IMG/VR virus record: IMGVR_UViG_3300019458_000022
Length of the DNA stretch: 64,000 bases
Reading direction: 5' to 3' (one strand)
From: a virus
The translations under genes were made by a program, and so were the position numbers. This document shows positions 1-64,000 of the stretch, in pieces (the first letter of the stretch is position 1; each line of letters opens with the position of its first letter). Below the pieces are notes generated by a model, which worked only from the letters and a program-made list of their open reading frames with translations, was not told the DNA's origin and ran no database searches.

Positions 1-7
1 GCATGAC

Positions 8-202
8 CTACCTCGCTTCCTTCTTCCGCCACCTGTACTGCCGATCCCTGGCCCGTTTGACGTCGCGCCGTTCCTCCTCCGTCCCCGCCGGAGTCCGGAG
101 GACGCACGCGCAGAGCGGGCCGCAGCACCACTCGAACTTGCAGGTCCCGGGACGCGAGACGCACTGGTAACGGCTCTCCGGGAACCCGCTTCCGCCTGCC
201 AT
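8..202 (-). CDS. small Cys-rich hypothetical protein
   Basis: ATG at 202 just after ligase stop; C-rich (CVSRPGTCKFEWCCGPLCAC), basic tail. Confidence 0.55.
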   Translation of the reverse strand: MAGGSGFPESRYQCVSRPGTCKFEWCCGPLCACVLRTPAGTEEERRDVKRARDRQYRWRKKEAR

Positions 203-204
203 GC

Positions 205-822
205 CTAGCTCTCCACGACCTTTCGGCCTTTTTCGATCCCGTACTTCTCCATCACCCGGTCGATCCACGCCTGGGTCTTGGCCTTGGCCATGACGAGATC
301 GCCCCGGATCTCGGCTTTCCCGACCGCGCCCTCGAACGTGATCCCGTCCACCTGCCCCAAGCGCACGCGCTCGACGAGCCCCCGGGTCCAGTTCATGCGG
401 CCCAGGAACCGGGGGGTCGGCAGGTGCCCGAACAGCTTGACGAAGGTCTTCGGCCCGAGGAGGTCGCCCTTGTTTGGCGCGGCATCGAAGAGAACCAGCT
501 TCTTCGGGTCCCCCGGGACATGCTCCCCGGCGAAGCTCTTCTCCCCGAAGAACTCCACGAAAACGGTCAGCACGTCCCACCGCTCCTTCCGGGCCACCTT
601 CTCGATCCCGCCCGCCAGGGTCTCATGGAAAATCGGGATCGCCGGGCCGAAGACCTCGTCCGTTTCGTCAAAGAGCCGCTCGCGCGTTCCGAACTTCCAC
701 CATCCGCGCTTCCGGGACCACTCGACCCGGAGGTTTGACCCGTCCAGCTTGTCGAAGACGTACGCCTCGAACTCGCGGAACTTCTAGCCTCCGCTCCACG
801 GGATGGACGGGTAGAAAAGCAT
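205..822 (-). pseudogene. RNA ligase-like nucleotidyltransferase (Rnl2-type motifs) with one in-frame TAG at codon 13
   Basis: My translation from ATG 822: MLFYPSIPWSGG*KFREFEAYVFDKLDGSNLR...; motif I KLDGSN, VLFDA, EGAV, MAKAK; TAG at 784-786; in frame with track ORF 205..597. Confidence 0.75.
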
Positions 823-828
823 GGTTTC

Positions 829-1455
829 CTAGCCTTCCGGGCTGATGTCCGTGAACTCCTCGGCCTTTCCGACCTGCTCCTCGGCCCACTCCTCCTTCTT
901 CTCGTCGGCAGCCTCGTCGATCCGCTCCTTCTTCGCGCCGTCGTCCCCGAACTCCTCTCCCTCGATCTCGGCCTGGGCGTCATCCCGGGCCTGGTCCTCG
1001 TCGAACTCCTCCAGGTCCCCGGCCGCGCTCTCTATCTCGTCGGCCTTGGATTCGAGGTTGTCGGCCTTCTCCTCAAGCTCGTCGCAGATCGGCATCCGGT
1101 TCCCGTTCATGCCGCTCTCGACGTTTGCGGCGCTCTCGCGGTACTCCTCGGCGACCTCGCGGATCTGGCCCGCGGCCTCCTCCATCGCGCCCCGCAGGTT
1201 CTCGATCTCGTAGTCCTTCCGGAACGCCTCGATCGCGTCGGAGATCGACTCGCCCGCCTCGTAGCAGCGGGAGAGCTTGTCCGAGTTGGTCAGTTCGCTC
1301 GGGCGCGGGGACGGGCACTCCATGCAGCGGAGGCGCTTCCCGCCGTAGCGGAACTTCCACCAGCGGTAGGGCGCGCCCGCCTGGATCTTCTTCCCGCACT
1401 TGGCGCAGGACCCGGGAGCCTTCCTCGCCTTCTCGACCTTGTTCACGCGGGGCAC
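829..1455 (-). CDS. phage-type hypothetical protein, N-terminal Zn finger and acidic coiled coil
   Basis: CAKC...CMEC, YRWWKFRYGG, E/D-rich helical C-terminus. Confidence 0.8.
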   Translation of the reverse strand: MPRVNKVEKARKAPGSCAKCGKKIQAGAPYRWWKFRYGGKRLRCMECPSPRPSELTNSDKLSRCYEAGESISDAIEAFRKDYEIENLRGAMEEAAGQIREVAEEYRESAANVESGMNGNRMPICDELEEKADNLESKADEIESAAGDLEEFDEDQARDDAQAEIEGEEFGDDGAKKERIDEAADEKKEEWAEEQVGKAEEFTDISPEG

Positions 1456-1471
1456 GTTCGACTCCCTTCCT

Positions 1472-1951
1472 TCATACCGTCTTGACGCCGATCGCCGCGA
1501 GCATATCGGCGCGGTACTCCTCGAACCGGCGGAGCCAGTCCAGGTTCACGCCGGTCTTCTCCGGGGGCATCGTCCAGCCCGTGTTTCTCGCGATGATGAC
1601 GAGCCACTTGGCGCGGCTGTACGTCCGGGCCGCGAGCGTGATCTCGCCTTTCGCCAGGAGCGCCTGCGCGGCCTCGACCAGGAACCTAGTGAACCCGTAG
1701 AGCTTGTCGTGCTCCTCCTGGCTCCGTTCGGCGGTGTGAAGGTTCGAGAACACGAACTGGAAGTAGACGAACTCCCGGTCCTTGTCCGGGTCTCCCGTGA
1801 CCTCCATCTTCGAGATGACGCGCGCCGCCCACGCCTCGGTCTCCCGCCAGTAGGCCCAGGCCCACGGGTCGTTCCGCTTGAGGCTCCGGACGGCTCGCTC
1901 CCGGGCGAACTCGACCAGCCTGGAGAAGCTCGTGACGTCGTCCTTCTTCAT
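1472..1951 (-). CDS. hypothetical protein
   Basis: ATG 1951 overlaps upstream TGA (ATGA); natural composition. Confidence 0.7.
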   Translation of the reverse strand: MKKDDVTSFSRLVEFARERAVRSLKRNDPWAWAYWRETEAWAARVISKMEVTGDPDKDREFVYFQFVFSNLHTAERSQEEHDKLYGFTRFLVEAAQALLAKGEITLAARTYSRAKWLVIIARNTGWTMPPEKTGVNLDWLRRFEEYRADMLAAIGVKTV

Positions 1952-2505
1952 GCGTTCACCGGTCCCCGAAGCGCCTCCATGACCGAAGCCTTGAGCTTGC
2001 CCCGGTAGTTCTTCTCGATCCAGGGCTTCGCGCGCTCCGTCCACGCCGCCCGGAACTCCGGGTTGAGCCAGCGCCGCGCGAACTTCTGGAACGGCAGGAC
2101 GCCCGACCGGTGCTCCTGGGTCGTGAGGAGGAACCGGACGACCGCGCCCGGAACCGCCGCCGTCGTCTGGAAGACGCCGGATGCCGCGACCTTCTTCGTG
2201 ACCGCCTGGCCGACCTTGGCCGCGACGATCGCGTTGAGATGGGCCACCCAGGAGTTCTCGACCCGGGTCTTCCCGAGCGCGCCCCGGAGCGCCTCCTTGA
2301 GGGAGGCCCGCTTGACGTAGACGGCCTCGCCCAGGACCGCGTCCTCCGCGGGCGTGACCTCGCCGTCCGCGATCCGCCGGAGGGCCGTGTAGACCTCCTG
2401 CTCCAGTTCGTCGAAGAAGCCCCGGGGCAGCCGCTCGTCCTGCGCGTGGAACGCCTCGCGCACCGCCGAGCGGTTGACCAGCCGCCGCGTCGCCGTCATC
2501 GTCAT
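1948..2505 (-). CDS. hypothetical protein, first gene after sigma54 promoter 1
   Basis: GGAGGAAGG RBS before ATG 2505. Confidence 0.7.
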   Translation of the reverse strand: MTMTATRRLVNRSAVREAFHAQDERLPRGFFDELEQEVYTALRRIADGEVTPAEDAVLGEAVYVKRASLKEALRGALGKTRVENSWVAHLNAIVAAKVGQAVTKKVAASGVFQTTAAVPGAVVRFLLTTQEHRSGVLPFQKFARRWLNPEFRAAWTERAKPWIEKNYRGKLKASVMEALRGPVNA

Positions 2506-2556
2506 CGTCCTTCCTCCATCCCGAAGCCGTTCAGGTTCGCCATCGGAGGAAGATAG

Positions 2557-2572
2557 TGCAAAACGTGTGCCA
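2557..2572 (-). promoter_or_regulatory. sigma54 -24/-12 promoter 1 (TGGCACACGTTTTGCA)
   Basis: matches TGGCAC-N5-TTGC, GG-N10-GC spacing; intergenic; CTGCCA-N3-CGGCAG at 2614-2628. Confidence 0.85.
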
Positions 2573-2646
2573 CTCTGAGACACGGTTAATTCGCTCGTTT
2601 TCAATGGGTCCGACTGCCATGACGGCAGGACTGCCTGCCGCCTCCG

Positions 2647-4134
2647 TCACCTGATCCTGCGGATCTCCTTCCGGACCCGGCCGAAGTCCTTCGCGCGCCG
2701 CGCGACCGCGTTGAGGAGTTCGGCCTGTTTCGTCGAGAAACGCTCGTTGTGGCTGCGCTCCCACCGGTGCGCGAGTTCGTGCGTGAGCGTGTAGAGCACC
2801 TGATGGGCCGCGACCGAGAACTTCCGGTCGAGCTTGGCGACGTCGATGAGGACGCCCTTGTCGTCGTCGGACCAGTGCGCGTCGTGCGACTTCGAGTCCC
2901 TCATGAGGCCGATGTTCGCGACCTCCAGGTCGGGAAACGCCTCTTCGAGGATCTCGATCGACCGGTCCATGAGGGCGAGGATCTTCCGGAACCGCGCGCT
3001 CTTCTCGGGGTGCCACTCGCGCCGCGGGTTCGTCGAGCGGTCCTCGATGATGACTCCCCGGCAGGGGACCAGGGACTCCAGGAGCCGGTTCATCCTCTCC
3101 TCGGCGCTCTCGACCACGGACTGGATGCCGGAAGTGACGAGCGCCGCCCGGCGGTCGTCCTCCAGGAAGGACTCGGCCAGGTTCTCCTCGACCTCTCTCG
3201 GCTTGGGCGCGACCGGCGCCGACCGCTTGATCTTGCGCTGCTTCAAGTTGTAGGTGAAGCGCTTCTTGACCGGCTGAGGGGGGATCTTGGAGGAGAGGGG
3301 ATTCTCCTGCTCGTACCTCATGCGCTCCCGGAGGCGCCGGAAGGCGTCCTCCAGGCCGGGATTCGCGAGGCGCTCCCGGGCCGGGGTGAAGTCCTTGTAC
3401 GTCGTCCGCTCGAAGTTGACGACGTAGCCGTCCGTGCCCCCGGTCCACTCGTCGAACTGGGGGAGGCCGTTCGAGAGAACGACGATGTGCCCGCGGTACT
3501 CCTGGGGCTTCCGGGCCTTGTAGACGGGGTGGCCGACGATCTCGGAATGGAGCGGCGAGGGCTCCAGGTCGAAGCCGATCTTCTCGCCGTTGAGGAAGAT
3601 CGAGGTCTTGGAGAGCCGCGCGTATGAGAGCATCTCGCTCAGGTGATCCGGGTAGATGTAGCTGTTCGGGTGGTACCGGATGACGAAGGTGACGCCGGGC
3701 TTTTCGGTCGTGGGCTCGTCCTTGAGTTCGGCTCCGCCCAGGATCTCAGCCTGCGTGACCTTGAACTTCCGGCCTTCGGCGACGCTCGTGATCGAGAAGT
3801 CCTTGACCTGTCGGTTGAAGAGGATGATGGCCTTGGCAACGCCGTTCCCGCCGGTCCGATCGCCTTCCTCGTTCGTCTTGGCGCCCAGGCAGAGGAACCG
3901 GTTGAGGAAGACATCCGTGGTCATCCCGCAGCCGTCGTCGGCGAACGTGAGGACCCAGTCCTTGTCCACGGTCGCCTCTCGGACGAGGCCGATCCGGACC
4001 TCCCGCGAGCGGCTGTCCACCGAGTTCTGGAGCATCTCGGTTGCCGACTTGACCAGCTTGTCCCCGGCGTAGAGCCGGTCGGCGTAGGCGCTCCAGACCT
4101 CGCGGGCGTCGATCTTGAGTTCGAGCTTCGGCAT
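2647..4134 (-). CDS. GHKL (HATPase_c/MORC-like) ATPase with C-terminal HExxH zincin-like domain
   Basis: EMLQNSVD, DDGCGM, GGNGVAK Bergerat motifs; THELAHRWERSHNERF. Confidence 0.8.
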   Translation of the reverse strand: MPKLELKIDAREVWSAYADRLYAGDKLVKSATEMLQNSVDSRSREVRIGLVREATVDKDWVLTFADDGCGMTTDVFLNRFLCLGAKTNEEGDRTGGNGVAKAIILFNRQVKDFSITSVAEGRKFKVTQAEILGGAELKDEPTTEKPGVTFVIRYHPNSYIYPDHLSEMLSYARLSKTSIFLNGEKIGFDLEPSPLHSEIVGHPVYKARKPQEYRGHIVVLSNGLPQFDEWTGGTDGYVVNFERTTYKDFTPARERLANPGLEDAFRRLRERMRYEQENPLSSKIPPQPVKKRFTYNLKQRKIKRSAPVAPKPREVEENLAESFLEDDRRAALVTSGIQSVVESAEERMNRLLESLVPCRGVIIEDRSTNPRREWHPEKSARFRKILALMDRSIEILEEAFPDLEVANIGLMRDSKSHDAHWSDDDKGVLIDVAKLDRKFSVAAHQVLYTLTHELAHRWERSHNERFSTKQAELLNAVARRAKDFGRVRKEIRRIR

Positions 4135-4163
4135 CGCCGTCTCCCTAAAGACCCCCTCTCTAC

Positions 4164-4179
4164 CGCAAAACGTGTGCCA
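4164..4179 (-). promoter_or_regulatory. sigma54 promoter 2 (TGGCACACGTTTTGCG)
   Basis: consensus match ~30 bp upstream of GHKL start; CTGCCA/TGACAG/TGGCAG at ~4243-4268. Confidence 0.85.
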
Positions 4180-4281
4180 TACTGGATATCATACACAAAC
4201 CTCAAAATCACGCGAAAAACGAAGGTCGCTCGTGCGGGCGCCCTGCCAGGGGGGTGACAGGATGGCAGCCGGGAACGGGGC

Positions 4282-4617
4282 CTAGCTATCCTTGTCCCGG
4301 GCGCCCTTTCTCTCCTCCACGGCCCTCCGGTGCCAGGCCCGGTTGTTCATGATTTGGTGGAACGTATCGAGGGCGTCCACGGCGATCTTCACGTTGTACA
4401 TCAGCCGGTCCCGGATGCGTTCGAGCGTGACCGGATCGTCGGTATCGTGGTCGTACGGCACCGGCCGGTGATGAAAGGCCCGGTACCGGGACCGGTCCAC
4501 GACGACGATCTCGATCCTGCGATCGCCCTCCTCGTCGCGCCCGAAGGTCTCGCGCGCAAGCGCCTCGACCTGGCGCTGGAAGGTCTCGATCTTCTTCTCG
4601 TCCAGGAGGTCACGCAT
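4282..4617 (-). CDS. hypothetical protein
   Basis: ATG 4617 overlapping upstream gene end. Confidence 0.65.
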   Translation of the reverse strand: MRDLLDEKKIETFQRQVEALARETFGRDEEGDRRIEIVVVDRSRYRAFHHRPVPYDHDTDDPVTLERIRDRLMYNVKIAVDALDTFHQIMNNRAWHRRAVEERKGARDKDS

Positions 4618-4879
4618 CGGTTGTTCCTCCGGCATCCTGGCCGAACGCGCACGCATGGCTTCCCTGCGTCCATCCGCAAAGGCGGCAGCAATCGCCGCGC
4701 CGGTACTCCTCGATCGCCTTCCTCACGTCCGGGTCGTTCAAGGTCGCCTCCTCGTCGAACTCCCCGAGCCATTTCCAGCCCTTCCTCTGGAGCGGATCGA
4801 CGAAGAAGTTCCCGTCCCTCCGTTTGAGAAGGAAGGCGCCGTCCTTGGCCAAAAGATGGGTCTTCGGGTCGTGATGCAT
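4610..4879 (-). CDS. hypothetical protein with C-terminal CxxC...HxC
   Basis: ORF track; packing. Confidence 0.6.
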   Translation of the reverse strand: MHHDPKTHLLAKDGAFLLKRRDGNFFVDPLQRKGWKWLGEFDEEATLNDPDVRKAIEEYRRGDCCRLCGWTQGSHACAFGQDAGGTTDA

Positions 4880-4948
4880 GGGCTTACCCGATCTGTTCCA
4901 GGTGGACGAAGAGGGAGACGTGACGGGTATGGAGGGAGTTCGACATGT

Positions 4949-6394
4949 TTAGGCCCAGCCCTTCTCCCTGAGAAACTCCACGTTCTCCACGGCCGCCATG
5001 AACGCGAGTCCGGAAAGGCGCCCGAACTCCTGGTACCACGACTGGTCGTGGCCGTTCCCCTTCCGATGGGCGAATTCGTGGACGAGTAGATTGACCCAGG
5101 TCGCGGTGTTCCCGCGGGCAAAGAAGCGCTTGCCCACGCGCTTCCGGTTGACGTTGACCTGCCGGAGCACGTCGTTCCAGGTCGCGCAGTACCTGTCCCG
5201 GTCCATGGTGTAGATCTCGACCTCGAACGCGCCGATCGAGAGCTTCCCCCCGAGCCACTGGGCGAACGCCACGAAGTCCTTCTCGTCGTCGGTCCAGTCG
5301 TCTTCGGGAATGGTCTCGGCCTCTCCGAAGGAGGGCGCGAACACCTGGCTCGTGCTCGGCGCATGGGTCCGGACAAGGTCGCGGACGGCGTCCGTCTGGC
5401 CCCGGAGATCGACGAGGGGGAGGCCGTCCTGGACCGCGCGGACGTTGTTGTCCGGGTCCATGGGATTGAGGCGGACGACGTTCTCCCCGAACCGCTTCTT
5501 GACGTAGAGCGCGCCCGCCTTCTCCTTGTCGAAGACGGCGCTTGAGACGGCCTCCTCGACCCACAGCTTCGAGGCATCTTCCCGGCTCATCTTCTCCATC
5601 CGGTGGTTCGCGAGGCACCCGAAGACCTGCCGGAGATACGACCGGGGGACGACGTCCCGTTCCGGCTTGAGCGGGACCCGCTGCTGGACGTCGATGTGGA
5701 ACGGAAAGCCGTCGTCCTTGATCGGCTCGATGGGGATGCCCATCTCGTAGATCCACGGAGTCTCGCCGTTCTGGAGCGAATAGAGCCGGATTTCGGTTTT
5801 CCGGACCCTCTGGACCATGACCTCGTTTTCCACGAAAACCGTGGGAAGGCTGGCCTCGAAGCTGTCGGCGCGCGTGTAGGTCGGGAGCGTAAGCCCCACC
5901 ATCTGGAAATCGAGGCCCGGGGGCGGGATGAAGAGCTTGAGATACCACCGGATGTCCTGCGCGTCCTGCGCCGTCCAGGACGGGATCTCGCAGACGATCA
6001 AGGTCCCGCGCTCGCGCGAGTTGGCCCGAACGGTCCGCTCGAACTCCTTCCGCTTCCACTTGAAGTGGACCGTCTTCCCCACGGTCTCGACAATGACGTC
6101 GTCGGAGACCGCGATCATCTCCTTGAGGCCGCGCCCCATCCGGCCGCGCTTGAGCGGGGAATCCTTCTTGCCGCTCGCGAAGATCGTCCAGATCTCCTTG
6201 GGGTCCTGGAACCCGCGCGGGACTTCGTCCTCGATCGAGATCCTGGTGTAGCCGGGTTCCGACCGGACCTCCAGGATCACGCGCTTGGCGCCCTCCTCGT
6301 CGAAGGCGTTCTGGACGAGTTCCCGGACGAGATGGCCCGGAGGCCGATGGAGGTTCTGCGCCCGGAACGCCCGTTCGTCGATCTCGAAACCCAT
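4949..6394 (-). CDS. second GHKL ATPase with C-terminal HExxH domain
   Basis: ELVQNAFD, IEDEVPRG, GRMGRGLKE; LVHEFAHRKGNGHDQSW. Confidence 0.8.
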   Translation of the reverse strand: MGFEIDERAFRAQNLHRPPGHLVRELVQNAFDEEGAKRVILEVRSEPGYTRISIEDEVPRGFQDPKEIWTIFASGKKDSPLKRGRMGRGLKEMIAVSDDVIVETVGKTVHFKWKRKEFERTVRANSRERGTLIVCEIPSWTAQDAQDIRWYLKLFIPPPGLDFQMVGLTLPTYTRADSFEASLPTVFVENEVMVQRVRKTEIRLYSLQNGETPWIYEMGIPIEPIKDDGFPFHIDVQQRVPLKPERDVVPRSYLRQVFGCLANHRMEKMSREDASKLWVEEAVSSAVFDKEKAGALYVKKRFGENVVRLNPMDPDNNVRAVQDGLPLVDLRGQTDAVRDLVRTHAPSTSQVFAPSFGEAETIPEDDWTDDEKDFVAFAQWLGGKLSIGAFEVEIYTMDRDRYCATWNDVLRQVNVNRKRVGKRFFARGNTATWVNLLVHEFAHRKGNGHDQSWYQEFGRLSGLAFMAAVENVEFLREKGWA

Positions 6395-6399
6395 GGGGT

Positions 6400-6639
6400 C
6401 TACCTCTTCTCCCTCCGGTTCTGCGCGCCCATCGACGAGGCGACGATGAACCAGGCTTCCTTCCGATCGAGTCCGAGTTGCCGGTTGAGTTCGTCCGCTC
6501 GCTCCTTGGCCTGGTCGTAGCGCTCGAACTCGCCTTCCACCTGGACCGGGGTATAGCCCGGGACATCGCGCTCGGCGAGGCCGATCGCGTGCCCGGTCGC
6601 GGTCACGACCGCCGTGAACGCCTTGTTGCCTTTCGACAT
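6400..6639 (-). CDS. hypothetical protein
   Basis: GGGGGAG RBS; packing. Confidence 0.7.
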   Translation of the reverse strand: MSKGNKAFTAVVTATGHAIGLAERDVPGYTPVQVEGEFERYDQAKERADELNRQLGLDRKEAWFIVASSMGAQNRREKR

Positions 6640-6648
6640 GGCTCCCCC

Positions 6649-6888
6649 CTAAAGGATGTTCTTCCCTGCCTCGTCGAGCTTCACGATCTGGAAGCCGCCC
6701 GCGGTCGGCCAGTCGATCCCGATCACGCCCCCGCCCAGGGTCCGGACGTTCTCGGCCAGTTCCCCGGCCGCGCTCACGAGGAGCGCGAGCGCCATCAAGG
6801 GATCGCGTTCGACGCGCTTGGCGGCCTCCTCGACGGACGCCTTGACGCGGGTCCGGACATCGAAGTTGGCGACGTCGTTTCCGTCCAT
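6649..6888 (-). CDS. hypothetical protein
   Basis: AGGAGG RBS. Confidence 0.7.
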   Translation of the reverse strand: MDGNDVANFDVRTRVKASVEEAAKRVERDPLMALALLVSAAGELAENVRTLGGGVIGIDWPTAGGFQIVKLDEAGKNIL

Positions 6889-6899
6889 GGTCTTCCTCC

Positions 6900-7613
6900 T
6901 TAGTCGATGTTCGCCTTGAGCCCGATTTCGCGGGCGATCATGCGCTTGTAGTCCATGGAGAGCCCGGCCGCGTCCGTCACCAGTTCGCAGAGCGCGCGCT
7001 CGTACTCCGGGTTCTCGCCGTCATCGGACTTGAGGTCCGAAGCCAGCTTGACGAGGTCCCTGACGGTGACCTTGCGCGACAGGATCTTGGAGTCGAGGAC
7101 TGACGAGGGGACGTCCACCTTGCCGGTCCGGAGGGACATGCGGACCTCGCAGTTCGAGCAGAAGAGGTACTCCTCTCCGGAGATGAACGCGCGCCGGGCT
7201 TCCTGGAGCGTGGCCTTCCGCGTCCGCTGGCCGTCGTCGCGCGCGTCCTTGGCGCAGTCGGCGCAGAGGAAGATCTTCCGCCTGTCGCTCGTCCAGGCCG
7301 CGTGGATGGCGGGCGCCTTCGGTGACGCCGTCGCGGCCCCGGCCACGATCTCCGGGTAGACGATCAGGTGGTCCCCGTCCTTCACCCCGGCGTCCGGGAG
7401 CGTCTGCGTCTCCTGGAGACGCTTCCCGCCCTCCTTGTGGTCGAGGCTGTAGGACATGGGTGTTCCGTCCGGCGCCGTCACCGGAAGCGTCATCTTCGTG
7501 ATGATGTTCGGGAGGATCTTCGCCACGGTCACGGTCGGCGAGATCTTGGCGCGGACCGACTTCGCGCCGGTCTGGTCGAGGAACGTCACCTGGATGCCCT
7601 GCGGATCGCTCAT
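6900..7613 (-). CDS. ubiquitin-like (EsaB/YukD-type beta-grasp) domain fused to Zn-binding C-terminal domain
   Basis: IQVTFLDQTGAK...KMTLPVTAPDGTPMSYSLDHKEGGKRLQETQTLPDAGVKDGDHLIVYPEIVAG, then CADC...CSNC; AGGAG RBS. Confidence 0.75.
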   Translation of the reverse strand: MSDPQGIQVTFLDQTGAKSVRAKISPTVTVAKILPNIITKMTLPVTAPDGTPMSYSLDHKEGGKRLQETQTLPDAGVKDGDHLIVYPEIVAGAATASPKAPAIHAAWTSDRRKIFLCADCAKDARDDGQRTRKATLQEARRAFISGEEYLFCSNCEVRMSLRTGKVDVPSSVLDSKILSRKVTVRDLVKLASDLKSDDGENPEYERALCELVTDAAGLSMDYKRMIAREIGLKANID

Positions 7614-7816
7614 GCCGGTTTCTCCTTCTTCCTGGCTTCCTGAGCCTTTTCGGCCCGTTCCTTGCATCCGTCGCAGTACGCCTTTCCGCCCCGCATCCAG
7701 CGGGCCGGTTCTTCCTCCCGGTGCGACCGCCCCGTGAATGAGCAGACCCCCTTGAACGCCCACGTCCATCCCGGATTGAAGGCGCTCCCTTCGTAGGGCC
7801 TGAACGCGGCCGTCAT
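7610..7816 (-). CDS. small Zn-finger protein
   Basis: CSFTG...YCDGC; overlaps both neighbours. Confidence 0.6.
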   Translation of the reverse strand: MTAAFRPYEGSAFNPGWTWAFKGVCSFTGRSHREEEPARWMRGGKAYCDGCKERAEKAQEARKKEKPA

Positions 7817-8067
7817 GCGACCACCGCCTTCTCGCGCCGGTACTTCCGCGCGCAGTCTGGACCCAGGGGATATCCGCCCATGTTCCACGGGTGATGCTGG
7901 TGGGCTTCCTCCCCGCCTGCGGGTTCGAACTGGCCGCAGCAGATGAAGACCCACATGGCTTTGTCCTTCTCCTTGATCGGCTTCCCGCAGTAGGCGCAGG
8001 GCCATTCGCTGCCCTTGCAGCGCTCGGCATTCTCATGGAAGCGGGGGCCGGAAAAGGGCGTCATCAT
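7813..8067 (-). CDS. small Zn-finger protein
   Basis: CAYCGKPI...GPDCA. Confidence 0.65.
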   Translation of the reverse strand: MMTPFSGPRFHENAERCKGSEWPCAYCGKPIKEKDKAMWVFICCGQFEPAGGEEAHQHHPWNMGGYPLGPDCARKYRREKAVVA

Positions 8068-8555
8068 GAGAGCGACCTTTCCAGCGTCAGGAGAGCTTCC
8101 CGCTGGCTCCGAAGTTTCGCCAGGGCGTCCTCGGTTTCCGCGATCTTCTCGTCCACGCCGATGATCTCGTTGTTGACGTGCGACCGCTTGGCGGCCTTGA
8201 GGATCTCGGGATGCCCGGCCGCGTACCGGGCCCATGCCTCGGAGAGCACCGAACGGGCCTTTTGGACAGCGGACAGCGTGTAGTCGAACGCCTTGAGCGA
8301 ACCGGCCCGCGACAGGTTGACCTCGTTCGTGCTGTTCGCGTCCCAGGAGCCATCCGCCTTGAGATGCAGGTGGGCTGAGAGATGATACTCCACGCGGTTG
8401 ATGACGACCGGTATCGGGGTCGTCGGGCTCCCGTCTTCGTCGTAACGACGGGACTCCAGGTAGACGTGCGACCCGCTCGTCACCGAGAAATCGACCGGCC
8501 CGATCGACGTCTCAAGGACGCCCTTCGCCGGATTCTGGTGCTTCCGCGCCTTCAT
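8064..8555 (-). CDS. hypothetical protein, C-terminal coiled coil
   Basis: first gene after promoter 3; alternative GTG start 8567. Confidence 0.7.
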   Translation of the reverse strand: MKARKHQNPAKGVLETSIGPVDFSVTSGSHVYLESRRYDEDGSPTTPIPVVINRVEYHLSAHLHLKADGSWDANSTNEVNLSRAGSLKAFDYTLSAVQKARSVLSEAWARYAAGHPEILKAAKRSHVNNEIIGVDEKIAETEDALAKLRSQREALLTLERSLS

Positions 8556-8579
8556 CGTCTCGCTCACGACCTCTCCTAC

Positions 8580-8595
8580 TGCAAAACGTGTGCCA
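8580..8595 (-). promoter_or_regulatory. sigma54 promoter 3 (TGGCACACGTTTTGCA)
   Basis: consensus; TGGCAG-N4-CTGCCA at 8645-8660. Confidence 0.85.
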
Positions 8596-8607
8596 CGCTG
8601 ACACCTA

Positions 8608-8636
8608 TTTATACTCGCCGGAACCGCGGTTGTCAA
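8608..8636 (-). promoter_or_regulatory. sigma70-type promoter in tandem with sigma54 promoter 3
   Basis: TTGACA-N17-TATAAA. Confidence 0.6.
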
Positions 8637-8668
8637 TGCCAATCTGGCAGACGGCTGCCAGCCATTCT

Positions 8669-9301
8669 CTACTTCTTGACCTTGCCCCACACTTCGCGCA
8701 CGACGGCGGGCGGCGCGTCCTTGAGGCGTTCCGGGATCTCGAAGAAGAACACGGCCGTGGGCTCGACCTTGACGTGGCCGCCCACGACCGCGAACCGGAC
8801 GATCTGGCCCTTTTCCCGCTCGTTCAGGTTGTTGACCGCGACCTGCCAGGCTTCCCCGTCCCGGGCCACGAGGACGTGTCCGCGGAGGCCGAAGCTGTTC
8901 CGGTTCGATGAGACGGCCGCGACCTTGAACTCCTTGACCGCGTGCTCGGGCTCGAAGGCTTTGGCCGGGAAGTAGACCTTCCGGGGGTTGAACTCGCGCT
9001 GGTCGGGGTCGATGAGGTCGAGGCCGAGCCGGGCGCCCTTCGCCTCCTTCGCGTGGCCGGTGGTCCCGATCTTCCGGGCGAGCTTCACGTCCTTCTCGTC
9101 GAGAAGCTCTCCGTGGAGCCGGTCGCCGGTCTCGTAGTCGTGGAACCCGTGGGTCACGCGCACCCGGTAGCGACCCGGCGGAAGCCAGTTGGAGCCGCCG
9201 ACGTCGTTCAAGATCATGACGTCCGTGATGTCGCTCAGGCGCTTCCCGCAGGTGACGAACCCGACGAGGCCGACTTCCCGGATCTCGCTCTTCGCGCCCA
9301 T
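8669..9301 (-). CDS. hypothetical protein
   Basis: GGAGGAA RBS, ATG 9301. Confidence 0.7.
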   Translation of the reverse strand: MGAKSEIREVGLVGFVTCGKRLSDITDVMILNDVGGSNWLPPGRYRVRVTHGFHDYETGDRLHGELLDEKDVKLARKIGTTGHAKEAKGARLGLDLIDPDQREFNPRKVYFPAKAFEPEHAVKEFKVAAVSSNRNSFGLRGHVLVARDGEAWQVAVNNLNEREKGQIVRFAVVGGHVKVEPTAVFFFEIPERLKDAPPAVVREVWGKVKK

Positions 9302-9309
9302 GGTTCCTC

Positions 9310-9672
9310 CTAGCCCTTCTTCAAAAGCTCGATCCCGTGGAGCCCGTGGATGTCCAGATACTCCGTACGGATCTCCGCGACCGACGTCGTCCATCGGCCC
9401 ACCCTCCCGCGTTTCAGCCGCCAGGAGAAGGCTTCGGAATGGTCGTGGAGCAGCTTGTCCCCCTGCTTGGCAAAGGCGCCGACCTCGTGGATCGGACGCA
9501 CTTCGGCCGGTCCCGAGAACTTCAGGACGACGAAGTGCGTGTAGCCCAGGCGCTTGGCTTCGGCGAGGACGCCCTCGTAGTTGGTGTACCAGAAGTCGAT
9601 GTACGTGAACCGCTTGTAGCGGATGCCCCGGACGATCTTCTCCTGGGTCTGGCTCCGGTACTGGGTCTTCAT
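9310..9672 (-). CDS. hypothetical protein
   Basis: ATG 9672; aromatic-rich natural composition. Confidence 0.6.
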   Translation of the reverse strand: MKTQYRSQTQEKIVRGIRYKRFTYIDFWYTNYEGVLAEAKRLGYTHFVVLKFSGPAEVRPIHEVGAFAKQGDKLLHDHSEAFSWRLKRGRVGRWTTSVAEIRTEYLDIHGLHGIELLKKG

Positions 9673-9721
9673 CGGGTCTTCGTTCCTTTCGCGGCCTTCT
9701 GGACGAGTTCGACGGCCCCCC

Positions 9722-11428
9722 TCATGCCTGGCCTCCCTCGAACGGAATCCCTTCCTCGCCTCCCCAGAAGTCGCCGTGGCGGTCGCAGCGGCACTTCGGG
9801 CAGACCTCGGTCTTGGGCGCGTTATAGGTCCCGCACCCGTAGCCTCCGCACTTGACGTAGCCCTTGGGGGTCCCGCAGACGTCCTCGACGCCGGGCTCTC
9901 CGGGGCGCGCGACCTTGTTCGTGCAGGTCTTGGCCTTCCGCACGTTGTACTGGAAGCACCTGTTGCACCGCCAGGACTTGAGGTCGTGCCCGCACTCGCA
10001 GACCTTGACCTCGGGCCGGTTGACGTGCGAGCAGGCCAGGCAGCACCAGGAGCCGCGCGCGGTCCCGCAGTGGCAGGTGTCGGCCGGGTTCTCGGAATGG
10101 GGGACGTTCTCGCTGCGGCAACGGTTGTCCGGGCAGAACCAGGTCCCCTCGACCGCGCAGCGCGTGAGGACCGTCTGCTTGATCCCCTTGTACTCGTCAT
10201 GCTTCTTGACCGTGGCCTTGATCTGGTAGGTCTTCCCGACCTCAAGCTCGCCGTTCGTCGCGAACCAGGTCACGACGTTCCCCTTGGGGTCCACCATCTT
10301 GTGGATGTAGGTGACGCCGAACTCGCTCTGCGAGTTGATGACCTTCGTGACCGTCAGCGTGAAGACCTCGCGCGCGCCGACCGTCCCGAAGTGCTCGCTC
10401 TTGGCCTCCCGCTCGTACCGGATCTTCTGCTCGGCCACGAAGCCCATCTCGCGCTTGTAGACGGTGATCAGGCTCGCGGCGATCCCGAAACCCTTCTCGA
10501 CGACCGCGTCCCGGGAGCAGACCGCCACGAGGTTGAACTCGTAGTCGTTCTTCTCGGCCTTCTCGGCGAGGGTCCCGCGGAGCCACGCGAGCGCGTCCTG
10601 GGCGAGCTTCGCGTCCTCGGTCACGGGGACCGGGGGCTGCTCCTTGGCGCCGGGGAAGGGAGTCATCCACGCGAACGCGAGGTCGGCCGTGGCCGACCGC
10701 ATCTCGCCCTCGGGAAGCTGCCGGGCCTTGGACCGGGAGAGCCAGCCCTCGGTCCGGACGGCGAGCGCCACGTAGGAGAGGTAGTCGGCGAGCCAGATCA
10801 CGCGGGCGCCGCCGCCCCATCCAGCGCCCTCGGCCTCGGAGAGGACGTCGCCCACCGACAGGAGGTACTCGGCGGCCTGGAGGATCTGCTCGGGGTCCTG
10901 GTGCCCAAGGAAGTCGGCGATGCACTGCCGTCCGACCTGCTTCCACTCCCCGTTCTCGTTCCGGACGACGAAGGTCTCCTTCCGGCGCCGGAGGTACCCG
11001 CAGTGGTCGCAGGTAGCCTTGGCCTCGCGGTAGGTCTTGGGAAGCTCCTTGCCCGGCACCGCCCGGAGGAGGACAGCCGCGTCGTTCTCGCCGTTGGCGG
11101 CCAGGTGCTGGATCGTGCCCATGAACTCCCACCCGGCGAACTTGGGGGTCCCCCCCTCGATCGAGACCTCGTAGACCACCTTGGTCCGGGTGACGGGCTT
11201 GCCGTCGCCGTCCCGGAGGACGGAGACGCCGTCCGGGTCCAGGTTGTCCCGGACCGGCTCCTCCCGCTTGATGGGCTCGGAGACCTTGAGGACGACCGGC
11301 GGGCAGCCGATCTTGTCCGCCCGCTTCACGAGCGCCAGGATGCGCTCCTGGAGCCGGGGCAGGTTCTCCGCCGGGATCAGGTGGACCTTGGGGTCCTCGG
11401 CCATCTTCGTCTCCGCGTTTGTCAGCAT
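9722..11428 (-). CDS. phage-type protein with OB-fold-like domain and multiple C-terminal Zn ribbons
   Basis: SEHFGTVGAREVF...IKATVKKHDEYKGIKQTVLTRC; WFCPDNRC, WCCLACSHVN, WRCNRCFQYN, CGTYN...CPKC. Confidence 0.75.
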   Translation of the reverse strand: MLTNAETKMAEDPKVHLIPAENLPRLQERILALVKRADKIGCPPVVLKVSEPIKREEPVRDNLDPDGVSVLRDGDGKPVTRTKVVYEVSIEGGTPKFAGWEFMGTIQHLAANGENDAAVLLRAVPGKELPKTYREAKATCDHCGYLRRRKETFVVRNENGEWKQVGRQCIADFLGHQDPEQILQAAEYLLSVGDVLSEAEGAGWGGGARVIWLADYLSYVALAVRTEGWLSRSKARQLPEGEMRSATADLAFAWMTPFPGAKEQPPVPVTEDAKLAQDALAWLRGTLAEKAEKNDYEFNLVAVCSRDAVVEKGFGIAASLITVYKREMGFVAEQKIRYEREAKSEHFGTVGAREVFTLTVTKVINSQSEFGVTYIHKMVDPKGNVVTWFATNGELEVGKTYQIKATVKKHDEYKGIKQTVLTRCAVEGTWFCPDNRCRSENVPHSENPADTCHCGTARGSWCCLACSHVNRPEVKVCECGHDLKSWRCNRCFQYNVRKAKTCTNKVARPGEPGVEDVCGTPKGYVKCGGYGCGTYNAPKTEVCPKCRCDRHGDFWGGEEGIPFEGGQA

Positions 11429-11439
11429 GCCCTCTCTAT

Positions 11440-11455
11440 TGCAAAACGTGTGCCA
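11440..11455 (-). promoter_or_regulatory. sigma54 promoter 4 (TGGCACACGTTTTGCA)
   Basis: consensus; A-tract inverted repeat CTCAAAAAC...GTTTTTGAG; CTGCCA-N3-TGGCAG at 11558-11572. Confidence 0.85.
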
Positions 11456-11577
11456 CAGTAGCTACTGTTTAACCCCTCAAAAACGAGCGAATTTCGAGGT
11501 TTTTGAGGGTTCCGGACTGCCATGGGGGTGCCCGGACTGGCTGTCAAACCGGCCTGCCTGCCACGGTGGCAGCCGCT

Positions 11578-12615
11578 TTAGCCCGGCGGGAACGCGCTCC
11601 GCGTGGCCCTTTTCCAGCCTGGAGGAGGCCGCCAAGGAGGGAGGGGCTCCGCGAAGACCTCCTCCACGGGGTAGAGGGGCTCCCTCTGGAACAGCATGTA
11701 TACATCATGGGTCGGTTCGCCTGGACGGGTGTCGATCCTGGAATCGAACCAGACGATCCCGTCGTAGTTCGCGCGCTCGATGTTCTCGCGGAAGTCCCGG
11801 ATGTAGTCCGCGTCTAGCAGGAGAGCCTGCATGATCCGGGAGGCTCGGTGGTCGAAACGCGCGGTCCCCGGCGGATGGACTTCCAGATGCTCGAAGTCAT
11901 CCGGCGCAAGGTGCTCTCGCGCCCTCGGCCAGTTGAGGAAGAAGGCGTCGAAATCGTCGGTGTGCGCTTCCAGGTAGCGCCCAGCCGGAAGCTCGAAAGC
12001 GTAGACGATCGGCCCGTAGAACGTCCTCGCATGGATCGGCGAGGATGTGAACCAGGTGCCCATCGAGTTGTAGTTCCGGATGGGTCTTGGATCGAGCCGA
12101 TCGAGCGGCTTGTGGCTGGCGAAGTAGACGATCGTTTCCGGAGGCCCTTCCAGCGAGGCCGGAGGAGGAAAACTGAGGACGTACCGGCCGTAATCGAAGT
12201 TCCGGTCCTCAAGCTCTGGAGGCCCCGGGACCTCCCAAAACGCGCGCCCCTTCCGGACCTGTTTGTGCCAGAACTCGGCCGCTTCGTCTGAAAGCACCGT
12301 GTCCGAACAGAGCGCGACGCCGCTTTCCGCCGACAGGCGCGCGGCCTCCTCGTAGAGCGCCGTCCCAACCCCGGTCCGCCGCCATGCCGGATAGACTTCG
12401 ATGCCGGAGACCTGGTAGCAGGCGGTCCTCGGCTCGAACGGGCGACCCCTCCCGCCTACGACATCGCCCTTCCGAATGGTGATCCAGCCCACTTGCTCAT
12501 AGCCGGTATGCTGGCGGGGAACGAAAGCCGAGATGCTTATGGTGTTGTGCCTGGGCTCCAGCCCTCGGTACCGGAACACTAGCTCCTTTCCGGCCCTGGT
12601 CAACCTCACGTCCAT
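11578..12615 (-). CDS. GNAT acetyltransferase fused to an ADP-ribosyltransferase-like (polyvalent-type) domain
   Basis: IEVYPAWRRTGVGTALY (GNAT motif A); GTWFTSSPIHARTFYG and YDGIVW resemble ART-PolyVal; ART call weaker. Confidence 0.6.
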   Translation of the reverse strand: MDVRLTRAGKELVFRYRGLEPRHNTISISAFVPRQHTGYEQVGWITIRKGDVVGGRGRPFEPRTACYQVSGIEVYPAWRRTGVGTALYEEAARLSAESGVALCSDTVLSDEAAEFWHKQVRKGRAFWEVPGPPELEDRNFDYGRYVLSFPPPASLEGPPETIVYFASHKPLDRLDPRPIRNYNSMGTWFTSSPIHARTFYGPIVYAFELPAGRYLEAHTDDFDAFFLNWPRAREHLAPDDFEHLEVHPPGTARFDHRASRIMQALLLDADYIRDFRENIERANYDGIVWFDSRIDTRPGEPTHDVYMLFQREPLYPVEEVFAEPLPPWRPPPGWKRATRSAFPPG

Positions 12616-12710
12616 CGCTTCTCCAGTTTAGCCGCCCTTGAACGGTGAAGCACGATCTTAGATGCGCTTGTCGGAGAATCCAATCTTTGAGGAAGCGGGC
12701 TGTCCGCCGT

Positions 12711-13898
12711 CTACGGCTTTTCGACTCGGTAGCGCTGGTCCAGGGTCTCGGCTAACTCGGGGCCGCGCCAGAAGGGCTCGATCCAGCGCTGGACGCTCGC
12801 CCAGCCGTCTTCGACCACGACCGCCGCCTTCCGGTCGGCCTCGGACAGGTTCTCCTCCTTGAGCCAGTAGCGCCGAAAGTGTCCCCTGACCTGGTGCCTG
12901 AATTTGAAATACCTGGTCTTCCCGACCCGGATCTCCTCGGTGCCGCTTTCGACCGCGTGGGACGGGACCTGGATCGTCCGCCCCACGTAGTAATAGTCGA
13001 GCGCGGACCGCCGAGCCGCCCGGCGCGCGGCCTTCTTCGCTTTTCCGCCCTTCGCGTGTTCGGCCTTCGCCAGGAACTCCGCGGCGGGCGCCTTGCAGAA
13101 CTCGACCTGGGAGCCGGACGAGTTGATGTAGGCGATCGTGAGGAGCGCAAGCTCCATCACCGTGCTGAAATCGTCCATGCTGTCCTTGTAGTCCGGGTTC
13201 CCGTCCATCTTGTACTTCACCGTGGTCGAAATGAACTTGTCGTCGATGATCTCGGTGTCCGGGAATTCCCAGGGAAGGCCGCTGTGGAGCACGTTTCCGA
13301 CGAACCGGTCAGGATAAGCCGGGTCTCCCTCCGAGATCGCCACGAACCGAAGGTGCTTGACACGGAACGTCTTGAGTTCGGCGTTCGGGTCCCGCATCAG
13401 AAGTCCCAGGAGGCTGTAATCCCTGGTTCCCCACCACTCCTTGTCGATGTACTCCTCATCGACCTCGAACACGTAGACGCCGTCGATCGGGAGCCAGGAA
13501 CCGTCGTAGGGAACGTAGAGATGCACCGGGCGCCCATCGAACCGGATGAAAATGCATGGAAATGGGAGCTTGAGGAAGCCCTTCGCGCACTTGAGGTCGG
13601 TCTGAAGAAGAAGCTTCCCGAGGCTCTCCGATACCGTGAATACCTTCTTCCCGGATGTCCAGAAGCTGAACATCGCCTGCTGCTCGTTGACGATCGTGCT
13701 TATGTTCGTCGTCTGAGCCGCGGGCGACCGATCTCTCAGGTAGATCGAAAGCGCGGTCCGCATGACCGGATCATGCCGCATGAGCGACATCTGGGTAGGT
13801 ATACCGGGACCGATCTTGGACCGCGTGATCCGCCAGTCCTCCTCGATCATCGGGAAGTCGATGCCCTTGAAGACCGATTCGAAATGGGTCGGTTTCAT
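12711..13898 (-). CDS. AcrVA2/FinQ-like phage protein, paralog 1
   Basis: W...VFTVSESLGKLLLQTDL...LPFPCIFI; YYVGRTI; HQVRGHFRRYW; RWIEPFWRG. Confidence 0.5.
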   Translation of the reverse strand: MKPTHFESVFKGIDFPMIEEDWRITRSKIGPGIPTQMSLMRHDPVMRTALSIYLRDRSPAAQTTNISTIVNEQQAMFSFWTSGKKVFTVSESLGKLLLQTDLKCAKGFLKLPFPCIFIRFDGRPVHLYVPYDGSWLPIDGVYVFEVDEEYIDKEWWGTRDYSLLGLLMRDPNAELKTFRVKHLRFVAISEGDPAYPDRFVGNVLHSGLPWEFPDTEIIDDKFISTTVKYKMDGNPDYKDSMDDFSTVMELALLTIAYINSSGSQVEFCKAPAAEFLAKAEHAKGGKAKKAARRAARRSALDYYYVGRTIQVPSHAVESGTEEIRVGKTRYFKFRHQVRGHFRRYWLKEENLSEADRKAAVVVEDGWASVQRWIEPFWRGPELAETLDQRYRVEKP

Positions 13899-14113
13899 GA
13901 ACGTCCGCCCATCTCCAAGAGTTTGGCACCCGCCTCTTTCGCCAGACGGTGGATCGCGTCCAGGTGCCGGGAGATCACATAACGCTCGCCGTCCCTCACC
14001 TTGCCCTCGCGGTTAGGGTCGAGCTTGTCGGCCGTCACGATCGCCTTGTACGCGAGCTTCGCCAGGACCACCTGGACCTCTTCGCGTTCACGACTCGTCA
14101 GCTTCGCCTTCAT
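13895..14113 (-). CDS. hypothetical protein
   Basis: GGAAGGAG RBS; overlap with next gene. Confidence 0.65.
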   Translation of the reverse strand: MKAKLTSREREEVQVVLAKLAYKAIVTADKLDPNREGKVRDGERYVISRHLDAIHRLAKEAGAKLLEMGGRS

Positions 14114-14139
14114 TGTTCGCTCCTTCCGTCTGAGCCACC

Positions 14140-14216
14140 GGATAGGGATGCCGAAGTCTTTCTTTCGGGTGGAGACCCTCGGCTTAGAACCCACCCTGAG
14201 CAATTAAGCCCTATCC
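14140..14216 (-). ncRNA. candidate structured RNA: three-way junction with kissing loops in a 5' leader
   Basis: P1 GGATAGGG/CCCTATCC; P2 CTTA/TAAG; P3 CCGAG-G-GTCT/AGAC-TTCGG; loop-loop GGGTGG/CCACCC. Confidence 0.4.
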
Positions 14217-14250
14217 GCCCGGCCGGGTCCTTTCCCCTGCCAGCCCGGCA

Positions 14251-14610
14251 TCAGGTAGGGGACCCTTTCTTCGCCTTCCTTCCTCCACGGTGACGCCGCT
14301 GCCGTATGACGACCCGTCCAGCCTCCTTCCACGAGAGCCGCCAGACGCTCCCGTGTCGGCAGATCCAGGTACCCGAGTCCGTAAGGAGCTTCCCGCCCGT
14401 CGTCGCCGAGCAGCCGCAGACGAGGACGCCCGCACCCATTCTGCCCGACCGGAGCGCCTTCCGGCACTCGCGGCACTGGCTCTGGAGGCCGTCCTGCCGA
14501 GCATCGTTCGCATCGAACCGGTCGAGCGGCAGCGGCTTCTCGCACGCGGGGCAATACTTGAGATAGCCTCGCGTGAGCGCCTTCCTGTTCCAGCCCTTCG
14601 GTAGCTTCAT
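14251..14610 (-). CDS. Zn-finger protein (HNH-associated-type finger, no HNH domain)
   Basis: KYCPACEKPLPLDRF...DGLQSQCRECR. Confidence 0.65.
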   Translation of the reverse strand: MKLPKGWNRKALTRGYLKYCPACEKPLPLDRFDANDARQDGLQSQCRECRKALRSGRMGAGVLVCGCSATTGGKLLTDSGTWICRHGSVWRLSWKEAGRVVIRQRRHRGGRKAKKGSPT

Positions 14611-14624
14611 GGGGCCTTTTACGC

Positions 14625-14642
14625 ACACACGTTAACAAGTGT
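14625..14642. promoter_or_regulatory. palindromic operator 1 over sigma70 promoter TTGCTT-N17-TAACGT (minus)
   Basis: ACACACGTTAACAAGTGT. Confidence 0.7.
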
Positions 14643-14766
14643 GACGGGGAAAAGCAAGCCTCGGGACAAGAACGAACGTGGCCCGCTGGGCGATATACTT
14701 CCGGACGTGCGCTCGGACGAGCCCCACGCTCGGAAGGCCGGTCCGCTTGTGGTCCCAGCGCTTCAT
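14632..14766 (-). CDS. small basic hypothetical protein
   Basis: ATG overlaps HD gene stop; 44 aa. Confidence 0.35.
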   Translation of the reverse strand: MKRWDHKRTGLPSVGLVRAHVRKYIAQRATFVLVPRLAFPRHTC

Positions 14767-15284
14767 CGCGCGCCCTTCGGAAGGAGCGCGAGAGCGCGCT
14801 CGATGAGTTCGGCCTTGAGCCCGGTATCGGCCTCGCCGATGGCCTCGACGAGGCGGAACGATTCGTCGGCGTAGAGCCGGGCGAAGTCCTCGGGGGCTCC
14901 GGTCATCTCGGTCAGGTTGTCGATCCGGTCGATGAGCTTGATGATCTTGACTTGCCAAGGGGCGCGCGCCAGGTGCTCCCGGTCCATCTTCTTCCGTTCC
15001 GCGCGCAAGATCTTCAAGCCTTTCGACGGATTCGTCATCCATCGCACGAACCCGGCGACCTCGGGGTTCGTCTCCCGGCGGATGGTCTCGATCAGAACCG
15101 TCGTGTCCTCGACCACGTCATGAAGGAACGCCGCCGCGACCATGTCCTCCGTCGCGTCCGGGTGGATGGCCACGCGCCCCGCCACGCGCGCCGGATGGAC
15201 GACGTAGGGGAGGTCGTTGTACTTCCGCCGTTGGCCGCTATGGGCCTCCCGCGCGAGCGCCGCCGCCTTGAGGATCAGGTTCAT
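14763..15284 (-). CDS. Mesh1/SpoT-type HD-domain (p)ppGpp hydrolase-like protein 1
   Basis: AHSGQRRK...PYVVHP, AAFLHDVVEDT, IKLIDRIDN. Confidence 0.85.
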   Translation of the reverse strand: MNLILKAAALAREAHSGQRRKYNDLPYVVHPARVAGRVAIHPDATEDMVAAAFLHDVVEDTTVLIETIRRETNPEVAGFVRWMTNPSKGLKILRAERKKMDREHLARAPWQVKIIKLIDRIDNLTEMTGAPEDFARLYADESFRLVEAIGEADTGLKAELIERALALLPKGAR

Positions 15285-15294
15285 CGCTCCCTCG

Positions 15295-17310
15295 TTAGTC
15301 TTCGTCATTGGGCTTCGGCGTCCGCCGCGTGACGCCGTGGTCCTTGCAGATCTTGTTGAAGCTGTGCTTGCTCAGTCCCAGGATGACCTCGAAATGGAGC
15401 GAACGCCATGGGTTCTCCAGCTTCCAGTCCATGGGATCGAGACGGTTGAGGATCGAATTCCCCGAATATCGGTCGTTCCGGTACCAGTGCTGGAGAACGT
15501 CCGGGAGATCCTTGACCTTGCATCCGGCGAGGTCCGCGAGGGACACGGGCGTCCACGGATGGAAGTACGTCCAGACGGATGCGGTCTCCCCGCTCAACCA
15601 GCAGTAGGCGTCCTCGCGCCCCTCCGGATGCCGGAAGAGCCGGACCATGTCGCGCGTATGCCGCCAAGGAAAGCTCTTCTTCGTCCACTGGAATAGGATC
15701 TCCCCCTTCTTTGGAGCGCCGTGGTCGAAGGAGGAGTCGAAGCTGTCTTCGGTGGACCGTCCCTGGATCTCGGACTTGAACGTCCCGAGCGCCGCCGCCT
15801 TGAGAAGCCGGGGCAGGTTCGCCTCGACATGCTCCCGATACCAGGCGGTGACCTCGTCTTTCCGGGCGTCGAACTCCCGGTTGGCTTCGGCCTGGATGAC
15901 GCAAGCTTCGTTATAGCGGGCGATCCACCGGCGATCCGACTCCATCTTCTCGGGAGTCCCGAAGCTCGTGGGATCGACGGCCACGAGGGAAAGGTCCGTG
16001 TTCTTCGAGTGGATGATCGCGTTCGTGTTGGCGATCTGCCCGTCCGGCGCCCAGTTCTTGGGCACCAGCTTCCCTGGTTTCGCCTTGGTGCCGTCCAAAA
16101 GGCGGTAGACCTTGCCCCCGCCGATCAGGTTATAGACCTGGTTGGGGACCTTGTCCTTGTAGCGGTCTTCCAGCCAATCGTTCTGGCCGGTGGGCTTCCG
16201 CTCGAAGACGTGCGCGAGCTTCTCGCGGGCCATATCGGCGCCCGTCAGTTCCTTGACGGCCGCGAACCCGGGAGCGATGAGGGCGCCCTTCGCCTTCGGC
16301 GCCGGGAGCGCCGCGACCATCCCTTCCCCGAGATAGGAGAGCGTCAGCGGCTTGGGCTCCTCCCGCCAATGCTCCTGGGCGAGGAGATCGAACATCATCA
16401 TCGCCCAAAGCGCCTGGTCCTTCTCCAGTTCCCGGATGGGCTTCACGCGGACCGCCTGGATATTGACCGGCGAGAGCGCGCTTTTTGCCTTCTCGCCGCG
16501 GTACTTCCCGTCGTCCGTGAACTCGAAGTCGAAAAGCTGGTAGGGGAACCGGAGCCGGAACGCGCGGTCCTCGTACCGGCGCTCCTGGGCCCGCGCCCGG
16601 CTCATGTACTTGTGGAGGGGGTGCGGGTCGTCCGGGATGTCCGAGTAGATCGCGATGTTCTCGCCGTTCTTCACCAGGAAGCAGAAATAAGAATGGAGGT
16701 CCACGGGATCGCGGACCATCACCATCGAGATCCCATCCTCGGGCTGCACTTCCGCGAACCGGACGACGGAGTTCATGTTCCAGAACTTTGCGATGATCGG
16801 GTTGTATTTGGGCTTCGAGGAACCGCGTTTCCCGGCCGAGAAATGATGGATCTGGAGCGTCTTGAAGCCCCGGAGCGCGTCGCGCCGGATGTAGGCCAGT
16901 TCCTGGACCTCGTCGATCAGGTCCCCGAAGATCCCATCCAGATCCGTGGCTTTCGCCATGGCCTTGAGGTCGCCCTGGAACGCCTTGACCTCGGCGAGGC
17001 ACTCGGGAGTGTTGAGGATCGAAAGGAGCCGCCGGAGCTTCTCCGTCCGCTTGAGGACGTCATCCGGGTTCTCCAGGAACTCCAGGGCATTGAACTCCCG
17101 GCTCTCGGCGAACTTGCGGGCTTCGGACCGGAGCACCATGAACGTCGTCAGCGCCGTATGGTCGAGATCCTGGGATTCGCGGATCGTCTGGTTCGACTTG
17201 TAGACCCCGAACTCGCCCATGCTCCAGGACATCTGCATGGGATCGACCCCGGTCGCGTCGATCCAGAGGTTGAGCGCCTTGTTGATGACGTCGTAGATGG
17301 CCTTGTTCAC
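15295..17310 (-). CDS. large hypothetical protein (671 aa)
   Basis: long ORF with GTG start; no motif recognised. Confidence 0.75.
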   Translation of the reverse strand: MNKAIYDVINKALNLWIDATGVDPMQMSWSMGEFGVYKSNQTIRESQDLDHTALTTFMVLRSEARKFAESREFNALEFLENPDDVLKRTEKLRRLLSILNTPECLAEVKAFQGDLKAMAKATDLDGIFGDLIDEVQELAYIRRDALRGFKTLQIHHFSAGKRGSSKPKYNPIIAKFWNMNSVVRFAEVQPEDGISMVMVRDPVDLHSYFCFLVKNGENIAIYSDIPDDPHPLHKYMSRARAQERRYEDRAFRLRFPYQLFDFEFTDDGKYRGEKAKSALSPVNIQAVRVKPIRELEKDQALWAMMMFDLLAQEHWREEPKPLTLSYLGEGMVAALPAPKAKGALIAPGFAAVKELTGADMAREKLAHVFERKPTGQNDWLEDRYKDKVPNQVYNLIGGGKVYRLLDGTKAKPGKLVPKNWAPDGQIANTNAIIHSKNTDLSLVAVDPTSFGTPEKMESDRRWIARYNEACVIQAEANREFDARKDEVTAWYREHVEANLPRLLKAAALGTFKSEIQGRSTEDSFDSSFDHGAPKKGEILFQWTKKSFPWRHTRDMVRLFRHPEGREDAYCWLSGETASVWTYFHPWTPVSLADLAGCKVKDLPDVLQHWYRNDRYSGNSILNRLDPMDWKLENPWRSLHFEVILGLSKHSFNKICKDHGVTRRTPKPNDED

Positions 17311-17313
17311 GGT

Positions 17314-17523
17314 CTACCCCGGCAAGAGATCCCGGGCGTCCACGTAGTAGGTCTTGCCGTCGAGGCACAGCACTTCGACGTCGTCGCGCGTCAGGTCGAA
17401 GCTCGGGCCGAGGTCCCGGACCACGAGCATGAGCCCCGAGCACGGCTCCGCGTACTTCCCGGAAGTCCGGGCGTCCTTCGTGATCTCAACCAGCGTCGCC
17501 TGAGGGATCGGTCTCGTCATCAT
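17314..17523 (-). CDS. small beta-barrel-like hypothetical protein
   Basis: start overlaps upstream stop. Confidence 0.6.
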   Translation of the reverse strand: MMTRPIPQATLVEITKDARTSGKYAEPCSGLMLVVRDLGPSFDLTRDDVEVLCLDGKTYYVDARDLLPG

Positions 17524-17846
17524 AGGTGTTCGTGCGCGAGCTTGTAGCCATCCCCGTAGATCGCCTCCGCGATCTGGTAGACGAGATGGAAGGCCATGTC
17601 CATCCCGCAGCCCTGGACCTTGACGGCGCCGTCGTCGGTCCAGGTCCAGCCGAGGGCCCGGGAGGCCAGGTGCGAGAGGTTGACGACCTTCCCCTTGACC
17701 ACCGCGATCGGGGCGATCCGGCGCATCATGCCGCTCCGGGCGACGTGCTTGACGACCGTGTACACGGTCGCGCCCGGCGGCACGAGCTTCTTGAGCGACT
17801 CCGTGGCCCGCTCCCGGTCTGCGTCCTTCTCCGCGGTCTTCGGCAT
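17520..17846 (-). CDS. conserved phage-type hypothetical protein
   Basis: TVYTVVKHVARSGMMRRI, GCGMDMAFHLVY, recognised from phage proteins. Confidence 0.75.
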   Translation of the reverse strand: MPKTAEKDADRERATESLKKLVPPGATVYTVVKHVARSGMMRRIAPIAVVKGKVVNLSHLASRALGWTWTDDGAVKVQGCGMDMAFHLVYQIAEAIYGDGYKLAHEHL

Positions 17847-17858
17847 CGTTCGTCCTCC

Positions 17859-18089
17859 TTAGGAAATTGGAGTCAAGGAATCCACGACGACGTCCATGGC
17901 GTCTCGAAGTTTCTCCATGGCTTCCGGATAAAGCCGTTTCCCGTCGTTCAGCGATCCGTGGACCTGGCCCATCGACCGAAGGGCGTATCGCAGGGCCCTT
18001 TCCATGTCCCGGTAGACCTTGATGCTGACGAGCCCGGTTTCGGGAGCGCGCCTCTTAAAACCTTCGACTTTGACGGGTTCCTTGCTCAT
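17859..18089 (-). CDS. hypothetical protein
   Basis: overlap packing. Confidence 0.6.
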   Translation of the reverse strand: MSKEPVKVEGFKRRAPETGLVSIKVYRDMERALRYALRSMGQVHGSLNDGKRLYPEAMEKLRDAMDVVVDSLTPIS

Positions 18090-18280
18090 ACGGTCATCTC
18101 GCGATTCTCGGCATCGCGCGCCTTGTTCTCAAGCCAGTCGCAGAGGCGCGTCCGCCAGCCTCCGAGGTTTCCGTTACAGCAGAACGGATGCTGCCATCGG
18201 CTCCGGGGCGTATAGGGATAGCCCGCGTGCCAGAGCGCGCGGAGCGCCCACCAGAAGCTGGCCACCGTGAACCTATCCAT
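18086..18280 (-). CDS. hypothetical protein
   Basis: overlap packing; W-rich. Confidence 0.55.
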   Translation of the reverse strand: MDRFTVASFWWALRALWHAGYPYTPRSRWQHPFCCNGNLGGWRTRLCDWLENKARDAENREMTV

Positions 18281-18304
18281 GCCGATTCTCGTTCGCCCGA
18301 TCGC

Positions 18305-18715
18305 TCACGAAGCTTTCCTCTCCAGTTCGTAGCCGTCATAGAGCCTGGCCAAGGCGATGCGCTGTTGGTCCGGATACCGACTGAGGATGATCTCGTGCGT
18401 CTGCTCCGTGACGTGCGCCGGGCGCCACCGGCCGCTGTAGAACCCGATCTCCCGGCGGAAATGGGCGGCCACGTCCGCATTGTAGACGTCGTCCCGCGTC
18501 AGGTCGTAGCGGATCTTGAAGCTCTCCCCGTCCTCGAACTCGACGGTGACGTCCGTCTTATGGTAGCTCCCGTCCTCCGGGGCCGTGTGCGCCATCCGGC
18601 GAAGTACGGCATCCGCGGCCTCGAACGAAGCTGCGCGGATCGTGACGCACTCGTGGTCCCAGCCTTCGGCCCTGGACACGGTGACCGTCTTGATCCGGAT
18701 CTTCGGCTCGCTCAT
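18305..18715 (-). CDS. hypothetical protein, possibly large-polyvalent-protein-associated domain (LPD25-like)
   Basis: GSYHKTDVTVEFEDGESFKIRYDL. Confidence 0.6.
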   Translation of the reverse strand: MSEPKIRIKTVTVSRAEGWDHECVTIRAASFEAADAVLRRMAHTAPEDGSYHKTDVTVEFEDGESFKIRYDLTRDDVYNADVAAHFRREIGFYSGRWRPAHVTEQTHEIILSRYPDQQRIALARLYDGYELERKAS

Positions 18716-18742
18716 GGTCTTCTCCTACTTTTGCTGCTTATC

Positions 18743-18958
18743 TCACTCTCCGAGCTTCGTGCCTTCGACCCGCGTTTCCATGAGCTTCGTTCCGACCCGG
18801 GCGAGTCCGGCGATCGCGAACGAGGACCCGACGCCCTTGACGTAGTAGCGCCTGTCGTCGCTCACCATGATGACGACCGTGGCCTTCGGGCCGATCTTCG
18901 CGGCCAAGTCGAGCGCCGCGTTGTCCACGATCTCGGGGGTTTCGTTCGTGTACGCCAT
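18743..18958 (-). CDS. hypothetical protein
   Basis: GGAG RBS. Confidence 0.6.
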   Translation of the reverse strand: MAYTNETPEIVDNAALDLAAKIGPKATVVIMVSDDRRYYVKGVGSSFAIAGLARVGTKLMETRVEGTKLGE

Positions 18959-18980
18959 TCCATGGTCTCCGGGTCTTCCC

Positions 18981-19168
18981 TCGCATCCGGACCCCGCGGG
19001 GCCCGGGTGCGAGGGGGCGCCCCCTCTCGGGGCGCCCGCTCGACTTCGCTGACTCGCGCAATCACGTCTGATTAGCCGTTCCCGCTACCGCATCTTCGTA
19101 TCCTCCATTGTCCTCGTATCGCCCTCCCCGCAGGAGGGCGCTACGAGGCCCGCCCTTTCGGGCGGGCC
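18981..19168. repeat. cluster of four strong hairpins/palindromes in an intergenic gap
   Basis: 18981-19012 stem; perfect palindrome GAGGGGGCGCCCCCTC 19011-19026; 15-bp interrupted stem 19112-19148; GGCCCGCCC-TTTC-GGGCGGGCC 19147-19168. Confidence 0.7.
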
Positions 19169-19187
19169 ACTGGAGAGATGGGGGAAG

Positions 19188-20480
19188 TTAGCTCTTGAGG
19201 GCGCCCACCCCCTTCTCGATGATCTCGCCGCCGAACTCCTCCAGGAGGATCGCCCCGTCCGCGTCCCGCTCGCGGCGGTAGTGGGCGGCGGCGGTCACCG
19301 CGCGCTGGAGGTCGAGGAGCGTGTCCCGCTTGGCGCTCAGCGGCTGGTAGGCAGCCAGGATGTCGTCCCGGATCTCCTCGGTCATCCCCGGAAGCTGGAC
19401 GATCTCGTTGACGGCCTTCCGGACCTCGATCTCGACCTTCTGGAGGCCCTTCATCTTCTTGGCGTTCTCCAGGAGGTACTCGGGGTTGAAGACCGACCGG
19501 ATGAGGTCGGCGACCTTGGCGAAGATGAGCGCGTTCTCCTTCTTGAGCGTCTCGTCGGACCAGAACTCCTCGTCCAACTGCCGCCCCAGGTGCCGCTGCG
19601 CGAAGTCCTCGCCGATCCGGGCCGTGTTGTCGCAGACGGCCTCGTAGAGGCCGACCTGGACGCCGAGGCCGCCGTGCCCGGTCTCGCTGTTGCGGAGGAA
19701 CGCGGCCGGGAAGACCATGTGGTTCTTCGACTTGTCCCACTCGGGGCTCCAGAACCACCCGCCCTGGTTGGGGTCGTCGCTCTGGACCTGCTGACCGGCG
19801 TAGACGAAGTCGGTGCCCCCGCCCTTGCCCTTGGTCTTCTTCTCGGGGGTCTGGACCTGGACGCCCTTGTCCAGGTTGTTGAGGTCCACGAGGAGGCCCG
19901 GGTTGACGAGGCCGATGTGGAGCCGGGTGGGGCTGAGCGCCCAGTCGAACGCCTTGGCGCCCCTGGCCCAGGGCTTGTCCTCGCCGTCGCCGCCGTCCTT
20001 GCCGGTCACCACCTGGACGGCCGTGGACACGAGGTCCAGGCTGTCGAGCGGGCGGTACCGGTCGGAGAGGAACCCGCGGACCTCGTCGCCCAGGAGCCGG
20101 ACGAGCCGCTTGTCGCCGTTCCCCTTCTTCCGCCAGTACTCCAGGTTGTAGGCGAGAAGGTCCAACGCGCCCGCGCCCCTCACCCGCGAGTAGTAGTGGC
20201 CGTTCACGCCGAACTTCTGCGCGAACTGCGGGTGGACCTGCTCCTGGATCGGGTGCGCGCCCCCCTCGAACCTGAGGAAGAGGCCGCCGGGCTTGGGCTT
20301 CGGGTTCTCCTCGGTCGCGGCCTCGCCGACCTCGCCCACGAACTCCATCTTCGTGAGCGGCACGATGTAGTCCTTGCACCGCGCCTTGACCTCCCGGAGG
20401 CCCTTCACGAGTTCCGGGATGTCCTTCAGGACGCGCACGCGCCGCGGGCGCTCCTGGCTGCCGAGGTTTCCATCCGCCAT
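19188..20480 (-). CDS. DUF932-like protein
   Basis: VRGFLSDRYRPLD, LRNSETGHGGLGV, VCDN. Confidence 0.7.
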   Translation of the reverse strand: MADGNLGSQERPRRVRVLKDIPELVKGLREVKARCKDYIVPLTKMEFVGEVGEAATEENPKPKPGGLFLRFEGGAHPIQEQVHPQFAQKFGVNGHYYSRVRGAGALDLLAYNLEYWRKKGNGDKRLVRLLGDEVRGFLSDRYRPLDSLDLVSTAVQVVTGKDGGDGEDKPWARGAKAFDWALSPTRLHIGLVNPGLLVDLNNLDKGVQVQTPEKKTKGKGGGTDFVYAGQQVQSDDPNQGGWFWSPEWDKSKNHMVFPAAFLRNSETGHGGLGVQVGLYEAVCDNTARIGEDFAQRHLGRQLDEEFWSDETLKKENALIFAKVADLIRSVFNPEYLLENAKKMKGLQKVEIEVRKAVNEIVQLPGMTEEIRDDILAAYQPLSAKRDTLLDLQRAVTAAAHYRRERDADGAILLEEFGGEIIEKGVGALKS

Positions 20481-20532
20481 GTCTCTTCTCCTTCCCCGGA
20501 TCATTCCGGGATTCGCTTCACGACTCACCCTA

Positions 20533-20548
20533 TGCGAATCGTGTGCCA
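20533..20548 (-). promoter_or_regulatory. sigma54 promoter 5 (TGGCACACGATTCGCA)
   Basis: GG-N10-GC kept; CTGCCA-N3-TGGCAG at 20620-20634. Confidence 0.75.
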
Positions 20549-20638
20549 ATCCGGATACTGTTCTGAGAGGCCGTTGTCAAGCGAATTTCGCACATTCGTT
20601 CGTCTCCGTGGCAGCCGCGCTGCCACCGTGGCAGGCAG

Positions 20639-20848
20639 CTATGGCGCCTTGGCAGGCTCCCCCGGGTAGTCCGTTTCGATCCGCCGCTTGCACGGGTCGC
20701 AGTACGCCTTCCCGGTCGGACCGCGCTGGTTCGTCCAGGTCCGCATCCAGCGGGGTGGGTTGCGCTTGCACATCGAGCATAGGCCCCGGGAGGCGTAGGA
20801 ACGCACCCCCGCGAAGAAGGCGGGATCGAACGGAACGAAGGCGTTCAT
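20639..20848 (-). CDS. small Zn-finger protein
   Basis: CSMC...YCDPC. Confidence 0.6.
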   Translation of the reverse strand: MNAFVPFDPAFFAGVRSYASRGLCSMCKRNPPRWMRTWTNQRGPTGKAYCDPCKRRIETDYPGEPAKAP

Positions 20849-21228
20849 GCGCGATCCACGACGAAGGTCTTCTTGAGATCCAGGTGTTCCTTCCGGAGCC
20901 CCGGAAGGTCGATGACCTTCCGGATCTCGGGGAGGACGGCCGCGAGTCGCGCGATCGTCAGACGGCCGCCTTGGATGAGATCGCGCCCCATGTGGAAAAG
21001 CAACCTGTCCCCGTCGTCCCGGACTTCCAATCGCGCGGGCGCGTAGGCAGGACCCATGTAGAGCCCCTGCCAATAGGGGTGGCCCTTCCTCCACAGGATC
21101 TTCCAGCTTTTGTGGACGAGAAGGATCTTGGCCGTCGCGCCGTAATCGACGCCTGGCGAATAGCGGGGGTCGATCCGCTGGTCCTCGAAATGCCCGATGA
21201 TTCCGGTCTTCCGGCGATTCTTCTTCAT
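20845..21228 (-). CDS. hypothetical protein
   Basis: overlap packing. Confidence 0.6.
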   Translation of the reverse strand: MKKNRRKTGIIGHFEDQRIDPRYSPGVDYGATAKILLVHKSWKILWRKGHPYWQGLYMGPAYAPARLEVRDDGDRLLFHMGRDLIQGGRLTIARLAAVLPEIRKVIDLPGLRKEHLDLKKTFVVDRA

Positions 21229-21240
21229 GACAGGCCGAGA

Positions 21241-21909
21241 CTACTCCTTGCCCCCCTCCATCTCGATCCGGGGAAGCGCGCCCTTTTCCTTGAGCGAATC
21301 CAGGCCCGCCTTGTGGATGGTGTTGGCGAGATGAGCTTCGATCTCGCCCTTGGCGGCGGCGACGGTTTCCTCCATCGTCTCCTGGAAGCGCTCCTGCATC
21401 CATGGGATGTTCTCGCGGATGTCCTGGGCCAGCTTGAAAAGGACGTCCTTGATACTCTTGAGATCGGCCTTCGTGACACGGTCCTTGGCGAGAAGCGCGT
21501 TCACGTCCTTCTCGACATTCTCCGCGGCCTCCGCCAGCCCCTTGAAATCCCGCTTGACCTCGTCGGCCCACAGCTTCCTCAGGTCCCGCTTGGGCGGTTC
21601 AGGGACGTCCTTGCCGCCGATCTGCTCGACGGTGCAGGGCGTTCCGCCGTGGATGTTGGCGTTCAGGACGAGGTTCGCGAACTGGATCTCCGACATCATC
21701 ACGTTGATATGCGGAACCGCATCGGTCGGCGACGCCCGGTCTCCGTGGAAATCACGGATGAGCGCGGCCGGTTGGATCTCCAGCGTGATCGCGTGATAGT
21801 GCTTGAACGGGCTCATGAAGAGCCGCTTCGAGCCTCCGCCGATCTGGACGCGGTTGATGTGGATGACCGCGTAGCTCGGATGCTCGATCCGTTCCTCGTT
21901 TTTAGCCAT
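21241..21909 (-). CDS. conserved phage-type hypothetical protein
   Basis: HPSYAVI...LFMS...MSEIQFANLV...GTPCT, helical C-terminus. Confidence 0.75.
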   Translation of the reverse strand: MAKNEERIEHPSYAVIHINRVQIGGGSKRLFMSPFKHYHAITLEIQPAALIRDFHGDRASPTDAVPHINVMMSEIQFANLVLNANIHGGTPCTVEQIGGKDVPEPPKRDLRKLWADEVKRDFKGLAEAAENVEKDVNALLAKDRVTKADLKSIKDVLFKLAQDIRENIPWMQERFQETMEETVAAAKGEIEAHLANTIHKAGLDSLKEKGALPRIEMEGGKE

Positions 21910-21919
21910 GCGCGCCCTC

Positions 21920-22120
21920 TTACCCGGCGACCTCGAATTCGAGGTAGGCAAGCTCGACCCAACAGCCGTAGGTGCTTCCGGCGATGTAGATCCGATCCTT
22001 CCGGCTGTCCCGGTATCGGACTTCGCCTTCATACCACGTCTCGTTCTTCGAGCCGTCCGGGTTCTTGGCGAAGTTGAACCGCCAGCGGATGCGAGTCCGG
22101 TTCTTCGGGATATCGGCCAT
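21920..22120 (-). CDS. small SH3/Tudor-like hypothetical protein
   Basis: TWYEGEVRY pattern; start uncertain. Confidence 0.5.
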   Translation of the reverse strand: MADIPKNRTRIRWRFNFAKNPDGSKNETWYEGEVRYRDSRKDRIYIAGSTYGCWVELAYLEFEVAG

Positions 22121-22160
22121 GGTCGTCAGCATCACGGTCCTCACTTGTCCAGGATCTCGC

Positions 22161-22316
22161 CTACTTCGCGTGAACGCTATTCGGATGGTACCGTTTCCAC
22201 CAGCAGCCCTCGTGGAAGTCCCCGTCGCGCGTTCTCATGAACGCGCCGGTGATCTTCTGCTTGCACTCGGCGCATACGGATGGCGCCTTGCTCCGCTTGC
22301 CTGTCCTTCCGGGCAT
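22161..22316 (-). CDS. small LIM-like Zn finger
   Basis: CAECKQKI...FHEGC; AGGAG RBS. Confidence 0.55.
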   Translation of the reverse strand: MPGRTGKRSKAPSVCAECKQKITGAFMRTRDGDFHEGCWWKRYHPNSVHAK

Positions 22317-22329
22317 GCCCTCTCCTGCT

Positions 22330-22653
22330 CTAGAACTCCACGAACTTCTTGCCGATCCGCTTCTCGGTTCTACGGCCGTCCGGATGCGCGGTGACCAGGA
22401 AGACGTCGGCGAGCACCTTGTCGCCCTTCTTGTCCCAGGTGTACATCGCCGAGCCGGTCTTCGTGAGGTCGATCCGATGCCGCTCCTCGATCCACTCCTT
22501 GCGCCCGTCTTCCCACCGGACGGTCGCGCCCTTCCGCATAGCCGCCCACGCGCGCTGCTCGACGATCCTCCGGCTGTCCGAGTCGAAGATGTTGAGGATC
22601 TCCCCACGGTCCGTCAGGACCGTGATCACATGGAGCTTGAGTTTGGGCTTCAC
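22330..22653 (-). CDS. hypothetical protein
   Basis: GTG overlapping upstream TGA. Confidence 0.65.
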   Translation of the reverse strand: MKPKLKLHVITVLTDRGEILNIFDSDSRRIVEQRAWAAMRKGATVRWEDGRKEWIEERHRIDLTKTGSAMYTWDKKGDKVLADVFLVTAHPDGRRTEKRIGKKFVEF

Positions 22654-23483
22654 TTCCGGAAGTCCTTCTCGAACTCGAACTTGACCTGGATCACCCTCCC
22701 ATCCTTGGGCTCGTACCAGACCTTGCCCACGGTCTTGAGGGAAGGCCCGGCGAGGATCGCGAAGACCGCGCTCGTCAGGCGCTCGGTCTCGATCCGGAGG
22801 AGGTCGAGCTTGTCGGGCGCCGCGCCTAGTTGCTCGACGAGCGCCTGGGCGACCATGGCGAGGATCTGGCCTTTGTGGGGCGGCGGGTTTCTGTAGATGC
22901 GGGGATCTTCGTGGCTCTCGCAGAGGCGCGTGAAGTCGTAGTCGTTGGCGAGCCGGAGGAGCGCCGGGAACTGCTTGGACTCGATGAGGTCGTGGGCGAG
23001 GTCGTTCGCCCACGTCCCGGCGATCTCGGACGTGTAGATCCGCGGGTCGGGCTTGCCCGACCTGTCGGCGCGCGACCAGACCCAGTAGGCGAGGTCGTAG
23101 ACGTCGGCGTTCCTGCCCAGGTCGGCGACCGCGGCCTTGACCACGCTCTCCCGGCGCTTGGCGTACTCGCGGTCGGACTTCCGGCCGTGATCGTCCATGA
23201 TCTTCCGGAACCCCTCCTGGGCGCGGATGAGCGGCTCGACGAGCTTGCGCGCGAACCAGCCGCCCTGTCCCAGGATGTCGTCCTGCCAGGCGTCCAGGAC
23301 GTCGTGCCAGGAGACGCGGACTTTGGCGCCCTTCTCCTCCTCGACCGTGTAGTAGGCGTAACCGTCCGCCTTCTGGATCTGGAGGAGCTTCCCGACGAGG
23401 CCCTGGGCCTTGTCCGAACGCTCCTGGATGGCCTTCAGCCGTTCGAGGTCCCTGTCGATGGACGCGATGCCGGTCTTCCGCAT
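22650..23483 (-). CDS. hypothetical protein
   Basis: GAGGAG RBS, ATG 23483. Confidence 0.7.
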   Translation of the reverse strand: MRKTGIASIDRDLERLKAIQERSDKAQGLVGKLLQIQKADGYAYYTVEEEKGAKVRVSWHDVLDAWQDDILGQGGWFARKLVEPLIRAQEGFRKIMDDHGRKSDREYAKRRESVVKAAVADLGRNADVYDLAYWVWSRADRSGKPDPRIYTSEIAGTWANDLAHDLIESKQFPALLRLANDYDFTRLCESHEDPRIYRNPPPHKGQILAMVAQALVEQLGAAPDKLDLLRIETERLTSAVFAILAGPSLKTVGKVWYEPKDGRVIQVKFEFEKDFRK

Positions 23484-23494
23484 GGTCGGTCTCC

Positions 23495-24115
23495 TCAGAG
23501 AAGGTTGATCCCGAGATTCTCGAAGCTCTGGATGTCGCGCTCGGCCTGGGCGTTCTCCCGGGCCTTCTGGTTGGCGCGCTGCTGGTCCTCCCAAGCCTTC
23601 CGGTCCGCCTCGGCGCGCACGCGGGCCTCTTCGTCGAGGCGCCGGAAGTACGTGGCGGCGCGCTCCGGGTTGGGCTCCCCGTATGGGTCGTGGCAGATCC
23701 GGCAAAGGTCCCGGCCGTCCTCCAGCATCACCGGAGTGACCCTGGCGGGATCGGAGGGCTCGTGCGTGTGCCAGCCGACCCGGATGTCGCCCCGGCGGAT
23801 CTCCAGGACGTCGCCGACCTGCTCGCCCGGGAACGTGTCGCAGTCGATCCAGAAGGGGTGCCTGGACGTCCAGCGGTAGACGCGGTTGAAGCGCTCGATG
23901 CCCTCCTTGTAGCTGCCGTGGATCACGTACTCCGGGAGGGTCTTGCCCTCCCAGTACCGCTCGATCCGGGCCTGGGTCGCCTTCTGAAGGTTCGTGGGCG
24001 TGTAAAAAGAGCCCCCGTTGAAGACGAAGGAAAGCTCATGAGCGACCGCGATCTTCCCGTCCGGGAACGTGATGCGATGCGCCTTGGCCTTCACCGCGTA
24101 CAGGTATATGCCCAT
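23495..24115 (-). CDS. hypothetical protein, first gene after promoter 6
   Basis: GGAGG RBS. Confidence 0.7.
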   Translation of the reverse strand: MGIYLYAVKAKAHRITFPDGKIAVAHELSFVFNGGSFYTPTNLQKATQARIERYWEGKTLPEYVIHGSYKEGIERFNRVYRWTSRHPFWIDCDTFPGEQVGDVLEIRRGDIRVGWHTHEPSDPARVTPVMLEDGRDLCRICHDPYGEPNPERAATYFRRLDEEARVRAEADRKAWEDQQRANQKARENAQAERDIQSFENLGINLL

Positions 24116-24147
24116 CTCTCGTTCGCCTCCAAATCTACCCCCTCTCC

Positions 24148-24163
24148 TGCAAAACGTGTGCCA
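24148..24163 (-). promoter_or_regulatory. sigma54 promoter 6 (TGGCACACGTTTTGCA)
   Basis: consensus; shares GTTTTTGAGGGTTCCG with promoter 4; CTGCCG-N3-TGGCAG at 24235-24249. Confidence 0.85.
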
Positions 24164-24213
24164 CTCTGGATACCGTTTGGAAAGCCCCAAAACGTGCGTT
24201 TTTGAGGGTTCCG

Positions 24214-24519
24214 TCAGGGCTCCACGCTGCCTGCCTGCCGTGTTGGCAGTCGGATGGGCCTGTCAGGTGGCAGGAAGTAGCAGTAGGGAGGGTAGGGGGC
24301 GGGAACCTCGGTCCCGCCCCCCCTCCCCTTGACGACGTGGGTCACGCCGATGGGCTTCCCGTCCTTCCGGCGGGTGTCGTAGATCCAGGCCCAATCGACG
24401 TCCGGACGCTCGGCGAGTTCCTGGACGCGGCGCAAGGCCCTCCGGAGGAAGGTGAACTCGCTGTCGCGCCTTCCTGGCCGGTGGGTACCTGGACCGAAGT
24501 ACCAGGTCTCGTAGGCCAC
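24214..24519 (-). CDS. hypothetical protein (3' end overlaps candidate enhancer)
   Basis: GTG start right after upstream stop. Confidence 0.45.
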   Translation of the reverse strand: MAYETWYFGPGTHRPGRRDSEFTFLRRALRRVQELAERPDVDWAWIYDTRRKDGKPIGVTHVVKGRGGGTEVPAPYPPYCYFLPPDRPIRLPTRQAGSVEP

Positions 24520-24522
24520 GTT

Positions 24523-25014
24523 CTAGGAGAGCGTGCGGATGACGCGCCGGAGCTTCTTGGCCTGGGCGCCGAGGAGCTTGGCCTGGGCGCCGTAGAGCCG
24601 CGCCTGGCGCTGGCTCTCGACGGCCTTGGTCATGATCTTCTGGAGCGCCGCCTTGAGGTACGGCGCCGCGCCGTTCATGACCGCCCGGACGCCGCTCTTG
24701 GAAGACGCCTTCCGGCGAGGCTTCTTCTGGGCCTTCGCCGCGGGCTTCCGCCTGGCGTGCGGCTTGGCCTTCTTCGGCTTCTTCCGCCGTCCGTGTCCGT
24801 TCATCGACCCTCCGGGCTTCGAGATCCCGAGGGCCTTCTTCCGGATCTTCCGGACCATGTAGAGGGACACGTCCAGGCCCTCCTTCTCCTTGAGGAGCCC
24901 GACGATGTCGGCGTCCTTGCGCCCGGCCCGGACGTGCTTCCGGACCTCCTCCAACAGCTTCTTCTCCGCTTCCCCCCGCACCCCGGCAGCCTGAGCCTGA
25001 GTTGCGGTCGCCAT
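24523..25014 (-). CDS. basic K/A/R-rich nucleoid-associated-like protein
   Basis: HTH-like N-terminus; KKPKKAKPHARRKPAAKAQKKPRRK linker; GGAGG RBS. Confidence 0.7.
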   Translation of the reverse strand: MATATQAQAAGVRGEAEKKLLEEVRKHVRAGRKDADIVGLLKEKEGLDVSLYMVRKIRKKALGISKPGGSMNGHGRRKKPKKAKPHARRKPAAKAQKKPRRKASSKSGVRAVMNGAAPYLKAALQKIMTKAVESQRQARLYGAQAKLLGAQAKKLRRVIRTLS

Positions 25015-25063
25015 GTAAGAGCCTCCAAAAAAATGGGACCTTGGACCGTACTGCACAAAGTTC

Positions 25064-26227
25064 CTATTCCTCGACGCGGTACTCCTTGCCGACCGCTTCG
25101 ACGAGATCGCGGCCCTTCTCGTAAGGCTCGATGAACTTCCGGAAGAGCACCGAATCGCCCTCTTCAGCGATGACGAACGGCCGCTCCTCCTCAGCCAGGT
25201 TCTTCCGAAGCTTCCAAAATGAATGCCAATGGGCACGAACCATGAAACGGAAAGAGACCGTCCAGGTCTTCCCGGTCCGGTTCGGGGCCGCGCTCCCGCA
25301 GTTCTTCGGGAGCTTGACGTTCCGGCCGACGTCGATGTAGTCGATCCGGGTGTGGTTCCTGGCCTCATCCAGGAACCGCTGCCGCTGGTTCTCGTTCGTC
25401 TGACGTCCGGCACGCTCGACGAGGCGGTTTCCCTTGGCGACGACCGGAGCCAGATCCGCCCCGAGCGAGTTGATGTAGAGCACCGCGTTCATCGCCAGCC
25501 GCGTGATCAGGCTGTAGTCGTTGCAGGCGTCGGCGATCATCTCCCGTTCACGCTTCTCGAAAAAAACATCGCTGATGACGAAGTCTTCGGCAAGGCCCTC
25601 TAGCTCGAACCAGTTGGCGGCCGAGTTGCCGACCTTGCGGCCTTTGAACTCGATGATTTCCGAGTAGAAGAGGAACTTGATGACGTGCTTCTCGTGGATG
25701 TAGGCAGGGTTCGGCTCGCGCCCGGCCATGACGTCGTTCCAGACCTCGATCCGCTGCTCTTTCGTCGTGTGCTTTTCGGAATCCGCGCTGTCGGACATCT
25801 CCGTGACGAAGCAACCGTCGAGCCGGGCGCGGGACCCGTCCGCGCATTCGAGTTCAACGGGGGCATTCTCGAACCGGGTAAGGAAGCAGCGGAAAGGGAG
25901 CTTGAGGAACCGCTTCTGGACCTTGAGATCGGTGTTGAGGAGGAGATGCGTCAGGTTCGGAGACACGTTGAAGACCTTCTTCCCGGCGCTCCAGAAGTTG
26001 AAGAGGGTCTGTTCCGTTTCGAGAGAAAGCGACGGCTGGAAGTTCGGGATGTACTCCTGGCCGTGGTTTACGATGTCCTTGGCGATCGGGTCAAGCCGGA
26101 GCATCTCATGCTTCTTGATGAAGGGGGGGACCTTGATCCGGTCCCTGAGCGCGCGGAAGCGCTGGTCGAAGTTGACCCGCATGGAGGCGTACTCGGCCTC
26201 CATGACTTCGTAATAGGTCGGTCTCAT
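25064..26227 (-). CDS. AcrVA2/FinQ-like phage protein, paralog 2
   Basis: FWSAGKKVFNVSPNLTHLLLNTDL...LKLPFRC; LYINS; IDVGRNV; MVRAHWHSFW; FIEPYEKG; clear paralog of 12711-13898. Confidence 0.5.
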   Translation of the reverse strand: MRPTYYEVMEAEYASMRVNFDQRFRALRDRIKVPPFIKKHEMLRLDPIAKDIVNHGQEYIPNFQPSLSLETEQTLFNFWSAGKKVFNVSPNLTHLLLNTDLKVQKRFLKLPFRCFLTRFENAPVELECADGSRARLDGCFVTEMSDSADSEKHTTKEQRIEVWNDVMAGREPNPAYIHEKHVIKFLFYSEIIEFKGRKVGNSAANWFELEGLAEDFVISDVFFEKREREMIADACNDYSLITRLAMNAVLYINSLGADLAPVVAKGNRLVERAGRQTNENQRQRFLDEARNHTRIDYIDVGRNVKLPKNCGSAAPNRTGKTWTVSFRFMVRAHWHSFWKLRKNLAEEERPFVIAEEGDSVLFRKFIEPYEKGRDLVEAVGKEYRVEE

Positions 26228-26246
26228 CCCGAGGTTCGCATTTCTC

Positions 26247-26531
26247 CTATGAGCCGTTGTCCTTCTTCTTCGACTCCAGGAGAAGCTCGATCGCCTTGCG
26301 AGCGAGGGGCGATGGATGAGACTGCCCGCGCAGCCAGCGCTCGACGGTGTACTCCCGGACGCCGATCTTCTGGGCGAACTCCTGGAACGTCATTCCGCTC
26401 TTCTTGAGGAGGCCCTGCATCTCCTTGGCGAGCGCGGAATCCTTCCTGGGCTGTTCCTTGCTCTCGGCGGGCTTCCGGGGGCTTGGCCGCTTCGCGCCCT
26501 CTTTCCCCGTAGTCACGTCGCCTTTCGTCAT
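26247..26531 (-). CDS. XRE-family HTH regulator
   Basis: GMTFQEFAQKIGVREYTVERWLRGQSHP; GAGGAGG RBS. Confidence 0.85.
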   Translation of the reverse strand: MTKGDVTTGKEGAKRPSPRKPAESKEQPRKDSALAKEMQGLLKKSGMTFQEFAQKIGVREYTVERWLRGQSHPSPLARKAIELLLESKKKDNGS

Positions 26532-26566
26532 GCCAGCCTTCCTCCTCAGAGGCACCCCCGTATCCT

Positions 26567-26584
26567 ACATCTGTTAACAATTGT
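26567..26584. promoter_or_regulatory. palindromic operator 2 in promoter TTGACA-N17-TAGGAT (26562-26590, minus)
   Basis: ACATCTGTTAACAATTGT. Confidence 0.8.
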
Positions 26585-26696
26585 TGTCAAGCTCGATTTG
26601 CGAGGGAGTGGATCTCGCGGAAGGGAATCCGCGCGGCTCCGACCTTGTCGTTGGCCCGGCCGATCTCGGTCCTGGCGTCGGTCAAGTCCTCCATGG

Positions 26697-26867
26697 CTAC
26701 CTTGAGCGTTTGGGGAGCTTGCGGGCGATCGGATGATCGGCGGGCGCCTCGACCTCGTAGATGCCTTGCCGTCCGGTCTTCTTGAGGGGAGCGCCGAAGA
26801 AGTCCGCAAGCTTCCGGACGGCACGGTTGTGGGTCTTCCAGCCTCCGGATTTCGCCTTCTTCGCCAT
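26697..26867 (-). CDS. small basic hypothetical protein
   Basis: my translation MAKKAKSGGWKTHN...; GAGGAGAG RBS. Confidence 0.55.
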   Translation of the reverse strand: MAKKAKSGGWKTHNRAVRKLADFFGAPLKKTGRQGIYEVEAPADHPIARKLPKRSR

Positions 26868-26881
26868 CGCCGCTCTCCTCT

Positions 26882-27091
26882 CTACGTCATCTTCCAGAGC
26901 TTCCGGAGCGCGTCCGCGGCGCGTGGGAATTGCTTGATCGCGTCGGCGGCATCGCGGCGTTCCTGTTCGAGAAGGAGGCCGAACGCGCCCACGAGGACGG
27001 AGACGAGCTTCTTCCGTTCCCTCGCATTCTCGAAATCGAACTGGTCAAGGGCGTCCTCGATCGCCTCCTGGACGGTGACCTTTCCGATCAT
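26882..27091 (-). CDS. hypothetical protein
   Basis: ATG overlapping upstream stop. Confidence 0.6.
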   Translation of the reverse strand: MIGKVTVQEAIEDALDQFDFENARERKKLVSVLVGAFGLLLEQERRDAADAIKQFPRAADALRKLWKMT

Positions 27092-27291
27092 GGTTGCCGA
27101 TCTCTGCCCCGGAACCGCCTCTTCTCTTCGTCGGCGACGACTGCGGCCTCGCATTCCCGGTGCCCGTACCGATACCGGCCCCCGGCCTGGATCAGCCGGT
27201 TGGTCTTGCCGCCGCAGACACAGTAGCCCTCCTGGCGACGCCGGAGGCGCCGGAGCGCGAACGGGAGCGACATCGCCTGGAATCGCCTCAT
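27088..27291 (-). CDS. small Zn-finger protein
   Basis: YCVCG...GHREC. Confidence 0.5.
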   Translation of the reverse strand: MRRFQAMSLPFALRRLRRRQEGYCVCGGKTNRLIQAGGRYRYGHRECEAAVVADEEKRRFRGRDRQP

Positions 27292-27320
27292 GAAGCTGCG
27301 GGGCGTTCGACCTCCCCCTC

Positions 27321-27884
27321 CTATACGTGGGCCATCCCGCAGTCCTTGCAAAGGACCGCGCCCGCGACCGGTAGGTATCGCGCGCTTCGGCCGCAGCCCG
27401 GACATGGACGCTCCCGTTCCTCCACGAGACGCTTGTCGTTCGCCCAGGCGATGGACGTGGGGTTTCTCCGCTTCCTGGCCCATCTTCCGCGGACAAACTC
27501 CCGCACATAATACGAACCCTTGTCCTCCCCGTTCAAGGCGCCCGCGAGGATGCCTGAAAGGACGAGGAGCGGCGATGCCGCGATCACGAGCGGCGCGGCC
27601 AGGAGCCCCTTGAGACCGTCCCAGGCGCTGAGATGCCCCGGGGAGCCGTCCGCCCCGCGCCCGCGAGCGTCCCTGATCTCGCCGAGCATCCAGAGCGCGG
27701 CGCCGATGTAGGCGACGATCCCGAGCGCGCCCCCCAGGGACCAGAAGGCCCACTTCGGACCCGTGATCCCGAGGAGCGAGACCTCCTCCTGGCTGACGAG
27801 GCCGTGCGTGAGAACGATGCCGGAGAAGAGGATTCCGAGGACAGCCGATACGACCGCGACCCTGAAAAGACCCGAGATCTTCAT
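27321..27884 (-). CDS. membrane protein (3 TM) with C-terminal Zn ribbon
   Basis: hydrophobic segments; CPGC...CKDC. Confidence 0.7.
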   Translation of the reverse strand: MKISGLFRVAVVSAVLGILFSGIVLTHGLVSQEEVSLLGITGPKWAFWSLGGALGIVAYIGAALWMLGEIRDARGRGADGSPGHLSAWDGLKGLLAAPLVIAASPLLVLSGILAGALNGEDKGSYYVREFVRGRWARKRRNPTSIAWANDKRLVEERERPCPGCGRSARYLPVAGAVLCKDCGMAHV

Positions 27885-28303
27885 GCCGTACCTCCTTCAT
27901 GATTCGATGTTTCTTCGGAAGCGGGCTTCTGTCGGACCTTTGTGTATTCCTTGCCCCATCCCCGTACGATGACGTTCTCCGGCGCCAAGCACGACCCCCA
28001 GAAGATCGGCTTCCGGTACTCCGGACGGGCCTGGCCGACCGGGAAGAGCGGCACGCTCATGAGAAGCATGAGCGGGATCGCCAGGAACTCGGTGCCGGTC
28101 CGGTCGAAGAACCGGATCTTGTCCATGCTGTTGGCCTTGCCGGAGACCTCGACCGAGACCGTGGTCACGAGGTCGATCTGCCGGGGGATCTTGATGTCGA
28201 ACTGGCCTTTCCCCTCGAAGATCATGTAATACTCGGTCTTGAGGACGTAGACGGCGATGGCCTTTTTCGGATCGGCCGGGGGCGCGGTTCTTTCGTCGGG
28301 CAT
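27881..28303 (-). CDS. hypothetical beta-rich protein
   Basis: overlap packing. Confidence 0.6.
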   Translation of the reverse strand: MPDERTAPPADPKKAIAVYVLKTEYYMIFEGKGQFDIKIPRQIDLVTTVSVEVSGKANSMDKIRFFDRTGTEFLAIPLMLLMSVPLFPVGQARPEYRKPIFWGSCLAPENVIVRGWGKEYTKVRQKPASEETSNHEGGTA

Positions 28304-28306
28304 CGG

Positions 28307-28651
28307 CTACGCTCCTTCGCCCCATGGGGGGTTCTTGGCCTCCGCTTTGTCCGGGAAGTTCTCCTTCCGGGCCTCGTCGATCATGCGGTTGACGTGCGCG
28401 ACTTCGGCTTCGTACTTGCCGCGCTTCATGGTGTCGGTCAGCTTCTGGAGCCACGAGGACGCACGGGGACCGTCTCGGCCGGTGCATGGTTTCGGCCAGA
28501 TCCCGCCGAAGACGGGCCAACAGGTAGCCTCGGCCTCAAACCCGGCCGCGAACAGGACCGCCTGGACGGCCTTGACCCGGTCCTCATCGGGATGTCCATG
28601 GTCCTGGATCGCGAAGTACACGAAGGCCGCTCCTGGACTTGGGGTTGTCAT
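28307..28651 (-). CDS. hypothetical protein
   Basis: ATG overlapping upstream TGA. Confidence 0.6.
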   Translation of the reverse strand: MTTPSPGAAFVYFAIQDHGHPDEDRVKAVQAVLFAAGFEAEATCWPVFGGIWPKPCTGRDGPRASSWLQKLTDTMKRGKYEAEVAHVNRMIDEARKENFPDKAEAKNPPWGEGA

Positions 28652-29103
28652 GCGGAGCCCCTCGCGCACGCCTGGACTTCCGACGCGAAGCGCTCGCCGC
28701 AGGTCTCGTCGATCTCCTCGTCCTTTTCGATCTCGATGACGACCGAGATCCCGATCTTGAGCGAGAAGACGAGGTCTCCTTTCGGGACCGGCTGCTCGCA
28801 GAGCAGGCAATCCTTGCCCTTGGACTTCCGGAGGGAGAGCTTGTAGGCGCCGTCCACCTTCTTCCGGCTGAGGATGGCTTGCGCCATTTCCTGTCCGCAC
28901 GCGATATGGATCTCCTCGTTCTTCGGGATCTTGATCAGACCGAGCCCCAGCGGATTCAGGCTCATCCGGAGGTTGAAGACGTCCTGGCCCGCGGCGATCC
29001 CCTCCTTGCAGAGGAGGCATGCCTTGGACCCGGACGCCGTCCTCCGGTCAAGCCGATAGAGGGGTTCGCCCACCCGGATCTTGCCCTCGCACGCGCCGAT
29101 CAT
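28648..29103 (-). CDS. tandem PARP-type-like Zn-finger protein
   Basis: two repeats: KACLLCKEGIAAG...IHIAC and KDCLLCEQPVPKG...IDETC. Confidence 0.7.
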   Translation of the reverse strand: MIGACEGKIRVGEPLYRLDRRTASGSKACLLCKEGIAAGQDVFNLRMSLNPLGLGLIKIPKNEEIHIACGQEMAQAILSRKKVDGAYKLSLRKSKGKDCLLCEQPVPKGDLVFSLKIGISVVIEIEKDEEIDETCGERFASEVQACARGSA

Positions 29104-29120
29104 ACCCGCGACTGACTCAC

Positions 29121-29138
29121 ACAGATTTTAACACCTGT
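29121..29138. promoter_or_regulatory. palindromic operator 3 over promoter TTGACG-N16-TAAAAT (minus)
   Basis: ACAGATTTTAACACCTGT. Confidence 0.7.
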
Positions 29139-29166
29139 GCGAGCCGCGTCAAGGGCTATCGGCGCG

Positions 29167-29817
29167 CTACTTCTTGTGCTCGATCTTCGGGAAGAGCTTG
29201 TCGGCGAGGATCAGGTCCACGCGCTCCCGGACGTCGCGGTTCAGGTTCGGGAGCTTCCGGATCTGCTCGGCCATCCGACGCCCCTCGAAGTGCCTGCGGT
29301 TCGCCGAGAACGTCCCCTTGTGGATCTCGTAGGCCACCCGCGAAAGGTCGTCCAGATCGCCCACGAGCGGCGAGAGCGTCGTCGGGTCCACGAGCCCGGA
29401 GATGTAGTAGACCTCCTTGCCGTCGTCGAGCGTGAGCTTGATGAAGCACGCCTTCGCGCCCTGGGGCGCGTAGAACTTGTCCAGGTGTGCTCTGAAGCTC
29501 TCGATGGTGCTCCGGAGGCGGTTCTTGGCCTTCTTCTTCGCCGCCTTGCAGAGCGTGTCGATGGCCTCATCGTCGCGCTTGTACTGGCGCGCGATCTCCT
29601 TCACTCGGTCGCTGTAGGTGTCCGCCAGGCCGAGCTTCTTGAAAAGCTCGTCCTCGGTGAGCATGCCGCCCGCCTTGCCCATCGCGTGCTCGACGATGAT
29701 CGTCCGGCCCGATCCGTTCCGGGCCTTCTCCGGATTGGGATCGGTCCGGAAGAGCTTGTCTAGATCCTCATGCAGACAGGACTTCCGCTCCTTGACCGCC
29801 ACTGCCGTGCGCACCAT
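29167..29817 (-). CDS. hypothetical protein
   Basis: AGGAGGAG RBS before ATG 29817. Confidence 0.7.
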   Translation of the reverse strand: MVRTAVAVKERKSCLHEDLDKLFRTDPNPEKARNGSGRTIIVEHAMGKAGGMLTEDELFKKLGLADTYSDRVKEIARQYKRDDEAIDTLCKAAKKKAKNRLRSTIESFRAHLDKFYAPQGAKACFIKLTLDDGKEVYYISGLVDPTTLSPLVGDLDDLSRVAYEIHKGTFSANRRHFEGRRMAEQIRKLPNLNRDVRERVDLILADKLFPKIEHKK

Positions 29818-30538
29818 GTTTCTCCTCCTTGCCCTGAACTTCTCCACCCTCCACCACCTTGGCGGGGGCGTCGATGATCGGAATGGTCGTGTCCGTCGCC
29901 TGGACGTGGGTCTTGATCTGCTCGACGTAGCCCTGCACGATCCGGTCCACGGCCTCGAACGTCTCCTTGGTCGTATGCCGGGTCTTCCACGCCTCGTCGA
30001 AGAGGCGCTCGCTGATCTCGTTCCCGACGAGCGGGGATTGGGGCATGAAGCTCACGATCTTTGCGAGGAGCGCCCGGTACTCGAACCCCAACTCCACGAG
30101 GCGGTTCAGCATCTTGTGCCAGGCGTTCTGAGCGTCCCGGGAAGGCGCCTTCGGCTCCTCGATCGTCCCGTCCACGATCGCGAATGCGGTCGCGATCGCG
30201 GTGCCCTTCCGGATGAGGTCCCGGATGACGCGGAGCTTCGTCCGCGTGTACCCCTTCCGGATCGCCTCCTGGAGGATGAAGCTCTTCTGGCCGTTCTTGA
30301 GCTTGGTCGTGGCCAGGAACGTGACCGTCTTCATGGAGACTTTTCCGTCCCGGATCTTCTCCAGGACGTCCATCGGGAACTCGGCGATGGCCACGTATTG
30401 CTTCATCGTGTGCCACGAAATGCCGTGCTTCTCCGCCAGACGCTTCGTCTTCTGCTCCCGGTTCACGCCGACCATGGCGTCCGATTCGAGCTTGAATTGG
30501 ATCAATTGCTCCGGGGTGATCACGGCCTTGAAAGGCAT
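29768..30538 (-). CDS. ParB/Spo0J-type HTH domain protein lacking the CTPase domain
   Basis: RLAEKHGISWHTMKQYVAIAEFPMDVLEKIRDGKVS. Confidence 0.6.
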   Translation of the reverse strand: MPFKAVITPEQLIQFKLESDAMVGVNREQKTKRLAEKHGISWHTMKQYVAIAEFPMDVLEKIRDGKVSMKTVTFLATTKLKNGQKSFILQEAIRKGYTRTKLRVIRDLIRKGTAIATAFAIVDGTIEEPKAPSRDAQNAWHKMLNRLVELGFEYRALLAKIVSFMPQSPLVGNEISERLFDEAWKTRHTTKETFEAVDRIVQGYVEQIKTHVQATDTTIPIIDAPAKVVEGGEVQGKEEKHGAHGSGGQGAEVLSA

Positions 30539-31860
30539 CAGACTTTCTCCTCTCCCGCGACGGCCTGGCGCGCCTCGAACTCCTGAGCGTCCTCCGGACG
30601 CGGTTTCCGGAGGAGGAGGGCCATCTGCTGCACCGTGAACGACTTCATGGTCTCCCAGGCGAAGTACGACCACTCGTGTTCCGAGAATGCCTGGTAGTGG
30701 TCGAGCATCTTGTCGAGGTTGCCGTTTTCCGGCGATAGCCCGAGCTTCGCCAGGATCGCCTTCGCCGCGAACCGGTCGAATTCCCCGCCCGGGATCAGCT
30801 TCTCGAACGCCTTCATCCCGTCCGTCCTGGAATCGAGCGAGGGGACGCGCCCGAGCGCCTGCCTGAGTTCGAACGCGCTTTCGAGAACCGTGGGCGCTGC
30901 GGCTTCTCCGTTAGTCGGCTTCTTCCTGTAGTCGCGGCCGTGGGCGGGCAGGGGCTTCACCGGCTGAAGCTGGTGCTCGGTGAAGTATTTGAGCTTGAGG
31001 GTGCCGTCTTCACCTTCGATGAGGACGCCCCGCTCGATCGCCATGAGGACAAGCCTGCGATAGGCTTCCAGCGACTTGGGCCCGTCCTCATTCCAGAATT
31101 CCTTGAAGCAGGCCAGGATCTTCGCGAGTCCATAGCGCCCTGGGAATTCGCGGACCGGGAGCGACGGAAGGAGTTCGATGAGCTTCTCTCGCGGGGACTT
31201 TTCTTCGGGTTGCGCGGCCTTCGGCTCGTACTTGTACCCCAGGCCGAGGATCTGGATCTTCGTGTCGCCTTCGTACCGGAAGTAGCGGGACAGGTGGCAC
31301 TTGGGAAGGAGTTCCTGCAACTGCTTTCGGTCGATGCCCACGCTCTCGCAGATGAGATCGAACGAGGCTTCCTTGTCGAGGATTTCTCCGGGTTCTCCGA
31401 GCGCCTTGAATGCGTCCCGGAGTTGCATCCAATAGGCGTTCCAGAGTTCGTCGATCGAGATTCCGACCGAGGACATATCATCGGAAGGAGCAGCGACGGG
31501 CGGCGGCATCTGGCTCGCGTTGGCGGGCGGAGCTTCGTTGCCTTTCCGCACAAGAAACTTGGCCTCGACGAGCCTGGGCAGGATGTAGTTCCCGGTCTGA
31601 ACAGGGAGAAGAGGGATGCCTGCTTTCTGCGCCCCGGCCCGCGCCTCGGCCCACTGCGGGGGACCGATCCAGCGGGTGATCGGGATGACGGCGTCGTAGC
31701 CGACAAGGGAGGGCGGGAACGTGGAGGCGTCCCGGGTGATGTGGTTGACGTCGCAGATCTCGGAAAGGTCCGGGGGGAGATTCCTCGGTTCGGCCCCGAC
31801 AATCAGGAGCTTGAGCATGCGTCCCTTGGTCGATTCGTAGCTCTTGGCCCCGATCCTCAT
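30538..31860 (-). CDS. hypothetical protein, N-terminal DUF2325-like Rossmannoid domain
   Basis: KLLIVGAEP...DAVIPITRWIG...AQKAGIPLL; start uncertain. Confidence 0.6.
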   Translation of the reverse strand: MRIGAKSYESTKGRMLKLLIVGAEPRNLPPDLSEICDVNHITRDASTFPPSLVGYDAVIPITRWIGPPQWAEARAGAQKAGIPLLPVQTGNYILPRLVEAKFLVRKGNEAPPANASQMPPPVAAPSDDMSSVGISIDELWNAYWMQLRDAFKALGEPGEILDKEASFDLICESVGIDRKQLQELLPKCHLSRYFRYEGDTKIQILGLGYKYEPKAAQPEEKSPREKLIELLPSLPVREFPGRYGLAKILACFKEFWNEDGPKSLEAYRRLVLMAIERGVLIEGEDGTLKLKYFTEHQLQPVKPLPAHGRDYRKKPTNGEAAAPTVLESAFELRQALGRVPSLDSRTDGMKAFEKLIPGGEFDRFAAKAILAKLGLSPENGNLDKMLDHYQAFSEHEWSYFAWETMKSFTVQQMALLLRKPRPEDAQEFEARQAVAGEEKV

Positions 31861-31882
31861 AACCGCTCCTACGACCCCTCTC

Positions 31883-32131
31883 CTATCCCTGTGACGAGGA
31901 TTCTGCGCCGCGCGCAAGAATCTCGACCTCTTTTTGGTTCGCGGCGAGCACCGTCTTCTCGTCCATGAGGTTGCAGGAACAGCCCGAGGGTTCGATCGCG
32001 TGCATAACCCCACGGGCCGCGCAGCCCTCATCCATGATGAGCTTGAGGAGCTTCCGGTAGACCGCCTCGGCGTTCTCCGGTTGAGCTTCCTTGTTGGGGA
32101 CCTCGAAGACGAAGTTCGCATGGAAAAGCAT
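31883..32131 (-). CDS. hypothetical protein
   Basis: GAGGGAA RBS. Confidence 0.55.
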   Translation of the reverse strand: MLFHANFVFEVPNKEAQPENAEAVYRKLLKLIMDEGCAARGVMHAIEPSGCSCNLMDEKTVLAANQKEVEILARGAESSSQG

Positions 32132-32471
32132 CGTTCCCTCTGTCTTATCTAGTGAGCGACCCGTCCGCCCGGCATGCTCCGAAAAACTTCCAACCGCTTG
32201 ATGGTCAAGGGATTATTTCCGAAGCGTCCCCTGCAATCCACCCAACGTGCCGCATCTGCAAGGACTCGTGTAAGGAGTGGTGTAGCCTGGAGCGAGGGTT
32301 GGGAGGATGTCTCAAGGTTGGGAGCATGGGCCTTGGATTTCGCGGGAAAGCGGCCGGAGGGATACCGCGGGGAAAGGATCGGCGCGCGCATGGAACGTTC
32401 AATCACGATCGTTCTCGGATGGACCCGCGATGTCAGAACTCCCGCCTCGATCCCAGTCGTTGCATGGGTGA

Positions 32472-32500
32472 ATGATACCGTACGTGTGCCACGATTGCAA
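32472..32500 (-). promoter_or_regulatory. sigma70 promoter TTGCAA-N17-TATCAT with a TGGCACACG box in the spacer
   Basis: minus strand TTGCAATCGTGGCACACGTACGGTATCAT. Confidence 0.5.
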
Positions 32501-32572
32501 GCGATTTTCGCGACGTGAAGCGCGCGGAACCCGTGCTTCCCGAGGGCCTCCTGACTGCCCGAAAACCCCATC

Positions 32573-33940
32573 CTACCCCTCCACCCGGGTCTCGGCCGTG
32601 GGCGCGCTCACCGGACGCGCCGGGAGGGCCGGGGTGTCCGGGATGTCGGAGATCGCCTCCTCGAACCGCTCCTTCTTGGCCTGGTGCTCGTTCCGGACGT
32701 CGAGCGCGGCGTCCACGAGGAACGGGACGGGCAGCATGAGGACGTTGTTCGAGGTGAGCCTGGGGTCTTCGAGCGCGCGGATGACCGCGCGCTTGACGGA
32801 TTCGTAGACATGGGCGCCAGAGTGGCCCGCCAGCATGTTCCCGATGGCCTCCCAGGATTGGTGCGTATGGTCCTTCCACTGGTAGCCCTTGCAGAAGCGC
32901 TTGACCATGAGCAGGACCAGGTTCTTGTCCGGGTTCTCGAACCGAAGCTCCTTGTCGAAGCGGCCGGGCCGGTCGATGAGCGCCCGCTCCATCTTCTCGG
33001 GGAAGTTCGTGGTCATGATCGTAAGGACGTTCTCCAGATCCTCGATGCCGTCAAGCTGATTGAAGATCTCGCCCATGACCGCGGAGCGGTTCCCCGTCTT
33101 CCGGTCTTCGACGTAGAGGTCGGCATCCTCGAAAAGGAGGATGGTCGGCGCCAGATCCCTGGCCATCCGGAAGACCTCCCGGACCTTCCCGGCATCGGAC
33201 AGATCCTTCGATGTGACCCAGATGAACGTGACCGCGACCTGGGACGCGAGGACTTTTGCCGCGAGCGTCTTCCCGGTGCCCGGCGGACCGGAGAAGAGGA
33301 CGCCCTTTTTGGTCTTGAGTCCATATCGCCGGTAGAGGTCGAGCTTCTGGACGAACCCGGCAACGTGATCGCCGAGGTACGCCTTCGTCTCGTCCGGGAC
33401 GATGAGGTCGTCCCAGGTGTAGTTCCCGATCTTGAGGAAACGACCCTGAGGGTCGATCTTCTTTCCGCGGAGTTGGTTGTTCTTCTTGCAGTAGAGCCGG
33501 ATGGCGTCCAGGAGATCCCTGCCCATCTTCGCCTGCTCGGACCTGGTCCACACGCGCATCCAAAGCCCGCGCTCGATCCGGCGAAGCTCGACCACGCAGG
33601 GGGTGGTCGCGGCCGTCCCGAGAAGGAGGAGCCCTTCGTCGAGCACCTGTTCGTGTTGACCCGGGAGCACTTCGACGTACTTGTAGACGTTCGTCTTCTC
33701 GGAATACTCGGGCGGCAGCGGGAGCGCCGAATAGCCGGACGACGGCGAACGGATGATGTTGTAGAGACCGATGCAGGCCAGGTTCCGGTGATGGGGGCCG
33801 AAGGTGAACTCGGCGACGGCGATCCCGGACAGGCTCTCCTCCTCGGTCAGGCTCTTGTTCTTCATGAACTCGCGGAAGAACCCGCGGTCCATGAACTTCC
33901 GGAGAAGAGCGACCCCTTCGTTCTTCGGAGCATCGGCCAT
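32573..33940 (-). CDS. AAA+ ATPase (classic Cdc48/FtsH-like clade)
   Basis: GPPGTGKT, LLFEDAD, IMTTN, RPGRFD. Confidence 0.9.
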   Translation of the reverse strand: MADAPKNEGVALLRKFMDRGFFREFMKNKSLTEEESLSGIAVAEFTFGPHHRNLACIGLYNIIRSPSSGYSALPLPPEYSEKTNVYKYVEVLPGQHEQVLDEGLLLLGTAATTPCVVELRRIERGLWMRVWTRSEQAKMGRDLLDAIRLYCKKNNQLRGKKIDPQGRFLKIGNYTWDDLIVPDETKAYLGDHVAGFVQKLDLYRRYGLKTKKGVLFSGPPGTGKTLAAKVLASQVAVTFIWVTSKDLSDAGKVREVFRMARDLAPTILLFEDADLYVEDRKTGNRSAVMGEIFNQLDGIEDLENVLTIMTTNFPEKMERALIDRPGRFDKELRFENPDKNLVLLMVKRFCKGYQWKDHTHQSWEAIGNMLAGHSGAHVYESVKRAVIRALEDPRLTSNNVLMLPVPFLVDAALDVRNEHQAKKERFEEAISDIPDTPALPARPVSAPTAETRVEG

Positions 33941-33941
33941 C

Positions 33942-34271
33942 CTATTTCCCCTTCTCCTTCCCCAGGAACGCGCGGTATTCGGCGAGGCTGTCCCTCATGA
34001 ACTCCAGGTCGGAACTATCCTTGCGACAAGCGACAAAAAGGACCCCTCCGACCAGGAACATGGCGCCGGAAACCGGAACGAACCAGACGTTCCTGTCGTT
34101 TGCCCAGAACATTCCCGCGAGTCCCACGATTACGGCTCCGAGCAGGAACGCCGCGCATCCTACGGCCAGAAGACGCGCGCGCAGCACCTTCCGGAAGAGC
34201 CGCCGGGAGAGGTCTCCTTCCTCCTCCTGGACCCGATGGAGGCGTTGCTCGCGCGGAAGAAGGAATCGCAT
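33942..34271 (-). CDS. small 2-TM membrane protein
   Basis: two hydrophobic segments. Confidence 0.6.
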   Translation of the reverse strand: MRFLLPREQRLHRVQEEEGDLSRRLFRKVLRARLLAVGCAAFLLGAVIVGLAGMFWANDRNVWFVPVSGAMFLVGGVLFVACRKDSSDLEFMRDSLAEYRAFLGKEKGK

Positions 34272-34280
34272 ACGCTAATC

Positions 34281-34685
34281 TTAGCGGTCCGGCTTCCCGT
34301 GGACAAGCCTCGGCACGTCCGGCGAACGGGAGACGATCTCCCGATCGACTCTCCGTGCCAGCAGCGGCTCCAGCTTCTCTGAGATCTCCTGGCTCAGGTC
34401 GCGCGTCACTTCCGCCCCGACCCTATCCCGCACCTGGAGGTAGATGGCGTCGATGATGTCGCGCATCCCCTTCTCCGCCGTCGCCCGGCGACGCCAATCG
34501 CGGGCGCGCTTCGGCCACGGATTCGAATCTCCCTTGAGAAGGAGGATGAAGGGCATCGTATCCGGGGTGACCGGGATCTCGAAGTTGTGCCCCATGCACA
34601 TGACCTTGACGACACCCGTCATGCGGGAGGCGAGATCCGGGGACGCCCACCAAGGGGCCTTGCCGTTTCGTTTCGCGCGGGACAT
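34281..34685 (-). CDS. hypothetical protein
   Basis: ORF track; packing. Confidence 0.65.
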   Translation of the reverse strand: MSRAKRNGKAPWWASPDLASRMTGVVKVMCMGHNFEIPVTPDTMPFILLLKGDSNPWPKRARDWRRRATAEKGMRDIIDAIYLQVRDRVGAEVTRDLSQEISEKLEPLLARRVDREIVSRSPDVPRLVHGKPDR

Positions 34686-34739
34686 CGGTCAGGCTTCCTT
34701 TCTCTGTGCGCGTCCGACCGGCGCGCAGCCGGAGATTCC

Positions 34740-35063
34740 TCAGCCCTTCGGCGTCTCAACCGCCGTCTTGTCCGCGGCCTTGAGAGCCGCCCGCCCCTCG
34801 TCGCTCACCGCGTACCCATCCTCGTCATGGTGTACGCCCCGGAACTGTTGACGAACGTACCCCAGTCGGGCAAGTTTCCCCAGGTAGCCTCCACCGGCGA
34901 GCGACATTCCGCCTCCACGGTGGACTCCCTTAGGGCCGCAGCGGGTATGCCGACGCCAGCCCTGGCTTTCAGGCCACATCGCCCTGGCAAAAGCGGTCGG
35001 GCGAATGATCCCGGCTTTCTTCACGACCTCAAGGGCTCGGATCTGGTTGGGCGTTAGATCCAC
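34740..35063 (-). CDS. winged-helix-like hypothetical protein
   Basis: LTPNQIRALEVV...YLGKLARLGYV...YAVSDEGRAAL; GTG start. Confidence 0.6.
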   Translation of the reverse strand: MDLTPNQIRALEVVKKAGIIRPTAFARAMWPESQGWRRHTRCGPKGVHRGGGMSLAGGGYLGKLARLGYVRQQFRGVHHDEDGYAVSDEGRAALKAADKTAVETPKG

Positions 35064-35068
35064 CTGGC

Positions 35069-35209
35069 CTACTTCCGGACCTCGTCCTTCTGTTCCTCCA
35101 TGATCTTGCGGCAGTCGCCGCAATACTTCTGCTTGCCCACGGCCACGAAACCGTGCTGGCACATCGCGCAGAAACGCGGACGTTTCCGTTGGCTCGGCTT
35201 CGCAGCCAT
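35069..35209 (-). CDS. small Zn ribbon
   Basis: CAMC...KYCGDC; GGAGG RBS. Confidence 0.6.
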   Translation of the reverse strand: MAAKPSQRKRPRFCAMCQHGFVAVGKQKYCGDCRKIMEEQKDEVRK

Positions 35210-35223
35210 CGGGGACCTCCCTT

Positions 35224-35862
35224 CTAGCCGTGGACTCCTGACTGGCCTTGCGCCTTCGTGACGCCTTGACCGTCGTTCTGGCCAGACCTCGTTACTCTCC
35301 GGTCCTCCCGGCACAGCAGACAATCGGTTCCGGATTCCGGGCCATGTACGGGATGCGCCATCACTTCCTTGAACAGCTTGACGTACGCCTCGTCGTCCTG
35401 GCGCTTCCGGGTAAGATACTGCACGCCCGCGATGATCCCCGCGCCGACGATGCCTGAAAGAATGGCCTCCAAGAATGAACCACTGTTCGGCCGCGTGGGG
35501 TCTCCAGGCTCCCCTTTTTCGCCGGGCTCTCCTTTGGGGCATCCCTGAGGCCCCGGCGGTCCATGGACGGGATCGACCGGCGCCGCAGGTCTCTCAACCG
35601 ATGCTTCAGAATAGCCCAAGCGTCCCCACTTCCCCCTGGCCGGGCGCCGGACAAGAATGCCGTAACGCTTCGTTTCTTCGAGAAGAAGCTCTGCCTTGTC
35701 CCGTTCCTCCTTTGCCTTGAGTCGCTCCTTGCGGGCTTCCTCGCGGATCGCGTAGGCGCGGGCGCGGTACCGGCGCCCGATCCAGAGGTAGATCAAGGAG
35801 ACGAGGACGAAGACGGCCGCGCCGCCCAGGATCACGTTCTCCGCCGTCAGGGTCACGGTCAT
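35224..35862 (-). CDS. membrane protein with short Gly-X-Y stretch
   Basis: N-terminal TM, GPPGPQG/GEPGEKGEPG, second TM. Confidence 0.65.
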   Translation of the reverse strand: MTVTLTAENVILGGAAVFVLVSLIYLWIGRRYRARAYAIREEARKERLKAKEERDKAELLLEETKRYGILVRRPARGKWGRLGYSEASVERPAAPVDPVHGPPGPQGCPKGEPGEKGEPGDPTRPNSGSFLEAILSGIVGAGIIAGVQYLTRKRQDDEAYVKLFKEVMAHPVHGPESGTDCLLCREDRRVTRSGQNDGQGVTKAQGQSGVHG

Positions 35863-36461
35863 GCCGTCTCCTTCATCAACTCGCGCTTTCGGCTTGCGAG
35901 AAGATCGGCCGCCCGCTCGTACAGGCTCGTGAACGCCTGCTTCGCCTCATCCGACGCCTTCGACCGTTCGTGGGCGTCGTGGAGCACCGAGAGCGTATCG
36001 GTCCACTTCGCGATGACGCGCTCCTCGAAATCCGGCCTCGCGCGCGCCACGGCATCCCCCAGGGACATCAGGTTGTGGAGGAGATCGGCGAGCTTGACGA
36101 TCCGAACGCGCTCGGATGCGGTCGAAAGCGTCTCCCGGTACAACCTCAGCGCATCTTCCTCCGGAATCCGGTGATCAAGGGAAAGCTGTCCGACGATGTT
36201 GGCGACCTCAGCGCCGAAGCGGTCGTTCAGCTTGTTCCAGGTCGTGCCGGTATCCTCGATCGTGTCGTGGAGGTAGGCCGCCGCCACGACGATCGGGTCA
36301 GGGAAGACCTCCGCGACGAACCTCGCGACGCCCTCGACATGCGTGAAATACGGCGTCTTCCCGTCAAGCCGCTTCTGGTGCGCGTGCTTCGTACGCGCGA
36401 ACTCGGCCGCCTTCTTGACGATGGCGTCTTCCAGGACGGGCAGCGTCCTATCGTCGTTCAC
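35859..36461 (-). CDS. Mesh1/SpoT-type HD-domain hydrolase-like protein 2
   Basis: KHAHQKR...PYFTHV, AAYLHDTIEDT, VKLADLLHN; GTG overlapping upstream TGA. Confidence 0.85.
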   Translation of the reverse strand: MNDDRTLPVLEDAIVKKAAEFARTKHAHQKRLDGKTPYFTHVEGVARFVAEVFPDPIVVAAAYLHDTIEDTGTTWNKLNDRFGAEVANIVGQLSLDHRIPEEDALRLYRETLSTASERVRIVKLADLLHNLMSLGDAVARARPDFEERVIAKWTDTLSVLHDAHERSKASDEAKQAFTSLYERAADLLASRKRELMKETA

Positions 36462-36895
36462 GGCATCCCCACATCGTTCCGGGCTTCCCGGGCGACTTCC
36501 ATCATAACCGCGAAGTCCGTTTCCGAAAGGATATCCAGATCGTCGGTCGTAATCGCGCTCCTCGGGTCCTTCCGTTGGCGCACCGCCCCAAGCACCCGGC
36601 GACGGATCTCCGCGATCCGCTCCCTCTTCACGGTCTCCATATCGTTCTCCCGGAGTCTCGCCCGCTGTACTTCCGGGAAGAATGAGACCTGAAGCGAAAG
36701 CCCGGCCTTCGCCGCCACTTTCTCGGTCCACGCCCGCATCTCTAACATGAGAGCGCTCATGGCGCCGTTTGTCGGCGTCTTCCCGTGGGACCTCATCTTG
36801 AGACGCGCATCCAGTTCTTCGCGCCACAGCTTCCGCAATGCCGCGATCGGTTCGGGTTGGCCGATGATCCGCTGGACGGCCTCTTCCACCTTCAT
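36458..36895 (-). CDS. hypothetical protein (possibly leaderless transcript)
   Basis: ATG 9 nt from -10 box. Confidence 0.65.
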   Translation of the reverse strand: MKVEEAVQRIIGQPEPIAALRKLWREELDARLKMRSHGKTPTNGAMSALMLEMRAWTEKVAAKAGLSLQVSFFPEVQRARLRENDMETVKRERIAEIRRRVLGAVRQRKDPRSAITTDDLDILSETDFAVMMEVAREARNDVGMP

Positions 36896-36899
36896 TCCC

Positions 36900-36917
36900 A
36901 CAAATGTTAACAGATGG
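36900..36917. promoter_or_regulatory. palindromic operator 4 over promoter TTGACA-N17-TAACAT (minus)
   Basis: ACAAATGTTAACAGATGG. Confidence 0.8.
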
Positions 36918-36928
36918 GAGCCGCGGTG

Positions 36929-37423
36929 TCAAGGGGCCGCTGAGCGTTGGGATGGGACGTCGCCCTGCGACGACCCGGCGGGCAGGATCACCAGGAAGCC
37001 GTACTCGTAGTAGCCCCTGTCGTCGGCCGTCCGGAACCGGACGTCGATCAGGTCAGCCTCGCTGTTCGGGAACACCGCGAGGAACTTGAGTCGCTGGACG
37101 GACCCGTCGATCACAAGTTCGATGATCCGGGCGACGTAGTGAGGTCCGTGCGTCTTGAGAAGATCGGTAACGGCTCGTTCGGCTTTTGCCTTGAGCCATC
37201 CCAGATCGACGCGCGCGGCCGGATAGCCCGGAAGCGGTTTCGCTTCGGCGATCCCGTTACCCTGGATGGTCTTGAGATACGTGTAGAAAGTCCGCTGCCT
37301 GTCGTCCGCGGATAGCATCGGCCGATCGACAAGCGCGCCCTCGACGTAGGCGAGTTGGGCGTGAAGAAGCGCAATGGTCTCGTCGTCCTGGGTGTCCACA
37401 GGAAGCTTTACCTCACGGGGCAC
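36929..37423 (-). CDS. hypothetical protein
   Basis: ORF track; start uncertain. Confidence 0.55.
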   Translation of the reverse strand: MPREVKLPVDTQDDETIALLHAQLAYVEGALVDRPMLSADDRQRTFYTYLKTIQGNGIAEAKPLPGYPAARVDLGWLKAKAERAVTDLLKTHGPHYVARIIELVIDGSVQRLKFLAVFPNSEADLIDVRFRTADDRGYYEYGFLVILPAGSSQGDVPSQRSAAP

Positions 37424-37438
37424 GGAGGGTTGGTACTC

Positions 37439-37768
37439 TCATCGCCGGTCGGAGTACCACGGTGTCCTTGGCGGGTGGTCCTCGATAACAGCGGATGGGC
37501 GATCATCCACGAACTCCCATCCCGGTCCGCGGCGCCAGCGCATCATTTCGCAAGGTTTACCGTTTGCCAGGAGGCGCTCCAGGCGAAGCGTCGTGAGCGC
37601 CTCAGCCCCGCGCTCCTTGCCAAGGATGTGGTCGATGACATGCCGATAGGCAGCGGCGTCATCTGCCGCGTAGAACTCGACGCGGTCGGGCCCCATCAGG
37701 CGCCAACCAGGTTGAGTCCCCTCGAAGATACAGATGTAGTTCGGAGGCCGATCCGAACCCATGGCCAT
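37439..37768 (-). CDS. hypothetical protein
   Basis: ORF track. Confidence 0.55.
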   Translation of the reverse strand: MAMGSDRPPNYICIFEGTQPGWRLMGPDRVEFYAADDAAAYRHVIDHILGKERGAEALTTLRLERLLANGKPCEMMRWRRGPGWEFVDDRPSAVIEDHPPRTPWYSDRR

Positions 37769-37782
37769 GATCACCGACAATC

Positions 37783-38004
37783 TTACGCCTGGACCTGAGC
37801 CTGGGAAGGAGCGACATTGAGGGCCTTCGGACCCTTGCCGTCATCCAGGATCTGGAACTCCACCGCCTGACCCTGCTGCAACTGGCGGTATCCGTCCATC
37901 TTGATCGACGTGTGGTGGACGAAAACGTCCTTCTCCATTCCTTCGACCGTAATGAAGCCGTAACCCTTCTCGGCGTTGAAGAACTTCACGGTACCGCGAG
38001 CCAT
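37783..38004 (-). CDS. csp: cold-shock protein
   Basis: [15 protein letters not shown] (RNP1), DVFVHHTSI (RNP2); AGGAG RBS. Confidence 0.95.
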
Positions 38005-38111
38005 TACTAGATCTCCTTGTGAACGCGCAAGACAGTCTAATACCACCGGGCGAATGAATCAACCGTAGACAATCCAGATGAAGGCGCTTGTTGTGGTCCT
38101 GGAATGTCCAT

Positions 38112-38921
38112 TTATTTTGGTTCAGCGTCTGTTCGTGGTGTAACGACTAAACGAGAGATTGAAAACGATCCATTGCAAATGCTCAAAAAAAGACTTGGAT
38201 TCCTGGAAGCGCGGCCTCCATCTAAGCCAACACGACCGTAATCAGCCTTCCAGTTAATGAGGGCTTTTGCTTGGACGGTCACAACCACTCGATCCTTACG
38301 GACCGAGCAGATGATGGTTCTCGGTTGCTTATCGGTGAAGATGCGGCCGTTGACACCGGTCTCGTTCGCGTGGGGAAGCTTAGCGTCAACCGTCCGTAAT
38401 CCGCTTACCGTGCCCTTTAAGCAATCCAGGCTCACGCCGAATTGCCTTCCACCCCCGACAAGACCGATGACGAGTTCACCATCACCGTCCTTGCGCTCTG
38501 CAACAACCTCAACGTCATACTGATCTACTGGAATATGAGGTAACTCCAGCCAGATCGGTGTATCCGCCGTAGTTGTTGCCCCTGTAAGCTTACCGCTCCC
38601 TGTCCTCCACTCAGACGTGGCTCCCGCCTTCTTGAGGTCGATGGCTGAGAGCACGTTCACCGGAGACGATGCCGCCTTGGTGATATCTCCAGTGAACGTG
38701 GCCCCAGTAAGCGGCGCCTTGGGGATTGAACTCCGTATTTCCTTGATGTCCTTCTTGGCTATGGTAATTGTCTGGTTGTCCACCGTCTGAACTTCCAGGG
38801 TATCGCCGTTGTCCTTGATGATGCGCCATTCGATGGAGGTTCCGTTCTTGAGTACGAGCGTATCACCCAGAGCCGAATGCGCACAAACCAGGACCGCGGC
38901 CAGCGCCCACATCTGCCTCAT
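38112..38921 (-). CDS. secreted protein with lectin/beta-sandwich-like C-terminal domain
   Basis: signal peptide (ALAAVLVCAHSALG), DTLVLKNG, YDVEVVAERKDGDGELVIGLVGGGRQF; lower GC. Confidence 0.7.
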   Translation of the reverse strand: MRQMWALAAVLVCAHSALGDTLVLKNGTSIEWRIIKDNGDTLEVQTVDNQTITIAKKDIKEIRSSIPKAPLTGATFTGDITKAASSPVNVLSAIDLKKAGATSEWRTGSGKLTGATTTADTPIWLELPHIPVDQYDVEVVAERKDGDGELVIGLVGGGRQFGVSLDCLKGTVSGLRTVDAKLPHANETGVNGRIFTDKQPRTIICSVRKDRVVVTVQAKALINWKADYGRVGLDGGRASRNPSLFLSICNGSFSISRLVVTPRTDAEPK

Positions 38922-38944
38922 CTGGTCACCTCGCCCTAAACCAC

Positions 38945-38962
38945 ACACATTATAACATCTGT
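38945..38962. promoter_or_regulatory. palindromic operator 5 over promoter TTGAAC-N17-TATAAT (minus)
   Basis: ACACATTATAACATCTGT. Confidence 0.7.
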
Positions 38963-38973
38963 GGTTCTACGGT

Positions 38974-39954
38974 TCAAACGTTTTCGCCTTTCCCGCTCGC
39001 AACGAGATCGTCCACAAGGCGTTTTATTCTGGGCCTGTTCTCAGACCAATTCGACAGTTGCAGGAGTCGCGTACGAGCCGAAGTCCCCATCCTTCGGTTC
39101 TCTGCGGGATCGCTTAATCTTCGGATAAAACCGAGGAGAGGGTCCAGTCTTTCGGTGGTTGCGTGGAAGCACGTTTCCCCATCCTTGAATAGCATCGTCA
39201 TCTCAGTGCTTCTTAGGAAGTCGCGCCCAAGGATTACTGGAACGCCCAGCAGAACGGCTTCCATGACAACATACCCTGGCGTGTCGGTAGGCTTCGGATG
39301 AAATAACACCTTCGCAGCGCGCAGATGTTCGAGGAACTGGTCGTGCGGTATTTCCCTAGACCATTCAGGCGGACCCCCTCCATAAAGCTGTAGCTGCGCC
39401 TCCGGATGATCCCGCAGGACTTCGAGGAGTGGAACATTTGACCAGCCCTGAGCATTCTTTATGGCCGTTACTACGTGAGGGCCAAACGAGGATCGCTCGG
39501 AGCAGTTAAGAAGTTGTGGGTACGGGGGCCACAAAAACTCCACAGGACACAGCCTCATTTCCCGAATAACACGTCCTATGGCGGGATTGAAAGCCATGAC
39601 GGATACGCCCTTGCCTGGGCGAAAGTTCTTTTCAACCCAGTCAGGCCAGCATGGCCAAAGCCAATAGATCAAATAAGGTCCCATCCAGCCGAGGCCGCGA
39701 AGCCGTTGTTCGGTCTCCGGCATCGTATCGACAAAAAGTGCATCCTGCGGCATGTCCTTAAATTCCATGATACCGCGAACGTATGGGGTCTTTCTGACAG
39801 ATTGTTGCATGTATCCATGGTGATAGAAAATCGGAAGAAACGTGCTGAAGGACGGTCCCGCAACATAGACGTCGAACCCAAGATCATTGAGAATCCACGC
39901 GCAAATCTCGTATCCAATCGCATGCGTGTCATTAACTACCGCGAGTCTACCCAT
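38974..39954 (-). CDS. GT-B glycosyltransferase (GT4-like)
   Basis: AKVLFHPKPTDTPGYVVMEAVLLGVPVI. Confidence 0.75.
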   Translation of the reverse strand: MGRLAVVNDTHAIGYEICAWILNDLGFDVYVAGPSFSTFLPIFYHHGYMQQSVRKTPYVRGIMEFKDMPQDALFVDTMPETEQRLRGLGWMGPYLIYWLWPCWPDWVEKNFRPGKGVSVMAFNPAIGRVIREMRLCPVEFLWPPYPQLLNCSERSSFGPHVVTAIKNAQGWSNVPLLEVLRDHPEAQLQLYGGGPPEWSREIPHDQFLEHLRAAKVLFHPKPTDTPGYVVMEAVLLGVPVILGRDFLRSTEMTMLFKDGETCFHATTERLDPLLGFIRRLSDPAENRRMGTSARTRLLQLSNWSENRPRIKRLVDDLVASGKGENV

Positions 39955-39966
39955 GGATCGCTTCCC

Positions 39967-40575
39967 CTACATTCCACCCTTTACCACAACCCCAAACCCA
40001 AACCCTGTGTGAAGGTGATTGAATTCACTCTTGGGTTCGCGTACCGCGTTCCAGAATCTTTCCATGTCTGAATTCATGTGTATGTCGTCGCAGAGCACAA
40101 AGCCACCATCCCGGACAATAGAGCCATAGACCGCGTATTCAGCGAGAACCCTCGCAAAGACATGATCGGAGTCCAGGTACAGCAGGTCGATTGCCTTACA
40201 GCGTTTTTCGACTTCCGCAAAGGCCGCTATTGAATCACCGGTAATGGCGACGATGTTAGCGACCGAAAGTGCCGCAACTCGCTTGGAACACTCCGGATCT
40301 ATATCTACGCTAATGACAATCCCGGCCGGATTAGCCACAGCCATTTGTGCCGCGGAACACCCTAACCGGGTCCCAGTTTCGACGCATGTGACGCCGGACC
40401 TCGCGCTAATTGTTTTGGTTAGCTCATAAAGGAACCGATAGTAAAGGCAAATATCGGGTCCTCCTTCGACATGCTTCTTCGCCCACTCGGGTCGTTCATC
40501 TTTAATGTCGTGAAGTCCAGCTACAAGTTGTGAGACCTGCTTGAGGAGGATGTCTGCGGACACGGATCGCCTCAT
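39967..40575 (-). CDS. class I SAM methyltransferase (Methyltransf_24-like)
   Basis: VETGTRLGCS, IDLLYLDSDH, GGFVLCDD. Confidence 0.85.
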   Translation of the reverse strand: MRRSVSADILLKQVSQLVAGLHDIKDERPEWAKKHVEGGPDICLYYRFLYELTKTISARSGVTCVETGTRLGCSAAQMAVANPAGIVISVDIDPECSKRVAALSVANIVAITGDSIAAFAEVEKRCKAIDLLYLDSDHVFARVLAEYAVYGSIVRDGGFVLCDDIHMNSDMERFWNAVREPKSEFNHLHTGFGFGVVVKGGM

Positions 40576-40639
40576 TGCTATCGTTCGGAAAAGCGGGCCA
40601 TTCTGCTGTATCTAGGGTTTCCGCGTATATCAACGTGCT

Positions 40640-41650
40640 TCATGCGCCGCTCAGTAACGATATCCACTGTTGCTTGAGCGCCATCCAGGAATAGTTCTTT
40701 TCAACTCGCGCACGCGCCAGGTTTGATAGCTCCGTGATGTCCGTCCGATACAGCCTCAGCACCGTCCGCGTGAGCGCCGCTGATGACCCCACGTAGGACG
40801 GAAGCCTCTTCCCGTAGATGACGGGATGTTCCACGCGGTCAACAGGCACAAGAAGATCCGGCGCCAGTTCATTCATTGGCTCCGCATCAACGGCGATGAC
40901 GGGCAGTCCGCAAGCTTGTGCTTCGAGAAGTGTGACGCCCACGCCTTCAAACCTGGAGAACTGTACGGCCACATCTCCCGTAACGAACAGACCAGCAGGA
41001 TCTGGAGTGCTTCCGATCTGGAAGCCGACGCCAAATGGCATGTTTGTCTCGTAGGGCTTCTGCTGGGCCCGGAAGACCAAGGGAGGCTTCCCCATGAACG
41101 TCTTCCAAGCCATGAAGATCTGCGGAAGACCGCGTCGATTCTCGGCTCCTCCATAGCCGTAGACGGAGATAAAGGTCTCCGCGCGCTCACGGAGCCGGAA
41201 TTTGAAAAGGTCTGTGTCGATGGGAACGGGGAGCAGCGCGGCCTTGAGCCCGTAGTTCTTTTCAAGCTCCCGTTGGCACATCGCGTTCGGGGCGACGAGG
41301 TCGGCTTCCTTCCACAACGCCATGTGCTGCGGCGCGAACCAATCCCAATGGACGACATGGACCCATCGGATGCCGTGCCTCTTCCAGATTCCCGGGTACT
41401 CCCAACCACCCGGGATTTCCCAGGTCAGGATAGTGTCCGGCTTGTAGGTCTCGATGAACTTCTCCATCTCCGTGGGAGCCTGCGGCTTCGATGCGAGATG
41501 GTGCTTGACTTTCTCCAGGAGGTCTCGGCGTGTGGGTTTTCCAGCGTTCTGGAGCACGAACGCGGCCTCGACGGGAAGGTGATTCACCGCGTCGAAAAAC
41601 TCCCGGCCCAAGCCGGAATCGTTGGCCCAACCGACCAGCGCCAGACGCAT
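40640..41650 (-). CDS. GT4 glycosyltransferase
   Basis: SRFEGVGVTLLEAQACGLPVI. Confidence 0.85.
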   Translation of the reverse strand: MRLALVGWANDSGLGREFFDAVNHLPVEAAFVLQNAGKPTRRDLLEKVKHHLASKPQAPTEMEKFIETYKPDTILTWEIPGGWEYPGIWKRHGIRWVHVVHWDWFAPQHMALWKEADLVAPNAMCQRELEKNYGLKAALLPVPIDTDLFKFRLRERAETFISVYGYGGAENRRGLPQIFMAWKTFMGKPPLVFRAQQKPYETNMPFGVGFQIGSTPDPAGLFVTGDVAVQFSRFEGVGVTLLEAQACGLPVIAVDAEPMNELAPDLLVPVDRVEHPVIYGKRLPSYVGSSAALTRTVLRLYRTDITELSNLARARVEKNYSWMALKQQWISLLSGA

Positions 41651-41668
41651 TGCGAATCGTTCCTTTCG

Positions 41669-42712
41669 CTAATCCGTCAAGCAGAACCTGATCCCTTCAA
41701 GAGCCCGCTCTCGAAGGTCCGACAGGGTTTCCCTTGGAACGACGCATGCGTCCCGCCTGATCTCATTCAGCCGTTCCAACGTGAGCGGGAGCGTGGCGCA
41801 CGGAACCGAGAGAACGCGAGCGAGGGCCGTCAGCTTCGAGGACCGGCCGACGATCGCAACCCTGCATCCGGCCCAGGCCGCGGCCAGAAGACAATGATAC
41901 CTGGAACTGACCAGGGTTTCACATTCCGAAATCGGCCTGACAAGATCCTCGACCGACCCTGTCCTATAGGGAGGCACCGAAAGCTCGGCGTTCGGAAGGT
42001 ATCCCTCCTGGCGTAGCTCCCTGTAGACGTAGACCTCGTGGAGCGGAATCGACCGGACGTCGCCCGCGATGAACGAGGTTGGGGCTCCCTCTCCATCAAC
42101 GAACGACGCGAAAACTCTCACGTCCTCTCGGCTCAGCGTGTCGGCCATGAGCACGGTGCCGAGCGGGTACCTCCGTTCCGGCTTACGGTCTTTGAAGAGA
42201 TAAGCCAGGCTGATATTCGCGAGATCCGCAGCCGGGAGCACGCGCTCCTTTGGAACTCCCACGGCGCCGGTGATGATGCCGTAGCTATGGTCGTCCCGTG
42301 TCGAGATCCGGTCGAAAAGGGCGGCCACCGGTTTATGGGCCCCGGCCCAAGGCAGCATTTCGGATTCCGCGCCCGCGCAGACCATGATCTTCCGGGCATG
42401 GGCTCCGATCTCATCCTTCCGGGCGACGAGCACCCGAAGCACCTGATCTCCCCACGTCGCCTGAAACGGCGTATCCCCCACCGCGGCCCAGATACACGAC
42501 GACCGCGGAGTCGGGCAGATCGTGTCCCATAGGATTTCAGGGCAGCGGAGGCGCTGGGATGCGGGGTCAGAGGTGCGCGGTCCGTAGACGCATCTGCGGT
42601 CGAGCCCGAGTTCCTTGAGTCCCCTGGCGAACCCGGAGATCATGATGTCGTCGCCGATATTCCCATATCCGAAAAGGTCGAGCCCTATCGTGATTGGAAG
42701 TCCCGTTTTCAC
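41669..42712 (-). CDS. polysaccharide pyruvyl transferase family protein
   Basis: GYGNIGDD, ISTRDDHS, PAADLA, VSSRYHCLLAA. Confidence 0.8.
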   Translation of the reverse strand: MKTGLPITIGLDLFGYGNIGDDIMISGFARGLKELGLDRRCVYGPRTSDPASQRLRCPEILWDTICPTPRSSCIWAAVGDTPFQATWGDQVLRVLVARKDEIGAHARKIMVCAGAESEMLPWAGAHKPVAALFDRISTRDDHSYGIITGAVGVPKERVLPAADLANISLAYLFKDRKPERRYPLGTVLMADTLSREDVRVFASFVDGEGAPTSFIAGDVRSIPLHEVYVYRELRQEGYLPNAELSVPPYRTGSVEDLVRPISECETLVSSRYHCLLAAAWAGCRVAIVGRSSKLTALARVLSVPCATLPLTLERLNEIRRDACVVPRETLSDLRERALEGIRFCLTD

Positions 42713-43458
42713 TCGTACCTGGCGTCGATCACAATCTGGTTATAGGATTCGTAGTTGCACCGTGCATCCACGTCTGCTGAATCGTACCCCCAGTCCCAGA
42801 CGTGGTAGTACGGCCGCGTCCGGACGGCCGCGGCGATGATGCTGGGGGCCGAATTGACCGTGAAGAACTCTTCCGCTTCCTCGATCAGCCGGGGCAGGTG
42901 CGCCACGCTCGTGGCCGTAAGCACCGGCACGGGGCAATCGACTACGGGTTTGTCGCTCAGGCAGAACACTTTCCAACCAGGGCCGAATCGCTTGCGTACC
43001 TGGTCGAGAAACCACGCGATCGGAGGATTCCTCGGCTGGCTGTACCCGAACGGGGAGATCAGGATGTACGGGCGAGGAAGGCCGTAATCTGGAACCTCGA
43101 CCGCGTGATAGCGATCGAAGGTCACATTATGGTTTCGAGGGACGCCCTGGAGTTCGGGGAAGGCGTCTGTCACGTAATCCTTGATCTTGCTCCTCGCAAA
43201 GTGGAAGTCGAGCGCCATCGTATCGAAGACCGTATCCGGCTCTCCCCATACCGGAGTCCACGGGCATACATAGGAGACGAGATCGAAGATCGCATGGTGA
43301 CGTTCCGGGCATTCGATAGCAACCTGGTGTCCGGATCTGGCCAGATAAAGGGCCGGGGGGAAGCAGAAAAGCGCGTCTCCGAGACGTTTCCTGGACTTGA
43401 AGCAGTAGCGCATCCTCTTCAGGAGCCCCACTGCCATTCGTCCACGCGCTTGTTCCAT
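42709..43458 (-). CDS. putative GT9-like glycosyltransferase
   Basis: RLGDALF, YILISPFG, LIEEAEEFFTVNSAPSIIA. Confidence 0.55.
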   Translation of the reverse strand: MEQARGRMAVGLLKRMRYCFKSRKRLGDALFCFPPALYLARSGHQVAIECPERHHAIFDLVSYVCPWTPVWGEPDTVFDTMALDFHFARSKIKDYVTDAFPELQGVPRNHNVTFDRYHAVEVPDYGLPRPYILISPFGYSQPRNPPIAWFLDQVRKRFGPGWKVFCLSDKPVVDCPVPVLTATSVAHLPRLIEEAEEFFTVNSAPSIIAAAVRTRPYYHVWDWGYDSADVDARCNYESYNQIVIDARYE

Positions 43459-44039
43459 TCGGGCTTGTTGTGGATTCCATGAATCATGATGACGTCCGGC
43501 TTCCAGACGATCGCCTCTTCCTTCCCGGGCCAGAGCGCGACCGTGCGTTGGATGAATTCGAGGTCACCTTCGTAGTACAGGCCCCACAAGCCGAGCCGTT
43601 CAGGGACATAGGGGCAGACGATCATCTGCGTGCTCACGTTCTGTATCCTCACCACGGGCTCGCGCCAAAGGACGGTCCCTTCATGGTGCATCCGGAATAG
43701 GATGGGACGGTCCGGATTCTCCTCGATCGCCTTTCGCGCGATAGAAAGCGCGTTCGGCGCCATCCGATCGTCGTCGTCGCACGTCATGAAATGGGTGCTT
43801 TTGATGAGTCGCATCGCCCAGTTCCGTTGCGAATGGCCCCAATCCTTGGTCGGCCCGTACTCGTAGTAGACGATTCGCCGATCCAGGCCCTCGATCATCG
43901 CACGCGCCTCCGGTTGAGGGCCGTCCCCGACCACGATCACCCGGTCGCATTCCCCCAGTTGAGGCATCGCTTCAAGGGCCACGCGCTTGAGCGTGGGTCT
44001 CCCGATCGTCGGGATGATGATCGTCAGTGAAATATCCAT
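43419..44039 (-). CDS. GT2 glycosyltransferase
   Basis: TIIIPTIGR, VIVVGDG, FMTCDDDD. Confidence 0.85.
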   Translation of the reverse strand: MDISLTIIIPTIGRPTLKRVALEAMPQLGECDRVIVVGDGPQPEARAMIEGLDRRIVYYEYGPTKDWGHSQRNWAMRLIKSTHFMTCDDDDRMAPNALSIARKAIEENPDRPILFRMHHEGTVLWREPVVRIQNVSTQMIVCPYVPERLGLWGLYYEGDLEFIQRTVALWPGKEEAIVWKPDVIMIHGIHNKPEWNKRVDEWQWGS

Positions 44040-44054
44040 CGTCCCTCTTCGAGC

Positions 44055-44726
44055 CTACCCGGAGAGCATCCACTTCGCGCGGAAGGCTTCCTCCGCCTCC
44101 CGCTCCAGGGCTCCGAGGCCGCCACCGTACTTCTCCATGAAGACCGACTTGATCCGGATGTTGTGCTCGACGACGACCCTGGGATCGACGCCGATCGAAA
44201 GACCGGCCCTCTTTGCGCGCACGCAATAATCGGTGTCATCGTAGCCGTAACCCGGGAACCGGTCCTCCAGGAAACCGACCATGTTGACTACCACGCGCGA
44301 GATGTAGACGCAGACGAAGGAGACGAACGGCACCTCGACCGCGGCCTCGCCTTCCCGCTGCCACGGGGGTCCGACACGACCGCGGATCGCCGCCGACAGC
44401 ACCCGCATGCAGGCGGTTTCGGACAGGAGATCGAAAGCGTTCCGCGTGACCACCTCGACGTCGTCGCCCATCACGACCGCGTCGAGCGGCGCGATCGCCT
44501 CCAGACCAAGATTCACGCGGCGCGCGAACGAGAACTCCTCCTTCGGGTCCTGAACATACGTGAGTTCCCGAAGGAGCGGAGGCGCGTCTTTCTCGTTGAG
44601 GGAACGACTGACGACGTGGATCTCATGGGGGCTTAGATCCGGATGGGCCAGGAGCACCGAAAGCGCGCTCAGCCGGAGGTGTTCGAAGGAATCCGAAGGG
44701 ATGACGACGGCCCAGCGTCTTTTCAT
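44055..44726 (-). CDS. GT2 glycosyltransferase
   Basis: FSFARRVNLG, VMGDDV, GYGYDDTDYC. Confidence 0.8.
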   Translation of the reverse strand: MKRRWAVVIPSDSFEHLRLSALSVLLAHPDLSPHEIHVVSRSLNEKDAPPLLRELTYVQDPKEEFSFARRVNLGLEAIAPLDAVVMGDDVEVVTRNAFDLLSETACMRVLSAAIRGRVGPPWQREGEAAVEVPFVSFVCVYISRVVVNMVGFLEDRFPGYGYDDTDYCVRAKRAGLSIGVDPRVVVEHNIRIKSVFMEKYGGGLGALEREAEEAFRAKWMLSG

Positions 44727-44734
44727 GGGCTCTC

Positions 44735-45430
44735 CTATTCCAGGTCTTCTCCGGGCGCAGGAAGATTGAACTTCGGCCGTTGCCGGGCGTCGTCGTAGAT
44801 CCCGGCGACCTTGGCTTCGGCCGTGCTTACGCCCCACTTGTGGAAGCACGCGGCGTGCGCGGCGATCCCGATGTCCATCCCAGCCTCAATGAGCCTTAGG
44901 TTGAAATCATAGTCGTTCCCCGCGAACGCGATGTTCTCGTCAAAGCCTTTGATCGCCTTCCACGAGGACCGGCGGATGACCGTGCAGTGGCCCGGCGCGA
45001 ATCTCCGGTCCTTTCCAAGGAGGAAACGCCGGGTCGGATGCAAGGTCTTGAGACGGTCAGTGAGGGCATCCATTCGACCGACGTCCTCCATAGTCGGCAC
45101 GCTGCCCTTGAAATGCTCCCTGTGCGCCTCGTGATTCGTCACTGGACTCGCGGCGCCGCAGGACGGATGCTCATCGAGGCACGCGATCACCTCCGTATCC
45201 CAGCCAGGGCCGACGATCACGTCCGGATTGAGGAGCGCGACGAACGCCCGGCGGCTTTGGCAGATAAACCGATTCCAGAGCCAGGTGAGCGGGTAGTTTT
45301 TGACCGTATTTTCGTACACGGTCAGCCGGTATCCGGGAGCGGACCAACGCGCGACGCTCGCCAAGGTATCGGCCAGCGCCTGATGTCCCAGGAATCCGAC
45401 GACGAAGATGTCGAGCTTCACGCGCGCCAC
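44735..45430 (-). CDS. GT2 glycosyltransferase
   Basis: ALLNPDVIV, GFDENI...NDYDFNLR. Confidence 0.85.
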   Translation of the reverse strand: MARVKLDIFVVGFLGHQALADTLASVARWSAPGYRLTVYENTVKNYPLTWLWNRFICQSRRAFVALLNPDVIVGPGWDTEVIACLDEHPSCGAASPVTNHEAHREHFKGSVPTMEDVGRMDALTDRLKTLHPTRRFLLGKDRRFAPGHCTVIRRSSWKAIKGFDENIAFAGNDYDFNLRLIEAGMDIGIAAHAACFHKWGVSTAEAKVAGIYDDARQRPKFNLPAPGEDLE

Positions 45431-46284
45431 CGGGTTTCGAGGAGGCCGATGAGCGTCCGCGCTCGCTCCTTCCAGTTATGGCGAAGCTGGACATGGTCGA
45501 AGCCCGCCCGGCGGATCGTCTCTCGGCCGGGATCATCGTCGATCCAGCGCCTGAGTTCTCCCTCAAGGGCGTCCAGGGAATCGAAGGTCGCAAGATGCTT
45601 GCCGATCTCGAATTGATCGGAGAGGCCCGGGACCGAAGGCGTGAGGAGAAACCCTCCGGCGCCCGGAATCACGTAGTTCCTGGACGACCAATAGCCAGGG
45701 ACATCCGACCGGGCGTTGTCGCCGACCACGACCTTCGTTTCCTGGACGTATTTCGCGAGGTCCCGGCCGTACACCCAGCCTCCCGGCTGGATGCGCGCTT
45801 CGCCCCCCAGCTTCATCACGAGCTTCGCGATCGCGCGGCGCCGGTCGTTATAGAGGCTCCCGAGCCAGGCGCAAGGGCGTTTCGGCTTCGGATCGAACTC
45901 GACCGGTACGCCTTCGCATGCGCCGGGAAGGTAAACGTGGTTCCGGATTCCGTAGACGCCCTCCCAATCGAATTCGTCGGAACTTACGAACAGCGTGGCC
46001 GTCCGCGCGATCTCGATCATGTCGTCCCGGTTGAAGAAGGGCAGCCAGTCGAGCGTCCAGAAGATCGTCCGGTGCGTCCTGGACCACACGCTGAGTTTCG
46101 AGCGCGAGTCCGGATGGCCCGAGAAGAATGCCCAGTCGGCGTCCGCGGGCGGGTTGGCAGGAACAGCCGGATTCACCCGGATCACCTGGACGCCGATCTT
46201 CTCAAGGGCATCGGCGAAGTAAGCCTCGTCAGGATGCTGACCCCATCCCCAGCGCTCGAATTGCCCGATGACCGCGATTTTCAT
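45418..46284 (-). CDS. CgeB-like GT-B glycosyltransferase
   Basis: WLGSLY, WSSRNYVIPGAGGFLLT, HNWKERA. Confidence 0.75.
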   Translation of the reverse strand: MKIAVIGQFERWGWGQHPDEAYFADALEKIGVQVIRVNPAVPANPPADADWAFFSGHPDSRSKLSVWSRTHRTIFWTLDWLPFFNRDDMIEIARTATLFVSSDEFDWEGVYGIRNHVYLPGACEGVPVEFDPKPKRPCAWLGSLYNDRRRAIAKLVMKLGGEARIQPGGWVYGRDLAKYVQETKVVVGDNARSDVPGYWSSRNYVIPGAGGFLLTPSVPGLSDQFEIGKHLATFDSLDALEGELRRWIDDDPGRETIRRAGFDHVQLRHNWKERARTLIGLLETRWRA

Positions 46285-46307
46285 GGGTCCCCCTCTCCTC
46301 CGGAATC

Positions 46308-46571
46308 CTAGTTTTTGGGAATCTCCTTTGAGAGCGCTTCGAGGCTGTCCAGGACCGCCAGGTTCTTCCGGATCATCGCTGTCGCCGCATCAAATGCATC
46401 GCCAGCGCATTTGTCCCAGTCGGCCCTGCTCGTGGGATTCCTCGCCTGGATGATGCCGATGAGCGCCTGTCCGGCATAGTACTGAAGGAGCGACATCCCG
46501 ACCGACGCCGTTCCGCCCGGGAACGCATGACCGCCGTTCCCTCTGTACCAGAAATCCTCGATTTTTCCCAT
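46308..46571 (-). CDS. small conserved phage protein
   Basis: HAFP...GMSLLQYYAGQAL...AFDAATAM. Confidence 0.7.
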   Translation of the reverse strand: MGKIEDFWYRGNGGHAFPGGTASVGMSLLQYYAGQALIGIIQARNPTSRADWDKCAGDAFDAATAMIRKNLAVLDSLEALSKEIPKN

Positions 46572-46574
46572 CGG

Positions 46575-47180
46575 TCACCTCGGCCTGAGAATGAAAAAAC
46601 CCTGATCCGGCCGCATCACCTGTAGATGGAACCGGTCGCGATGCGCTTCGGCGAACTCGTCCACGGCATGCTTGACCCCGACCCGGAGAGGCCACCGGGG
46701 ATCTTCGTGAAGATAGTAATCGTGGCCGCAGATCGTGCCGTCCCGGTCTATTTTTGGAAGCCACGCGGCTAGTTCGCGCCGGGTCTCCTCGATCTCGTGC
46801 GTCGTGTCGAGGAAGAATAGGCCGACGCTCCGGTCCGCCCAGTCCGAAGCAGCTTCGACGCTCGGTTCGACGCGGAAGGTCCAGAACTTCTCCAGTTCCT
46901 CGCGCTCGGTGCTCTTCCGAATCCCGATATTGGAAAGGACGCTTTCCCGGCAGGCGCCTTTGACGTCGTAGCTCCAGACGCCGTACTCGGCGCCCGAAAG
47001 TAGGGCGATCGTCGAAAAGCCGTTTCCGACCCCGCATTCGACGATGGGGCCGACCGAATGTCTGGCTAGGAGGGCGAGAAGAGGCATATGCGCGGCAATG
47101 TCCGACCCCCATTCGCGGGCTCCTCCCTCCATCCCGCGGAAAAGCGCGCCCAGAAGGAGTTTCCTCAGCCGTTCGCTCAT
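46575..47180 (-). CDS. class I SAM methyltransferase (Methyltransf_24-like)
   Basis: VECGVGNGFST, FFLDTTH, ICGHDY, GVKHAVDEF. Confidence 0.85.
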   Translation of the reverse strand: MSERLRKLLLGALFRGMEGGAREWGSDIAAHMPLLALLARHSVGPIVECGVGNGFSTIALLSGAEYGVWSYDVKGACRESVLSNIGIRKSTEREELEKFWTFRVEPSVEAASDWADRSVGLFFLDTTHEIEETRRELAAWLPKIDRDGTICGHDYYLHEDPRWPLRVGVKHAVDEFAEAHRDRFHLQVMRPDQGFFILRPR

Positions 47181-47398
47181 GACTTCTGCCCAGAAAGCGG
47201 TTTACCCGTGAAATCGGTCGCCTGATAGGCGTCGAGCGCGGCGCGGGCCGCCGCGAGCGCCTCCTGGGCCGCGTTGAAGGCGCAGACGCGGACGAGTTCC
47301 ATCTTTTCGGAATGAAGCGCGATCTCGGCCTGGCTTGCGGAGAACTCGGCCTTCTCCTTGGCGAGCTTGAGCGCCTCTCTCCACATCGAAAGCTGCAT
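47177..47398 (-). CDS. small coiled-coil protein
   Basis: GGGGAG RBS; Ala-rich helix. Confidence 0.55.
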   Translation of the reverse strand: MQLSMWREALKLAKEKAEFSASQAEIALHSEKMELVRVCAFNAAQEALAAARAALDAYQATDFTGKPLSGQKS

Positions 47399-47442
47399 GT
47401 CTCCCCCTATTGGGCACGCATGATAGACTTTCAGGAACGCTC

Positions 47443-48225
47443 ATGGGCGTAGAATTCGTCTATATCCCCCAATGCCGGATCGGGAACGTCCTCTTCCAGT
47501 ACATCGCGGCCAGGATCTTCGCGGAGGCGCAGGGCCTTCGGCTTCTTACGCCGTTCGATCCTCCAAACGGCAAGGACATCGTCTCGGTCGCCCCGCCGCG
47601 CGACGGAGAAGTCGTGGATGATCCCGTGGTCGGACTGACGGACGATCTTCCCTGGGTATCTGCCCAGGGTCAAGGACCCCATATGGTCATCCGGCATGGC
47701 GACGAACTCTCCTCGAAGGCGTGGCCCAAGGCCCGCTACCGGCTCCAAGGCTGGTTCCAATGGTCCGACTGGTATCACGCGCTCCGGCCGCGGATCGAAA
47801 AGTTCGTCGCTCCATCGGAAATCCCGGCGGTCAACACGCGCGACATCGTCGTCAACCTCAGGATCGGCGCCGATTACAGGGATCACCGATGGATCATCCA
47901 TCCGGCTTGGTACATCTCGATCCTCGAATCCGAGCGTTTCGAACAGCTTCACGTCGTCACCGACGTCCGCGACGAGGAGTATCTCGCGCATTTCGCGCGT
48001 TACAGTCCCGTCGTCGTCTCCTCCGGACCCAAGGGCGACTGGGAATATCTTCGATCGTTCGACCGGATCATCTGCTCGAACAGCACGTTCGCCTGGTGGG
48101 CCGCCTATTTCAGCCGCGCATCACGGATCTACACATTTAAGCGATGGAACCTGCACCCGGTCGTCCACCTGGGACCCTTTCCGGGAGGGATCGAGCAGGA
48201 CGGTCCATTCCTGCACGAGGTCTAG
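47443..48225 (+). CDS. GT11 alpha-1,2-fucosyltransferase-like protein
   Basis: RIGNVLFQY, GWFQ, VNLRIGADY, IICSNSTFAWWAAY; only plus-strand gene. Confidence 0.85.
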   Translation: MGVEFVYIPQCRIGNVLFQYIAARIFAEAQGLRLLTPFDPPNGKDIVSVAPPRDGEVVDDPVVGLTDDLPWVSAQGQGPHMVIRHGDELSSKAWPKARYRLQGWFQWSDWYHALRPRIEKFVAPSEIPAVNTRDIVVNLRIGADYRDHRWIIHPAWYISILESERFEQLHVVTDVRDEEYLAHFARYSPVVVSSGPKGDWEYLRSFDRIICSNSTFAWWAAYFSRASRIYTFKRWNLHPVVHLGPFPGGIEQDGPFLHEV

Positions 48226-48287
48226 GCCCGAATCGAGCGATTGACCTTTTCCCAGGCCGCCGGGCGCCTCGGTTTTCCCTTCCACGG

Positions 48288-48551
48288 CTATCTCCTCTTC
48301 CCTAGCTTCTCGAACATCTCCGACATCTTGCGTCCGAAGTCGTTGAACATCCTCCCCATGGTCTCCAAGACGCTCTCCTGGGACTTGAAGACCTCGTCCA
48401 CCTCGCCCGCAGCCTTCCGGTTGTCCTCCATGATCTGGCGCGCTTCCTCCTCGGTCAGGTCGCGCCTCGTGATCTTGACGCGACGAACCGGAACGCCGTT
48501 CTCGATCGTGATCACGACTTCATGGATCTCTTCCCGGCCGTAGCTGTTCAT
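48288..48551 (-). CDS. hypothetical protein
   Basis: ATG 48551; natural composition. Confidence 0.6.
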   Translation of the reverse strand: MNSYGREEIHEVVITIENGVPVRRVKITRRDLTEEEARQIMEDNRKAAGEVDEVFKSQESVLETMGRMFNDFGRKMSEMFEKLGKRR

Positions 48552-48564
48552 GGAGGAGTCCCCG

Positions 48565-48924
48565 CTAAACCAACTCGAAGAAGAACCGGTAACGACCCGG
48601 CTCTTGTTTCCATTTCGGGATGGTCGCCTCGATGCGTCCGTCCGGATTGCCCCATTTCTCCTGCCGTACGAGATTGAGGAATAGGAGGACGACATCCGGA
48701 TTGTCGGTCCACCATGACCGGACGCCGTCCACCGAATCCTCGCGGCCTTCGGCTTCGTGCCATTCGAACGGTCCCAGGCCCCTCTCGTGCGCGATCCTGA
48801 CGCGATCGGGCCAGTTGAGGCTCGACGCGCCGAACTCGACGTCGTAATCGAGAGGCAACTCTGCCTTCCGGTCCCATACGTGCAGGGCAAGGTGGCAGCC
48901 CATGATCGTATCCCTGAGGTTCAT
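48565..48924 (-). CDS. hypothetical protein
   Basis: ATG overlapping upstream TGA. Confidence 0.6.
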   Translation of the reverse strand: MNLRDTIMGCHLALHVWDRKAELPLDYDVEFGASSLNWPDRVRIAHERGLGPFEWHEAEGREDSVDGVRSWWTDNPDVVLLFLNLVRQEKWGNPDGRIEATIPKWKQEPGRYRFFFELV

Positions 48925-49241
48925 TCGATTCGTTCGAGAAATCCGTATTCGTGCGGAACGGAGCGCACGTCTTCGAGCGAAAGTTCGGCGCCTTCCCGCT
49001 GGCGACGGAGGAGCCGGAAGCAGAGCGCGACATCGCCCGGTTCCATGGAGACGGCGATCCGGTTGAGCGGGATCTCGACCCCGCATAGCTGCGTGAGGAG
49101 AGCGGCCGTTCCCTCGTGGCCGACCGCGCTCGTCCAGCCGGGCGTGCGCAAGAAGGCCACGGCTTCTTCCATCGTGGACTTGCGGAAACGGTACATGCCG
49201 TAGCTCGTGAGAATCGGCGTGTTCAGGATATAACGGGCCAT
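48921..49241 (-). CDS. AcrIII-1 / DUF1874 (STIV B116/YddF) ring nuclease homolog
   Basis: YILNTPIL, SAVGHEGTAALLTQLCG, NRIAVSMEPGDVALCFRL, REGAEL; AGGAGG RBS; open in frame upstream to 49583. Confidence 0.8.
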   Translation of the reverse strand: MARYILNTPILTSYGMYRFRKSTMEEAVAFLRTPGWTSAVGHEGTAALLTQLCGVEIPLNRIAVSMEPGDVALCFRLLRRQREGAELSLEDVRSVPHEYGFLERIE

Positions 49242-49600
49242 GCTCCTCCTATCCCAGTCCGGCCAGGAACACGTCCCGCACCGGTCCCGACCGGCGATCC
49301 AAAGCAGCGCGTACTTGTACCCCCGTTCCAGGCACCGGGGACAGTACGACGCTCCCCGCGACGACCCCGGAACGTTCCCGTTCCGGATGTCCGCGATCGC
49401 ATGCTCGTGGGTCCTTGCCGCTGCCTCGTCCCCGGCCTTCGCGCGCAGCCGATGCGCTCTCGCCGCGAGCGATCGCCAGTGGGTCTCGGATTCCGGAACG
49501 ACCCCTGAAAGCCTCTCGAAGGTCGTGGTCTCTCCCATCGTATCCTCCGGAAGTCGGATACGGGTAAGACCGTTCCCGCTCATGGCATGTTTCACCCGGG

Positions 49601-50374
49601 TCAAACCTCGCCCTCCCGGCGCGTGAGGACTTCGCAGCCATTGTCGGTGACGGCGACGGTATGTTCCCAGTGGGCCGCAAGGCCGCGACCCTTGTTGATG
49701 ACGGTCCAGTTGTCGGGGAGGACGGTGACGTCGCCGTTCCCGACCACGAACATGGGCTCGATCGCGATGCAATGACCCGGTCTGAGGACGAAACGGTCCA
49801 CATAGGGTTCTCCCGTCACGAAGTTCGGGACGTTCGGTTCCTCGTGCATGTTCCGTCCGATTCCGTGACCGCAGAATTTCCGGACGACCCCGTAACCGGC
49901 TCGCAGGGCGACGCGCTGAATGGCCGCACCGAGGTCACCCAGGGTCGCGCCCGGTTTCACCGCCTTGATCCCTTCCTCCAAACCCTGCCGGGTCGCCTCG
50001 ATGAGCTTCTTGGCGTCGTCCGGAACCGTGCCAATCGCGAGCGTGACGGCCGAATCCCCGACGTATCCGCGATAGGTCGCACCCGCGTCGATCTTTAGGA
50101 CGTCCCCTTTTTTCAGGCGCCGGTCGTTGGTCGGGATTCCGTGGACGACCTCCTCGTTCAGGGACGCGCAGATCGAGGCCGGGAACTCGCGATAGCCCTT
50201 GAAGGTAGGCACCGCGTCGCAGGAGCGGACGTGCTCTTCGAACGCGCGGTCGAGATCCGCGGTCGTCGCTCCCGGAACCGCCCGTTCGGTCAGCATCGAG
50301 AGGCCGCGGGCGACGATCTTCCCGGCCTCGCGCATGAGGTCGATCTCCCACCCCTCCTTCACGATCGCGCCCAT
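49601..50374 (-). CDS. map: methionine aminopeptidase type I
   Basis: KIDAG...GDSA, GHGIG...HEEP, IEPM, HWEHT. Confidence 0.95.
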   Translation of the reverse strand: MGAIVKEGWEIDLMREAGKIVARGLSMLTERAVPGATTADLDRAFEEHVRSCDAVPTFKGYREFPASICASLNEEVVHGIPTNDRRLKKGDVLKIDAGATYRGYVGDSAVTLAIGTVPDDAKKLIEATRQGLEEGIKAVKPGATLGDLGAAIQRVALRAGYGVVRKFCGHGIGRNMHEEPNVPNFVTGEPYVDRFVLRPGHCIAIEPMFVVGNGDVTVLPDNWTVINKGRGLAAHWEHTVAVTDNGCEVLTRREGEV

Positions 50375-50375
50375 G

Positions 50376-50831
50376 CTATTTGGCCTTGGCCGTCTCCAGC
50401 GGAATCGAGATCGAGAACGTGGCGAAGACGCCGCCCGCGGCCTTGTGACGCCGGAGATCGGCCGCGACGGTCTGGCCGAGCCTGGTCATCCGGACGAAGC
50501 CGTTCGCCTCGCTCAGGATATTGATGAATCCAGCGGCTTCGATATCGTTCAGGCAATCCCAATCGTCGTGGGCCTTGATCTGACGCTCCGGATTGGTCGT
50601 CTTGTCAGCGTTCCAGAACCCCGAAAGTCGGGTCCCGTAGCCCGGCTTCCAGCCGCCGACGCCGAAGTTCGCGTTCACGGCATGAAGCGGATGTCGCTTG
50701 GGATTGCAGCGGACGCGCCGTTTGTCGATCTCCCCCACGCCCCTTTTGGTCGAGTCCACGCAGAGAGTCTCGATATAGCCGACGAGACTCCAATGGTCCC
50801 TCCCAAAATCACGAACCGAAACCTTTCGCAT
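50376..50831 (-). CDS. conserved phage-type hypothetical protein
   Basis: DHWSLVGYIET, YGTRL, HDDWDCLNDI. Confidence 0.7.
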   Translation of the reverse strand: MRKVSVRDFGRDHWSLVGYIETLCVDSTKRGVGEIDKRRVRCNPKRHPLHAVNANFGVGGWKPGYGTRLSGFWNADKTTNPERQIKAHDDWDCLNDIEAAGFINILSEANGFVRMTRLGQTVAADLRRHKAAGGVFATFSISIPLETAKAK

Positions 50832-50865
50832 CTCCTGCTCCCTTTCAAGCCGGTTTCGCCTCAGC

Positions 50866-51261
50866 CTAGTTCTTGTGGGCGACCATAAGCGAGGCCGCGC
50901 ACGACGGGCAGAGTCCGAGCTTGGCGACGTCTTCCGGACCGACGACGACGGCCGGGCTCGCGAACCGGCCCAAAAACGCGCGTTTCGCGGCTTCCGAAAA
51001 GAAGCCGAGCGCGAACGCCTCGAAGTCCTCCCGGATCTCAGGCGCCACCTTCTCGGCCGCCGCCATCGCAAGAAGCGCCCGCTCGTCGAGGTCGAAGATA
51101 CGGGCCAGCTTCTTCACGAGCTTCGCCGAAGGCGGGTTCACCTTGGCCTGCTCGAACCCGGAAACATAGCCCTTGTGGGACCGGATCTTGCGGGCGACGT
51201 CTTCCAGGGTCCACCCCTTCTCCTTCCGGCGGCGCTTCATGAGGTCGCCGAACGCGCTCAT
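50866..51261 (-). CDS. XRE-family HTH regulator
   Basis: RRRKEKGWTLEDVARKI...YVSGFEQAKVNPPS. Confidence 0.85.
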   Translation of the reverse strand: MSAFGDLMKRRRKEKGWTLEDVARKIRSHKGYVSGFEQAKVNPPSAKLVKKLARIFDLDERALLAMAAAEKVAPEIREDFEAFALGFFSEAAKRAFLGRFASPAVVVGPEDVAKLGLCPSCAASLMVAHKN

Positions 51262-51301
51262 GGCCCCTCCCGTTCACGAACGACCCGCGCCACAGAAGAT
51301 A

Positions 51302-51319
51302 ACACTTGTTATTAAGTGT
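51302..51319. promoter_or_regulatory. palindromic operator 6 filling spacer of TTGACA-N18-TATCTT (minus)
   Basis: ACACTTGTTATTAAGTGT. Confidence 0.8.
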
Positions 51320-51321
51320 TG

Positions 51322-51687
51322 TCAAGAGGCCGTGTGGTGTTCCGGAGGACCGTAGAGATACGGTCCCTCCCCGCAGGTCGGGCACCTTCCGGGCGTGCAG
51401 CCGTTGCAGAACGCCTCATGCCTGAGGGCGCATTTGAGGAGCATGAAGCCGTGCCGCGCGCAATATGGGGTGTTCGTCTCCAGGAAGCGCCTGATCGCGC
51501 GTCTTCGGGTGACATGCCAAATGACGGCCGCGTACAAGGTCAGCGGCCAGACCAGTTGGCTCAGGAATGCCTCTCGACAGAAGTTTCCGGGCGTCTTATA
51601 ATACGGAATCTTCTCGTACCAGTACAACGCGAACGAGATCCAAGCCATGACAAGCCACGCGACCGTGACGATGAGCCAGGTGCTCAT
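51322..51687 (-). CDS. membrane protein with C-terminal Cys/His cluster
   Basis: two TM; C-rich tail. Confidence 0.55.
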   Translation of the reverse strand: MSTWLIVTVAWLVMAWISFALYWYEKIPYYKTPGNFCREAFLSQLVWPLTLYAAVIWHVTRRRAIRRFLETNTPYCARHGFMLLKCALRHEAFCNGCTPGRCPTCGEGPYLYGPPEHHTAS

Positions 51688-51698
51688 GAATCCCTTCC

Positions 51699-52427
51699 CT
51701 ATGGCCCCGGCGGCGCCTGCGTGCCCTTGAGCGTGAAGACTTGTCCAATGAGATCGGCGACATCTCCGCTCGTGAAACTCGGCCGGTTGAGGAATCCGTC
51801 GATCGACTGATAGATCTGGTAGGCGATCTCGAAGTTCCGGTCGGCCGTCTTCACCTTGGCCCGGAGCGCTTCGAGTTTGGCCCCGATCTCCGTCCGCTTG
51901 GTCCTGGCCTGCCCGAGCAGGGTGCTCAGGTCCGCAGCCGGGATGTTCGCGCCCTTGAGCTTGATCTCGTAGTTCTCGATAAGCTGGATCTGCGTTTCGA
52001 GCGCGAGCGCGAGATCCGAGAAGAGCGCGGCCACGATCTTGTCGTGGTCGCTCTTGAACGCGAGGAGCGCCTCGCCCTGGACCGCGCTTGCCCGCTGGAT
52101 CGGCGGGGGCGTCGAGCATCCGGCGGAGAGGATGATCGCCAGGCACGGGAGGATGACCCCTTTGGCGAGCGACCCCACGAGGTTGCCGACCGTGCTTGCG
52201 ACTTTGACCCAGGCCGCGTCCTCGGTCTTGGCCTTCTCCACGTCGGAAAGGAGGGTCGCGAGATCCTGGTCCGAGATCACCTGGCCGTTCAGCTTCAGGT
52301 TGTCGAGCGCAGGCGTTCCGCTTACTGCATCGAACGGATTCGAAGAGGGCGGCGCCGAAGCCGAGAGGTCCCGTGCGGCCGTGATCAGCGCCTTGGTCTT
52401 CTCGATCACCTCTTCCTTCGTGGCCAT
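51699..52427 (-). CDS. hypothetical protein with internal lipobox and coiled coil
   Basis: VILPCLAIILSAGC in mid-protein; GGGGAGG RBS. Confidence 0.65.
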   Translation of the reverse strand: MATKEEVIEKTKALITAARDLSASAPPSSNPFDAVSGTPALDNLKLNGQVISDQDLATLLSDVEKAKTEDAAWVKVASTVGNLVGSLAKGVILPCLAIILSAGCSTPPPIQRASAVQGEALLAFKSDHDKIVAALFSDLALALETQIQLIENYEIKLKGANIPAADLSTLLGQARTKRTEIGAKLEALRAKVKTADRNFEIAYQIYQSIDGFLNRPSFTSGDVADLIGQVFTLKGTQAPPGP

Positions 52428-52460
52428 GCCATTCCTCCCCACCAAACTCGGTGAGCCCCC

Positions 52461-52964
52461 TTAGACGCGGTAACCCATCCTGGAGAATTCCTTGAGGAGG
52501 TACGCACGCTCCCTCCCGTCCATTCTCCCGATGAAGAGCTTCCCTTTGATGTGATCGTACTCGTGCTGGATGCCCCGCGCCTCTTTCCCTTGGAAAACCT
52601 CCTTGATCGGCCCTTCGGGCGTCTGGGCCTCCAGGCAGACCTCGGGGAATCGGGGGACATCGACCATGATGCTCGCGAAGGAGAGGCACCCCTCAAGATC
52701 CGTCTCAGGATCGCCGCTTAGGCCGATCTTCGGGTTCCAGAAGACGCGCTCGTCGGCCGGATCTCCGGTGAAGTTGACGACGAAAAGCTGGACGTTCCAG
52801 CCGATCTGCGGAGCCGCGAGTCCGACCCCCTCCACCTCGTACATGCATGCGAACATCTGCCGGACGCGGAGCGCGGCCTCCTCGTCATAGCGCTCAAGCG
52901 GCGAGTTCGCCTCGACGAGCTTCGGATCGGGGTAGTTGAGGATGACCGGGCTATCAAGCGTCAT
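52461..52964 (-). CDS. def: peptide deformylase
   Basis: GVGLAAPQIG, EGCLS, QHEYDH. Confidence 0.95.
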   Translation of the reverse strand: MTLDSPVILNYPDPKLVEANSPLERYDEEAALRVRQMFACMYEVEGVGLAAPQIGWNVQLFVVNFTGDPADERVFWNPKIGLSGDPETDLEGCLSFASIMVDVPRFPEVCLEAQTPEGPIKEVFQGKEARGIQHEYDHIKGKLFIGRMDGRERAYLLKEFSRMGYRV

Positions 52965-52994
52965 GGGTCCTCTCCAGGGGGTTCACTGGATTCG

Positions 52995-53012
52995 ACATAT
53001 GTTATCAAGTGT
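52995..53012. promoter_or_regulatory. palindromic operator 7 over promoter TTGAGG-N17-TAACAT (minus)
   Basis: ACATATGTTATCAAGTGT. Confidence 0.75.
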
Positions 53013-53066
53013 GCAAACGGACCTCAAGGCTGGACGAACTAATAACCATCCCACGAGAATGCCGCC

Positions 53067-53831
53067 TCACGGTCCTTGGGCCACGGAGTCCACGAAATAG
53101 TCCGCCTGATGGAACCACTCGCTCTGGCCGGTGGTCTTGTCTCCCATGTGCTGAACGAGGCAGGGGACGCTCGCCAGCTTGACCACGTTCCGCTCCGAGG
53201 CTCTTCTCCCGATCGTGAGATCGACCGGGACCACGAATCTCCGGATGCACCCTTCAAGAAGAGCTTCCGGTATCATCCGCAAGGCGCCCTTCGAGTAGAC
53301 GATGGCCTGCGTTCCCCAGAATTCGTCAAGCTGAGGAAACCGGAACCAGCGAGCGCCTTTCTCGACTTCCTCCTTCATGCTTCGCTGCCACGCATGGCTC
53401 ACGCGGTAGAGGGTGAGGAGCCATGGAAAGCCGAGTTCCCGCTCGATCTCCTCGACGATCCTTGCGAGATAGTCTATCCATCCTCGGCAGAACCGCACGT
53501 CGTCTTCGCAGACGAGCGCGACATCCCACGAATCTTCCGCGGCAAGGAGGTGCCGCATCGCCCGGTAGTGTCCGAAAGCGCACCGCGGCTTGACGCCGAG
53601 CGCGTCAAGCCCGATTTCCCTCGCCTCGTCCTCCGAAACCGGATCTATCAGGAACCGGACGGAGTCCTTCCTATAAGGCTCAAGGTGGTCCGTGTCCTTT
53701 GTCCCGGTCACCAGCCTAAGAGGAAGGTTCTCGGGCCTGTCGAAGAAGCCTGTTTCCCCCAGGCTTCCGATCGTTTGATGAACGTAGCCTTCGGGCCTGG
53801 GGACGCTGAGGAGGGCCGTCGCCAGTTTCAC
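53067..53831 (-). CDS. GT-A glycosyltransferase (GT25-like)
   Basis: ALVCEDDV, GTQAIVYS, VDL, CLVQH; GTG start. Confidence 0.7.
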   Translation of the reverse strand: MKLATALLSVPRPEGYVHQTIGSLGETGFFDRPENLPLRLVTGTKDTDHLEPYRKDSVRFLIDPVSEDEAREIGLDALGVKPRCAFGHYRAMRHLLAAEDSWDVALVCEDDVRFCRGWIDYLARIVEEIERELGFPWLLTLYRVSHAWQRSMKEEVEKGARWFRFPQLDEFWGTQAIVYSKGALRMIPEALLEGCIRRFVVPVDLTIGRRASERNVVKLASVPCLVQHMGDKTTGQSEWFHQADYFVDSVAQGP

Positions 53832-53839
53832 GGGATCTC

Positions 53840-54634
53840 CTACGGCAAGACCCGCACGATGCGCTGTTCCGAGAGGATCTTCCAGAAGATCTCCCTCAAT
53901 TCGTCCTCCGAACTGTGGATGAATGCTTTCGTCTGATCCGAGTATGGAATCGAGAGGTGCGTCCCCCATTGGTTCGCGCGGCTCTCGGGATGCATCCTTT
54001 GGATGCGCTCCATGTATTTGGCCGAGAAGAAGTCCGGTCCGAGCATCCGGTAGTGGAGAAGCTTCATTCCGGATTCCTCGGGTTCGACTACGTTCCCCTT
54101 GGGCGAGCAGTCATGGCACCCGAAATGGTAGTTGATGTCGATCGAGGGATCGAAGACGGCTTTCTTGTTGTAGCGGTAGTTGCAGAAACCGGCGCGGATC
54201 TCGTCATAAATCTGACCTCCGGTCGCAGGCGGGAAGAAGGACACCATTTCGTAGCCCGTCGCCTTGAGGAGCGTCGCGCCGCTCGCCTTGAGCCCTTCCA
54301 GATGGCCGAGCAGATCGGGATGGTGGATGAACTCGTCGATATCCACGATCATGACCCAGTCAGCCGCGCCTCGCGAACGCTTGTACGCCTCGTTCCGGAT
54401 CTTCATGAGGACGGACTCGTTGTACTGCCCATCGACATGGGTAGCGAACTCGCCGCTCCCGCCCTCAAGGACGACCTTGGGATGCGACTCCAGGATATCG
54501 ACCGAGCCGTCCATGCTGGCGCCGTCGAAGACGAAGATCTTCTCGGCGACGGCCTCGTAGTGCCGGAGGAAGTAAGGGAGCAGCATCTCTTCATCGTGAG
54601 AAACTGTGTATACGTGGATGATCGGAGTGTTCAC
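53840..54634 (-). CDS. GT2-like glycosyltransferase
   Basis: DEEMLLPYFLRHY, VFDGASMDGS, VDIDEFI, LLHY. Confidence 0.8.
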   Translation of the reverse strand: MNTPIIHVYTVSHDEEMLLPYFLRHYEAVAEKIFVFDGASMDGSVDILESHPKVVLEGGSGEFATHVDGQYNESVLMKIRNEAYKRSRGAADWVMIVDIDEFIHHPDLLGHLEGLKASGATLLKATGYEMVSFFPPATGGQIYDEIRAGFCNYRYNKKAVFDPSIDINYHFGCHDCSPKGNVVEPEESGMKLLHYRMLGPDFFSAKYMERIQRMHPESRANQWGTHLSIPYSDQTKAFIHSSEDELREIFWKILSEQRIVRVLP

Positions 54635-55044
54635 TAGATGAGCTTTTGGATTCGATGGACATCCTCATTGTCTAAAGGAGAGCATGGTTCCACAAGATCG
54701 CGCAGCCGAAGCAATTCTTTGTACCAGAAAACCCTTTCGGCCATCGCGATGAACTTCCGGTGAAGTTCGTTACAACGACGGTGATCTTCTACCAAGAACT
54801 TACGCTGACCATCCGCCTCCATCTCCCCAAATGGAATGCAGGAAGTGGGATGAAACTCGAACATGGCGTCCAAAGCCAGATGGAAAAGCGTTTCAATGCA
54901 TTCTTCACGCGAGCAAACGATTACGCATTTGAAGCCAGACCACCAACCGCCTCGCTCCGGTTTTGACCCACAGAAGAAACACCGCTCATTCTTCCCCCAC
55001 GGAGGCGGAACGCTACCTTTGGCCGTTGCTAGAAACGATCCCAT
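54634..55044 (-). CDS. hypothetical Zn-finger protein, lower GC
   Basis: CFFCG...CSREEC. Confidence 0.55.
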   Translation of the reverse strand: MGSFLATAKGSVPPPWGKNERCFFCGSKPERGGWWSGFKCVIVCSREECIETLFHLALDAMFEFHPTSCIPFGEMEADGQRKFLVEDHRRCNELHRKFIAMAERVFWYKELLRLRDLVEPCSPLDNEDVHRIQKLI

Positions 55045-55069
55045 GCAAAACCAGTCCTTTCAAGAGTGA

Positions 55070-55933
55070 CTAGTGCCCCGTTCCAGATGAGATCTCGCTC
55101 CAGGCTTTCTCCGAGAGCGGGAACTTGAGAATCCCGAGCCCGCGGCCCATGTTGACGAAGTGCTGGACCGCCTGTTCCAGGACCGGAAGTTCGGCCTTCC
55201 AATTCTCCTTGGCGTGCGAAAAATGCTCCCGGATGATCTTCGCGAGCGCAAAGTCGTAATACCGGCGGTCGCATGCGCGACACGCATGGTCCAGTTCGGC
55301 GAGCAGGTTATCGAAGACTTGCTTGATCTCCCTCGTCAACCTGATGAGCTTCCCGACGAAGGCCGCGGCCTCGGTCATGCATTTCTGGCAGTTTCCGTCT
55401 TCGTCCCGTTCGCAACGGCAGACCTTGTCCTCCTCCGGAACCAGGGTCTCGCCGACTTCGGACAGCGCTTCTTCCCAGGAGCCGACCTGGATCACGCCGT
55501 CCAGCGATGCCTTGAAGCGGGCGATCTCGTCCTTGCGGCCCTGGAAGAGGTACCGGTGAGCGACGATTCCACGGAGGTGCCCAAGGATCTCCAGCCGGTC
55601 GTCGATGAAGTGCGTGAGCCCGAGCGATTTCGCCATCGGCGCCTTGTCCTCGCGCTTGAGGCAGAAATGGATGCGTCCCGGATCAAGCCCCGTCTCCTCG
55701 AAAAACCTCCAGTGTTCCATCCACTCCAGGGTCTGCCGGGCAATCTTGAGACCGCACTTCGAGACGATGTGGACCCGGCCCTTGAACATCAGGCGATTCA
55801 GGACCGCGATCGCTCCGAATGCGCCTTCGACGGGCGTCGTCCTGAGGTAGTTCTTCCCGAGGAACGCGGTGTCGGTCTTGTCGTTCGCTCGGTCGATGAT
55901 GACGCCCCCGACGTCGATGCCCAGGGTCTCCAT
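55070..55933 (-). CDS. HAD-superfamily (5'-nucleotidase-like) phosphatase with Cys-containing C-terminal extension
   Basis: GIDVGGVI (DxxG variant), VSKC, THFIDD. Confidence 0.7.
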   Translation of the reverse strand: METLGIDVGGVIIDRANDKTDTAFLGKNYLRTTPVEGAFGAIAVLNRLMFKGRVHIVSKCGLKIARQTLEWMEHWRFFEETGLDPGRIHFCLKREDKAPMAKSLGLTHFIDDRLEILGHLRGIVAHRYLFQGRKDEIARFKASLDGVIQVGSWEEALSEVGETLVPEEDKVCRCERDEDGNCQKCMTEAAAFVGKLIRLTREIKQVFDNLLAELDHACRACDRRYYDFALAKIIREHFSHAKENWKAELPVLEQAVQHFVNMGRGLGILKFPLSEKAWSEISSGTGH

Positions 55934-56427
55934 TATCCCTTCTCCTCACCCGCGAGCGCGAAAAGCGCCCTCAGTTCCCGGATGACAAGGTCGGCGGTCG
56001 CAAGCTCCCTCGGGATCGCTTGCAGCGTCTCCTTGATGTGGGCGAGATAGCCCCGAAAGACCTCGTCGGAATGCTTGAGAAAGAGGAGCTTGATCTGGAT
56101 CTTGCAGGAATTGATCGGCGCGAAAGGGGACGCCATTCGGTTCGGGAGAACCCTGGGAACCGGCAGGATTTCACCATAGAAGATCCCGGCTCGCTCCTGG
56201 GCGCGCCCGATCTGGAAATACCGACGAGAGTTCTTCAGTACCTCCATGATGTCCTTGGGTTCCGGGTCGATGAAGTGTTGAGGACCCTTGAGCGGGTATC
56301 GGTCATAGAGAGCGTTCGCCTTCTCGTCGAGGAGCTTCACCATATCGGATACCTGGGTGAGCTTAGCCTTCCACTCCTCCTCGGGTGGAAGGCGATCGAG
56401 GAGAGCCTTGATGGAATCCATCGACAT
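55933..56427 (-). CDS. hypothetical protein
   Basis: GGAGG RBS. Confidence 0.6.
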   Translation of the reverse strand: MSMDSIKALLDRLPPEEEWKAKLTQVSDMVKLLDEKANALYDRYPLKGPQHFIDPEPKDIMEVLKNSRRYFQIGRAQERAGIFYGEILPVPRVLPNRMASPFAPINSCKIQIKLLFLKHSDEVFRGYLAHIKETLQAIPRELATADLVIRELRALFALAGEEKG

Positions 56428-56503
56428 CCTCCTTCCTCTTTCGACCGGCGCCGCAGGCAAGCGATTCTTCGCTTTCGCTCACTGCCTCCGTCATGGGACC
56501 TCG

Positions 56504-56722
56504 TTAGTCCGGGTATTTCTTCCTGGGATAGGCGTCCATCTGATCGGCGCACTTCATGATCTCGCGCGCGGCCTCATCCTGACCGGCCGCCTTGACCAGC
56601 GCCGCGTAGTAGCGGACGGCCGCCGACGCCAGACGATCCTGCCCGCGCAGGAGGAAAAGCGGCTCGCCCTCCGGGATTTCCTTCCCCTCCACCGTGATCC
56701 GGCCGTACTTGGTCTGAGACAT
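56504..56722 (-). CDS. small conserved phage protein
   Basis: EPLFLLRGQDRLA...RYYA; AGGAG RBS; open in frame upstream to 56878. Confidence 0.7.
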   Translation of the reverse strand: MSQTKYGRITVEGKEIPEGEPLFLLRGQDRLASAAVRYYAALVKAAGQDEAAREIMKCADQMDAYPRKKYPD

Positions 56723-56874
56723 TCCCCTTCTCCTGAAACTAAGCCCTTCGGTACCATCCATCGGCCTCCAACCGGCCGCGTCCGTGCAGCATTTGTAGTG
56801 ATGCGGCCCAGCCTCGGTCCTCCGGCATGTTCCAAGGTCCCGGTCCACCTGGAGACAAATGGCGCATCTTTCGT

Positions 56875-57159
56875 TCATGAATACCCGAGCGGGAGTTCGC
56901 TTACCGGCACCCATCGCGATTTCTGCTTGGGCGGGGATTCTCCCGGCGGATAAAGCAGCTTGAGCACCTCGTCCCTGTTCGGGAGTGACTCGACGGCCTG
57001 TCTCATGCGGCGCCGCTCGGCCTTGACCGCCTCCTTGACCGACTCCGCCGGATTCGATTCGCGCTCCAGAAGCTTGGCCTTGAGGTACGCGATGCATTCG
57101 GCAGCCCGGTGGATTCCATCCGGGTCAGAAACGATTCCCCCGCAGGTATGGCAGGTCAT
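56875..57159 (-). CDS. hypothetical protein, N-terminal Zn finger
   Basis: CHTC...H...C. Confidence 0.55.
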   Translation of the reverse strand: MTCHTCGGIVSDPDGIHRAAECIAYLKAKLLERESNPAESVKEAVKAERRRMRQAVESLPNRDEVLKLLYPPGESPPKQKSRWVPVSELPLGYS

Positions 57160-57170
57160 CCGTAAATCCC

Positions 57171-57542
57171 TCAACGCTGCATGAACTGGTCGCGGGCGAG
57201 TTCGACGGCCTGTTCCGGCGTGAATCCGGCCTTCACGAACTCATCCACGTACGTCCGGTAGATCTTGGCAACGATGGGCGCGACGATCTGGGTCTTCGCA
57301 AGGTAGTCTTCGTGCTGCGATCGGATCTGCTCCGGACTGGACGGCTCGGCTGGGACTTCTGGTGCTGCCTGCATAAAACCCTCGCTTACGGAGCTTTTTG
57401 ACGGAGGACGGCCCTGCAATGACCTTTTAAGCTCAGACGAGACTTCCCGTCGAACGATAAGGCGCTTGAAAGAGGGCCAGATCTTGAGCAATAAGCCCGC
57501 AAGCAGGACTCCGATGACGATCAGGATAAGCGACTCATCCAT
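57171..57542 (-). CDS. membrane-anchored hypothetical protein
   Basis: N-terminal TM. Confidence 0.65.
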   Translation of the reverse strand: MDESLILIVIGVLLAGLLLKIWPSFKRLIVRREVSSELKRSLQGRPPSKSSVSEGFMQAAPEVPAEPSSPEQIRSQHEDYLAKTQIVAPIVAKIYRTYVDEFVKAGFTPEQAVELARDQFMQR

Positions 57543-58006
57543 CAGGCGTCGCCCTTAACCGCTTCTTCGTGCGCACGGAGACGTTCCAGGATCTCCCGTC
57601 CGGCCTCGCACTTGAGCAAGTCCTTCGTCCGGGCGACCTCGATCCAGAGCTTCGACATGTCCCCGGAACCGGAGGCCGGGTGCTTGAGGACCGCGTCGAG
57701 CAGGCGCTCCAACTGCTCCCGATAGGCGACCGCGGGAGCGAGCGCCAGCGTCCGCTCGCGTTCGGTTGCCTTTTCTATATCCTGGCGCAGATCCGTAACG
57801 AGTGCCTGCCAACGGTCGCATTCGGCGCGCGCCTCGGCGACGGATGCTTCGACCTTGGACATGGCTTCCGCTTCCAAACCGGCCCGCTGCTCTTCAAGTG
57901 CCGATTGGATGGTCTCGACGATCACCTTGGAATGGAAGAACGAGACCTGAAGCCGCTTCTCGCTCAGCTTGGCGACGGCGATTCGGGCGTGTTCTTCCGG
58001 GGTCAT
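57542..58006 (-). CDS. coiled-coil hypothetical protein
   Basis: AGGAG RBS, ATG 58006. Confidence 0.65.
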   Translation of the reverse strand: MTPEEHARIAVAKLSEKRLQVSFFHSKVIVETIQSALEEQRAGLEAEAMSKVEASVAEARAECDRWQALVTDLRQDIEKATERERTLALAPAVAYREQLERLLDAVLKHPASGSGDMSKLWIEVARTKDLLKCEAGREILERLRAHEEAVKGDA

Positions 58007-58014
58007 AAGCGCTC

Positions 58015-58500
58015 CTATTTCAGGAACTTGAGCATCTCGACGGCTCTCGCGGGGGAACACGCCTCGTGCGCCTCCTTCTCCGCCTGGACCGTAAGGACGG
58101 CTCCCGTCTTCGCGAGGACGCGCTCGACGAGGGCGACGGTAAGACCCTGGCCGGGTGCGAGCACAGAGTCGAGTTCGTCCCGGAGGATGCCCATCGTCTG
58201 GCAGAACCCGGCCTTCGACTCATGGTCGCTCATCTTGTCTCGGATATATTCCATGAAGCCCGGGAGCATGCAGCGGCCCTGTTGGATGCCGAGCCTCGTT
58301 TCGAGGTCTTGGGCGACCCTGTGCGCTACCGATTCCGGCGGAAGCCCCGTCCGCTCGGCCTCGGCCTTCCAGCACCGGCCGAATCCCTCGACATCCGGAT
58401 TCGTCCGGTAGATTCCCAGGCAATACTTGAGGAACGCGGCCTCCGGCCACTTCAGGCGCTTGAGGTCGAATGCCCTGCCGGTGATCGTCGTATAGATCAT
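58015..58500 (-). CDS. hypothetical protein with C-terminal XRE-like HTH
   Basis: FCQTMGILRDELDSVL...LTVALVERVL. Confidence 0.6.
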   Translation of the reverse strand: MIYTTITGRAFDLKRLKWPEAAFLKYCLGIYRTNPDVEGFGRCWKAEAERTGLPPESVAHRVAQDLETRLGIQQGRCMLPGFMEYIRDKMSDHESKAGFCQTMGILRDELDSVLAPGQGLTVALVERVLAKTGAVLTVQAEKEAHEACSPARAVEMLKFLK

Positions 58501-58503
58501 GGA

Positions 58504-58797
58504 TCACTCCGAAAAAATAGCGAGCGTGATCTCGTCCAGCCCGAATCCGACCCGGGCGCCGTTCTCCTGGATGACCCGTTCCAGCATCTTGACGTCGCGG
58601 GTCGTCAGGAGATCGTTCCGGGCGCTCAGGTCGAATCCGTTCCTGCCGTCGAGGAGCCTCACGTCGGCGACTTCAAAGCCGATCTTCCTGAGGTTCTCGC
58701 TGAGTGCGTCTACGAGATTCTGCCGGTTGACGGAACTGTCGAGATCCACGACCCCGATTTCAAGGCGCACCGTCTCCTCCCTTCTTCGCCTTTTCAA
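58504..58797 (-). CDS. hypothetical protein
   Basis: ORF track; start uncertain. Confidence 0.55.
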   Translation of the reverse strand: MKRRRREETVRLEIGVVDLDSSVNRQNLVDALSENLRKIGFEVADVRLLDGRNGFDLSARNDLLTTRDVKMLERVIQENGARVGFGLDEITLAIFSE

Positions 58798-59185
58798 GAA
58801 GCTTCGCGATCGCCTGTGGCGGATCGCTGGCCAGAAGCGTGTTCCCCACCCGCTTCCACCAGGTCTGGTCTTCGGCGTGGAACAGCCGGTCCTCCGGCTT
58901 GTCGAGCACGCAGGATGCGAACGTGAGGATCGCGTCCACGTCTGCGGCCATCGGTTTCTTGGCGTTCCTCGCGGCCCCCTTTTCGAGAGCGGTCAACTTC
59001 CTCCTCAAATCGTCCAGTTCCGTTCTCCAAAGCTGGTTCGTCCGTTCGACGGTTTTGTAGGCGGCCTGCAACGCCTTGAGCTTCCCTTCGTTCTCGGAAC
59101 AGGATTCCCGTAGCTCCTTGTTCTCCTTCTCCAGGCCCTCGATCCTGGCCAGAAGTTCCGATTCCCGGTCGCTTTTGCCGCTCAT
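58760..59185 (-). CDS. coiled-coil hypothetical protein
   Basis: heptad-rich. Confidence 0.65.
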   Translation of the reverse strand: MSGKSDRESELLARIEGLEKENKELRESCSENEGKLKALQAAYKTVERTNQLWRTELDDLRRKLTALEKGAARNAKKPMAADVDAILTFASCVLDKPEDRLFHAEDQTWWKRVGNTLLASDPPQAIAKLLEKAKKGGDGAP

Positions 59186-59685
59186 GCCGACACCTTCCGG
59201 AAGCGTTCAAGGGACTTCGCTTGCGCCACGTAGAGCGGATGCCTCGGATGCCCTTCCTTGGTCGTGCCGAAGCAGTGGAGCTTGATCCCGTGGAGGAGTT
59301 GCAAGACCTCCCGGTCCCGGTTCCGGCAGGCTCCGTGGATACCCCAGGCCGCAACCACGATGTCGGCGCGCCGCGCGGCCTCCAAAATATACCGGTCATT
59401 TTCGGGACCGACCGGATCGCTGTGCTCGTAAAGAGCGTCCGGATCGGTCGAACGAAGCGCGAAGATGTTGACGACTTCGAGGGACCGGTGCCGGAACTTG
59501 TTCATGGAGAACCCGATGCACCTGCGGATGGTCGGGTCGTCGGTCTCGGCCGTCGCCGTGCTCGGGTTAAGGAGGATGAAGACCGTCCTGCCGTCCCCGG
59601 AATCCCATTCGCGGGTCAGGCTGTAGCGGTATTTCTGCGAAGGGTCGAACTTCGCCGTTCCGCGACGGAATAGATCGAGGTTCAC
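59182..59685 (-). CDS. DUF1643 family protein
   Basis: YRYSLTREW, LLNPSTA, DDPTIRRC, VVAAWG, PRHPLY. Confidence 0.85.
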   Translation of the reverse strand: MNLDLFRRGTAKFDPSQKYRYSLTREWDSGDGRTVFILLNPSTATAETDDPTIRRCIGFSMNKFRHRSLEVVNIFALRSTDPDALYEHSDPVGPENDRYILEAARRADIVVAAWGIHGACRNRDREVLQLLHGIKLHCFGTTKEGHPRHPLYVAQAKSLERFRKVSA

Positions 59686-59689
59686 GGGT

Positions 59690-60241
59690 TCACGACCACC
59701 GGCGTTTCGAGCCCTTCAAGTCGAAGAGCGTCGGGCCAAGGTCCATCCTGATCCGCATGGGGGATTCCAGCGAGATTCTGGGCCAGATCGAGATGAACGC
59801 CTCGTACGAATCCTGGGACGAAATACGGTGCTTTTCAGGAAACGGAAGAAGGAAGACGCGGTCCGGCGGCAACCAGCGCTTCCTCCGCACGATCGGAACC
59901 ATGGATCGGCGTTCGAGGGTGCCGAAAGAAGCCAGGTACTTCGGTGACTTGTCCCAGATTGAGAACGAGATGCCGACGCACGCCTTCTCGACAAGACGCC
60001 CGATATCGGGCTCGGTCCCATCGAGGATGGAGACCTGGAGCCATCCCCATTCAGCCTTGAGCGGCATCCCCAACTGAGACCCGAGTTCGCAATTCGTGTC
60101 CTCCCGGGTCTTGCCATGCTGCCCGCGCGGATACGTGAAGAACGGAAAGACGCCGGTAACGGGCCCTGCCAAGAATCGGAAGGTATCCCACATCGTATGG
60201 TTCCGCGGAACGAGTTCCGGTTCTAAACGTGGCACCGTCAC
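59690..60241 (-). CDS. hypothetical protein
   Basis: ORF track; overlap packing. Confidence 0.55.
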   Translation of the reverse strand: MTVPRLEPELVPRNHTMWDTFRFLAGPVTGVFPFFTYPRGQHGKTREDTNCELGSQLGMPLKAEWGWLQVSILDGTEPDIGRLVEKACVGISFSIWDKSPKYLASFGTLERRSMVPIVRRKRWLPPDRVFLLPFPEKHRISSQDSYEAFISIWPRISLESPMRIRMDLGPTLFDLKGSKRRWS

Positions 60242-60549
60242 CGCCTCTTCCTCCTTGGCTTGCAGGATGCCTTCTTCGTCATCCCTGGCCTCAGGATGCC
60301 GTACGTGAGGAAGACGCCCGGTTCCGGCGACTCCTGCCAGAACGTGCCCTTGACGAAACAGGAGGGCGGGCGCTGCCGGAACCTGAAGGACGTCGAGGTC
60401 TCGCGGCTCGTGTAGATCCGATCGGCGTAATCCCGGGCGACGGCGACAGCGTCCTCGAACGTTTCGACCTCAGGATGGTCCTTCGAGACGATCACCGTCT
60501 GCATGGCTTTTCGTTTCCACTGGGCGGGAGTCCAACGCCGGTTTCCCAC
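60238..60549 (-). CDS. hypothetical basic protein
   Basis: follows operator-8 promoter. Confidence 0.55.
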   Translation of the reverse strand: MGNRRWTPAQWKRKAMQTVIVSKDHPEVETFEDAVAVARDYADRIYTSRETSTSFRFRQRPPSCFVKGTFWQESPEPGVFLTYGILRPGMTKKASCKPRRKRR

Positions 60550-60577
60550 GCTCGTCTCCGAATCCCCTCAAATCCTA

Positions 60578-60595
60578 ACACATGTTCACAGGTGT
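60578..60595. promoter_or_regulatory. palindromic operator 8 filling spacer of TTGATT-N18-TAGGAT (minus)
   Basis: ACACATGTTCACAGGTGT. Confidence 0.75.
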
Positions 60596-60702
60596 AATCA
60601 AGGAATGAAGAAACTGCTTCTTCGGCGGCTTCGGCGACGAGACGGCGCCACCGGGCCCAGGGATTTCGGCCGATCCGGACATTGCCATCACCGGATCTAC
60701 CG

Positions 60703-60885
60703 CTATGCCTGGGCCGGTTCCTCATGCCGCGTGAGGACGCCGGTCACGACCCCGTCCGTCCAGCCCCACCGCTTCATCTGGACCTGCCCCCATGCCCGAG
60801 CTTCGTCCTCGTTCGGAGCTTCGATCTCCACCGAGGTCTCGGGAACGCCGGATTCCCCGCTTTTCATGGTCACGCGGAACTTCAT
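60703..60885 (-). CDS. small hypothetical protein
   Basis: AGGAGG RBS. Confidence 0.65.
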   Translation of the reverse strand: MKFRVTMKSGESGVPETSVEIEAPNEDEARAWGQVQMKRWGWTDGVVTGVLTRHEEPAQA

Positions 60886-60897
60886 GCGGCCTCCTTC

Positions 60898-61107
60898 CTA
60901 TTCCACGAGCACCGTGCAGTTCTCAGAATGCGCGTGCGCTTCATCGCAGGCCACCCGGCGCCAGGCGCCGTCGTAATTTAGCCCGCAGACCGGGCAGAAC
61001 CAGACCTCGCGTTTCGAGTCGAGGCGCTCCATCCGCCTGCCGCATCGGCATCGCTTGAATGGCCGCGCACGCTCAGTCTGCTCTCGTCCGGGCATTCCGA
61101 CCCCCAT
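60898..61107 (-). CDS. small Zn ribbon
   Basis: CRCG...WFCPVCG. Confidence 0.5.
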   Translation of the reverse strand: MGVGMPGREQTERARPFKRCRCGRRMERLDSKREVWFCPVCGLNYDGAWRRVACDEAHAHSENCTVLVE

Positions 61108-61264
61108 TCCGGCATCGCTCGCAGCGGTATTCGTGGCCCCGGATCACCCAGCCCTTACGGATCGCTTCCCGGAGCATCTCGGCGTAGCTCCCGAGTTGCG
61201 GGATCGTCGTTTGGCATCTCCCGCACCTAAGCAGGGCAAAGGACAGCAGATTCTTCATGGTCAT
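61073..61264 (-). CDS. small Zn ribbon
   Basis: RCGRC...YRCERC. Confidence 0.5.
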   Translation of the reverse strand: MTMKNLLSFALLRCGRCQTTIPQLGSYAEMLREAIRKGWVIRGHEYRCERCRNGGRNARTRAD

Positions 61265-61476
61265 GCCGTCTTGAGCGCATCCTCTACGCCGATTACCGCC
61301 TCGATGATGTCGGCCGGGAGCGCGGTTCCGGTTTCCAGGTGCGAGCGGACTCGGTAGGCGAGTAGTTCGAGCGCGCGCTCCCGGGCGAGCCTGATCCGCC
61401 GCGCGAGCGCTTTCATTTCTGCCCACTGGCGCTTCGTCAAGTGCCAGCACTGATCGACCGAGCGGCATCCGCACAT
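61261..61476 (-). CDS. hypothetical protein
   Basis: AGGAGACGAGG RBS. Confidence 0.55.
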   Translation of the reverse strand: MCGCRSVDQCWHLTKRQWAEMKALARRIRLARERALELLAYRVRSHLETGTALPADIIEAVIGVEDALKTA

Positions 61477-61492
61477 GACCTCGTCTCCTGAC

Positions 61493-62158
61493 TTACCCTT
61501 CCGATAGCGGCATGATCACGGCCTCGACCTCGAATCCGAGATCCTTGTTCTTGCCGCGGATGACCATGCCTTGCAAGACGGAAGGCGCATCATCCGGGCG
61601 TTTCTTGTCCGGATAGAATTCCAGCGTCACCCGCCCATTCCGTCCAAGGATCTCGGAGATCGCGAAGAGCAGGTTGGCCAGGATTGCCGGATTGAAGTCC
61701 ATCGCCATGATAGGCGCCCCCTTGGGGAAAACGCCAGGCACCGGCGGAAACTTGCAGTGCTCTTCGCTGTCGGGAATGATCGGGCTGACCCGCTTCATCC
61801 GGTGGTCGTTCGTGGTCGAAGCGAAAGTGATTTCCTCCTTCTCCAGGGTCGCCCCCGCGTATTCCGAGCCAGTCACGCTCTTCTGCTTTGGGATCTCGCG
61901 CAGGATGCGCCCGAATACCTGTGCGTTGACGAGCGCGCGATTGGAGCCATTGGCCTTGGGATCGAAACCGCGGATCTTGGGCAATTCCCATTCTTCCTTC
62001 CGGGCGGTCACCTGGAGGGCGCGTTTCCCGTCCGTCGCCGTGAGACGGAACTTGTCCTTCCCGGCGTCCTCGATGAGGACGCAAGAAATGGCATACCGGT
62101 GCGGTTCGGTGCTCGCGATTCTGGAAATGGCGTGAAGCGACCTGTGGATCAGAAGCAT
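61493..62158 (-). CDS. truncated DNA polymerase III beta-clamp-like protein
   Basis: ASTEPHRYAISCVLIE, LTATDGKRA, KFPPV, FNPAIL; 221 aa. Confidence 0.6.
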   Translation of the reverse strand: MLLIHRSLHAISRIASTEPHRYAISCVLIEDAGKDKFRLTATDGKRALQVTARKEEWELPKIRGFDPKANGSNRALVNAQVFGRILREIPKQKSVTGSEYAGATLEKEEITFASTTNDHRMKRVSPIIPDSEEHCKFPPVPGVFPKGAPIMAMDFNPAILANLLFAISEILGRNGRVTLEFYPDKKRPDDAPSVLQGMVIRGKNKDLGFEVEAVIMPLSEG

Positions 62159-62173
62159 GGATTCTTACCTTCC

Positions 62174-63697
62174 TCAGACCGTTCGGACCCTGATCCGGAA
62201 TCCCTTCTCTTCGAGCGCCAGGAACCGATTCTCGAACTTGTCGAACTCGTCCTGCGTCATGAGGACGATGTGCTCCCCCTTCTTGTCGGCGTGGAGAAGA
62301 CGCCCGACCCGCTGACCTTCCTGGCGCCGGGAACTTCCGTGGAAATCGACCTCGATGACCTTCCTGAGATTCGGGAGCGAAAGCCCTTCGTCGCCCACGC
62401 GCGAGACGACCGCCACGTCCGTCGAACGAAGCGTCTCCAGCCGGTTCTGGGTCTCGCCGTGGACGTGCGGGCACTTGAGGCGCCGGGCGACCTCGGCGCC
62501 CTTGTCGATCCCGTCGCAGAAGACGACGGTCATCCCCTTGACGTCCTTGGCCTCGGTCGCGGTGATGGCGACCTTGTTCTCCCACTTCTTGACGATCCGA
62601 ACCTCGATGTCGGGCGGCTTGATCTTGCCGCTCCGCACGAACTCGCCCCAATCGACGCCGATCGGGAACCCCGTGAGCGCCATGATGTAGGGCTCGCGCC
62701 CGTCTTCTCGGTTCGGCGTCGCGCTGAGACCCAGCCGGTACTTGGTCCGGACCGAGGCGAGCCGTGAGAACTTGTTCGCGGGCAGCCTGTGCGCCTCGTC
62801 GAAGATGATGAGCGCGTACTGGTTCTGCTGGACCCGTTCCCACGAATGGTAGGTGATGATCTCGACATCGGTCCTGAGCTTGAGATCGAGCTTTTTTTGG
62901 AGTTCGTCTTCCCATTGCTCCTTGAGGATGACCGTGGGCACGACGATGAGCTTCGGACCCTTGATGTTCGCGATCGCGTAGATCCCGAGCACGGTCTTGC
63001 CCTGGCCCCACGGCCAGTAAACGCCCACGGCGCCGTACTGTAGAAGCTTCTGCCAGGCGCTTTTCTGGTACTCGTAGAGATTGGCCAGCACCCCCGTGGG
63101 CTTGATCTCCCGGAGGTCGGATGGCTCGACCGGCTTCGGCCGGAACGGAAGCGTCCCCGCGTCGATGAGCGCGGCCATGAGGTGGAACTCGTGGCCCTTC
63201 CTGATCCGAAATTCGTTGGCACCCGTCTGCCCCCAGAGATGCTGTCCGAACTTCTCCGCGACCGCGAGCGTGGTCTTGAGGCGCCCTTCCTCGACGGACG
63301 CCTCGAAGGGTTCCGGCAGCTTGAGCTTGGACTTCAGGTCCCCGGGGATCTCCGTAAACCACATCGAGTAGCGATTGACGACAAAGCAGTTGTACGTATC
63401 CGTCGATTGCTGGAGCCATCCCACGGAGAGACCGACCCAGCGCGGGATGAGGACCCACCACTCGTCCCGCGACTTCGGAAGGATGAGCCACGGCTCCTTG
63501 AGGAATTTCTTGACCTCTTCGATGTCGATCGCGAGATACCGGTTGAGTTCGGAGACGACCGCCTGTACATCGCTTTCCAGCGTATGGACGTGGTCCTTGA
63601 GCGCGGTGACGGCCTCGATCGCGCGGTCCGCCAGCTTCCGCGCCGACGCCCTCTCCGGCTGTTGGGCGATCGCCTTCTTCTCCTCAATCGTTTCCAT
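62174..63697 (-). CDS. SF2 helicase, XPB/Rad25-like
   Basis: LYEYQ, WGQGKT, DEAH, GLSATP.REDG, DEGLSLP, QRVGRL. Confidence 0.85.
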   Translation of the reverse strand: METIEEKKAIAQQPERASARKLADRAIEAVTALKDHVHTLESDVQAVVSELNRYLAIDIEEVKKFLKEPWLILPKSRDEWWVLIPRWVGLSVGWLQQSTDTYNCFVVNRYSMWFTEIPGDLKSKLKLPEPFEASVEEGRLKTTLAVAEKFGQHLWGQTGANEFRIRKGHEFHLMAALIDAGTLPFRPKPVEPSDLREIKPTGVLANLYEYQKSAWQKLLQYGAVGVYWPWGQGKTVLGIYAIANIKGPKLIVVPTVILKEQWEDELQKKLDLKLRTDVEIITYHSWERVQQNQYALIIFDEAHRLPANKFSRLASVRTKYRLGLSATPNREDGREPYIMALTGFPIGVDWGEFVRSGKIKPPDIEVRIVKKWENKVAITATEAKDVKGMTVVFCDGIDKGAEVARRLKCPHVHGETQNRLETLRSTDVAVVSRVGDEGLSLPNLRKVIEVDFHGSSRRQEGQRVGRLLHADKKGEHIVLMTQDEFDKFENRFLALEEKGFRIRVRTV

Positions 63698-63941
63698 CTG
63701 TCCCTTCCCTTTTCCGCGCTCCAAGGCGCGAGATGACCGTCCGCGCGTCCTTCCGCGATCTGAATTCCGCCGTTAGCACCGTGAACGTGTTCTTGAGCAG
63801 GAGGCGATGGCATTCGGCAGGAACTTGACCGACCGTGAGGAAGGTCGTGAAGAACGACCCCTCTCGGATACGTATGCCGAATGTCCCGTCACCGAGACGT
63901 TCGGCTTTGTAGGAAACCTTGGTCGGTCCCAGCGCTCCCAC
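63684..63941 (-). CDS. hypothetical protein
   Basis: GTG start with AGGAG RBS. Confidence 0.55.
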   Translation of the reverse strand: MGALGPTKVSYKAERLGDGTFGIRIREGSFFTTFLTVGQVPAECHRLLLKNTFTVLTAEFRSRKDARTVISRLGARKREGTDGND

Positions 63942-64000
63942 TCGCTCCTCTTCCAGATCCGCCCTAGTTCATGATTTCAGCCACTTGAGCATCGCGTGCT

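Follow-up and report, generated by a model that had tools for sequence, protein, structure and literature searches.

Organization of the locus

The window analyzed here is a 64,000-nucleotide stretch of viral DNA, part of a bacterial-type, GC-rich, phage-like element of ~175 kb. The phage-like context is seen in genes that lie almost all on one strand, in many orphan ORFs, in genes common with a metagenome contig (L004), and in a homologue of the small zinc-ribbon protein on a 266-kb IMG/VR contig (L032). The features of interest follow one another on the same strand in the order promoter, XRE HTH gene, 151-codon ORF, methionine aminopeptidase gene (map), fused ORF, 119-codon ORF, and 87-codon ORF (Table 1). 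The XRE HTH gene and its promoter are the probable head of the transcription unit that includes the fused ORF. At the other end, the 119-codon gene is probably translationally coupled to the DUF1874 domain that closes the fused ORF. It had no Pfam, PHROG, or PADLOC match, and among Atlas clusters it lies closest to viral hypothetical proteins (score 0.92).

Table 1. Features of the fused ORF and of its neighbors (positions are those of the whole window)
Feature	Position	Strand	Basis
XRE-type HTH gene (50866-51261), preceded by a sigma-70-like promoter (51325-51296)	50866..51325	-	Profile match, promoter search
Methionine aminopeptidase (map), directly upstream of the fused ORF	49601..50374	-	PF00557, E 2.2e-54
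In-frame stretch before the likely start, 15 codons	49539..49583	-	Homologues have no matching residues before M-[GSA]-[DEH]-TTT
Shine-Dalgarno (SD) GGAGGA, 5 nt from ATG 49538	49543..49548	-	Sequence reading; spacing equals the mode of the element
Conserved core of the small zinc-ribbon protein (N-dom), Met 49538 to W-P	49260..49538	-	88 homologous clusters, 32 related loci
Junction, six codons D-W-D-R-R-S, holding AGGAGG 49250-49245	49242..49259	-	Sequence; homologue tails after W-P have 1-16 residues, then a stop
DUF1874 / AcrIII-1 / Crn2-type domain, 106 codons and TGA, own ATG 49241	48921..49241	-	PF08960, PDB match, AlphaFold2 model
119-codon gene, ATG overlapping the DUF1874 stop (ATGA)	48565..48924	-	ORF reading

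ORF calling on the window showed that the minus-strand frame has no stop from 49772 down to the TGA at 48921-48923. The upstream end of this frame overlaps map out of frame, so only the part below 49600 can be real. Three in-frame ATG codons are candidate starts (49583, 49538, and 49241). The first has only a weak GGTGA upstream. The second has its SD at a spacing within the mode of the element (5-8 nt), and the third is preceded by AGGAGG at 3 nt, which is below that mode.

The original prediction placed the upstream start at ATG 49583 and gave the long form as ~220 aa. The frame is indeed open through the two cysteine motifs, CPRC (codons at 49343-49332) and CGTC (codons at 49280-49269), but 49583 is probably not the start. 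All of the 24 distinct homologues (24/24) begin with M-[GSA]-[DEH]-T-T-T aligned at ATG 49538, which also has the well-spaced GGAGGA, and for these reasons the true upstream start is probably ATG 49538. The long product would then have 205 aa, and the 15 codons before this start most likely stay untranslated, as a leader that separates map from the small gene. The second ribosome-binding site that had been described for the enzyme is present, AGGAGG and ATG alike, although the short spacing might limit how much of the 106-aa form is made. From these signals, we expect both the 205-aa and the 106-aa products, and to that extent the two isoforms first proposed are possible.

The ring-nuclease domain

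The C-terminal 106 codons clearly encode a domain of the DUF1874/AcrIII-1/Crn2 family. The Pfam profile PF08960 matched at 72.1 bits (cut-off 26; E 4.6e-20) over profile positions 2-99 of 101, and PHROG 5063 matched with an E value of 4.7e-18. The search of PDB sequences with the domain recovered AFV3-109 (2j6b; E 1.2e-11), and also STIV B116 (2J85) and SIRV1 gp29 (6SCF/2X4I). The AlphaFold2 model of the domain was built on 52 sequences and had a pLDDT of 95.2. In Foldseek, it matched 6scf_A (TM 0.90, rmsd 1.8 Å, E 5e-8), 2j6b (TM 0.87), and the Crn2 domain of 8y7g (TM 0.87), while the best unrelated match reached only E 0.7. The window protein thus shares the Pfam family and, at TM 0.87-0.90, the predicted fold of the AcrIII-1 proteins.

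In AcrIII-1, H47 is the general acid, R85 locks the closed dimer, and R66, N8, T50, and S49 contact cA4; the H47A substitution in SIRV1 gp29 costs more than 2500-fold in activity (10.1101/778746). The GHxxTA motif noted earlier was found as G-H-E-G-T-A, with the His codon at 49118-49116. This histidine, in V-G-H-E-G-T-A, aligns with H47 of 2x4i (SIRV1 gp29) and is conserved in at least 90% of the 52-sequence alignment. Residues R80, R61, and T45 of the domain align with R85, R66, and T50 of 2x4i, and N7, which is invariant in the homologue alignment, is the likely equivalent of N8. The 106-aa form is also of the same size as AcrIII-1. The window protein differs from AcrIII-1 at the position of S49, where it has Gly, and in the mobile loop after R80, which reads RQREG against the consensus RLPEG, with the loop proline replaced. 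Sequence, predicted fold, and key residues agree in placing the C-terminal domain in the family to which it had been assigned.

A PADLOC profile labeled Csx16 (PDLC01147) also matched this domain (E 1.8e-28, 97 bits, profile positions 3-104 of 105). The characterized Csx16 is a cA4 ring nuclease of CARF-like type, linked only weakly to 2J6B in structure (10.1101/2024.09.24.614671). We treated the PADLOC label as a naming overlap with DUF1874, and the protein was filed under DUF1874 on the evidence of its predicted fold.

By analogy with its family, the enzyme would be a homodimer that binds cA4 and cuts it to linear A2 products (A2>P), with the conserved His as the general acid. Because the enzyme would be a dimer, mixed dimers of the long and short forms may also occur. 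Cleavage of cA4 by the enzyme should remove the second messenger that switches on the effector nucleases of type III CRISPR, and thereby dampen this signaling. This suggests that the host of the element uses a type III CRISPR system that signals with cA4. As for AcrIII-1, the carrier is virus-like and no cas genes were seen nearby: the PADLOC scan of 10 ORFs gave no cas profile match except the ring nuclease itself. A search for a CRISPR array with TRF, which is poorly suited to such arrays, found none. The carrier differs in kind, being a GC-rich bacterial-type element of ~175 kb, whereas AcrIII-1 is known from crenarchaeal viruses or small phages.

The domain might be active and yet have a main role other than anti-CRISPR, either in another cyclic-oligoadenylate pathway or in the inhibition of a host protein. 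The AcrIII-1 homologue SIRV2 gp37 is an example: it is expressed too late for anti-CRISPR action in native infection, where it has no Acr activity, and it binds a host lysine methyltransferase (10.1101/2023.01.10.523387), so an anti-CRISPR role is not guaranteed here. The gene in the window also lies in an operon with map and uncharacterized genes, outside any recognized early anti-defense cluster. We consider such a role quite unlikely, because the conservation of the catalytic His and of the residues that contact cA4 implies selection for cA4 cleavage, and among the ring nucleases of phage genomes AcrIII-1 is the most frequent by a wide margin (36/28,114; 10.1101/2024.09.24.614671).

A family of small zinc-ribbon proteins

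The part of the frame upstream of the enzyme had been described as a Zn-ribbon extension of it. Our results showed instead that it belongs to an independent conserved protein family that ends at the junction. Already in the first homology search, proteins of 123-175 aa matched only residues ~15-110, and these proteins end there. The homologues of the N-dom form 88 clusters (E down to 2e-35); all have 76-137 aa and all are unnamed, and one is from a Planctomycetes MAG. Their common architecture is a helical hairpin with invariant AHR and GDEAAAxTHE, followed by a C4 zinc ribbon (CPRC...CGTC) that ends in W-P.

Pattern scans fetched 32 related loci, made up of one Nitrospiraceae MAG contig, 30 from soil or sediment metagenomes, and one IMG/VR contig (L032, 266 kb). 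These loci hold 28 complete copies of the N-dom, and all 28 stop 1-10 codons after CGTCxWP. In 11 further sequences that were read, the protein ends 2-16 residues after the W. The original prediction had proposed looking in homologues for a stop at the junction, and this is what the complete copies have (28/28), with the 11 others ending within 16 residues. W-P-G is the commonest start of the tail (17/26 homologues).

No residue that is invariant in the alignment has changed in the window copy, and all the motifs of the family are present (the M-x-x-TTT start, AHR, GDEAAAxTHE, and CPxC...CGxC-x-W-P); what this copy lacks is the free-standing end. In its family form, the N-dom is a protein of ~93-117 aa with a short tail after W-P and then a stop, whereas in the window copy the frame continues past the tail into DUF1874 without a stop. 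A dedicated search for longer, fused forms of the N-dom found none, which is weak evidence. A second apparent match to the N-dom in the window, near 41.5 kb (E 0.004), was rejected as a chance match of 23 residues.

No DUF1874, map, or def gene was found near the N-dom in the 32 related loci. Other genes of the window have counterparts in two of these, L004 (55-69% identity) and L001 (48%), so the N-dom gene is in the gene pool of related large elements, but at other sites in their genomes. Some GC-rich copies occur on cellular-looking contigs, where they follow the gene of a large YHS-domain protein. In L010, a gene read from the sequence as sigma-factor-like also lies upstream of the N-dom copy.

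The N-dom has no Pfam, PHROG, or NCBIfam model. The two halves of the fused ORF were modeled separately, because the combined alignment for the 205-aa fusion put DUF1874 sequences onto the module. The AlphaFold2 model of the N-dom (pLDDT 85) is a short helical hairpin and a C4 zinc ribbon, with predicted helices of only ~15 residues. The fold searches with this model returned only generic helical hairpins (VIA Z up to 6.0), rubrerythrin (Z 4.2), and Foldseek matches with E >1, and the search of PDB sequences with the N-dom profile found only generic zinc ribbons (S27ae, RpoM; E ~0.1 or weaker).

Transcription factors of the DksA/TraR type have a C4 zinc finger and a long coiled coil with an acidic tip. 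Membership of the N-dom in this group was judged unlikely: there was no PF01258 match with the E threshold relaxed to 1, its helices fall short of such a coiled coil, and no DksA or TraR chain was among the fold-search matches listed.

The junction and the probable origin of the fusion

The junction DNA reads TGG CCG GAC TGG GAT AGG AGG AGC ATG. Inside it, a TAG (49251-49249) lies one base out of frame, and the codon TGG at 49256-49254 is one transition away from TGA or TAG. A stop followed by an SD and then a start is the usual gene boundary in this element, with the stop in the coding frame at ~10/16 of such sites. In the RNA fold of the junction, the internal SD pairs with an upstream UGUUCCU, but the stability was not above that of shuffled sequence (z -1.0).

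We think it fairly probable that the ORF is a one-off fusion of two neighboring genes by loss of a stop codon, and that translation of the 106-aa enzyme continues from a ribosome-binding site of its own, with the 205-aa protein as a by-product or as a possibly functional form. Two formerly separate genes of the element would have become one ORF when the small zinc-ribbon gene lost its stop. This may have happened by a TGA/TAG to TGG transition at 49256-49254, in which case the earlier tail would have been ...WPD-stop, a tail type known in the family. Alternatively, a 1-nt (G) deletion could have put the TAG at 49251-49249 out of frame, and the restored tail would be ...WPGLG-stop or ...WPDWG-stop. 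A third possible route, suggested by the likeness of D-W-D-R-R-S to actual homologue tails such as WPDNDPRK, is a 2-nt loss at an overlapping stop and start. The same likeness leaves more than one mutational route plausible. Ribosomes that start at ATG 49538 would read through into the enzyme and produce the 205-aa fusion, and those that start at AGGAGG/ATG 49241 would produce the normal 106-aa enzyme.

Both halves match the element in composition (GC3 0.80 and 0.78, against 0.83 for map) and retain all the family-invariant residues of their alignments. Neither half is decaying, which suggests a recent or tolerated event.

An error of assembly or sequencing would give the same picture. The true sequence would then have one more base (CCGGG for CCGG, or GGGG for GGG), or a stop in place of TGG 49256-49254, and there would be two ordinary genes. 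With one G added, TAG comes back into frame directly next to the SD, which is the usual junction type of the element; W-P-G would then be the start of the tail, as it is in most of the family, and every homologue checked has a stop here. However, out-of-frame stop triplets inside SD motifs also arise by chance in this element, so the argument from the TAG is only suggestive, and there is no sign of frequent indel errors in the neighboring genes (map, def, and others), which are intact. The search of IMG/VR for the exact junction pattern, with one extra base allowed at either G run, gave no match.

The public protein collection also bears on this point. The 106-aa protein is present there in exactly this form, listed with JGI/IMG, Logan, and ENA as its sources and encoded on a 175,429-bp contig (one contig counted), and no long form is included. 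Gene callers can keep only one start per stop codon, and here they evidently chose the internal one. A stop at the junction in any of the JGI/IMG, Logan, or ENA assemblies should have yielded a separate small protein, and none that is >66% identical to the window copy was found; with one contig counted, this weakly favors a real fusion. We regard an artefact as unlikely.

The exhaustive search for relatives of the DUF1874 domain revealed 1478 sequences. The closest are 55-56% identical and free-standing, with 110-113 aa, and their Met is within a few residues of the YxLNTP strand, at the same position as ATG 49241. The zinc-ribbon module was absent from the best 150 of the 1478 relatives. Extra N-terminal sequence of many unrelated kinds was present in ~45 of these 150 representatives, and some of it is surely an artefact of start calling. 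Cys-rich modules occur in P0004/P0009 (153 aa) and P0070 (145 aa), which have no internal start. Most of the 51 DUF1874 loci in IMG/VR have a stop at most 25 codons upstream. Among GenBank phages, 33 records matched the DUF1874 half only and none matched the zinc-ribbon module. The literature searched did not contain DUF1874 and a zinc ribbon together.

Two IMG/VR contigs (L043 and L047) have a small protein of ~58 aa fused in frame to DUF1874 through a junction, K-K-G-G-A-G-M, that encodes an SD, and a homologue of this small protein is a separate gene in L044 and L060. This fusion is a close parallel to the present case, and a small module before DUF1874 is in part a recurring theme. A by-eye reading of the L043/L047 module as a ribbon-helix-helix was not confirmed by Pfam and was set aside.

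These cases also suggest that the fusion in the window could be functional and selected, with the zinc ribbon as a regulatory or targeting domain (an Aca-like autorepressor, or a tether to a host or phage partner) and the ORF yielding both forms. Both halves are intact and in the codon bias of the element, production of the long form is expected from the better SD of the upstream start, and other DUF1874 proteins carry small N-terminal modules, in L043/L047 with an internal Met as well. We nevertheless find this reading doubtful. There is no second example in the ~90 module clusters or in the best 150 DUF1874 matches, the module never adjoins DUF1874 in the related loci, and it has no recognized DNA-binding or other fold. 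Many stable DUF1874 fusions do without an internal Met, and the fact that SD and ATG are kept here looks like the mark of a recent event. Very doubtful is the view that the junction is a working design, which would supply a free ring nuclease and a tethered version that regulates the operon or docks the enzyme, as a recurrent phage strategy also seen in L043/L047 and, without the internal start, in P0004/P0009 and P0070.

In-frame internal initiation that gives long and short isoforms is established for IF2 alpha/beta, ClpB, and CheA, where the arrangement is conserved across species. The window has the same elements, an upstream start and an internal SD and ATG in one frame, with a C-terminus common to both products, but the arrangement occurs in one sequence only. 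The bifunctional anti-CRISPR AcrIIA1 has an N-terminal HTH that acts as an Aca repressor. The fused ORF resembles it in placing a small putative binding domain ahead of an anti-CRISPR moiety, but the zinc ribbon has no recognized DNA-binding fold, the operon already begins with an XRE HTH gene, and the fusion is not conserved.

In the Marinitoga Csx1-Crn2 protein (8Y6Z/8Y7F/8Y7G; PMC7293037), DUF1874 likewise forms the C-terminus of a longer polypeptide, and the solved structures indicate that a partner at the N-terminus is compatible with the fold. In Marinitoga, this partner is a cA4-activated CARF-HEPN RNase within a type III CRISPR locus; here, it is a small uncharacterized protein in a phage-like element, and the internal start is kept. 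With respect to AcrIII-1 itself, another difference is that the frame is open into an unrelated upstream zinc-ribbon protein of 93 aa.

The fusion is unique to one sequence among the ~90 N-dom clusters and the best 150 of the 1478 DUF1874 relatives, and so selection for or against it is not measurable. We conclude that the enzyme is ordinary and that the fusion is a singleton of uncertain significance.

With this locus, the AcrIII-1-type ring nucleases gain a further member, carried by a GC-rich phage-like element of very large size, and the analysis flags an unnamed and fairly widespread family of small zinc-ribbon proteins (~90 clusters). If the long isoform is not functional, the locus holds an ordinary gene with read-through; if it is, it would provide a handle on the zinc-ribbon family and on the regulation of ring nucleases. 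As a fusion caught in the act, it would illustrate how multidomain anti-defense proteins may arise from neighboring phage genes.

Ring-nuclease domain and neighboring genes

The DUF1874 domain of the window matched the PADLOC profile PDLC01147, named Csx16, from end to end with 97 bits, and this profile outscored the Pfam DUF1874 model. The Csx16 and DUF1874 ring-nuclease families seem to overlap in profile names.

The 119-codon gene that follows the domain (Table) had no match in family searches. Its closest Atlas clusters (score 0.92) were big groups of hypothetical proteins from viruses, and one of these groups has 2081 members. The XRE HTH gene gave a weak capH-like match in PADLOC (E 5e-8) and is preceded by a promoter, TTGACA-18-TATCTT, with a TG extension; it is a possible regulator of the ring-nuclease operon. 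We also observed that this phage-like element carries genes for the two enzymes of protein N-terminal processing, methionine aminopeptidase and peptide deformylase.

Coordinates of the features described in the text
Feature	Location	Strand	Remark
DUF1874 domain	window 48921-49241	-	
119-codon gene	window 48565-48924	-	ATG overlaps DUF1874 stop (ATGA)
Methionine aminopeptidase gene	window 49601-50374	-	
XRE HTH gene and its promoter	window 50866-51325	-	
Peptide deformylase gene	window 52461-52964	-	
Stop/SD boundaries (examples)	window 58017, 53842, 44737, 17861, 9312, 6902	-	
In-frame fusion, ~58-aa small protein and DUF1874	L043:3821-4327		IMG/VR contig
In-frame fusion, ~58-aa small protein and DUF1874	L047:3824-4327		IMG/VR contig

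Gene boundaries and small-protein fusions

A boundary repeated on the minus strand of the window has the TAG or TAA stop of the upstream gene immediately abutting the Shine-Dalgarno (SD) sequence of the next. The layout is TAGGAG or TAAGGAGG, then N5-8 and ATG, and the stop lies in the coding frame at about 10 of 16 such sites.

Two IMG/VR contigs, L043 and L047, encode a small protein fused in frame to DUF1874; the junction encodes an SD sequence, and an internal Met is present. Homologues of this small protein are stand-alone genes in loci L044 and L060.

Relatives of the zinc ribbon and of DUF1874

Genes of the zinc-ribbon family were seen just 3′ of a gene for a 635-864-aa protein with a YHS domain at its end (L010:2695-6291, L006, L007, L028, and L030). 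These contigs are GC-rich (0.70) and cellular-looking, and reading the L010 sequence by eye revealed a putative ECF-type sigma-factor gene upstream.

The representatives from the DUF1874 search included P0027, P0046, P0062, and P0072, proteins of ~440 aa each with DUF1874 at the N-terminus. In them the domain retains the GH motif and is followed in the same chain by a TIR domain (match to PF13676 with E 1e-14 to 2e-16), with extra C-terminal sequence besides. Such DUF1874-TIR proteins could be TIR effectors that sense cA4 or limit themselves.
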